The notes beneath the pieces are model-generated. The model saw only the letters and a program-made list of their open reading frames with translations, ran no database searches and was not told the origin of the DNA. Source: Candidatus Thalassarchaeaceae archaeon (GTDB lineage Archaea > Thermoplasmatota > Poseidoniia > Poseidoniales > Thalassarchaeaceae). From it: a stretch of 34,790 nucleotides of DNA. The translations under genes were made by a program, and so were the position numbers. This document shows positions 1 through 34,790 of the stretch, in pieces. Numbering within the stretch: the first letter of the stretch is position 1; each line of letters starts with the position of its first letter. The stretch is from the NCBI GenBank assembly GCA_030747675.1, contig JASLKH010000080.1:1-34790 (forward strand), given 5' to 3'.

Positions 1-405
1 GGCGCTATGCTTTACAGCCTTGGAGGAGGAGGTGTTGGAACACCAGCACCAGGATATTTGCCGGGCGAAGATGGCGCCCTTGTAAGCACACAACAAGCTA
101 TTCTTGTTGAAGCAGTGCTTACATTCCTACTTATGATTACAATCATGGGCACGGCTGTAGATTCCCGAGCACCAGCAGGAATTGCTGGTTTTGGAATTGG
201 ACTTGTGGTTATGGCAGATATCATGATGGGTGGTCCATTGACTGGAGCAGCAATGAACCCAGCACGCTGGTTTGGCACTTGGATATTTAGCGATATGGAG
301 AACAATATTGATTTGATAATTTATACAATTGGTCCAATTCTTGGCTCATTACTCGGAGTACTTCTTTGGGATAAGATGATGGATGCACCAAGCGACGAAT
401 CATAA
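1..405 (+). CDS. MIP/aquaporin family channel, C-terminal half (5'-truncated by the window edge)
   Basis: Second NPA box (GAAMNPARWFG) and hydrophobic helices typical of MIP channels. The frame is open back to position 1 and the first NPA box is missing, so the gene is partial. Confidence 0.9.
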   Translation, partial: GAMLYSLGGGGVGTPAPGYLPGEDGALVSTQQAILVEAVLTFLLMITIMGTAVDSRAPAGIAGFGIGLVVMADIMMGGPLTGAAMNPARWFGTWIFSDMENNIDLIIYTIGPILGSLLGVLLWDKMMDAPSDES

Positions 406-462
406 TCCATCCGTAATTTTCTAATCGGTGGGTTTGAGGCAGAGACTTGTTCAGGGTAGTCT

Positions 463-1974
463 ATGGGCGAAGCTTACGATGCACTAATGTCTCGAATGAA
501 AGAAATTGAAACAGTAGGGCAAATACAAGGTTTACTTGGCTGGGACCAAGAAGTGATGATGCCACCCAAAGCTGCGCCCCTGCGTGCCGAACAGCAGGCA
601 TGGCTAGCTAGAACTAGTCACTCAATGATGGTTGATTCAAGTATGGGCGACGTATTGGCGGCAGCAGAAATGGAAGATGTGGGTGAGGAGATTGCTGCTG
701 GAAATCTCCGTTTGATACGTGATGCATACGATAAGGCTACCAAGAAACCTGCAGATTTTGTAGAGCGTTTTGCACGCCATAAATCTAAATCTATTGGTTC
801 TTGGACTGAAGCACGAGAGAAGAATGATTTCTCTATATTCCGCGATGACCTTGCAGAGATGATCGAACTCAATCGGGAACTTGCAGGTTATCTTGGGTAT
901 GAAGATAACCCGTATGATGCCTTATTGGATATTTATGAATCAGGTCTATGTGTGGCTCAAGTAGATCCTTTGTTCGCAGGTCTTCGTAAAGCATTAGTTC
1001 CATTGATTGCTGCTGTTGGGGATTGTGAAGACCCTGACATGTCATGGATAACATCTAACAATTGGCCTGAGGAATCACAAGCTCAACTTTCACATGGTAT
1101 ATCAACCGCTATTGGATTTGATTTCGATGCAGGTCGGCGTGACAAATCCACTCACCCTTTTTGTGGAGGTGCTAATCCAGATGATGTGCGCTGGACTACT
1201 CGGTACGACGAAGAAGAACCATTTGGGTCCCTCTACGGGTCACTTCATGAAACGGGTCATGGGTTGTATGAACAAGGCCGCCCGCGGAATCTGGATTTCC
1301 AGCCCGCGGGTCATGCTAATGGCCTAGGTGTACATGAATCTCAAAGTCGGTTATGGGAAAATCAAGTCGGGCGTTCTCTTGCATTCAGTGAGTGGGCAAT
1401 TCCACATTGGGGCGAATACTTTGCTGAAAATATGGAAGGAGTTACTGGTGAGATGTTGTGGCGCAGTGTGAACTTGGTTGAACCAAGCCTGATTAGAGTG
1501 GAGGCTGATGAAGCAACCTACAATTTGCACATCATGATTCGATACGAAATTGAGAAACAACTCATCAATGGAGATTTGGACATAGATAATTTGCCAGATG
1601 CTTGGGATGATATGTATGAGAAATTCCTTGGGATTCGATCACCTGATAGGAAGCAAGGAGTCCTCCAAGATATCCATTGGTCGATGGGAGCATTCGGCTA
1701 TTTCCCGACATACACGTTGGGGAACTTGTACAGTGCCCAACTTTTAGCTGCAGCCCGTGCAGATATTGAAACAGGTGAAACATTAGAAAAAATGTGGAGC
1801 AGAGGGCAATTTGAACCTCTTCTAAAATGGATGCGCGACAATGTGCACTCGCGGGGCAGCATTGTTTCTCCGGCAAGCCTGATAGAAGAAGCAACAGGGA
1901 ACCCCCCCACACCCCAACCCTTCATCGATTATTTGAAGGCTAAAATTGGGAAGTTGTATGGCTTATCTGTTTAG
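463..1974 (+). CDS. Carboxypeptidase M32 (carboxypeptidase Taq family)
   Basis: HETGH zinc-binding HEXXH motif, HESQS, HPFC, DVRWTTRY, IRVEADE, GVLQDIHW and GYFPTYTLG motifs; 503 aa. Confidence 0.96.
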   Translation: MGEAYDALMSRMKEIETVGQIQGLLGWDQEVMMPPKAAPLRAEQQAWLARTSHSMMVDSSMGDVLAAAEMEDVGEEIAAGNLRLIRDAYDKATKKPADFVERFARHKSKSIGSWTEAREKNDFSIFRDDLAEMIELNRELAGYLGYEDNPYDALLDIYESGLCVAQVDPLFAGLRKALVPLIAAVGDCEDPDMSWITSNNWPEESQAQLSHGISTAIGFDFDAGRRDKSTHPFCGGANPDDVRWTTRYDEEEPFGSLYGSLHETGHGLYEQGRPRNLDFQPAGHANGLGVHESQSRLWENQVGRSLAFSEWAIPHWGEYFAENMEGVTGEMLWRSVNLVEPSLIRVEADEATYNLHIMIRYEIEKQLINGDLDIDNLPDAWDDMYEKFLGIRSPDRKQGVLQDIHWSMGAFGYFPTYTLGNLYSAQLLAAARADIETGETLEKMWSRGQFEPLLKWMRDNVHSRGSIVSPASLIEEATGNPPTPQPFIDYLKAKIGKLYGLSV

Positions 1975-1983
1975 GTAACTATC

Positions 1984-3147
1984 ATGGAGGAGAACTCGTC
2001 CGGGGACATTATGGAGAACGCTCCTTTGCGTAACCTCCGGCAGGTGGCTTGGTTTGAGAGAACCATGGACGCGAGTATTGGTGCATTGCATCTTACGGAC
2101 GACCGTTTGTTTGCTGGCGATTGGGCTGGCACCATTCTTTGCTGGAACTTAGAAGGTGAGGAATTGTGGCGTGTGCAGACCAATGATCGTGTATCTGGAT
2201 TTGATTCTGGAGGAACAAATCTCTATGCTGTTTGTGGACGAGACATTGTTTGCATTGACTTCGACCTAGGGGAAATTCAATGGAGTGTGGAATTAGAAGG
2301 TAGTTCAGACCTAGTTGCTTGTACATCAGACGGTAGTACTGTGCTAACCACCTCATCAGTATTTGATATTGAAGTAAATGATTTCATGGAATCAACATGC
2401 TGGAGATTTGATTCAACAGGTACTCTCCTAAGGAGAGACACACTTGGCGAAAGACCATGGTTCATAGAAATACGTGATGATGGTTGCGGTCATCTTGCAT
2501 TGGGCCGCCCAAGGTGCGGAATGGTACGAGTCGACATGGAGGGTTTACATTGGTACCCTCTGCCCAGTCAATCACCCACAACTTGTGGTTTGACTGATCC
2601 AGACCACATAGTGATTGGGCACGTAGATGGAACGTTGACATGTATTGATTCAGGTTTTGTTCTTGAAGAAGGCCAATTCCCAAAACAACCCGGTTCGATT
2701 AGAAGTTTGGACAGCACACCCAATGGTTTGGTGATATCGGTATCAATGGATCCAGGCAATAAAATTGAAAGCCTTGCCCGAGCATATGATTGGGATGGAC
2801 ACCTTCGTTGGCAAATGGAAACAAATAGCGGCCGTAAATTTGAACATGTAATTGATGGCCCCGACTTGAATGAAAACCCCTCAGTGTGGCTGATGTCGTG
2901 GAATGGAAAATTATCTGAAATCGCAGTAAGGGCTGAAATCGATGGTAATCCCGAAGTACGATTTGAATCTAATTCTAGAGTAAATACTTGCATTTCCAAT
3001 GCAGAATATATTGCAATTGGATTCCACGATGGGAATTTAACCATTGTTCAAGGTGAACTTTTGAATCGTCGCCTATCTGCAGATGAAGATGAGGAAAAAT
3101 CACATAGGTCAGATCTGGCAGCAAAGTTGAGAGCTCTGCGTGGTTAA
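1984..3147 (+). CDS. PQQ/WD40-like beta-propeller repeat protein
   Basis: Repeated ...G...W blade endings (GEELW, GEIQW, GHLRW) and short beta-strand periodicity; 387 aa. Confidence 0.7.
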   Translation: MEENSSGDIMENAPLRNLRQVAWFERTMDASIGALHLTDDRLFAGDWAGTILCWNLEGEELWRVQTNDRVSGFDSGGTNLYAVCGRDIVCIDFDLGEIQWSVELEGSSDLVACTSDGSTVLTTSSVFDIEVNDFMESTCWRFDSTGTLLRRDTLGERPWFIEIRDDGCGHLALGRPRCGMVRVDMEGLHWYPLPSQSPTTCGLTDPDHIVIGHVDGTLTCIDSGFVLEEGQFPKQPGSIRSLDSTPNGLVISVSMDPGNKIESLARAYDWDGHLRWQMETNSGRKFEHVIDGPDLNENPSVWLMSWNGKLSEIAVRAEIDGNPEVRFESNSRVNTCISNAEYIAIGFHDGNLTIVQGELLNRRLSADEDEEKSHRSDLAAKLRALRG

Positions 3148-3238
3148 TTTTCTAACATTTTCTTGGAAGGCCCAATTTTTCTCCAGTGGAATAAAGGGTC
3201 ACTGTACCTTATTTCGAATGGAAAACACGTAATTTCAT

Positions 3239-3251
3239 ACAAAGGTTTATC
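3239..3251 (+). promoter_or_regulatory. Putative BRE + TATA-like promoter for the large ncRNA
   Basis: ACAAAGG-TTTATC, a purine-rich BRE-like run followed by TTTAT at 3246-3250. It lies ~26 nt upstream of G3277, where the structured region begins, which is the typical archaeal TATA-TSS spacing. Confidence 0.55.
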
Positions 3252-3935
3252 GGCCACCGTATCCCAAGTGACTTTTGCCGCTCCCGAGGAGTGGTGTCGG
3301 GACGCCAGCGTCACCGGCAGGCCCCAGCCCACAAGGGACCCAAATCGGGAATCGGCAGTGGGCCATTGTACACAATCTTTGGATTGTGAATGGTGGGGTG
3401 TGCGCGCGTTCGCAAGTTCGCTAACGCAGACCCGCAGGAGACGAACACTTACTTCGGTAAGTGGATCGATCTGTGAACGTGTGGGAGAGCTGGTCTCAAA
3501 CACATATCGCACTTCGGTGCAACACAGGCTTGACTTTAGTTCGCAAGAACGGGAACCGGACAGAAGGAATATTGAAAGCAATAGGGAAATGAAGATGATG
3601 AAGGGAATCACTGGAAGCCGCAAGGTGACCTCAGGGACCTGAATGAAACGAAATTGAACTTTTATGATCAAGAATGCCGGCTGAATCGAATGAACCTTGA
3701 CAAACTCCTGTGTCAGAAATCATAGGCAGCAATGCTTGTGATATGCTGATGGGACGGTGAATACTGCAGTTGAAACCGGCCCGGAATGGGATGAAGCTGC
3801 AAAGTGAAATCCTATTCGAAGGGGATAGGGGGTAACAGCAATGTTACTTTCTACTTCAGGAGGAATTCTCGTCAGAGTAAGACCGAATGAAGAGTTGTGC
3901 ACTCGTGAGAGAGTACAATGCCCAGGGCGCCGGCA

Positions 3936-3961
3936 AGGAGCAATCCGAAGGAGCAATCCGA
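3936..3961 (+). repeat. Tandem 13-nt duplication AGGAGCAATCCGA x2, each forming a GGA-GCAA-UCC hairpin
   Basis: Exact repeat at 3936-3948 and 3949-3961. Confidence 0.9.
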
Positions 3962-4132
3962 GTCGGTACCATGGAAGAGAAAAACATCTTCGGATGTTGG
4001 ACGACGCCAAGGGAATCAGGACAGGAAACTGTACTGGGCGTCCAGAGGGAAGGCCGATGCTCCGGCATCGTGCCAACCCAACCGGGATTCTGAAAACATC
4101 TCCGGATGTCGGAAGGGTTACGGATGCGGAGA

Positions 4133-4197
4133 CTGGCTGGCGGGAAAAGATCTACTCGATTGAACCCCGCCAGCCAGCACTCCCAACTTCCTCTTTT
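4133..4197 (+). terminator. 3' terminal hairpin plus pyrimidine/U-rich tract, probable 3' end of the ncRNA
   Basis: CTGGCTGGCGGG (4133-4144) pairs with CCCGCCAGCCAG (4166-4177), followed by TTCCTCTTTT (4188-4197). Confidence 0.5.
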
Positions 4198-4274
4198 GAG
4201 GATAAAGGGCCTTCCTTCCAAATCACCTTTTCATGATTGCTACTCTTTTACAATTGTACGTTTGTTTTCTTTAC

Positions 4275-5873
4275 TTATGCTCGGGGGCCAATCATTTCTT
4301 CAGGACGCACCCATGCATCAAACTGATCGTTAGTCAATAAGTTCAATTCTAGAGCAGATTGTCTTAATGTGATGCCTTTCTCATGTGCATTTTTTGCAAT
4401 TTTCGCTGACTTGTCATAACCAATGTGATTGTTTAATGCAGTGACAAGCATCAATGAATTTTCTAGATGAGATTGAATTGCATCTGAATTAGCCTCAAGC
4501 CCCATGACACATTTGTCAGCGAATGCTCGACAAGTATCAGCCAAAATCCGTGTGCTGTGTAGTAGATTATGAATCATCATTGGTTTATACACGTTGAGTT
4601 CAAAATTTCCTTGGCTGCCACCAATTGTAATGGCAGTATGATTCCCCATAACTTGGCAGCAAACCATAGTCATCGCTTCTGCTTGTGTCGGGTTTACCTT
4701 ACCAGGCATGATACTTGATCCCGGTTCGTTGGCAGGCAGTGATAGTTCACCCAATCCGCAACGTGGGCCTGATCCCAACCAACGAATATCATTTGCAATT
4801 TTCATAAGGCTCGCAGCGAGGGTGTTGAGTGTTCCACTGGCTGCAACAACTGCATCATGTGCTGCAAGTTGTGCAAATTTATTCTCGGCTGTGATAAAAG
4901 GCAACCCAGTTTTTTCAGCGATATGGTCGGCAACGATTTCAGCAAAAGCTGGGTGAGTATTCAATCCAGTCCCTACTGCCGTGCCACCCAATGCTAATTC
5001 ATAGAGATCCTCAAGTGCAAAATCAATGCGCCTTAGGTCTGCGTCCAACATGGCAACATATCCACTGAATTCTTGACTTAATGTGAGTGGAACAGCATCC
5101 ATTAAATGGGTACGACCAATTTTCACAATTCCTTCAAACTGTTCAACTTTTTCTGCAAGTGTATTTCTTAGATGCAAAACCTGAGGCCTCAATGTGTGGT
5201 ACATTTCTTCTGCACCAGCAATATGCATTGCAGTTGGAAACGTGTCATTGGATGATTGCGCTTTATTCACATGATCGTTTGGATGCACTGGATTTTTCGA
5301 ACCCAATATGCCGCCTGCGAGCTCAATGGCTCTGTTAGCGATGACTTCATTCGCATTCATATTCGATTGAGTACCAGATCCGGTTTGCCAAATTCGTAAT
5401 GGAAAATGCCCATCCAATTCACCATTGACGACTTCTTCCGCGGCAGTGATAATCAAATCAGCAACTTTTTGATCCAGGGTCCCTAACTGTTTGTTGGTTT
5501 TCGCGGCGGCTTGTTTGAGTATTCCAAAACCTCGAACCACACCCCTCGGCATCGTATCTTCTCCAATATCGAAGTTGATTATGGAGCGTGCAGTTTGGCA
5601 ACCATAGTATCTGTCAGCAGGAACTTCAAGAGACCCCATGGTGTCCTCTTCAATACGAACATCTCCTTTTGGCGACGACGCTTTTCTTTGTTCTGTAACA
5701 ACAACGGGAGAGTTTTGCTGCCCCCCGTCCAATGATTCCTGAATCATTCTCGTAATGGTGGCACTTCGACCATCGCGTCGGCCCTTGCCAACACGGCGAT
5801 CCAGGCGCTCTGCTAATTTCTCCGGTATGCTAATGCTCATGATACGACGGTCTCCCGCCCTGTGCTTTGCCAT
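4275..5873 (-). CDS. fumC: Class II fumarate hydratase with an N-terminal ribbon-helix-helix extension
   Basis: Fumarate lyase signature [15 protein letters not shown], plus [19 protein letters not shown] and [10 protein letters not shown]. About 70 extra N-terminal residues precede the usual RIEEDTMG start of the core. Confidence 0.96.
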
Positions 5874-5894
5874 AATGTGGCCTACAGTCCGTTG

Positions 5895-5902
5895 TTAATA
5901 AA
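5895..5902 (-). promoter_or_regulatory. TATA box of fumC (probably a leaderless transcript)
   Basis: TTTATTAA on the - strand ~22 nt upstream of the ATG at 5873. Confidence 0.55.
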
Positions 5903-5907
5903 TATAT

Positions 5908-6423
5908 TCAAAAACGACTAACTGAGATGATTTGCATGGGCTCACGAGGCCGATCACCACGTCCAGTAGGTCCATTTTCAATGGCAGTAACAACGTCCAT
6001 TCCTTTCACAACTTTACCGAATACAGGGTGTGCAGACGGCGTTTGTGTGTTCCACCAATCTAGGAAGGAATTGTGAACAGTATTGATGAAGAATTGCGAA
6101 CCTCCACTATTGGGTCCAGCATTCGCCATACTCAATGTTCCCGACTCGTTTGAGAACTTTGCATCTGGGAGGTGCTCATCCGCAATTTTGTATCCTGGAT
6201 CACCGGTTCCGCAACGGGGACTGTTTGGGTCTCTGCTGTTTGGGCAACCACCCTGGAGCATGAATCCAGCAATAACTCGGTGAAAATGTAATCCGTTGTA
6301 GTATCCCTTGTCTACCAAATCAAGGAAATTTCCGGCTGTAATCGGCATGGTGTCGGTAAACAGTTCAATGGTGATGTCACCCTTGCTTGTCTTCATCAGT
6401 ACTTGTGTTCCAGTCATGAACAT
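5908..6423 (-). CDS. Cyclophilin-type peptidyl-prolyl cis-trans isomerase
   Basis: [37 protein letters not shown] and [14 protein letters not shown] motifs. Confidence 0.96.
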
Positions 6424-6455
6424 TGGCGGACGCCCGAGGTTCTTGACTCTGTTCC

Positions 6456-7043
6456 TTAAGCGTAATCGGATAAGGTTGTGAGTGGTATAAGCGGAATACC
6501 TGCAGCATCAAACGCCTCTTGACCACCTTCTTCACGATCAACAATACTGATGCAGGCGACGACAACACACCCCATCTCTTGTAATCGTTCACACGCCTTT
6601 AGTGCGGACCCCCCAGTCGTGGTCACATCTTCCAAAATGACAATTCTATCACCTGTTTGAATGGTACTGCCTTCAATTCCAGGTGGGTTACCTGTTTTCC
6701 GCCCCCCTCTCCCTTTGGGTTCCTTGCGCATGATGAATCCCCGCAATGAGCTTCCGACACCTGCTTTGGCAATGACAATTCCAGTGAGAGGAACTGCGCC
6801 TAATTCGAGTCCCCCAACAACATCGACACCTCCATCAATTTCGTCGATAGTGTGGTGAATTAAAACACCAAGCAAATGTGCAGATTCAGGATCACACATG
6901 ACAGGTTTGGTATCAAAAAAATGTCTACTATTTCGTCCAGAAGCCAATGTGAACTCTTCGGTTTTGGCGCAAAGGTAGGCAAGAGAATGTACTTTTTCGA
7001 TTAATCTTGCTTTTGCATCAGTAACATTGGTGGTGCTTGCCAT
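6456..7043 (-). CDS. pyrE: Orotate phosphoribosyltransferase
   Basis: [18 protein letters not shown] and the PRPP-binding [12 protein letters not shown] motif. Start reassigned to ATG 7043 (MASTT); the ORF-track extension to 7217 overlaps polC. Confidence 0.93.
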
Positions 7044-7173
7044 ATCAATCCCAATTCGTTCTAGAAGAAGGCCTTCCATGAACCTTCGGTCACTTCCATA
7101 GGAAGTGCGACGACTCACAAGAATGCTTTTGGGCGCTCGTTGTCCGCTGGGAGATGTACGTCGGGGTGCACAT

Positions 7174-10100
7174 ATGCCACATGAGGTTGTAAGTCGGCCC
7201 ACATCCCCTTTAGACACCGAACGTCTACAACGTGAAATTGATGCATATCATGATTGGATGGAATCACATTGCGAGGACGTTTACGAATTGGCAGGTATTG
7301 CTAGAGCCAAAGGATTCGATTTACGGAATGTCGTTGAAATACCACGAGCTGCAGACCTCGCAGGTCGAACTGAAAAATTGCTTGAAGAATATCTTGATGG
7401 CATTCTTGTTGCTAATGACATTCGAGAATTATTAGCTGTTAAAGATAGAGAGACGGCATCTATCGATATGGCTGTTAAAGTTGCAGTAGCCATGCATGAC
7501 AGAACATCTGATATTCAGCGAAGTATTGACACTGGCCTCCGGGTCGGATTAGCAGTATTGACCGAAGCGGTATTAGTTGCACCTTTGGAAGGTATTGGAA
7601 GAGTACAAGTTCTCAATAATCTCGATGGTTCAAGATTCGTATCAGTTGATTTTTGCGGACCAATTCGTGCCGCAGGTGGTACCGCGCAAGCATTGGCGGT
7701 TCTGATTGCTGATATGATCCGTCGCGAATTAGGTTTAGCAAAGTATAGCCCAACCGATGCTGAAGTTGAACGGGTGAAGGAGGAATTTGGTTTGTATCGA
7801 GGTGGATTACAGTACAAACCTCCTCCAGAAGAAATCGATAAGATTGTGCGGGCCTGTCCTATAATGGTAAATGGCGAGGAAACAGAAAAAATAGAGTGTG
7901 CCGGATACCGCGAAGTCCGTAATATAGAAGGTAGCCGTATCCGGGGAGGAGTTCTCTTAGTTATTGGAGAAGGACTTTGTCTTAAAGCACCTAAGATTCA
8001 GAAACATACTGAACGTCTTGAGATTCCAGGATGGGAATTCATCAGCCATTTTGCTGCTAAAGGGAAATCTGATCCCAATTCCTCAGGAGAGAAACAAAAA
8101 TTCCGTGAAATTAAGACCATTGATCGTTTTATGGATGACATCATTGCAGGTCGACCTGTATTTGGAGAACCAAATGAACCCGGCGGATTCCGATTAAGAT
8201 ACGGTCGCCCCAGAACATCTGGCCTTGCAGCGGCAGGAATTCACCCCACGTCAATGCATGCAATGGGCGAGTTTTTAGCAATAGGTACTCAGATGAAAAT
8301 TGAACGACCTGGAAAGGCATGCGCAGTCACTCCATGTGAAGAACTGGACGGTCCGACAGTTCTTCTCCAAAATGGAAGGTATGGGAGAATTCAATCAAGT
8401 GATGTTTGGAAAGAGGTTCAGTCAGACGTATTATCCATTTGGGATAATGGGGAAATTATGATTGGTTATGGTGAATTTGTAGAGAATAATAAAAATTTGG
8501 TACCTTCAGGGTATGTACCTGAATGGTTTGCAAGTGATCTCTTAGAAGTACTTGACTCAGAGGAGAAAGTTAAGCAATTTGCAGTAATCCTTGGCGCATC
8601 TCGACGTCGCCTTCCTCCGGGGATTCCATCAACAGGATATTTGGAGGACGATAGAGATGAAATTAGAGCCCACAAAAGACAACGAATGTGGCATCAACGC
8701 CTTCGGAAGATGGTTGTAGAGTGGTCAGTTGCTGTTGAAATTTCCCGAAATTTCCTCACAGCGATACCATCTCCTTGGAATTTATGGTGGCATGATTTAC
8801 CAATTGAATTTGTACCAGAATTAGTTGACACACTTTTGCAAGGAACACTCGAAGAATCCAGTGATTTAGACGATGGAGTTGCTATGTATCCACATTCAAA
8901 TGAAATTTGGTATAGGTTGCACGGTGCTGTAACTGATTGGCCGCGAAATGATTCTGAAGAATGTACTGCGAAATATCCAGAACCAATTACAGGAGAATGG
9001 CCTGCTAGAACTCAACACCACGAACACGGCTTAGTAAAATCAAGTTTAATGCTCCTCGGGATCCCGCATATTCACGAGGGCAACGACCTTTTGATTACTC
9101 AGTGTTGGCAACCATTACTGGAAGGTATGGGACTTGAGTTTGAGGATGTACCTGCCATTGGTTTATCTCCCAGAGTACGAGTTGATGTTAAAGTACATGT
9201 TGTGGAAAGGATGGCGAATTTAGCATCATCTAAAAAAATTGCAGATGAGGAAAAAAATCGGGTTGAAACATTGAATGCCAAGCGATCCCTAGTAAAAATA
9301 GAAGCAGAAACTGCTGCAAGGCAACAAGGGAAATCAATTGCAGAAACTGAGAATGAAGGTCGTATGGCTACAGAGAAGATTGTAGACATGGGTCCTAAAG
9401 ACTCCTCATCGGTGCGCCTTGCAAGGCAGTTATTGGATGAACATTCAGTTGATGGGTGCTTGTGGTTGATCAGAAAGTGTAGTGATTTGCGGTGGGTTGC
9501 TGCAGCACCATGTCGCGTAGGTTGTCGAATGGGTCGACCAGAAAAAGCAGCACCCAGAGAGATGAAGGGAAAACCACATTGTATTTTCCCTATAGGGAAT
9601 GAAGGGGGCCCCCAGCGTCTGATTACACAGGCTGCAAATGGAGGATCAATTCGAGCACAATTGGGTCAACGTGAATGCATTAAGTGCGGACGCCAAACAC
9701 CGTTTACATTGTGTCATCACAGAACTACACCAGAAGATCCAATAGAGTGTGGTGGGAATACCAAAATCATCAATGAAAAAACCTCGATAAATCAACGGCG
9801 CAAGGGAATATACCAATCCATTGATATTGCTAAATTATTAGAATCAAAGAGACACAGTTTAGGTTTAGATCGAATACCTCAGAAATTTAAGGGCATTAAG
9901 GGTTTGACATCTCTGGAACAATGTCCAGAACCTCTTGAGAAAGGAATTCTCCGTGCTAAGTATCAACTTCCAACTTTCAAAGCAGGAACAATCCGCTTTG
10001 ATATGATCGACATTCCAATTACACATTTCAAACCTAGCGATATTGGAACTGAAATATCTCAATTGATAGAATTAGGGTATACACATGATGTTGATGGTGA

Positions 10101-11211
10101 ACCACTCACTAGAGAAAGCCAAGTTCTGGAATTATATCCACAAGATTTCATTCCCAGTAGAAATGCTGAAGATTATTTGATTCGTACTTGTAAATATGTT
10201 GACGAATTATTGACCCGCTTTTATGGTATGGAACCGTTTTACAATGTAAAATCATCAAGTGATTTGATAGGACATCTTTGCATTGCTTTAGCACCACACA
10301 CATCAGGGGGAGTGCTAACACGAATCATTGGCTGGTCTGGTGTAAGTGCAGGATATGGACATACATTGTTTCATGCAGCCAAACGAAGAAATTGTGATGG
10401 TGATGAGGATGCCCTAATCTTACTTCTAGATGGCTTACTCAATTTTTCCCAGGTTCTTTTGCCCAGTAATCGTGGGGGGAGAATGGATGTACCTCTAGTT
10501 TTGACTACACGTTTGAAACCAACAGAATTAGATAAAGAAGCCTTGAATGTCGATACTGCTTGGTGGTACCCTCGTGGATTTTTTGAGGCAACACAAGATC
10601 AACCACATCCAAAAGATATATTCAATCAAATGGATGTCGTTGAACGTAGATTAGAAACCATTGGAGCTATGCGGGGTTATGGATATACACATGAATCAGG
10701 TAAGATTGATGCAGGACCTGTTAATTCTTCATATAAAATTCTTGAAACTATGAAGGACAAGATGAATGGGCAATTACTTCTTGGTGGGTTATTGCGTTCA
10801 GTAGATGTACGAAAAGTAGCTAGCCAAGTAGTCGAATCCCACTTTTTACCGGACCTTCGTGGTAACCTTATGGCTTTCACCCGCCAGAAATTCCGTTGTG
10901 TTAGATGTGGGGAATCTTATCGAAGAATGCCACTTGCTGCAAAGTGTATCAAGAATCCAAACTCGGGCCGAGGAAGTGCAATGCGTAGTGGAATGACATT
11001 TGGTGGAGAGTCCTACCAATGTGGTGGAAACCTAGCATTAACAGTAAGTGAAGGTGCAGTCAGGAAATATATCGAAGTAATGAAACACGTTATTGAAGAA
11101 TATGGCGTCGATCTTTACACTAGACAACGTGTTGATTGGCTTGCTAATAGCGTGGACTCATTGTTCAAGAATGATAGAGTGAAAGTTTTCACTCTTGATG
11201 ACTTTATTTGA
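7174..11211 (+). CDS. polC: DNA polymerase D large subunit (DP2)
   Basis: GPIRAAGGTAQAL, GGFRLRYGR, QMKIERPGK, RMGRPEK, catalytic HAAKRRNCDGDED and C-terminal FRCVRC zinc module. ATG 7174 preferred over 7105. Confidence 0.97.
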   Translation: MPHEVVSRPTSPLDTERLQREIDAYHDWMESHCEDVYELAGIARAKGFDLRNVVEIPRAADLAGRTEKLLEEYLDGILVANDIRELLAVKDRETASIDMAVKVAVAMHDRTSDIQRSIDTGLRVGLAVLTEAVLVAPLEGIGRVQVLNNLDGSRFVSVDFCGPIRAAGGTAQALAVLIADMIRRELGLAKYSPTDAEVERVKEEFGLYRGGLQYKPPPEEIDKIVRACPIMVNGEETEKIECAGYREVRNIEGSRIRGGVLLVIGEGLCLKAPKIQKHTERLEIPGWEFISHFAAKGKSDPNSSGEKQKFREIKTIDRFMDDIIAGRPVFGEPNEPGGFRLRYGRPRTSGLAAAGIHPTSMHAMGEFLAIGTQMKIERPGKACAVTPCEELDGPTVLLQNGRYGRIQSSDVWKEVQSDVLSIWDNGEIMIGYGEFVENNKNLVPSGYVPEWFASDLLEVLDSEEKVKQFAVILGASRRRLPPGIPSTGYLEDDRDEIRAHKRQRMWHQRLRKMVVEWSVAVEISRNFLTAIPSPWNLWWHDLPIEFVPELVDTLLQGTLEESSDLDDGVAMYPHSNEIWYRLHGAVTDWPRNDSEECTAKYPEPITGEWPARTQHHEHGLVKSSLMLLGIPHIHEGNDLLITQCWQPLLEGMGLEFEDVPAIGLSPRVRVDVKVHVVERMANLASSKKIADEEKNRVETLNAKRSLVKIEAETAARQQGKSIAETENEGRMATEKIVDMGPKDSSSVRLARQLLDEHSVDGCLWLIRKCSDLRWVAAAPCRVGCRMGRPEKAAPREMKGKPHCIFPIGNEGGPQRLITQAANGGSIRAQLGQRECIKCGRQTPFTLCHHRTTPEDPIECGGNTKIINEKTSINQRRKGIYQSIDIAKLLESKRHSLGLDRIPQKFKGIKGLTSLEQCPEPLEKGILRAKYQLPTFKAGTIRFDMIDIPITHFKPSDIGTEISQLIELGYTHDVDGEPLTRESQVLELYPQDFIPSRNAEDYLIRTCKYVDELLTRFYGMEPFYNVKSSSDLIGHLCIALAPHTSGGVLTRIIGWSGVSAGYGHTLFHAAKRRNCDGDEDALILLLDGLLNFSQVLLPSNRGGRMDVPLVLTTRLKPTELDKEALNVDTAWWYPRGFFEATQDQPHPKDIFNQMDVVERRLETIGAMRGYGYTHESGKIDAGPVNSSYKILETMKDKMNGQLLLGGLLRSVDVRKVASQVVESHFLPDLRGNLMAFTRQKFRCVRCGESYRRMPLAAKCIKNPNSGRGSAMRSGMTFGGESYQCGGNLALTVSEGAVRKYIEVMKHVIEEYGVDLYTRQRVDWLANSVDSLFKNDRVKVFTLDDFI

Positions 11212-11213
11212 GA

Positions 11214-12194
11214 TTACTTCTTTTTCTTGTTGTCCTCTTCACTAAGTTGTTTCCAAATGTCACCAACAGTTTGGATACTTTCATCTTTTTGAAGCGCACC
11301 TTCAAGCCCTTCTGTTGTTCCTTCACCTAGTTCTTTGTCCAATATTGCTTGAGCATCATCGGTAAATTCATCAGTGTCATTATCCGCAGATTCAGTCTGT
11401 GCTGCAAATTGTTCCCGCATCCTTTTTCGTTGTAATTCCATACTTTCATTTGCCGCATCATCTTGTTGATGAACTTGCAAATCATCAATCACCACTGCCT
11501 CGCCCCCGCTCATTGACTGCATAACTTGCTCCCATTCTTCACGTTGCCTTTGTTTGTGCAATGGTAGATTCTTTGAGCGCGCAACCTTACGTTTTTTTAT
11601 CCAATTTCGAATAGCACCTTCACTAATCATCAAAATAAAACCTAATCCATTCAAGATAATATATCCTTCAATTTCAAGTGGTTTCCAGATATACATGTTT
11701 AGGGTTAATTCCCCTGTAATTGGTTTATCAGATAGGATTTCTTCGTTGGAATTTTTATTAGGATAAATTTTGGTTTGAAAATTATAATTCCCAGGTTGTA
11801 AAGAAAGTTCAATGTTGGAACATGTATCGGTAGTGTTTCCTTCCCACAACAAGGTATCTTCAGAATTCCCATGATTCAAAGATATCTCAATCCATGCATT
11901 TATCGAAGACTCATTTTTTGGTTTAAAATCACAAATGACGACTATTGGCACATCGTGTTCTAACTCAAGTAAACTTGGTACTTTTAGTGGATGTGATGAC
12001 TTGATACTGGTATGATGATCCATCACCTCATTAGATGAGGGCACCTCAATTGCAAACATCCAGACAATATTTAGCATAATGCAAGTCACGATGGTGGTGA
12101 TTATTCGCACTTTTGGATGATTCCTTCGTGATTTAGGTTTTGCCGCATCTTCCCCCTCAGATTCTTGCTTAGCATCTTCTTTGATTAGACTCAC
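11214..12194 (-). CDS. Hypothetical membrane protein (two hydrophobic segments, acidic C-terminal tail)
   Basis: Long ORF with TM-like segments IITTIVTCIMLNIVWMFAI and YIILNGLGFILMI. Likely GTG start at 12194 after a GGTGA RBS, with a GTGA overlap onto the upstream stop. Confidence 0.7.
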   Translation of the reverse strand: MSLIKEDAKQESEGEDAAKPKSRRNHPKVRIITTIVTCIMLNIVWMFAIEVPSSNEVMDHHTSIKSSHPLKVPSLLELEHDVPIVVICDFKPKNESSINAWIEISLNHGNSEDTLLWEGNTTDTCSNIELSLQPGNYNFQTKIYPNKNSNEEILSDKPITGELTLNMYIWKPLEIEGYIILNGLGFILMISEGAIRNWIKKRKVARSKNLPLHKQRQREEWEQVMQSMSGGEAVVIDDLQVHQQDDAANESMELQRKRMREQFAAQTESADNDTDEFTDDAQAILDKELGEGTTEGLEGALQKDESIQTVGDIWKQLSEEDNKKKK

Positions 12195-12973
12195 CAAATC
12201 ACCCCTAACATATCTAGAATAGTGGCCATCCATTGCAATTTTTCCATCTTAACCTCAGGTATCGTAGATCCGGTCCACTTTCCAACTTTATCGGTACGAA
12301 ACCCATAGAGAGCTAAATTTTCTTGATTTACTCCAAGGGACAAAGCAATGCAAACAGCACGGTCTCCATCAGTAAAACCCCCTGGATTGTACATCCCTTG
12401 AATAGGTGCGGGAGTTTGATGAGTTAGAATAATCGGTGAGGGGGCATCAGATATTTCTTCTAGAAGTGAGAACCATGCATCTTCGTTATCTCCATGAGCG
12501 TGTAGAATGAATGGAATATGCCTTCTTGCAGCCTCTTGAAGGTGATAGAAATCTCCATCGGCATCTGAAACAATAAAGCGAATTTTTCTCCATGCCTTTT
12601 CTTTGTGATAATCATTTAAATCTGAAATAACACCTATTGCGCCATCAGCAGCAATTATTACCGCATCATTTTCGATAGCAACTACAACATCCCCTGGTTC
12701 TACGGCTGCACCCAATATTGCAATTTCTCGTCCACATATCAAATCATCTTTGATCAAAGCATCCAACTTTTGTAATTCTACGAGTCGAGATTCGTCTTTC
12801 CACAAATCAATTTTCTTATTTGAACAATATTGTTGCAATGCGCGTGCGCTGTGTAAGTCATCATCTAAATCCCATTCAAAATTCTTACGAATCCGGTCTT
12901 GTATTTCGACACAATCATCCTGCCCGATAAGTGGGTTAGCATCGGGTCGTTTGGAACTGCGGCCGGACTTCAC
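12191..12973 (-). CDS. 6-hydroxymethyl-7,8-dihydropterin pyrophosphokinase-like protein (MptE/DUF115)
   Basis: IIAADGA, IVSDADGD, HAHGDN and NPGGFTDGDRAV motifs. Start uncertain; GTG 12973 chosen to avoid overlap with priL. Confidence 0.8.
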   Translation of the reverse strand: MKSGRSSKRPDANPLIGQDDCVEIQDRIRKNFEWDLDDDLHSARALQQYCSNKKIDLWKDESRLVELQKLDALIKDDLICGREIAILGAAVEPGDVVVAIENDAVIIAADGAIGVISDLNDYHKEKAWRKIRFIVSDADGDFYHLQEAARRHIPFILHAHGDNEDAWFSLLEEISDAPSPIILTHQTPAPIQGMYNPGGFTDGDRAVCIALSLGVNQENLALYGFRTDKVGKWTGSTIPEVKMEKLQWMATILDMLGVIW

Positions 12974-13029
12974 AGTGTCCGAGGAGCCACAGAGTCTTGA
13001 AGAACCCTCGTTCACAGGGTGTCTCTCCC

Positions 13030-14184
13030 ATGCCGATGCCGATTCGCCCCCCGACCCTCGAGGATGCGGTTGTAACAGCACGGTATCCGTTCATGCCACA
13101 GGCAAGATTGGCGATTAAAGCCCATATGTCGGCGAACAAACTTGACATCGATGCTTTAGTCGAAACTGATTGGCTAGAAGCAGTACGTGAACGAGCACGA
13201 GTTAGGTTGGTTGAATCTATTATGCACAAGGATATTGATGGAACGACATCAATTGACATCCATACCCCTTATGGGCAAATGGTTGAATGCCTTTCATTTT
13301 TGTATGCAATGGTAACTGTTTGCTCATCCTTCGACGAACGCTTATTGGGTCGATGGGCTGAGGGTGAATCTAGTAGGGCGGATTATCTATGGGGGACAGT
13401 CGAACGTCCAGAAGTATTCAAAGAATTAGCCTCCAGTTATATCTCAGAAATTAGATTGGGTGAGGATGGGAATTGGGAGATACCACTTATTGATTACATA
13501 GAATTGTGTCCAAAAATAAGTGGACCATATTGGCGTCTACCTAACCGCCCTGTACGAAATGGTTGGGTTTCTATGTCTCCATCAGGCAAGGAAAACAGTC
13601 AGCAGCGTTTAGCTAGGCTTCTGAAGGAAAGAGTCCGTTCGGTGTTAATTGAAGATTGTCGTGAAAGGATGGATCGGATGGATGAGAATTTCGCAGGGAA
13701 AATGGCAGAAGAAGTAGGAAGAATTGTTGGGCTTTTGCAGCATCAAGCTTCTCAGGAAATATCCTTTACAGCAGCAGATGAAGAAGACTGGCCACCTTGT
13801 ATGCGAGAAATTTCAATGCAATTAGCCCAATCCGTAAACGTCAATCATGTAGGGCGCGTGTTCTTAGCTAGCATTTCCCGGTTGATTGGTTTGTCACAAG
13901 AAGAAACCCAGGGATTTTTCAAGAACGCCCCGGATTACTCCGAAGAAACAACACGTTACCAAATATCCCATGTTTACGAGCACGAGTACACCCCCCATGG
14001 TTGCTCAAAGTTACAAATGAGCGCGTGCTGCCCAGTGACTCGTGGCGATGTACATTCTTCATTATGTAGCAAAGAGTGGTTAGATCATCCAATAAAATAT
14101 CTACGGGCACGTCAACGTGCTAAACATAGACAAGAAAGTGCAGAGAAAAAATCCCCAGAAGGAGAAAATCAGACGCCCCAGTAA
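13030..14184 (+). CDS. priL: DNA primase large subunit
   Basis: ARYPFM at the N-terminus, and a C-terminal Fe-S domain with WPPCM, HVGRVFLAS, APDYSEETTRYQISH and YTPHGCSKLQMSACC. Confidence 0.88.
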   Translation: MPMPIRPPTLEDAVVTARYPFMPQARLAIKAHMSANKLDIDALVETDWLEAVRERARVRLVESIMHKDIDGTTSIDIHTPYGQMVECLSFLYAMVTVCSSFDERLLGRWAEGESSRADYLWGTVERPEVFKELASSYISEIRLGEDGNWEIPLIDYIELCPKISGPYWRLPNRPVRNGWVSMSPSGKENSQQRLARLLKERVRSVLIEDCRERMDRMDENFAGKMAEEVGRIVGLLQHQASQEISFTAADEEDWPPCMREISMQLAQSVNVNHVGRVFLASISRLIGLSQEETQGFFKNAPDYSEETTRYQISHVYEHEYTPHGCSKLQMSACCPVTRGDVHSSLCSKEWLDHPIKYLRARQRAKHRQESAEKKSPEGENQTPQ

Positions 14185-15278
14185 CGGGCAGTTTCTTGAC
14201 GTGTAGACCAACTTCTAACTGCCGTACGGACAGCCCAGAAGATGAATATGGCAAGCATAGTTTCGCCCCAGTCTGCCATAACGGTTGACACATCATACTC
14301 GTATCCTTCACCACCTACAATTCGAATTGCAACATCAAGTGCAGCACTTGACATCGTCCATAGCACTCCACCAAATGCAATAATCAAGATAGTTCGACCA
14401 GTGAATTTACCTTTTCTAACACGTAAAACCATTAGCGAAAGAGCAAAAGAAAGAGCCCCCACCACAATCCAAGTTAATGATTCACGCATAACTTGCAGCC
14501 CCAGAAGAAATAAATCAGTATTTTCAATCCCTTCACTATATGTGTCATACCCAGAAACAATAGCGAGAAGTGTAGCGACACCGGTCACTGACCACAATAA
14601 TGAGGAAAGAATAGCAGCATCTGCAGATTCCCTCATTTCTCGCATTAGTCGTTCAAGTTGTTGTTCAGCACCAAGCCCTTTGAATAGAAGATAAATCCCA
14701 AGTAATAATGGCATTGAACCAATGAGAACCGCCCCATTAGGCAAAATCATCCCCAACCCCAGAATCATTAATATTACTGCGAGGGGGACAAGAAGCTTTG
14801 CTCGCCACCTCGGGTCTTCTATTGCTTTTACAATGTAGTAGTATGTTCCTTCGATACCTTTGGATTGGCGTACAATTATTTTTTCAACGTGATCAATAGA
14901 CAATCGACTTGAAAGAATTGGTAAAATAGATTCATCTTCCATTCCATCAGTAACCAATATTCCACGATCGGGCTGAAATTCAGATATTACATCTTCAAGT
15001 TGCTGAGCAATAATTCTATCAGATTTCACTCCGACCTTTTCATCACCAGTCAGAATAGCAATTTCTACTTCATCAGCAGGTTCAGCTTGTTCGATTAATA
15101 AGTCGTGATGATGAAGTGCTCCAAGTATGGCATTCGTATCACTTTCTTCAGGATCTGCAATACCCAATCGTAATGCTGCAGTCAAAACTTGCCGCCGCCC
15201 AATAACAGATCCTCGTATCCCAGCCTTGACCCCAAGATCGTTATCACGATCAACAGTCATGACTAATGTGCGGACCAT
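14169..15278 (-). CDS. DUF373 family membrane protein
   Basis: LVMTVDRDNDLG, DPEESDTNAI, VTDGMEDE and VRQSKGIEGTYY motifs followed by multiple TM helices. Start set at ATG 15278 after a GAGGGG RBS. Confidence 0.88.
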   Translation of the reverse strand: MVRTLVMTVDRDNDLGVKAGIRGSVIGRRQVLTAALRLGIADPEESDTNAILGALHHHDLLIEQAEPADEVEIAILTGDEKVGVKSDRIIAQQLEDVISEFQPDRGILVTDGMEDESILPILSSRLSIDHVEKIIVRQSKGIEGTYYYIVKAIEDPRWRAKLLVPLAVILMILGLGMILPNGAVLIGSMPLLLGIYLLFKGLGAEQQLERLMREMRESADAAILSSLLWSVTGVATLLAIVSGYDTYSEGIENTDLFLLGLQVMRESLTWIVVGALSFALSLMVLRVRKGKFTGRTILIIAFGGVLWTMSSAALDVAIRIVGGEGYEYDVSTVMADWGETMLAIFIFWAVRTAVRSWSTRQETARYWGV

Positions 15279-15356
15279 TTTGAATACCCCCTCGCGGCTC
15301 TCCTGTACCCATGAGAAGAGAGAGTATGATTTCAATCATTGGACTGGTAGTAGCCC

Positions 15357-15749
15357 TCATGATGTAAATGTGAAGTCAGACATACAACTTGGGCATGTGA
15401 CTTTTATTGGCCGGGTTGCAGGTATTCCAAGGGCTGAGCCACAACTTGGACACATCACCGCATTTGCAATTTGTGAACGTCTTGCAACGGCCTCTTTACT
15501 AGGATCATAACTTGGTCTGTAACGACTCGCATCTGCAATGTAATTTGCAGATCGAGATCCTTGCGGGGGCGCATTGGCAGGCGGAATTGTGGTATTGCTA
15601 GGCCCCCCTCCTCCTCCTTTCCATGCTTGGTATTGTGATTCAACTTCAGCAGCAGACATTTGTTTTCCTCGTCCGATTCTGTCGTAGGCTAACAAACGTT
15701 CGTATTCATCCATCGCATCAATTTCACGTAATTCAGGCTCAGACAACAT
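15357..15749 (-). CDS. Small hypothetical protein with C-terminal zinc ribbon
   Basis: CPSC-x14-CPSC preceded by a G/P/S-rich linker; 130 aa. Confidence 0.75.
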   Translation of the reverse strand: MLSEPELREIDAMDEYERLLAYDRIGRGKQMSAAEVESQYQAWKGGGGGPSNTTIPPANAPPQGSRSANYIADASRYRPSYDPSKEAVARRSQIANAVMCPSCGSALGIPATRPIKVTCPSCMSDFTFTS

Positions 15750-15923
15750 AGCACTCGCATATCTCTGTAAGTATTATTTTTTAGCAATTCCCGCTAGAAG
15801 TTTAAGGATATAACTTTCCCATTTCCGGTAGAAAGCAAGGCCATTGTATTAACTAGTTACCACAATCTGGTATTGAATGTATTGAAATAGGATGACTGCC
15901 GGGAAAAGGTCCGAGGGAATTTA

Positions 15924-16400
15924 ATGGGTATCCTACCTAAGAAGCGTATCGATTCAAAGTTGCGCCAGCAATCATCATCCAGAAGCCAAGCGGCTCGTAA
16001 TCTACGCTGCTCTGAAGTTATGGAAGAACCACGAATTATAAAGGCAACATCCTCAGTTTCTATGGTCATTCATCATGTAACGGAAAATGAATGGGATCAT
16101 GTTTTTCTCATCGATGAAAATAAACTTCCAGTTGGACGAATTCATGCTGTTGATTTGTTGAAGATGGTTGATTTGAAACGAGTGAATAGAGATATGGTTT
16201 GGGCTGAAGCGATTCCTGCAACTCAGTGTGTTAGTCAACCACCCTTGAGTGTTAAAGAAAATACACCTTTGCTAAAAGCAACAGTGCTCATGCTCACACA
16301 CGATTTGAATCAATTAGCAGTTGTTGATTTCGAAGGCGCAATAGTTGGTACAATTACACCTTCTATAGTTGCTCGCCACCTACCTAGGTACATATTATGA
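15924..16400 (+). CDS. CBS domain pair protein
   Basis: VFLIDENKLPVGRI and LAVVDFEGAIVGTIT CBS-type motifs. The true start may be downstream (e.g. ~16020). Confidence 0.8.
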   Translation: MGILPKKRIDSKLRQQSSSRSQAARNLRCSEVMEEPRIIKATSSVSMVIHHVTENEWDHVFLIDENKLPVGRIHAVDLLKMVDLKRVNRDMVWAEAIPATQCVSQPPLSVKENTPLLKATVLMLTHDLNQLAVVDFEGAIVGTITPSIVARHLPRYIL

Positions 16401-18053
16401 TGGCTTTAGATGCGGTTCTAATGCAGAAAGAAGAATTTTCATTAATTCCATTCCTTCCAATTCCACCCCAGGGGCGAATCGAATTGAAATAGCAGTCTTC
16501 GCTTCAGTTCCAGAATTTCTAATAGCAATTGAAATTGCACGACTTTCTAATTCCCCAGTTAGAAGTAATAATGATTGTTCACCTTCGATATTAATACGAT
16601 TTAATTTGCATTTGCACCATTCTTCAGACAATGAATGTGCTAAATCAGACAACTTATTTTCGCCATCCCATTTCTTTCGTTCACTTGGACTTATTGAAAC
16701 TCGTTTCTTCCAACCATTTTGAAATGCAGATGGGCCCACACTTTGCATTAAACAACCTCTAGCAAGAAGAGCAGCAAGCATGGTTCCAACCCCATCTCCA
16801 ACTAAACTCCAAACATCTTTCTTGTTAGAGTATGGCGATGCCAGTACTAAGTGACCTGAATCTTCGGATCCAATGACCGCAGGAATTCTCTCATCAAAAA
16901 AAATTCTTTCAGCGTTTGAGGAAAGTGCTGCAGAAAGCCATCGATCCCCAACAGCAGTAGTGATTGATTGATGATTTTTTTTCATCCGATTCAATCCAGA
17001 AACTAGACCTAGATCACTTTCTATGCTAGTAGCCACTTGCCAAGACCTCTTGTCAGTGATAGTAACAGCTCTGAGAATATCATCACATATTCGATCACCA
17101 TCGACCACCTTTATGCCATCAGATGTGGCTTCAATTAGAAGACATCGATCGCCATCTCCATCTAGAGCAGCACCAATTATTTGCCCCTCTTTCCAAGTAT
17201 TATCTTCAGACATTGCAAGTGCAGAAAGAAGATCGTGCTGTTTACCAAATGTCTCATCTAATAATTCACTTAAGGTCCAAGAATCAGTGGGGGATAAGCC
17301 ACCTGCCCCCCCATTTTGATTGATTGGAACTGAATTTCTACTTACTTCAATTACAGGTAAACCATAACGAACCAAATCATTTGATAACCAGTTACAAGTA
17401 GCCCCCCCTGAACTATCCAAAAGAATACCTTTTGATGGAATTACTTGTAGTGGTTCTAATTCTTGCAATTTAATTCCAAACAGATTTTCAAGCGAATCTA
17501 GTCTTTGTAGTATCATTCGTTTATAGAGTTCTAATCCGTCAATATCTTCTAGTGTTATACCTCCGTTTTGAGGAGTGGGAATACCACCATCAGCCAATGA
17601 CCAAGCAAGTGATGAAATACGATCTTCGGTATCCGGCATTGATTTGTACCCATTTTGATCAAATAATTTGACACCAGAATCAGTTGCAGGATTATGACTT
17701 GCAGTAACCATCATCCCTGCATCTGCACTAGCACCAAGAATTGCATAATGCAACCCTGGAGTGGGTAATTCTCCGATTTTTAGAGAACGACATCCTGCTG
17801 CAAGCAAACCTGATTCCAAAGCATCTACAAGTTCTGCGTTTCCATCACGCCGGTCCCAACCAATTAACACAAGTGGCGAGTCTCCAATTGTCTCACAAAG
17901 GTACAACCCTGTTGCTTCTCCAATTATTCGCATAGAACGATTACTTAGCACCCGGTTATCAACTAAAGCAATCAAGGCGCCTTCATCAGTCCCCTCAAAT
18001 GATTCAATCCTACCTCGAATGCCATCAGTCCCGTGGAGACGACGATGTGCCAT
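16395..18053 (-). CDS. Phosphohexomutase (phosphoglucosamine mutase GlmM-like)
   Basis: HGTDGIRG, catalytic TASHNP, metal-binding DGDGDR and GSEDSGH. Start set at ATG 18053, just after the stop of the upstream gene. Confidence 0.9.
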   Translation of the reverse strand: MAHRRLHGTDGIRGRIESFEGTDEGALIALVDNRVLSNRSMRIIGEATGLYLCETIGDSPLVLIGWDRRDGNAELVDALESGLLAAGCRSLKIGELPTPGLHYAILGASADAGMMVTASHNPATDSGVKLFDQNGYKSMPDTEDRISSLAWSLADGGIPTPQNGGITLEDIDGLELYKRMILQRLDSLENLFGIKLQELEPLQVIPSKGILLDSSGGATCNWLSNDLVRYGLPVIEVSRNSVPINQNGGAGGLSPTDSWTLSELLDETFGKQHDLLSALAMSEDNTWKEGQIIGAALDGDGDRCLLIEATSDGIKVVDGDRICDDILRAVTITDKRSWQVATSIESDLGLVSGLNRMKKNHQSITTAVGDRWLSAALSSNAERIFFDERIPAVIGSEDSGHLVLASPYSNKKDVWSLVGDGVGTMLAALLARGCLMQSVGPSAFQNGWKKRVSISPSERKKWDGENKLSDLAHSLSEEWCKCKLNRINIEGEQSLLLLTGELESRAISIAIRNSGTEAKTAISIRFAPGVELEGMELMKILLSALEPHLKPS

Positions 18054-18057
18054 ATAT

Positions 18058-18741
18058 TCACTCTCGCAATATAGAATCGGTTTCATGTGCTCCAGAAACA
18101 GTGATATTAGGCCAGACATTACAACCAGCTCCCAGTATAACACCTGGATTGCAAACAGAATTACACCCGATCTGAACATTTTCCCCAAGAATTGCACCGA
18201 ATTTTCTTAGTTCACTATCTATCGGATCCCCCAATCCCCGAATCCAAATATTCCGCCCATCATTTCGTAAATTTGAGAGTTTACATCCTGCACCTAAGTT
18301 CACACCTGAACCTAGAATGGAATCTCCTACGTAATTGAAATGCGGGGCCTTTGCCTCAGGCAATAGTAAACTGTGCTTTATCTCTGAGGCATGCCCGACA
18401 ACTGCTTTTTCACAAATCCAAGAATGACTTCGGACAAGTGCTCCATGACGTACTTCTCCGGAAATGTATGCGGGCCCTTCAATTAGAACACAAGGTCCAA
18501 TAGATGCATTTTTTGTTATATGCACAAACCCTTTGGATTCATCAATAGTAATTGTTTGAGACGCTTTGATTTCATCTGGAATGGATGATCCTAATACTTT
18601 CAATAGCATTTCTAATTGCTTAGCAATCCCTGAGTTTTCAGTTTTATCTAGCAGTGTCCAGATAGGCCTAGAAGTTGGCAATGTTAACCCCTCCACTGAA
18701 TCGCCAACAGAGGGAAACAGAGCTATTGCAGAGAGGTCCAT
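18058..18741 (-). CDS. Left-handed beta-helix acetyltransferase resembling the C-terminal domain of archaeal GlmU
   Basis: Hexapeptide repeats, IEGPAYI, EIKHSLL, APHFNYVGDSILG, NLGAG and RKFGAILG. No nucleotidyltransferase domain. Confidence 0.85.
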   Translation of the reverse strand: MDLSAIALFPSVGDSVEGLTLPTSRPIWTLLDKTENSGIAKQLEMLLKVLGSSIPDEIKASQTITIDESKGFVHITKNASIGPCVLIEGPAYISGEVRHGALVRSHSWICEKAVVGHASEIKHSLLLPEAKAPHFNYVGDSILGSGVNLGAGCKLSNLRNDGRNIWIRGLGDPIDSELRKFGAILGENVQIGCNSVCNPGVILGAGCNVWPNITVSGAHETDSILRE

Positions 18742-18792
18742 CAAGAGGTCGGACGCGGGATACCCGCTTGAGGCTTTGCGGAGAAAGCAATC

Positions 18793-20379
18793 TCAATTTA
18801 GTGCTTTAGGAGCAGAAGAAAGGACCCCCTCTCCGGTTCCTTTAGCAAACTGCACAAAGTTTTCATTGAACATATTTGCCAATTTGTCTGCAGTTGCATC
18901 AAATGCAGACGGGTCACTCCAAGTATCTCTTGGGTTCAATATTTCCGAAGGCACGTTGGGACACGACTGTGGTATTTCGAATCCAAAACGGCTATCAGTC
19001 AGAAATTCAACATCGTTGAGAGTACCATCAAGTGCAGCATTCAGTAGAGCCCTAGTCCAACGAATTTTTATTCGCTTTGACTTACCATAGCCACCATTAA
19101 CCCACCCTGTATTGAGTAGCCAACATTTAGCTCCATGTTCACTCATTTTTCCAGCAAGAAGGTTTGCATATACACTCGGGTGCATTGGCATAAATGGGGC
19201 CCCAAAACAAGCAGAAAATGTGGCTTGCGGCTCCTTAACTCCGACTTCGGTCCCAGCAACTTTGGCAGTATACCCTGATATGAAGTGATATGCTGCTTGT
19301 TCGGGATTCAACTTGCTGATTGGAGGCAATACTCCAAATGCATCACATGTTAGAAAAACAACATTTTGTGGGTGACCTGCCATGCTATTTTCTGTTCGGT
19401 TTGAGATGAATTCAATAGGATATGAACCACGAGTATTAGCAGTTTTGGACCCATCTTCAAAATCAGGAATTCCGTTTTCATTAAGGACAATATTTTCTAA
19501 AATTGAGCCAGGCATCTTAGTGGTAGCAAAAATAGCAGGTTCATCTTCTTCTGATAAATCAATTAATTTCGCATAGCACCCTCCTTCGAAGTTGAACACT
19601 CCATCATTCGACCAACCATGTTCATCATCCCCAACCAAAGCCCTCTTTGGATCTGCAGATAGTGTTGTTTTACCGGTACCAGAAAGTCCAAAGAAAACAG
19701 CAGTATTTTCTCCAGTAGTATTGGATGAGCAATGCATTGGTAATTGCCCCTTAATTGGTAATAGATAATTCATTATTGAGAAAATAGATTTTTTTATTTC
19801 CCCAGCATAGCGCGTCCCTCCAATAAGCACTAATTTCTGTTCAAATGAGACCATCACGAACGCTTCTGAATTAACATTATCACTCACAGGGTCCGCTAAG
19901 AAATGCGGTGCGTGCAAAATTGTAAATTCAGGAATATGTTTTTCTATTTCAGCAATACTTGGTCTAAGAAACATATTGCGTGCAAAATTTGCGTGCCAAG
20001 CATTTTCCGTCACTAATCGAATTGCTAATCGTTCATGAGGGTCAGCCCCACAATGCAGGTCTTGGACAAAAAGTTGATTTCTTTTATTGAGATAATTCTT
20101 TACTTTCTCTCGAAGATTATTGAAAATTGAAGTAGAGGTTGGGACATTAACATCACCCCACCAGATGTGTTCTGCAGATTCGCCTTCTTTTACAATGAAC
20201 TTGTCATTAGGGGAGCGCCCTGTGCGTTCTCCTGTTTCTGCTACCAATACATTGTGAGCTGAAAGAACTACCTCATCACGTTTTAGAGCAATTTCATACA
20301 ATTCTTCCCATTCTTGATTCCAGTGCACATGACCTACTGGTTTCAATCCATGGGCCTCTAATCCAATGGGTCCGTGCAT
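18793..20379 (-). CDS. pckA: Phosphoenolpyruvate carboxykinase (ATP)
   Basis: TGRSPNDKFIV, GTRYAGEIKKS, P-loop FFGLSGTGKTTLS, GDDEHGW, NFEGGCYAK and FSACFGAPFMP. ATG 20379 preferred. Confidence 0.96.
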   Translation of the reverse strand: MHGPIGLEAHGLKPVGHVHWNQEWEELYEIALKRDEVVLSAHNVLVAETGERTGRSPNDKFIVKEGESAEHIWWGDVNVPTSTSIFNNLREKVKNYLNKRNQLFVQDLHCGADPHERLAIRLVTENAWHANFARNMFLRPSIAEIEKHIPEFTILHAPHFLADPVSDNVNSEAFVMVSFEQKLVLIGGTRYAGEIKKSIFSIMNYLLPIKGQLPMHCSSNTTGENTAVFFGLSGTGKTTLSADPKRALVGDDEHGWSNDGVFNFEGGCYAKLIDLSEEDEPAIFATTKMPGSILENIVLNENGIPDFEDGSKTANTRGSYPIEFISNRTENSMAGHPQNVVFLTCDAFGVLPPISKLNPEQAAYHFISGYTAKVAGTEVGVKEPQATFSACFGAPFMPMHPSVYANLLAGKMSEHGAKCWLLNTGWVNGGYGKSKRIKIRWTRALLNAALDGTLNDVEFLTDSRFGFEIPQSCPNVPSEILNPRDTWSDPSAFDATADKLANMFNENFVQFAKGTGEGVLSSAPKALN

Positions 20380-20550
20380 ATTAGCACACCCAATATGGGG
20401 GAGCGGCATACTATCGTCGCCCTGACGGACGTTTATAGTGCATTTCGGAAAGAATAGTGGTATCCCGATTCAAAAAAACATCTCGTGTTAATGGGAAATA
20501 AGGATAATACCATCCAATGTGTTATTGTTCCATCTAGTTTGGCAAAGGGC

Positions 20551-23500
20551 ATGGCGGAGGAAGAGAAAGGAGAGCAACCTCCATCTTCTGTCAAAGATCG
20601 AATCATCGATAAACGAGCTTTTTCCATAAAAGGCGGCATTAATATTGATGCATTTCTTTCAGATGATAAATTAAATTCGGCTAAAAAACCAGCAGAAATT
20701 GGTGCCTCACCAACCGATGCAACCCTAGGAGCCCTTCCTGAAATGAGTGAAGTTACAGAAGAGGATGAGGCTGTAGGGGATATTTTCGATCCATTTGAGA
20801 GAGAAGTGGGGCCCCAGCCGGGGGATATTTTGAGTGATGGGACTGTATACATGGTTCCAGAAACGGATACTATTACGGAAATTGCTGTTGAAGGAGAACG
20901 ACGGTTACATTGGGCCCTGATGGTAACAATGATTTTTGTTTACAGTTTGGTTGGATGGCTCGTTGCAACGGCTCTTTCTCCAATAACGGCTACTGCTGGA
21001 TTAATTGGATTGGCAAGTTTAGGATTTGTATTGGGTGAGCGATGGATTCCGGACAATGGAATGCATTTGCTTGGAGTAACATGGGTCATTATTTCAATGA
21101 AGTTACTTTATGGATTAGTAATAGATGCTCATCATTGGGGTTGGATTGATACTCAATCATTGGGTATATTATTGATCACATTGGTTGGAGTAAACATTCT
21201 ATTGGGGTACCGCCATGAACATGATGCAATAATGGCGCAAGCAACTCTAGTATCGCTAGCAATAGCCTCTGCTGCGGGTTCTATTGGAGGAGAGTTGGGA
21301 GTCGCAGTAATGATTCTACTTGCAACAATGTTGTTGCATGGACTCGCATTACATCGTCAAAGTGGAAACTTGGCCTCTTTAGGAATTGCCACTAGCCACC
21401 TTTGGGTTGGCCTTCATGCAATTCAATCAAAACCACTTCAAATTGGCGCATTAGAGATTTTACCATTACATGATCCAATGCCTCTTTTTCTTCTAACATT
21501 GGCAGTAACAGGGGTTAATGGAGCCATGGCTGCCCGATTTGCAAGGGAAGAAAATTGGTTTAGTAAAGGAATTTCAATTATTGGCCTTGGAAGGCCAGGT
21601 TTGTGGGGTGTTTCAGTCGGCCTCGGCATGATTGGCGGATTTTTGTTGCTGGCTAGCGGCCGCGATACTACGGGTTACGCATTGGGAATATTGATGACAT
21701 TACTTGCAGTTTACAGCGGTTCCTATCTTGTTGTAAGGGGCGTTGAAGCAATGCAGGTGCTGAAGCCTCTTTGTGCATCACTACCATTCTTGCTCGCGAC
21801 CTTGATTCTGCAAGAAACAAACAGTCAAGTGCCTCTTTCTGGTTACGAATGTTTTGCGATACTTTCAGCAATTGTTGCAATTGGAATTTTACTGAAGCAC
21901 CAATCAAATGTCACAGATCGAGTTCTTTGGATCGGTAGCTTGGTTCTAATGTTGTTACTGATAATATTGATTCCATCTGAAACTATTTCAGAGGGTGGAG
22001 ATGAAGGATTGTTACTACTCTCATCATTTGCAATTTTACATTTGGCCACAGCAGTGTTAGCAATTCGGCGGGATTCACCCAGCATTGCAGGAGTAACGGT
22101 TCTTGCACCATGGATGTGGATGTTTATACATCGATTATGGACGAGTTCACTACACAATTTCTCTCAAGCCAGAAACATTGACATTAGTAAATGGGATACA
22201 ATATACCTTGATCCAAATTATGTTGTATTTTATCTTGCAATTGCAACATTATTACAATATCCGGTAAACCTTCGTCTTGGGGATACTGGTGTTAATTTAG
22301 CAGGCAAATTAGTGGGTGCCTCAGAATTATCGGCAAGATTGCGTGACTCTGGAGCACTTAAATTATGGAATTTAGGATTAATATCTGGATTAGCAGTTTG
22401 GTTAATGATATTCAATACAATCGATGAAATAGGGTGGTATGCTATTGTTGCCTTTTCCACTTTAGCAGCAGTACATGTTGGTGCAGAGGCTCAAGGGAAA
22501 CATCAGGGCAATCCTCGTCTGATTTTGATATTATTAGCAATTGTACTGGTTATCTTACAATGGAATTTAGGGTTAAGTGGAATCTGGGTAATAATTTTGA
22601 CTATTTCGTCGTTAATTATAGCATATTCTCGCAGTAAAGAAGGTCCAAACTCTGCCCTATTATCACTCATCATGTCATTACTTGCTTTACAGATTGCCCT
22701 TTTCGCATTGGATAGAAACATATCTTCCTCCTTAATTGATCCCGAGCCGTTTTCTCGAACTGAAACTGGAATAGTAATGCTGGCTTCAGGTATATCCTTG
22801 TTGGTAGTCTATCTTCCAAGAGCAAGTGAATTGGAGAAAATTTTGCAACCTGCGATTGCTGCTGTTACAATGCTAAGCGTCCTCATATGGGCAGTGTCAT
22901 CACAAGAAATTCATTGGTCACAATCAACTATTGCTATTGCACTTTTTGTCATTACGGCAATGTTCCTTGCAGCCCAAGGTGAACTAAGATCTGAATTAAA
23001 ACAGGTCAGTAAACGAGAATTACGATTACAATCGATGATGCGGAAAAGGCAAATTGCTGAGATAATTACAACAGAGAGCTCGGGTCGAGAAGTATCAACC
23101 CAATTGGTGTCGACAAATTCAGATTTGAGTGTCACAGATGGGTTACCTGAGTTACTACCCCCTATGCGAAATGGAATTGAATTAGCGGTAAATGAAGAAC
23201 AAACCCCATTGGATTTAGAGCATAACTCACAATTATTCCATTTCGCTGATGAGAATTTAGCGAAGAAAGCAGCAGAAGATCCAACTGGGGAATTAGCCCG
23301 TTCAATATCTCAAGCTATTTCTACTGGGAATGTAAAAATGGCAGATTCAGAGTTATATTCACTCATTGAGAAGCAGAGAAAGAGAAGGCGCAGGTCGGGA
23401 GCACAGGGATCTGAGCAGATGGATTTGTTAATTGGCGATATCCATCACCGACCGGTAATTGTCATTTCTTTTATTGTAGTAACAGCGTTAGCAGCATCTT

Positions 23501-24639
23501 GGTTTGCTTGGTTCGATGGCACATTGAATTCAGGTTTACTAATGTTAGTTACCATATTCGCTCTTTCATTAACTTGGATATCAAGACAACGGGCTAAAGT
23601 CCAAAACCTTAGAATGCCTGATTTGATGGGAATCGAAACACCTTTTGCAGTAACAATGATTGCATTGGGACTGATATATTTGGTAGGCCATTTCGGAAAT
23701 TTTAGTTCGCCATATGCACAATTGGATTTACTTGTTTTGTCCTTCGCTTTAGTATCACTAAGTGGGATTTCACTTTATGGTCGTCAAGATTTAGCCTGGA
23801 GAATACCTAGTGCAATCGAATGGGTTTTACTAGTTTTAATGATGACTCGAGCATTCGGAGCAATATTCTACAATGCAGTCCCATTCCCATTGAGTGTTGA
23901 CCCACTTGATTCAGGGTATCCCACAATTGATTGGATGTTACCTTGGCTTTTCCATGAAGGTGTGTTGCTATTATTGGTATGTGTATGGGAATGGATTGAA
24001 GGCTATCGACGAAAGAGTAGCATGGGGGATCATAGGGGTGCAGCGGGTCGAGGTTTCTTTGCATTAAGCGTAGTCTTTGTGTCAACAGGTCCAGCAGGAT
24101 TTCTTGCATCCATCTTTTGTCTTCGCAGATCTTTTGATTGGAAACAACCTGCTGGTGCAGCAATAGCGATACATGCTACTTTAGCCTCACTTTTAGCCTT
24201 CAGAGCATGGACAGAATCAAATTTGTATCAATCAACCTTGGAATGGGTTGTGTTAGGTTCAGCGATCATAATGGTTGCAGCCCATGTGTATACTGTTTTC
24301 ATGAATTTACCAAAATGGACAACAGCATGGTTGTGGAACGCACATATTTTGCTCCCTATTGGGATATTGGCAATTGTTGGTTGGTCGTATTGGTTAGTTA
24401 TTGGTTGTTTATTACTGTCATTGGTTACATGGGTTGGCGGAATTCTACAATTGCGTAGAGGAATGCGTGTCGCTGGTGCATTTGACCTTGCTCTTTCAAT
24501 TGCGATATGGCTCTTGATTATGCAAGATGATGTTCTTAATTCACAAAATATACTTGTCATGCTTTTGGCCCTAGGAATTGAATTAGGAATAGTTGCTTGG
24601 TTGGGCACTCGCCACCAATTGCAGTTATCCCAAGATTAA
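20551..24639 (+). CDS. Very large polytopic membrane protein of unknown function
   Basis: About 1360 aa. Acidic soluble N-terminus, then two long blocks of closely spaced hydrophobic segments separated by a charged soluble region (~22980-23460). ATG 20551 preferred. Confidence 0.85.
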   Translation: MAEEEKGEQPPSSVKDRIIDKRAFSIKGGINIDAFLSDDKLNSAKKPAEIGASPTDATLGALPEMSEVTEEDEAVGDIFDPFEREVGPQPGDILSDGTVYMVPETDTITEIAVEGERRLHWALMVTMIFVYSLVGWLVATALSPITATAGLIGLASLGFVLGERWIPDNGMHLLGVTWVIISMKLLYGLVIDAHHWGWIDTQSLGILLITLVGVNILLGYRHEHDAIMAQATLVSLAIASAAGSIGGELGVAVMILLATMLLHGLALHRQSGNLASLGIATSHLWVGLHAIQSKPLQIGALEILPLHDPMPLFLLTLAVTGVNGAMAARFAREENWFSKGISIIGLGRPGLWGVSVGLGMIGGFLLLASGRDTTGYALGILMTLLAVYSGSYLVVRGVEAMQVLKPLCASLPFLLATLILQETNSQVPLSGYECFAILSAIVAIGILLKHQSNVTDRVLWIGSLVLMLLLIILIPSETISEGGDEGLLLLSSFAILHLATAVLAIRRDSPSIAGVTVLAPWMWMFIHRLWTSSLHNFSQARNIDISKWDTIYLDPNYVVFYLAIATLLQYPVNLRLGDTGVNLAGKLVGASELSARLRDSGALKLWNLGLISGLAVWLMIFNTIDEIGWYAIVAFSTLAAVHVGAEAQGKHQGNPRLILILLAIVLVILQWNLGLSGIWVIILTISSLIIAYSRSKEGPNSALLSLIMSLLALQIALFALDRNISSSLIDPEPFSRTETGIVMLASGISLLVVYLPRASELEKILQPAIAAVTMLSVLIWAVSSQEIHWSQSTIAIALFVITAMFLAAQGELRSELKQVSKRELRLQSMMRKRQIAEIITTESSGREVSTQLVSTNSDLSVTDGLPELLPPMRNGIELAVNEEQTPLDLEHNSQLFHFADENLAKKAAEDPTGELARSISQAISTGNVKMADSELYSLIEKQRKRRRRSGAQGSEQMDLLIGDIHHRPVIVISFIVVTALAASWFAWFDGTLNSGLLMLVTIFALSLTWISRQRAKVQNLRMPDLMGIETPFAVTMIALGLIYLVGHFGNFSSPYAQLDLLVLSFALVSLSGISLYGRQDLAWRIPSAIEWVLLVLMMTRAFGAIFYNAVPFPLSVDPLDSGYPTIDWMLPWLFHEGVLLLLVCVWEWIEGYRRKSSMGDHRGAAGRGFFALSVVFVSTGPAGFLASIFCLRRSFDWKQPAGAAIAIHATLASLLAFRAWTESNLYQSTLEWVVLGSAIIMVAAHVYTVFMNLPKWTTAWLWNAHILLPIGILAIVGWSYWLVIGCLLLSLVTWVGGILQLRRGMRVAGAFDLALSIAIWLLIMQDDVLNSQNILVMLLALGIELGIVAWLGTRHQLQLSQD

Positions 24640-24699
24640 GTGGAATTCACGAATAAAAGCGTGCGAACGTTGATGCAGGGGAGCCCTTGAAGGCACTAT

Positions 24700-25671
24700 G
24701 TGAGCGGCTCTTGGATATCAGATCGTCCTGAGGCGGAAGAACATCCAGTTGTGCCTTTAGGTTTCAATGAAATGGCTGTACCAAGAATGGCAATCCTAAC
24801 AAGTATAGGAACAGTAATTGTCATTTTAGTGGCCTCGATTTGGATTGGAATTGGAACATGGTCCTTTTTGAATCAATTTGATAATACTTTTTCTTCAAAT
24901 GCAGTAAACGAAGATGATATTCGAGTAAATGGTCGATGGACATGGGAAGCAACATTACTTTTTGATGAATGTGATTCAAGAGATGGAGATTGGAACTGGC
25001 CAAGCAATTTATCATCCCAAGATGATACATTTTGGTTTCCAGGAGAGTTAGAATGTGTGTGGGCCCATCAAGGTCAAGGCGATTATGCCCACCTAGCGAT
25101 TCATAATGTTGATGATAGCAATGTTTTACCCTTGGCCCTTGAAGTAAATCATGAAGCAATCAGTATTGATGGCCAAGGCCAAGGGATATTACTTCAAATT
25201 GAAGCAGGTGATGCAGTTGTATTGCCTCTAAGACTAGAGGCAGATGTGGATGAAACCCTATTCACAATCAGTGCATCCCACGTTTCACTCTCTGAAGCTG
25301 TAGTACAACTTGATGTTGATTTGTACAATGATGGTAGCGACAAAGATAGACATGCACGTAATGAAAGGTTGAATGTAGCATATACAGTTTGGAATGCAGA
25401 TAGCGATGAGGAATTAGATTCAGGAATTTTGCCTGCAACCGCTGGAGAAGACCCAATGTGTAATACACCAATACCATGGGTTTGCTATATCGAGGGATTT
25501 GGCTGGGGGTTGGTTGGTTTAGATGCTGATGTGCTTGAATCAGCGACTCTTTCGGGAACCACTCACACAATTTTACTACCCCCAGACTTAGCCTATGGAA
25601 ATAGTCAGGGGCATGAATTGCAAGATAGCTGGTTGCGATTTGAGCTAGAATTGGAGCAGATTTTTCTCTGA
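24700..25671 (+). CDS. Membrane-anchored protein with C-terminal FKBP-type PPIase-like domain
   Basis: Single N-terminal TM (IGTVIVILVASIWIGIG). C-terminal LNVAYTV...LDSG...IEGFGWGLVG...ILLPPDLAYG...LRFELEL pattern matches the FKBP fold. Confidence 0.7.
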   Translation: MSGSWISDRPEAEEHPVVPLGFNEMAVPRMAILTSIGTVIVILVASIWIGIGTWSFLNQFDNTFSSNAVNEDDIRVNGRWTWEATLLFDECDSRDGDWNWPSNLSSQDDTFWFPGELECVWAHQGQGDYAHLAIHNVDDSNVLPLALEVNHEAISIDGQGQGILLQIEAGDAVVLPLRLEADVDETLFTISASHVSLSEAVVQLDVDLYNDGSDKDRHARNERLNVAYTVWNADSDEELDSGILPATAGEDPMCNTPIPWVCYIEGFGWGLVGLDADVLESATLSGTTHTILLPPDLAYGNSQGHELQDSWLRFELELEQIFL

Positions 25672-27018
25672 TTGGCCAAGGGAAAGACCCATTTCTTTTG
25701 CCTCTTTCTACTAAGCGTGACAGTCATTACCCCAGTAGTGATGCTGGCTGATTCTAATGCTCGCGAATATGCTGATTCATACACTCTCTCCCAGTCCAGT
25801 GTAGAGGGGCCCGATTTGCGCATGACAGACTCTATGCGACGTCTTGCAACACCTTGGAACGTAGCAATATCTAGAACTAATTTGATAGATCCTAACTCTT
25901 TACCTGAAGGAATAATTCTTGACCCTGCTTGTGGGAGTGGAACGCAATTAGCAGCTCTGTGTGTTGCCCTAAATCGACCAGGTTTAGGTGTTGAGCTGTC
26001 TGGTGAAGCGGCGCCAATTGCAGCAGTAAATATTGAAGAAGTAGGTAAATGGGACAAAGCAAATTGGCAAATTGCAAGCAGAATTATATGGGGCGATAGC
26101 ATTTCTGCATCTAAAATCATGTATTCATATTCAGAAAGTATTGGGAAAGAGAATCCCCTCATTTCTTTACTTCATATTGATCCAGCACGACCACCTGATG
26201 CTCAAAAACATACAATTGATGAAATGGAACCACCTTTAGATAAATTATTAGCTGCTTGGGCACCATATCTTCAAACAGGAAATTTCTCAGCACCTGCTCT
26301 AATTTTGGATTTATCTCCAAGACTTTCTGAAGACCAGCAAAAGGAAGTAGAAACAATTGTAGATACTATTTGGCCTGAAGCTGAAAAAACGTGGCAATGG
26401 GCTACACAAGGACGCGGACGGATAGATCGACTTTCACTTTGGGTGGGAGCGGTTGCTAGCCCACATCAGAACCGGCTGATCCGTCTTTCAAAAACAGGTA
26501 CTCCTAAATTACTAGAAGGCTCTAAGGAAACCCCAATTTCTGATATTAAAAGTGCTGAAATCGGTGAACATTTGACAATTGTGGACCCCTGTCTAATCGC
26601 CAGTGGTTTGGCAGAGTCGTGGAAGAATATTGCTACATCAAGTGAATCAAGGTGGTACACGATCACAGGTAGAAGGCCAATTTTGATTACCTCAGAGCCC
26701 ATATTATCGAGTTATCATGAATTACATATTCAATTAGAAACATATGATATGATTCATTCATTTGTTCAAATTTCAGGTGAAGTAGTCGCCCACGTACCTC
26801 AATTAGAACATCACTTGATATCCAACATTGCACAGGTAGCGGTCAAAGTAGGATTATCCTCTCTTAAATTACGTTGTACAATTGATCCTGAAATACAGCC
26901 TCAAATGCAGTCTGAAATGGATCGAGAGATGCGCAATTTAACGGTTAAAAATTCCGGAAATGCGGGGTTCATTACAGAAGTCATTGGTGGTTATGTTATT
27001 TGCAGAAGCACCTCTTAA
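25672..27018 (+). CDS. Class I SAM-dependent methyltransferase-like protein
   Basis: Motif I ILDPACGSGTQL, then GLGVELS, IIWGDS and LLHIDPARPP. The start is uncertain and may be ATG 25741 or 25822. Confidence 0.75.
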   Translation: MAKGKTHFFCLFLLSVTVITPVVMLADSNAREYADSYTLSQSSVEGPDLRMTDSMRRLATPWNVAISRTNLIDPNSLPEGIILDPACGSGTQLAALCVALNRPGLGVELSGEAAPIAAVNIEEVGKWDKANWQIASRIIWGDSISASKIMYSYSESIGKENPLISLLHIDPARPPDAQKHTIDEMEPPLDKLLAAWAPYLQTGNFSAPALILDLSPRLSEDQQKEVETIVDTIWPEAEKTWQWATQGRGRIDRLSLWVGAVASPHQNRLIRLSKTGTPKLLEGSKETPISDIKSAEIGEHLTIVDPCLIASGLAESWKNIATSSESRWYTITGRRPILITSEPILSSYHELHIQLETYDMIHSFVQISGEVVAHVPQLEHHLISNIAQVAVKVGLSSLKLRCTIDPEIQPQMQSEMDREMRNLTVKNSGNAGFITEVIGGYVICRSTS

Positions 27019-27132
27019 TTGCCCCGTAGGGGCATCACCAATGCCACAGTGTCGTTCATATAGGGGAGTCGAGTCGGCGAGTTGCTTCACATGAAGCCAC
27101 TGGGCAACTGGTGAACAGGGGAGGACCCAAAA

Positions 27133-27603
27133 ATGGCAAAAATTGACGAATCAGAGCTTGGTGACGATTTCAACTATATCATCAGACTCGCTGATACAGA
27201 CGTAGATGGCTTGACACCAATTGGGATGGGCTTGACGAGTGTTCGAGGAATAGGTGCTCGCACTTCACTCGCCATCTGTGATATAGCAGGTTTAGACAAG
27301 GAAAAAATGGGCGGCCATCTTTCTGAAAAAGAACAAGAAAGCATTCGTGAAGCGATTGAAGCATATCCTACTAAAGTACCACTTTGGATGCTTAATCGTC
27401 AGCGAGACATCGAAACCGGTGATGAACTACACTTATTTTCAATGGATGTGAAGATGACACAGGAGGATGACATTGCTCGCCTTCGAGCAACTAAAGCCTA
27501 CCGAGGTCTTCGCCATGCATCTCGAAAGCGAGTCCGTGGACAACGTACTCGTTCGAACGGACGAACAGGCCTGACACTTGGTGTGCAGCGAAAAAATGCA
27601 TGA
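27133..27603 (+). CDS. rps13: 30S ribosomal protein uS13
   Basis: LTSVRGIG, WMLNRQRD and YRGLRH...VRGQRTRSNGR motifs. Confidence 0.97.
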   Translation: MAKIDESELGDDFNYIIRLADTDVDGLTPIGMGLTSVRGIGARTSLAICDIAGLDKEKMGGHLSEKEQESIREAIEAYPTKVPLWMLNRQRDIETGDELHLFSMDVKMTQEDDIARLRATKAYRGLRHASRKRVRGQRTRSNGRTGLTLGVQRKNA

Positions 27604-27613
27604 GGTGATTTGA

Positions 27614-28240
27614 ATGGGACATCCAAAATTTGCACGACCTAAATACGATACTCCTACACATCCTTGGAAAAAAGCCCGTATTGAAGAAGAACACGATCTT
27701 AAGGAACAATATGGGTTGAAAAAGATTGGTGGGATGAAAGAAATTTGGAAGGCAAAATCCAAACTCCGCCGCTGGAGACAAAATGCAATGAAACTGATAG
27801 GTAGAGTTGATACATCGGAAGGTCATTTCTCAAGAGAGAAAGCAGATCTCATAAGTTCTCTTTATCGTCGTGGCTTGCTTGGTGACGGTGCATCTCTTGA
27901 CGATATTTTACAAATTAATGTGCACCACGTACTCAGCCGTCGTTTGCAAAGTCAGGTTTACTATCATGGACTAGCATCCTCGCCGCGTCAGGCACGTCAG
28001 TTAGTGATTCATGGTCACATTGCAATAGGGGACCAGAAAATGACAGTACCAAGTTACATTATTTCTCGAGATGAAGAGAGTATTTTGTCATATCACCACA
28101 CCTCACCTCTGAATGATTCAAATCATTCAATAAGGAAGGAAATTGAAGATATTCGTGCAACAGCAGAATATGGTGAAGATGAAAGTGTGGCTGAAGAACA
28201 AGTGGCTGGCGAATCTGATCAAAAAGGGGGCGATGAATGA
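27614..28240 (+). CDS. rps4: 30S ribosomal protein uS4
   Basis: MGHPKF...[15 protein letters not shown] and [13 protein letters not shown] motifs. Confidence 0.97.
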
Positions 28241-28623
28241 TGTCGCACAAGGCAGTTTTGCATATCTACAGTTCATACAATAATGTGCTACTAACAGCTA
28301 CTGATTTGACTGGTGCGGAGACCCTTGCTAAGATTAGTGGCGGGCAGGTCACTAAGAAAGCCAGTGATGCTGGAGGCCAGTTCGCAGCAACTCGAGCAGC
28401 AGAGCAAATTGCTGACATGCTGCGTGAGAAAGAATTCACACAAGTGATTGTGAAGTATCGTGGCGTTGGTGGGAATAAATCACCAAATACAGGGCCAGGT
28501 GCCCAGGCTGCAATTCGAGCTTTAACTCGGGCAGGGATGACTATTACTCGTATTGAGGATGTAACACCTATTCCTCATGATGGAACGAAGAAGAAAGGAG
28601 GCCGTAGAGGCCGACGTGTATGA
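28237..28623 (+). CDS. rps11: 30S ribosomal protein uS11
   Basis: [19 protein letters not shown] and [12 protein letters not shown]...GGRRGRRV motifs. Confidence 0.97.
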
Positions 28624-28638
28624 TTTGGATGTGAAGAT

Positions 28639-29529
28639 ATGGTAAAGATCGAAATTATTGAAGAACGTGACAATCATCTTACGATGTTGCTTAAGGACAC
28701 TGATAGAGCGTTAGCAAGTGCTCTTCGCAGAACACTAATGTCTGATGTATCTAAAATGGCAATTCACAAGGTGCGTTTCGAATTGGGTACCGTAGAGGAT
28801 AATAACACAGGGGAAGTTTTTGAGTCAGTGGGTTCAATCCCTGATGAAGTAGTTGCCCACCGATTAGCAATGGTTCCAATTCCGACATTCCATGAAGACT
28901 TTTGCTTTCTAGAAGACGACCCAGCAAACGACGGTTTGCCTAGGGATGAATGGGGCAGCCCAGCCAGTCAGGTAATCTATCATTGCAGTGTTAGGGGCAC
29001 AGAAGAAGGCAATCTTGTTACAGCTAGAGATTTGAATGTTTTAGGAGAAGATAAGTTACAAATTCCTGATGAATACAGGGCAATACCAATCACAAAGTTG
29101 TTTGCAGGTCAGTATTTGGAATTCTATGCGTACGCTGTTCTTGGGCGTGGTAGAGACCACGCAAAGTGGAACCCTGTTGCTGGAGTTTCCTTCACTGCAC
29201 GACGTATTGCAAAAATCGAAAAGCCTAGGAAGGCAAAGGTATTGTGGGATTTAGATCTTGGAATTACTTCCAAGGATTTCAAAAGCGGAAAGCTTGATGA
29301 TATTCAAAAAGTGGAGTTACTCTTACGTGAAATGCACCATGTAGGAGATGGAACTGCAAGAATTGCGGATTTCGATGATGCAATTACATTTGAAAATGTA
29401 CCAGGGGAATTCATATTCAGTTACGATACCGACGGTTCTATGTCTGCTCGTACTGCTTTCAATGAAGCGTGCAAGGAACTAGCTGTTAGATTTGCTGGAA
29501 TCACATTTCAATTTTCAGAAACTCTTTGA
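28639..29529 (+). CDS. rpoD: DNA-directed RNA polymerase subunit D (Rpo3)
   Basis: ASALRRTLMS, DEVVAHRLAMVPI and GRGRDHAKWNP motifs, in the conserved position after rps11. Confidence 0.94.
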   Translation: MVKIEIIEERDNHLTMLLKDTDRALASALRRTLMSDVSKMAIHKVRFELGTVEDNNTGEVFESVGSIPDEVVAHRLAMVPIPTFHEDFCFLEDDPANDGLPRDEWGSPASQVIYHCSVRGTEEGNLVTARDLNVLGEDKLQIPDEYRAIPITKLFAGQYLEFYAYAVLGRGRDHAKWNPVAGVSFTARRIAKIEKPRKAKVLWDLDLGITSKDFKSGKLDDIQKVELLLREMHHVGDGTARIADFDDAITFENVPGEFIFSYDTDGSMSARTAFNEACKELAVRFAGITFQFSETL

Positions 29530-29562
29530 ATAGTTATTGAATAAATTACAGATTGTGGTAAT

Positions 29563-30561
29563 ATGCTTGAAGGATCCGCCCACGTGGGTGGTCACGTCAC
29601 ATTGATTTTCAGTGTTCACGACGACTTTGAAAAATTAGTTGATCAAGGGAGCCGTGGTGCTGGGTTTTCATTAGATACAGGCATTCAAATAATTGCTTGT
29701 GGAATTTCTGGTAGCGGCAAGGTTTCAGTCGACGGCTATCCATCTGATATCACCCTTCATCAATTGGTGATTGAGGAAATTAGCATATTTGATCCAGACG
29801 TGAAATCTTTTGATTGGAACTTAAAACAACAAACCCGTTTACCCCATTCACAAGGATTTGGTCTCTCTGCTGCAGGAGCAATTGCAAGTGCTCTAGCAAT
29901 TCAACGAGCAATGAACATCTCTGAAAAAATTGCTCGTGCACAATCGTTACATATCGCCCATCGAGTTGAACGTAAATTATCAGGAGGCCTTGGCGATGTT
30001 GCAGCATTGTATGCTGGCGGTGTTGAATTACGGATAGAACCGGGATGCCCCCCTCTCCTTCAAGAATTAGGAGGTGGTGGCGCAATAGTCTCTTGGTTTT
30101 CAGAGATACCAGTTGTAGTTTGTTGGAGAAAATCAGCAAGTCAACATACATCAAATTACATTGATGACGGTGAATGGAAATTAGCAATAAGAGCCGCTGG
30201 TGAGGCAGCAATTTCTGGATTGCGTGAAGGAGTGTGGGAATCCGTTCGATGGGGAGAATTACTGGATGAAGCCGCCAATTTCTCTAAAAATTCAGGTTTA
30301 TTGGATGATTCTAATCGGATTGATTTATTGCATCAAGTAGGTGGAGCGATGATTTCTTCGGGGTTAGTGAATTCATCTTTGGCAGCAAGGTTATGCATGC
30401 TTGGTGAGAGTGTTGTGATATTACCTAATGATATTAAAAACACCGATTTTGTAAATTGGCAATCGATATTAGTTGAATCGTTGGAGCAGCGAGGACTAGG
30501 GGCACTGGCGGTGAACATTTCTGACGACGCTCTCAATCTTCAGATTCTCTCTCCGAATTGA
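29563..30561 (+). CDS. Pantoate kinase (archaeal GHMP kinase family)
   Basis: GHVTLIF, GSRGAGFSL, GFGLSAAGA and GGLGDV motifs. Confidence 0.85.
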   Translation: MLEGSAHVGGHVTLIFSVHDDFEKLVDQGSRGAGFSLDTGIQIIACGISGSGKVSVDGYPSDITLHQLVIEEISIFDPDVKSFDWNLKQQTRLPHSQGFGLSAAGAIASALAIQRAMNISEKIARAQSLHIAHRVERKLSGGLGDVAALYAGGVELRIEPGCPPLLQELGGGGAIVSWFSEIPVVVCWRKSASQHTSNYIDDGEWKLAIRAAGEAAISGLREGVWESVRWGELLDEAANFSKNSGLLDDSNRIDLLHQVGGAMISSGLVNSSLAARLCMLGESVVILPNDIKNTDFVNWQSILVESLEQRGLGALAVNISDDALNLQILSPN

Positions 30562-31648
30562 GGCGTTGATTGTGTTCTATTAATTCAGTTAAATCAATTG
30601 GGCTTGCATCTAATAAAACAGCACCTTTAAGGCGTAATCCATCACAAAAACCATGCCTGAAAATAATTGCGCCATGGCCCCATTCCTCTACATATCGATT
30701 CACTTGTTTTTGCGTTTTTTTCCTTTGGAATGAGAGGTTAGCCCCATAGAAGTGTTTAGCATCAATCCATGCAACGGGTACACCATTAATTTCAACATAA
30801 TCTAACATCAATAAATCAGGTGTTTTTACAGGCCTACCTTCTGCCGCCACCTGCTCCTTGAGAAGGTCTGATTGAGTTCTGAAACGTATATCATTTTCTT
30901 CAAAGTAATCACAAAGCATCTTTTCAAAAAGATCAGCAGCATGATGAGTTTCACTTTGGTTGACATGTGTTACCCGATCCTCAGCCTCAGCCCTTTTGAA
31001 TTCCTTCAGATCTCTTTCATTGAATTTTTTCTCTGGTTCCCGTAGAGCATCTTTAATTCTATTTTTTGACCAATTTTTAGCTGTTAGAATTGCTCTGAAT
31101 ATATTGACTGGAGGAAAATCGAAGCGTTTCGACAAAGAAACGACACTTTCCCCACTATCATATCTCCGTCGCATTTCTGTAGCACGGCGCTGTAATCTCC
31201 CATGACTGAACACTGCTTTTTCTTGATTAAGGGCAGCACGTAAACTGAGGGCCTGTTCAAGGCTAATGGGGCGCTTACCGATTAATTTCGCGATTTCGTC
31301 AACACGCTCATCATCTAAAAATCCAAATTCCCCTGGTCGGACAACGATATCATGCATTTCTCGCTCAATTTTCGATGGAACAGGATTCAGTTTCCAGTCT
31401 ATTGACACATTTCTTGGAGGAGGATTAATTTCAACTTCTAATCCCAGTGGTGTTGGTGATGCTTCAAATCGTAATTTTGCACGTTTGATTGTTTCGTTAT
31501 CTGAGGAATGCTTCTTTTTCTTTGATATCCCACTACCTCTTTTCCTTGAACGGCTTTTCTTTGGACTTCTTTGCCGATTAGATGCATCGTTTGATGCATT
31601 GGAATTAGAGGTAGCAGAACCCGAATTCGATTTCTTCTCTGTACTCAC
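30533..31648 (-). CDS. TPD-motif PD-(D/E)xK nuclease similar to CDIN1 (C15orf41)
   Basis: KTPDLL...VAWIDAKHFYG...QVNRYVEEWGHGAIIF motif order matches the CDIN1/TPD family, preceded by helical HTH-like segments. Confidence 0.78.
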   Translation of the reverse strand: MSTEKKSNSGSATSNSNASNDASNRQRSPKKSRSRKRGSGISKKKKHSSDNETIKRAKLRFEASPTPLGLEVEINPPPRNVSIDWKLNPVPSKIEREMHDIVVRPGEFGFLDDERVDEIAKLIGKRPISLEQALSLRAALNQEKAVFSHGRLQRRATEMRRRYDSGESVVSLSKRFDFPPVNIFRAILTAKNWSKNRIKDALREPEKKFNERDLKEFKRAEAEDRVTHVNQSETHHAADLFEKMLCDYFEENDIRFRTQSDLLKEQVAAEGRPVKTPDLLMLDYVEINGVPVAWIDAKHFYGANLSFQRKKTQKQVNRYVEEWGHGAIIFRHGFCDGLRLKGAVLLDASPIDLTELIEHNQRLNSERESED

Positions 31649-31752
31649 TATCCCTTGCCAACAATAGAGGGTTCATGAATTCGTAGGAGGCACCCATGTC
31701 TTCTCAAAGTATATTCTAAAGACAGAGAATTTCGAATACTATGAGTTTCTGA

Positions 31753-34626
31753 TTATTGCCAAGCAATCCCAGGTTCTAGTGGAATACTATTTCTCGCTTT
31801 TCCAGCAATGTCTTCTCCATCACCAGCCTGATACACATCAACTATTGGAACCCCCAATGCATCAGCAATAAATTGAGAGTTTTCTTTGAGAAAAGAAACC
31901 TCTTCTAATTCACCAGATATCAAATCATTTTCCCGCATCCCCCATGTGTAAATTCGCCCTCGACGCTTTTTCTGCCCTATTACAATCGAGCGCCAATATT
32001 GCATTACTTCTGCTCTTATATCTTCATTTTGAAAACAAGGTTGTGTATGTAAAAACTTGTTACCTCCTTCTTTAAAATCAAATCCATCTTGTAGCATACT
32101 TATTGCAGATGTTGCCAGATTAATTTTCCATTCTTGAGCAGTTTGAATAATTACTTTCGATAGTTCACCTTCAGTATGTCTTTCAGCCAATTCCCGCACA
32201 CTTCTGGCACGATCAATGACTTTTCTTAGATATTCTTCACGAGATAAAATGATTCGGTCACCATCATCTTTTTCAGAATCCATATCCATATTTGTTTGTG
32301 CTAGCATTAGATTGTTCCCCATCAATTCCCATATTTCTTCTGCTAAATGTGGTGTGGTGGGATAGAGCATAGGGACCCATATTTTCAGGAACTGCATTGC
32401 CCCATCACAACTAATCTCTCCTCTTCTCTGAGCCCATTGCCAATCTGATAGCATCTCAAAGTGACTCAACATCACTCCATCTCTGAGACTTACATTGGTC
32501 ATATATTCGGCCCAATTCTTTGAATTCAACCTCGCTCTTGCCAATAACCATTTTTCTCCTGAGGAGTTTGACTTTAGCGACGGATCTTCCGCAATTTCGA
32601 TAGCTTGGATAAGTGCCCCATAAATTGAGTTCATTTGCTTGAAATTTGAGTCAATAGCTGAATCTGACCATTCCATACCGGCCTCAGGATTTGCTCCGAA
32701 TAAAATAAACAAGCGCACAGTATCCGCACCATATTTTTCAATCATAATTTCAGGACTCACAGTGTTACCCAAACTCTTACTCATTTTCGCCGACCTTGAG
32801 CCCAATTTGTTATCACATAATGGGCATTGCTGACCATCTAAATCGACATGGTGCTCTACGTTACATTCTGTACAGTATGGGGTAGGGGCATTTACCATTC
32901 CTTGACAAACAAGTCGTGAGAATGGTTCAGAAACATCGTTTAAACCAGCATCCCGAAGTGCTTTTGTAAAGAATCTTGCATATAGTAAATGCATGACGGC
33001 ATGTTCTATTCCACCGATGTAAAGATCAACTCCGTTTTCCATCCAATAATCTGCTTTGCTCTTATTGAATGGCGCTGATTGGTTCTGCGCATCAGTAAAT
33101 CTCAAGAAGTACCACGATGAATCATAGAATGTATCCATTGTATCTGTTTCCCGTTTCGCTGGAGAACCACATTTTGGACAATTCGTATTCACGAAACCTT
33201 CGTGAGAAGCTAATGGGTTTCCAGATTCCCCCTCTGTGAATACAACCTCGAGTGGTAATTCGATTGGTAAATCATTTTCAGGTACAGGAATCATTCCACA
33301 TTCATTACAATGAATGAAAGGAATTGGAGTGCCCCAGAAACGTTGCCTACTTAGCAACCAATCTTTCAGACGATATTGAGTAGTTCCCCCTCCCATCCCT
33401 TTACTTTTCAATTCCTCAATAATTGCTGATTTGGCCTCTTCACCATACAGTCCATCAAATCTAGGTTGACCTGAATTAACCATCCACCCTAATCCTTCAA
33501 AGGCGCGTCCAGTAACTTTCGGTTCTTTTCCTTCTTCTTCCGAAAGGACTTGCACAATTTGAATATCATATTTTTTTGCAAAATCATGATCTCGTTGATC
33601 ATGTCCAGGTACAGCCATCACAGCACCGGTTCCATAGGAACCGACGACGAAATTACCTGCATAGATTGGCAATTCTTTTCCAGTCAGTGGATTGGTTGCA
33701 TAGCGGCCTAAGAAAACACCTTTCTTTTCTTTCAACATGTTGATTCGGTCAAATTCAGACATTCTTGCACATTCATCCGCCAGTTCTCTGTAATCAGCTT
33801 CGTATTCGGTACCTGTAACTAAAGTTTCACACAGTGTATGTTCGGGTGCCAATGTGACGAATGTCACTCCAAAGATTGTATCGGGTCTAGTGGTAAATAC
33901 TTTGATTATTTCATCACTTTCAATGACTGAGAAGCAGATATCTGCACCATGAGACCGCCCAATCCAATTGCGCTGCATAGCTTTTACATTTTCAGGAAAT
34001 TCAATATTGTCTAACTCATCAAGTAACTCATCAGCATAATTTGTCATTTTCAGCCACCAACTTGGGAAGTATTTCTGCCGTACTTCATCAGCACATCTCC
34101 AGCAGCGGTTATTTTTTACTTGTTCATTTGCCAATACAGTATCACAAGAATCACACCAATTGGTTGGTGCAGTTCGACGTACTACCAACCCCATCTCATA
34201 AAATTTGAGAAATATCCATTGGTTCCAATGATAATATGTGGAATTGCTTGTAGCCAATTCCCTTCTCCAGTCGTATGAAAACCCCATACGATTAAGATCA
34301 GTTCGGATACTCTCTATATTTGACCATGTCACGTCATGAGGGTGTCCCCCAATTTTCCTTGCAGCATTTTCCGCAGGCAGTCCAAATGAATCATAACCCA
34401 TTGGGTAGAGTACATTGTACCCAGCTAAGCGTCGAAAGCGAGCCATGCTATCGCCAATACTGTAATTGCGCACGTGACCCATATGCATTTTTCCACTAGG
34501 ATATGGGAACATTTCTAAGCAGTAGAATTTTGGTTTATTTTCATCAACATCACTATCGAAAACGGAATTTTCATTCCATGCTACCTGCCACTTAGGCTCA
34601 ATTGAAGCAGGTTGGTATTCCTTCAT
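31753..34626 (-). CDS. leuS: Leucine--tRNA ligase
   Basis: MFPYPSGKMHMGHVRNY (HIGH), editing-domain TTRPDT and GTGAVMAVPGHDQRD, WLLSRQRFWG and KMSKS. Start set at ATG 34626. Confidence 0.97.
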   Translation of the reverse strand: MKEYQPASIEPKWQVAWNENSVFDSDVDENKPKFYCLEMFPYPSGKMHMGHVRNYSIGDSMARFRRLAGYNVLYPMGYDSFGLPAENAARKIGGHPHDVTWSNIESIRTDLNRMGFSYDWRRELATSNSTYYHWNQWIFLKFYEMGLVVRRTAPTNWCDSCDTVLANEQVKNNRCWRCADEVRQKYFPSWWLKMTNYADELLDELDNIEFPENVKAMQRNWIGRSHGADICFSVIESDEIIKVFTTRPDTIFGVTFVTLAPEHTLCETLVTGTEYEADYRELADECARMSEFDRINMLKEKKGVFLGRYATNPLTGKELPIYAGNFVVGSYGTGAVMAVPGHDQRDHDFAKKYDIQIVQVLSEEEGKEPKVTGRAFEGLGWMVNSGQPRFDGLYGEEAKSAIIEELKSKGMGGGTTQYRLKDWLLSRQRFWGTPIPFIHCNECGMIPVPENDLPIELPLEVVFTEGESGNPLASHEGFVNTNCPKCGSPAKRETDTMDTFYDSSWYFLRFTDAQNQSAPFNKSKADYWMENGVDLYIGGIEHAVMHLLYARFFTKALRDAGLNDVSEPFSRLVCQGMVNAPTPYCTECNVEHHVDLDGQQCPLCDNKLGSRSAKMSKSLGNTVSPEIMIEKYGADTVRLFILFGANPEAGMEWSDSAIDSNFKQMNSIYGALIQAIEIAEDPSLKSNSSGEKWLLARARLNSKNWAEYMTNVSLRDGVMLSHFEMLSDWQWAQRRGEISCDGAMQFLKIWVPMLYPTTPHLAEEIWELMGNNLMLAQTNMDMDSEKDDGDRIILSREEYLRKVIDRARSVRELAERHTEGELSKVIIQTAQEWKINLATSAISMLQDGFDFKEGGNKFLHTQPCFQNEDIRAEVMQYWRSIVIGQKKRRGRIYTWGMRENDLISGELEEVSFLKENSQFIADALGVPIVDVYQAGDGEDIAGKARNSIPLEPGIAWQ

Positions 34627-34710
34627 GCCATTTCCTCGCATGCACGTGCACCGTAGGTGCACGACCTGCCGACCTTGGTGCTATTCTTGAAGGAACCGCC
34701 AATAATCTGG

Positions 34711-34790
34711 TTATTCCACATCAATATCGTACTCGGTACTATTTACCAAGAAGATGGCTTCTCGGGTTAACTGATAGCGATATCGCATCC
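34711..34790 (-). CDS. Possible 3' end of an upstream gene truncated by the window edge
   Basis: Open frame reading ...MRYRYQLTREAIFLVNSTEYDIDVE*, ending at TAA 34711-34713. Too short to identify. Confidence 0.3.
   Translation of the reverse strand, partial: MRYRYQLTREAIFLVNSTEYDIDVE

What the first reader, a model, noticed from the sequence alone, without database searches (positions are those of the whole stretch)
3277..4197. Candidate undescribed ~920-nt ornate non-coding RNA in a marine archaeon
Seen in sequence: a ~1.1-kb gap between convergent genes with no credible protein. It contains at least 13 hairpins closed by extra-stable loops, all canonical only on the + strand. Examples are CACUUAC-UUCG-GUAAGUG (3446-3463), GCAC-UUCG-GUGC (3509-3520), AUCAUAGGCA-GCAA-UGCUUGUGAU (3719-3742, 10 bp with two G-U pairs), GUAACA-GCAA-UGUUAC (3832-3847), AACAUC-UUCG-GAUGUU (3983-3998), ACAG-GAAA-CUGU (4021-4032) and CGAUGC-UCCG-GCAUCG (4055-4070). 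Enclosing helices create multiway junctions: 3327-3332/3358-3363, 3471-3475/3523-3527, 3765-3769/3797-3801, 3929-3934/3962-3967, 4003-4008/4037-4042 and 4075-4079/4115-4119. There is a TATA-like element ~26 nt upstream and a 12-bp hairpin plus U-tract at the 3' end. Established knowledge: this loop density and G-U tolerance are hallmarks of functional folded RNAs, and known classes of this size (GOLLD, ROOL, OLE, group II introns) are mostly described from bacteria and phage. Inference: an independently transcribed large ncRNA. I do not recognise it as rRNA, RNase P or SRP RNA.
Basis: partly seen in the sequence, partly recalled or inferred. Interest (0 to 1): 0.92.

Follow-up and report, generated by a model that had tools for sequence, protein, structure and literature searches.

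The report
Large folded RNA of marine archaea
The gene-free kilobase holds a gene for a roughly 945-nucleotide, intricately folded non-coding RNA found once per genome in much of Marine Group II archaea (abundant ocean plankton); it matches no catalogued RNA family and its function is unknown.

Summary
Window ~3272-4215 (+) is a non-coding, highly structured RNA gene with a conserved archaeal promoter. Across 17 same-genus homologs, 147 of 386 predicted base pairs show compensatory changes. G-U pairs outnumber A-C pairs 666 to 84, which fixes the + strand. There is no coding signal and no Rfam match, for the window or for 14 divergent homologs.

Two independent covariance models (5' domain, 3' domain) give the same distribution. 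There is one copy per genome in all 13 sampled genera of the window's family (Thalassarchaeaceae/MGIIb by record titles). In the sister family it occurs in only 2 genera. It was not found in the rest of Poseidoniales or in ~125 other genomes of the phylum. It always lies between a beta-propeller gene and fumC.

The invariant parts are two 5' hairpins, a helix joining the 5' and 3' ends, and a 3' hairpin clamped by GCGGAG/CUCCCA. The interior varies (about 480 to 1,290 nt) through internal duplications.

It is not RNase P RNA, SRP RNA or a group II intron. Function is unknown; my best guess is an architectural (scaffold) RNA. Expression could not be tested.

This scan already found the family in at least 16 other genomes. 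Two complete viral genomes carry genes with the same promoter and 5' hairpins.

The parts
3212..3225 (+). Conserved inverted repeat (TTTC-N-GAAA type) upstream of the promoter; possible regulator site or terminator of the upstream gene
   Evidence: Conserved in the 17-genome alignment and, as ATTTCC...-type, in other genera. Function is inferred only.
3241..3250 (+). Archaeal BRE/TATA-like promoter AAAGGTTTAT
   Evidence: Near-invariant at the same distance (about 25 nt) from the conserved 5' end in all genera of both families and in the two viral genes.
3272..4215 (+). Whole RNA gene, about 945 nt (5' end inferred from TATA spacing and onset of conservation; 3' end at or shortly after the closing helix, at most the T-run 4228-4231)
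3277..3295 (+). P1 hairpin GCCGCUCC-CGA-GGAGUGGU with two conserved G-U pairs; the most conserved element of the family and unique in this genome
   Evidence: 8 pairs, 99% paired in 31 sequences, 3 pairs with double changes. Single occurrence in G000.
3296..3318 (+). P2 hairpin
   Evidence: 9 of 10 pairs have compensatory changes across genera.
3320..3325 (+). 5' strand of the long-range closing helix P3 (pairs with 4206-4211)
   Evidence: RNAalifold on 17 sequences. The helix sequence differs by genus but stays complementary: GGCCCC/GGGGCC, GGGCCAC/GUGGCUC, CUGCC/GGCAG, GGACUCCG/CGGAGUCC.
3327..3433 (+). Rest of the conserved 5' domain (branched hairpins)
   Evidence: Model R1 and alignments A1/A2.
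3434..3849 (+). Central, genus-variable region of GNRA/UUCG-capped hairpins, including the genus-invariant block 3609-3641
3850..4185 (+). About 335-nt 3' module; single here but tandemly duplicated in 12 of 17 congeners (RNA then about 1,290 nt)
   Evidence: Second match of query 701-961 about 85 nt downstream of the first in 12 genomes. Alignment.
4126..4185 (+). Universal 3' hairpin: GCGGAG (4126-4131) and CUCCCA (4180-4185) clamp a long stem whose apical mini-hairpin carries a C-rich loop (UACUC, 4153-4157)
   Evidence: GCGGAG and CUCCCA are invariant in 28 sequences from 2 families. Model R2 hits window 4112-4191.
4189..4202 (+).
   Evidence: The loop is UCUU in most congeners.
4206..4211 (+). 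3' strand of closing helix P3
4228..4231 (+). Conserved T-run, candidate archaeal terminator
   Evidence: CTTTT is conserved in most congeners. Inferred, not mapped.
1984..3147 (+). Upstream neighbour: cytoplasmic beta-propeller protein (387 aa); syntenic with the RNA in every genus
   Evidence: The gene also exists where the RNA is missing.
4275..5873 (-). Downstream convergent neighbour: class II fumarase (fumC)

Best explanation
Window ~3272-4215 (+) is the gene of a stable, independently transcribed, highly structured non-coding RNA. It belongs to an RNA family specific to Poseidoniales (Marine Group II). The gene is single-copy, vertically inherited and fixed between a beta-propeller gene and fumC. 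Shown: the fold. Two 5' hairpins (P1, P2) are followed by a helix (P3) that pairs the 5' region with the extreme 3' end. Next to P3 sits an invariant 3' hairpin clamped by GCGGAG/CUCCCA, with a C-rich apical loop. Between these lies an array of some 25-30 hairpins, most capped by GNRA (mainly GCAA) or UUCG loops. Inferred mechanism: an architectural RNA. The invariant terminal core (P1, P2, P3, 3' hairpin and C-rich tail) would be the functional or recognition centre, most likely bound by one or more host proteins to form an RNP, as in OLE RNA. The interior would be an expandable scaffold that grows and shrinks by tandem duplication and packs through tetraloop-helix contacts. I put about 0.95 on 'real structured ncRNA gene of this family' and about 0.35-0.4 on the scaffold/RNP mechanism. 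The confidence given is for the two together.
For: Conservation: full-length homologs at 66-78% identity in 22 of 23 genomes of the genus. Structure: 386 predicted pairs are 95% canonical, against 34-42% when partners are slid by 1-3 columns. 147 pairs have compensatory double changes, against 32-50 when slid and 84 +/- 4.5 (max 97) in 200 shuffles. In the 5' domain across genera, 33 of 40 pairs covary and 0 of 500 shuffles reach the observed values. Strand: 666 G-U versus 84 A-C cells. Non-coding. Promoter: conserved across genera. Distribution: model R1 hits 126 of 151 family genomes, nearly always once per genome, and the independent model R2 hits 69 of 74. In the sister family only genera g17 and g20 are hit by both models. 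There are no hits in about 125 genomes of more than 40 other families of the phylum. Synteny. Closing helix: helix-level covariation. Scaffold reading: length from P1 to the tail runs from 475 to 971 nt in 65 genomes, and to about 1,290 nt in two-module forms. A 335-nt module is present once or twice within one genus, with different deletion junctions in G005 and G015. A small purine-rich GCAA hairpin (GGACGNAAGGAA) is present 0-6 times in other genera. About 17-20 GNRA loops per molecule. Two viruses keep only the promoter and P1-P2, which suggests that this 5' handle is a recognition element in its own right.
Against: No partner protein is identified. The syntenic beta-propeller gene persists in lineages that lack the RNA, so it is not an obligate partner. 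Nothing here excludes catalysis or RNA-only assembly. Variable peripheries also occur in RNase P RNA, group I/II introns and rRNA, so size variation does not rule out a catalytic core. The MAG-based one-module forms could in part be assembly artefacts.
Confidence: 0.45

Rival explanations
1. RNA-only higher-order assembly. Like ROOL and GOLLD, the RNA self-associates into a multimeric particle or cage, using its many GNRA loops and closed-end architecture for intermolecular contacts.
For: Very high GNRA density, about one per 50 nt. A closed 5'/3' architecture. A partial viral counterpart echoes the phage association of GOLLD and ROOL. ROOL, GOLLD and OLE were shown to be multimers only once cryo-EM was done (PMC12286853).
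Against: No sequence or model similarity to ROOL, GOLLD or OLE. Module number varies within a genus, which would disturb a precise cage geometry. The gene is chromosomal, single-copy and syntenic rather than phage-borne.
Confidence: 0.15
2. A new large ribozyme. The invariant terminal core (P1 with conserved G-U pairs, GCGGAG/CUCCCA, C-rich loop) is a catalytic centre and the rest is peripheral stabilisation.
For: Invariant unpaired or clamp nucleotides across two families. Two G-U pairs in P1 are conserved in 28 of 31 sequences. Large size and complexity are typical of ribozymes.
Against: No similarity to known ribozyme classes. No obvious substrate. The invariant core is small.
Confidence: 0.12
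3. A protein-sequestering regulator (CsrB/6S-like sponge). Repeated hairpin units each bind a copy of an abundant RNA-binding protein and titrate it.
For: Repeat number is labile: 0-6 copies of the GGACGNAAGGAA hairpin and 1-2 copies of the 335-nt module. The RNA is purine-rich, up to 71%.
Against: The repeated unit is not the same in all genera, and several genera, g1 included, lack the small motif. The strongest conservation is in the non-repeated termini, not in the repeats. The extensive tertiary-type architecture is unnecessary for a sponge.
Confidence: 0.12
4. It is, or contains, the published Thalassoarchaea ncRNA Tan1. Tan1 is 229 nt and ranked 5th in RNA-seq abundance among MGII contigs (Hou et al. 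2016). The RNA would then be partly known and already shown to be highly expressed. This bears on novelty, not on mechanism, and is compatible with the explanations above.
For: Same lineage (MGIIb). Tan1 is described as abundant, of complex conserved structure and absent from Rfam (PMC5069720). The conserved 5' domain of this family is about 120-230 nt long. If reads were mapped to a divergent reference contig, that domain could appear as a 229-nt transcript.
Against: The length differs (229 versus at least 480 nt). No sequence, coordinates or neighbouring genes of Tan1 could be retrieved, because Table S5 is truncated and the figure is not held.
Confidence: 0.3
5. A degenerate ORF-less group II intron or other mobile-element RNA. 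This was suggested by another first-stage reading of the same stretch.
For: Large, multi-domain and rich in GNRA loops.
Against: No hit to any group II intron model, even at E up to 10 in the window and E up to 1 in 14 homologs. No 5' GUGYG, no domain V, no maturase. Its own promoter. Single copy at one syntenic site across two families. Not inserted in a gene.
Confidence: 0.01
6. Protein-coding or cis-regulatory sequence: a UTR of the propeller gene or of fumC.
For: Chance ORFs of 118-175 aa overlap the region. The RNA lies about 125 nt downstream of the propeller gene on the same strand.
Against: No codon periodicity, frame-breaking indels and no significant Pfam hits. A conserved promoter lies between the propeller gene and the RNA. 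Lineages without the RNA have both genes abutting.
Confidence: 0.02

Closest known systems
OLE RNA (ornate, large, extremophilic; Rfam RF01071; Bacillota)
   Same: A large (about 600 nt), intricately folded, lineage-restricted, single-copy chromosomal ncRNA with blocks of invariant nucleotides, its own promoter and an unknown biochemical function. It is thought to act within an RNP.
   Different: No sequence or model similarity. Archaeal rather than bacterial. Size varies 2.7-fold through internal duplications. No adjacent gene that strictly co-occurs with it, unlike oapA next to ole.
ROOL and GOLLD RNAs (large bacterial/phage ncRNAs that form RNA-only cages; PMC12286853)
   Same: Large size, dense tertiary-type motifs, unknown function and some link to viruses.
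   Different: No model match. The cellular gene is chromosomal and syntenic rather than prophage-borne. The viral genes share only the promoter and the first ~50 nt. Multimerisation is untested.
Tan1 (Thalassoarchaea ncRNA 1; Hou et al. 2016, PMC5069720)
   Same: An abundant structured ncRNA of MGIIb archaea that is not in Rfam.
Archaeal RNase P RNA (RF00373) and SRP RNA (RF01857)
   Same: Single-copy, structured housekeeping RNAs with GNRA loops.
   Different: Both are encoded elsewhere with normal scores: RNase P RNA in this genome at 238 and 221 bits, and SRP RNA in 14 of 18 congeners. This RNA does not match either model.
CsrB/RsmZ-type sponge RNAs
   Same: A variable number of repeated hairpin units between species.
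   Different: Those are small, with simple GGA loops and no elaborate conserved core. Here the conserved part is the non-repeated terminal core.

Membership tests
Any Rfam 15 family (4,227 models) | Covariance-model match at or near the gathering score | tested here: not met
   No hits at gathering score in the whole window. At E up to 10 in 3100-4300 there are only two junk snoRNA hits on the minus strand. No hits at E up to 1 in 14 divergent homolog loci.
Archaeal RNase P RNA (RF00373) | Match to the RNase P model (P4 core), and being the genome's only such RNA | tested here: not met
   Full-length RNase P RNAs lie on other contigs of this genome: C94 at 237.6 bits and C46 at 220.6 bits. There is no match in the finding.
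Archaeal SRP RNA (RF01857) | Match to the SRP model (helices 5, 6, 8) | tested here: not met
   No match in the finding. Normal 308-nt SRP RNAs lie on other contigs in 14 of 18 congeners. SRP RNA was not found in this 78%-complete genome.
Group II intron | Domain V / D1-D4 model match, 5' GUGYG, intron-encoded protein or multiple mobile copies, and insertion in a host gene | tested here: not met
   No model match. The conserved 5' sequence is UUUGCCGC. No ORF. One copy at one syntenic intergenic site.
OLE RNA | RF01071 match; Bacillota host; adjacent oapA gene | tested here: not met
   No model match. The host is Poseidoniales. The neighbours are a beta-propeller gene and fumC.
ROOL / GOLLD | Model match | tested here: not met
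   No model match.
ROOL / GOLLD | Homo-oligomeric RNA-only cage | not testable with these tools
   Needs cryo-EM or biophysics on a transcript.
tmRNA / tRNA-like | tRNA-like domain detected by ARAGORN | tested here: not met
   No tRNA or tmRNA genes in the window.
Tan1 (PMC5069720) | Sequence identity with the published 229-nt RNA | not testable with these tools
   The sequence and coordinates are not in the held text or supplements.
Poseidoniales large structured RNA (the family defined here by models R1 and R2) | 5' domain (P1, P2, branched hairpins) matching R1 | tested here: met
   Window 3272-3398 scores 124 bits. The model was built partly from this sequence, but 120+ other genomes also match it.
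Poseidoniales large structured RNA (the family defined here by models R1 and R2) | 3' hairpin with GCGGAG/CUCCCA clamp matching R2, on the same contig downstream of the R1 hit | tested here: met
   Window 4112-4191 scores 42 bits, E 8.7e-7.
Poseidoniales large structured RNA (the family defined here by models R1 and R2) | Position between the beta-propeller gene and convergent fumC, with a GAAAGGTTTAT-type promoter | tested here: met

The most novel reading that the evidence does not exclude
This would be the first archaeal class of 'ornate' large RNA with an autonomous molecular function: either a new ribozyme or an RNA that self-assembles into a higher-order particle, as ROOL and GOLLD do. 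Its 5' handle (promoter plus P1-P2) would be copied by viruses of Marine Group II to plug their own RNAs into the same host pathway.
Probability: 0.2. Interest if true: 0.95.

Novelty: categorically new. Interest (0 to 1): 0.82.

Why it matters
Large, highly structured ncRNAs with unknown jobs are rare. OLE, GOLLD, ROOL, raiA and HEARO are all bacterial or phage RNAs, and each has opened new biology. This is a comparably complex RNA class in Archaea, and I found no described archaeal counterpart. It is carried once per genome by Marine Group IIb archaea, among the most abundant archaea of the surface ocean, and by a minority of MGIIa.

Its covariation support is unusually strong. Natural size variants (about 480 to 1,290 nt) define a minimal core, which makes it a ready target for cryo-EM and biochemistry even though the hosts are uncultured. 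Its loss from most MGIIa genera, and the viral genes that share its 5' handle, give comparative handles on function. In practice it should be annotated in MGII genomes, where the gap is currently empty or mis-called as ORFs.

Tried and rejected
1. Rfam at gathering and at permissive E-values, on the window and on 14 homologs: nothing.

2. RNase P RNA and SRP RNA identity: rejected, because both are encoded elsewhere.

3. tRNA/tmRNA: none.

4. Group II intron: rejected.

5. Coding potential: rejected.

7. Tan1 comparison: the sequence is not retrievable.

8. Literature searches for a description of this RNA found only Tan1.

9. Mimicry of the 16S rRNA 3' end (helix 45 / anti-SD): I fetched the congener's 16S 3' end. 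The resemblance seen in some genera is absent in g1, so I dropped the idea.

10. A pseudoknot partner for the C-rich apical loop: no column covaries with the U/C change in the loop.

11. Pairing of the CCCACC tail with the P1/P2 junction: g1, g2 and g6 have CCCAAC without a compensating change. I rejected this by inspecting.

12. Strand swap between P1 and the 3' clamp (both GCUCC/GGAGU): P1 variants in g5 are not matched by changes in the clamp, so it is not supported.

13. The sigma-70 promoter / intrinsic terminator scan is uninformative for an archaeon.

14. Viral search: of 7 loose-pattern hits, 6 are chance matches in coding DNA. The GenBank phage collection has no match. The 3' domain model R2 finds nothing in the two viruses. 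The G283 hit is spurious.

15. The RNAalifold structure used for R2 captured only 7 pairs because stem lengths vary, so R2 is mostly a sequence model.
Full report
**What is there**

The window has a 1.1-kb gap between a + strand gene for a 387-aa beta-propeller protein (1984-3147) and a convergent class II fumarase (4275-5873).

A mechanical scan of 3272-4215 finds 10 stems of at least 4 bp closed by GNRA or UNCG loops on the + strand and none on the - strand. Dinucleotide shuffles give 1.3 +/- 1.1 (max 6 of 500). Other tiles of the window give a mean of 1.1 (max 4). The + strand folds to -364 kcal/mol (z -8.6) and the - strand to -311 (z -5.2). The region is richer in G+C and purines than its flanks.

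**It is not coding and not a known RNA**

- The chance ORFs in the gap show no codon periodicity across 17 homologs. 342 of 403 indels are not multiples of three, and there is no significant Pfam match.
- cmscan against all 4,227 Rfam 15 families finds nothing at gathering score in the whole window. At E up to 10 in the region it finds only two junk minus-strand snoRNA hits. It finds nothing at E up to 1 in 14 divergent homolog loci.
- ARAGORN finds no tRNA or tmRNA.
- Full-length RNase P RNAs lie on two other contigs of this genome.
- SRP RNA is missing from this 78%-complete assembly, but sits on other contigs in 14 of 18 congeners that also carry the large RNA.
- Another first-stage note read the same stretch as group II intron-like. 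That reading fails on model matches, 5' sequence, absence of any ORF, copy number and synteny.

**Conservation and structure within the genus**

A DNA search of relatives finds full-length homologs at 66-78% identity in 22 of 23 genomes of the genus. I aligned 17 full-length copies and ran RNAalifold.

| Measure | Observed | Partners slid 1-3 columns | 200 shuffles |
|---|---|---|---|
| Predicted pairs | 386 | – | – |
| Canonical cells | 95% | 34-42% | – |
| Pairs with compensatory double changes | 147 | 32-50 | 84 +/- 4.5 (max 97) |

G-U cells outnumber A-C cells 666 to 84, which fixes the + strand as the RNA. Of about 31 hairpin loops, roughly 17-20 are GNRA (mostly GCAA) and about 5 are UUCG-type.

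**Promoter and ends**

An AAAGGTTTAT element (3241-3250) lies about 25 nt before the first conserved RNA nucleotides. It is kept at that spacing in every genus examined, so transcription probably starts near 3272.

Conservation continues beyond it, and 4206-4211 pairs with 3320-3325. This long-range closing helix (P3) does not vary inside the genus. Between genera it changes as a whole while staying complementary: GGCCCC/GGGGCC, GGGCCAC/GUGGCUC or UUGUGGUCC, CUGCC/GGCAG, and GGACUCCG/CGGAGUCC. The RNA therefore spans about 3272 to 4215. A conserved T-run at 4228-4231 is the likeliest terminator.

**Family-wide distribution**

I built a covariance model of the 5' domain (R1, from alignment A1). 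It hits 126 of 151 genomes of the window's family, in 12 of 13 genera, nearly always once per genome. With default filters it also hits the 13th genus.

On a 31-sequence cross-genus alignment, 33 of the 40 pairs show double changes and 93.7% of cells are paired, against 41-51% when slid. No shuffle out of 500 reaches the observed values. That alignment is fitted to the model, so it leans somewhat towards it.

An independent model of the 3' hairpin (R2, from A4) gives the same picture:

| Group | R2 hits |
|---|---|
| Window's family | 69 of 74 genomes, all 13 genera |
| Sister family, genus g17 | 9 of 10 |
| Sister family, genus g20 | 2 of 2 |
| Sister family, genus g15 | 0 of 24 |
| Sister family, genus g16 | 0 of 20 |
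| Sister family, genus g18 | 0 of 10 |
| Sister family, genus g19 | 0 of 5 |
| Third family of the order | 0 of 2 |
| More than 40 other families of the phylum | 0 of about 125 |

R1 at class level agrees. In genera without hits, the propeller gene and its neighbour abut or are only about 350 nt apart, so the RNA is really missing from that site. This corrects earlier scan notes that placed it in 'all' Marine Group II.

Record titles of 103 pattern hits name Candidatus Poseidoniales, Thalassarchaeaceae, Thalassarchaeum and Marine Group II. Synteny (propeller gene, about 100-125 nt, RNA, convergent fumC) holds in every genus of both families. The simplest history is one origin before the two families split, followed by loss in part of the sister family.

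**Architecture**

The invariant parts are as follows.

- P1 (3277-3295) has two conserved G-U pairs, and its sequence occurs only once in this genome.
- P2 (3296-3318) follows directly.
- P3 is the closing helix described above.
- The 3' hairpin has a base clamped by GCGGAG (4126-4131) and CUCCCA (4180-4185). Both are invariant in 28 sequences from two families. Its apical mini-hairpin carries a C-rich loop.

The interior is plastic. The distance from P1 to the tail is 475-971 nt in 65 genomes, most often about 567, 604 or 653 nt.

In this genus the last ~335 nt form a module that is tandemly duplicated in 12 of 17 genomes, giving an RNA of about 1,290 nt. The window's genome and three others have one module. 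Two of these (G005, G015) have different junctions, which points to independent deletions.

In other genera a small purine-rich GCAA hairpin (GGACGNAAGGAA) occurs 0-6 times, and purine content reaches 71%.

**How it may work**

Function is not shown by anything here. The pattern is an invariant, spatially clustered terminal core plus an interior of stable, tetraloop-capped hairpins that can be duplicated or deleted without loss of the gene. To me this fits best an architectural RNA whose core is recognised by host factor(s), with the body serving as an expandable scaffold, as proposed for OLE RNP. I put about 0.35-0.4 on this.

The rivals are:

- an RNA-only multimer like ROOL or GOLLD (0.15);
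- a ribozyme with a small invariant core (0.12);
- a multivalent protein sponge (0.12).

I tested and dropped several specific ideas: 16S 3'-end mimicry, a covarying partner for the C-rich loop, tail-P1 pairing, and P1/clamp strand swapping (by inspection). The neighbouring propeller protein is cytoplasmic but persists without the RNA, so it is at most a facultative partner.

**Viral genes sharing the 5' handle**

The P1 pattern has one hit in IMG/VR that is not chance. The contig is a 72-kb genome with direct terminal repeats, rated 100% complete, that encodes a family B DNA polymerase. It carries GGAAGGTTTAT, 25 nt, then a P1 identical to the cellular one and a P2-like hairpin (R1 25.3 bits, E 1.2e-4).

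A related 69-kb virus (polymerase 84% identical) has the same arrangement, with one compensatory C-G to A-U change in P1 and one of the two conserved G-U pairs retained (17.4 bits, E 0.009). Neither has the 3' domain, and the predicted fold of the first is only weakly better than shuffles (z -2.0).

I regard these as viral RNA genes that copy the promoter and 5' handle, not as full homologs. Thirteen other related viral contigs, most of them incomplete, show nothing.

**Novelty and limits**

I found no description of this RNA in Rfam or in the searchable literature. The only candidate is Tan1, a 229-nt abundant MGIIb ncRNA (PMC5069720), whose sequence I could not retrieve. It may be the 5' part of this RNA, and I give that about 0.3.

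The scan itself has met this family before in at least 16 other genomes, with the same conclusion. One later check there said that 'part of it fell', without saying which part. My distribution result, that the RNA is not in all Marine Group II, may bear on that.

All genomes are MAGs or single-cell assemblies, so one-module forms and the two-hit genome G100 need confirmation.

Noticed in passing
L186:1530-2010 (= G280:C1:64150-64620; also L242) and L243:1470-2150 (G281:C1:46510-47190): Two related, complete viral genomes of about 70 kb (family B polymerase; one with direct terminal repeats) carry RNA-like genes. Each has the same archaeal promoter and spacing and a P1-P2 pair matching the cellular RNA. 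One compensatory change in P1 is seen in the second virus. The interiors differ and there is no 3' domain.
   Followed up: partly
L186:2470-2560: The first virus has a second GAAAGGTTTAA promoter about 900 nt downstream, in a stretch with few ORFs. It corresponds in position to the RNA gene of the second virus, so this may be a tandem pair of viral ncRNA genes.
   Followed up: no
L062 (G090, genus g12), RNA positions about 190-720; also L069, L068, L060: A purine-rich hairpin unit (AACYGGACGNAAGGAAGGGG, a GCAA loop over a purine-purine internal loop) is repeated up to 6 times. The RNA there is 71% purine.
   Followed up: partly
window 3212-3225: A conserved inverted repeat (TTTC-N-GAAA type) lies about 15 nt upstream of the BRE/TATA and is conserved across genera. 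It may be a regulator binding site.
   Followed up: no
G000 contigs C94:1046-1337 and C46:3107-3403 (L031, L032): The assembly holds two full-length RNase P RNA genes (238 and 221 bits). This suggests strain mixture or contamination in the MAG (2.45% contamination is reported).
   Followed up: no
window 5637-5873 (N-terminus of the fumarase, minus strand): The Lyase_1 domain starts at residue 80 of the 532-aa fumarase, so there is an N-terminal extension of about 79 aa. An earlier scan note calls it ribbon-helix-helix-like; I did not check this.
   Followed up: no
G100:C34:72761-73342 and G100:C42:2937-3051: One genome (genus g12, 3% contamination) has two R1 hits on different contigs. This is either a real second copy or a mixed bin.
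   Followed up: no
L004 and L005 (G005, G015) versus L006 and L009: One-module RNAs in two species closely related to two-module species have different deletion junctions inside the repeat. This suggests recurrent recombination between the tandem modules, or chimeric assembly.
   Followed up: partly
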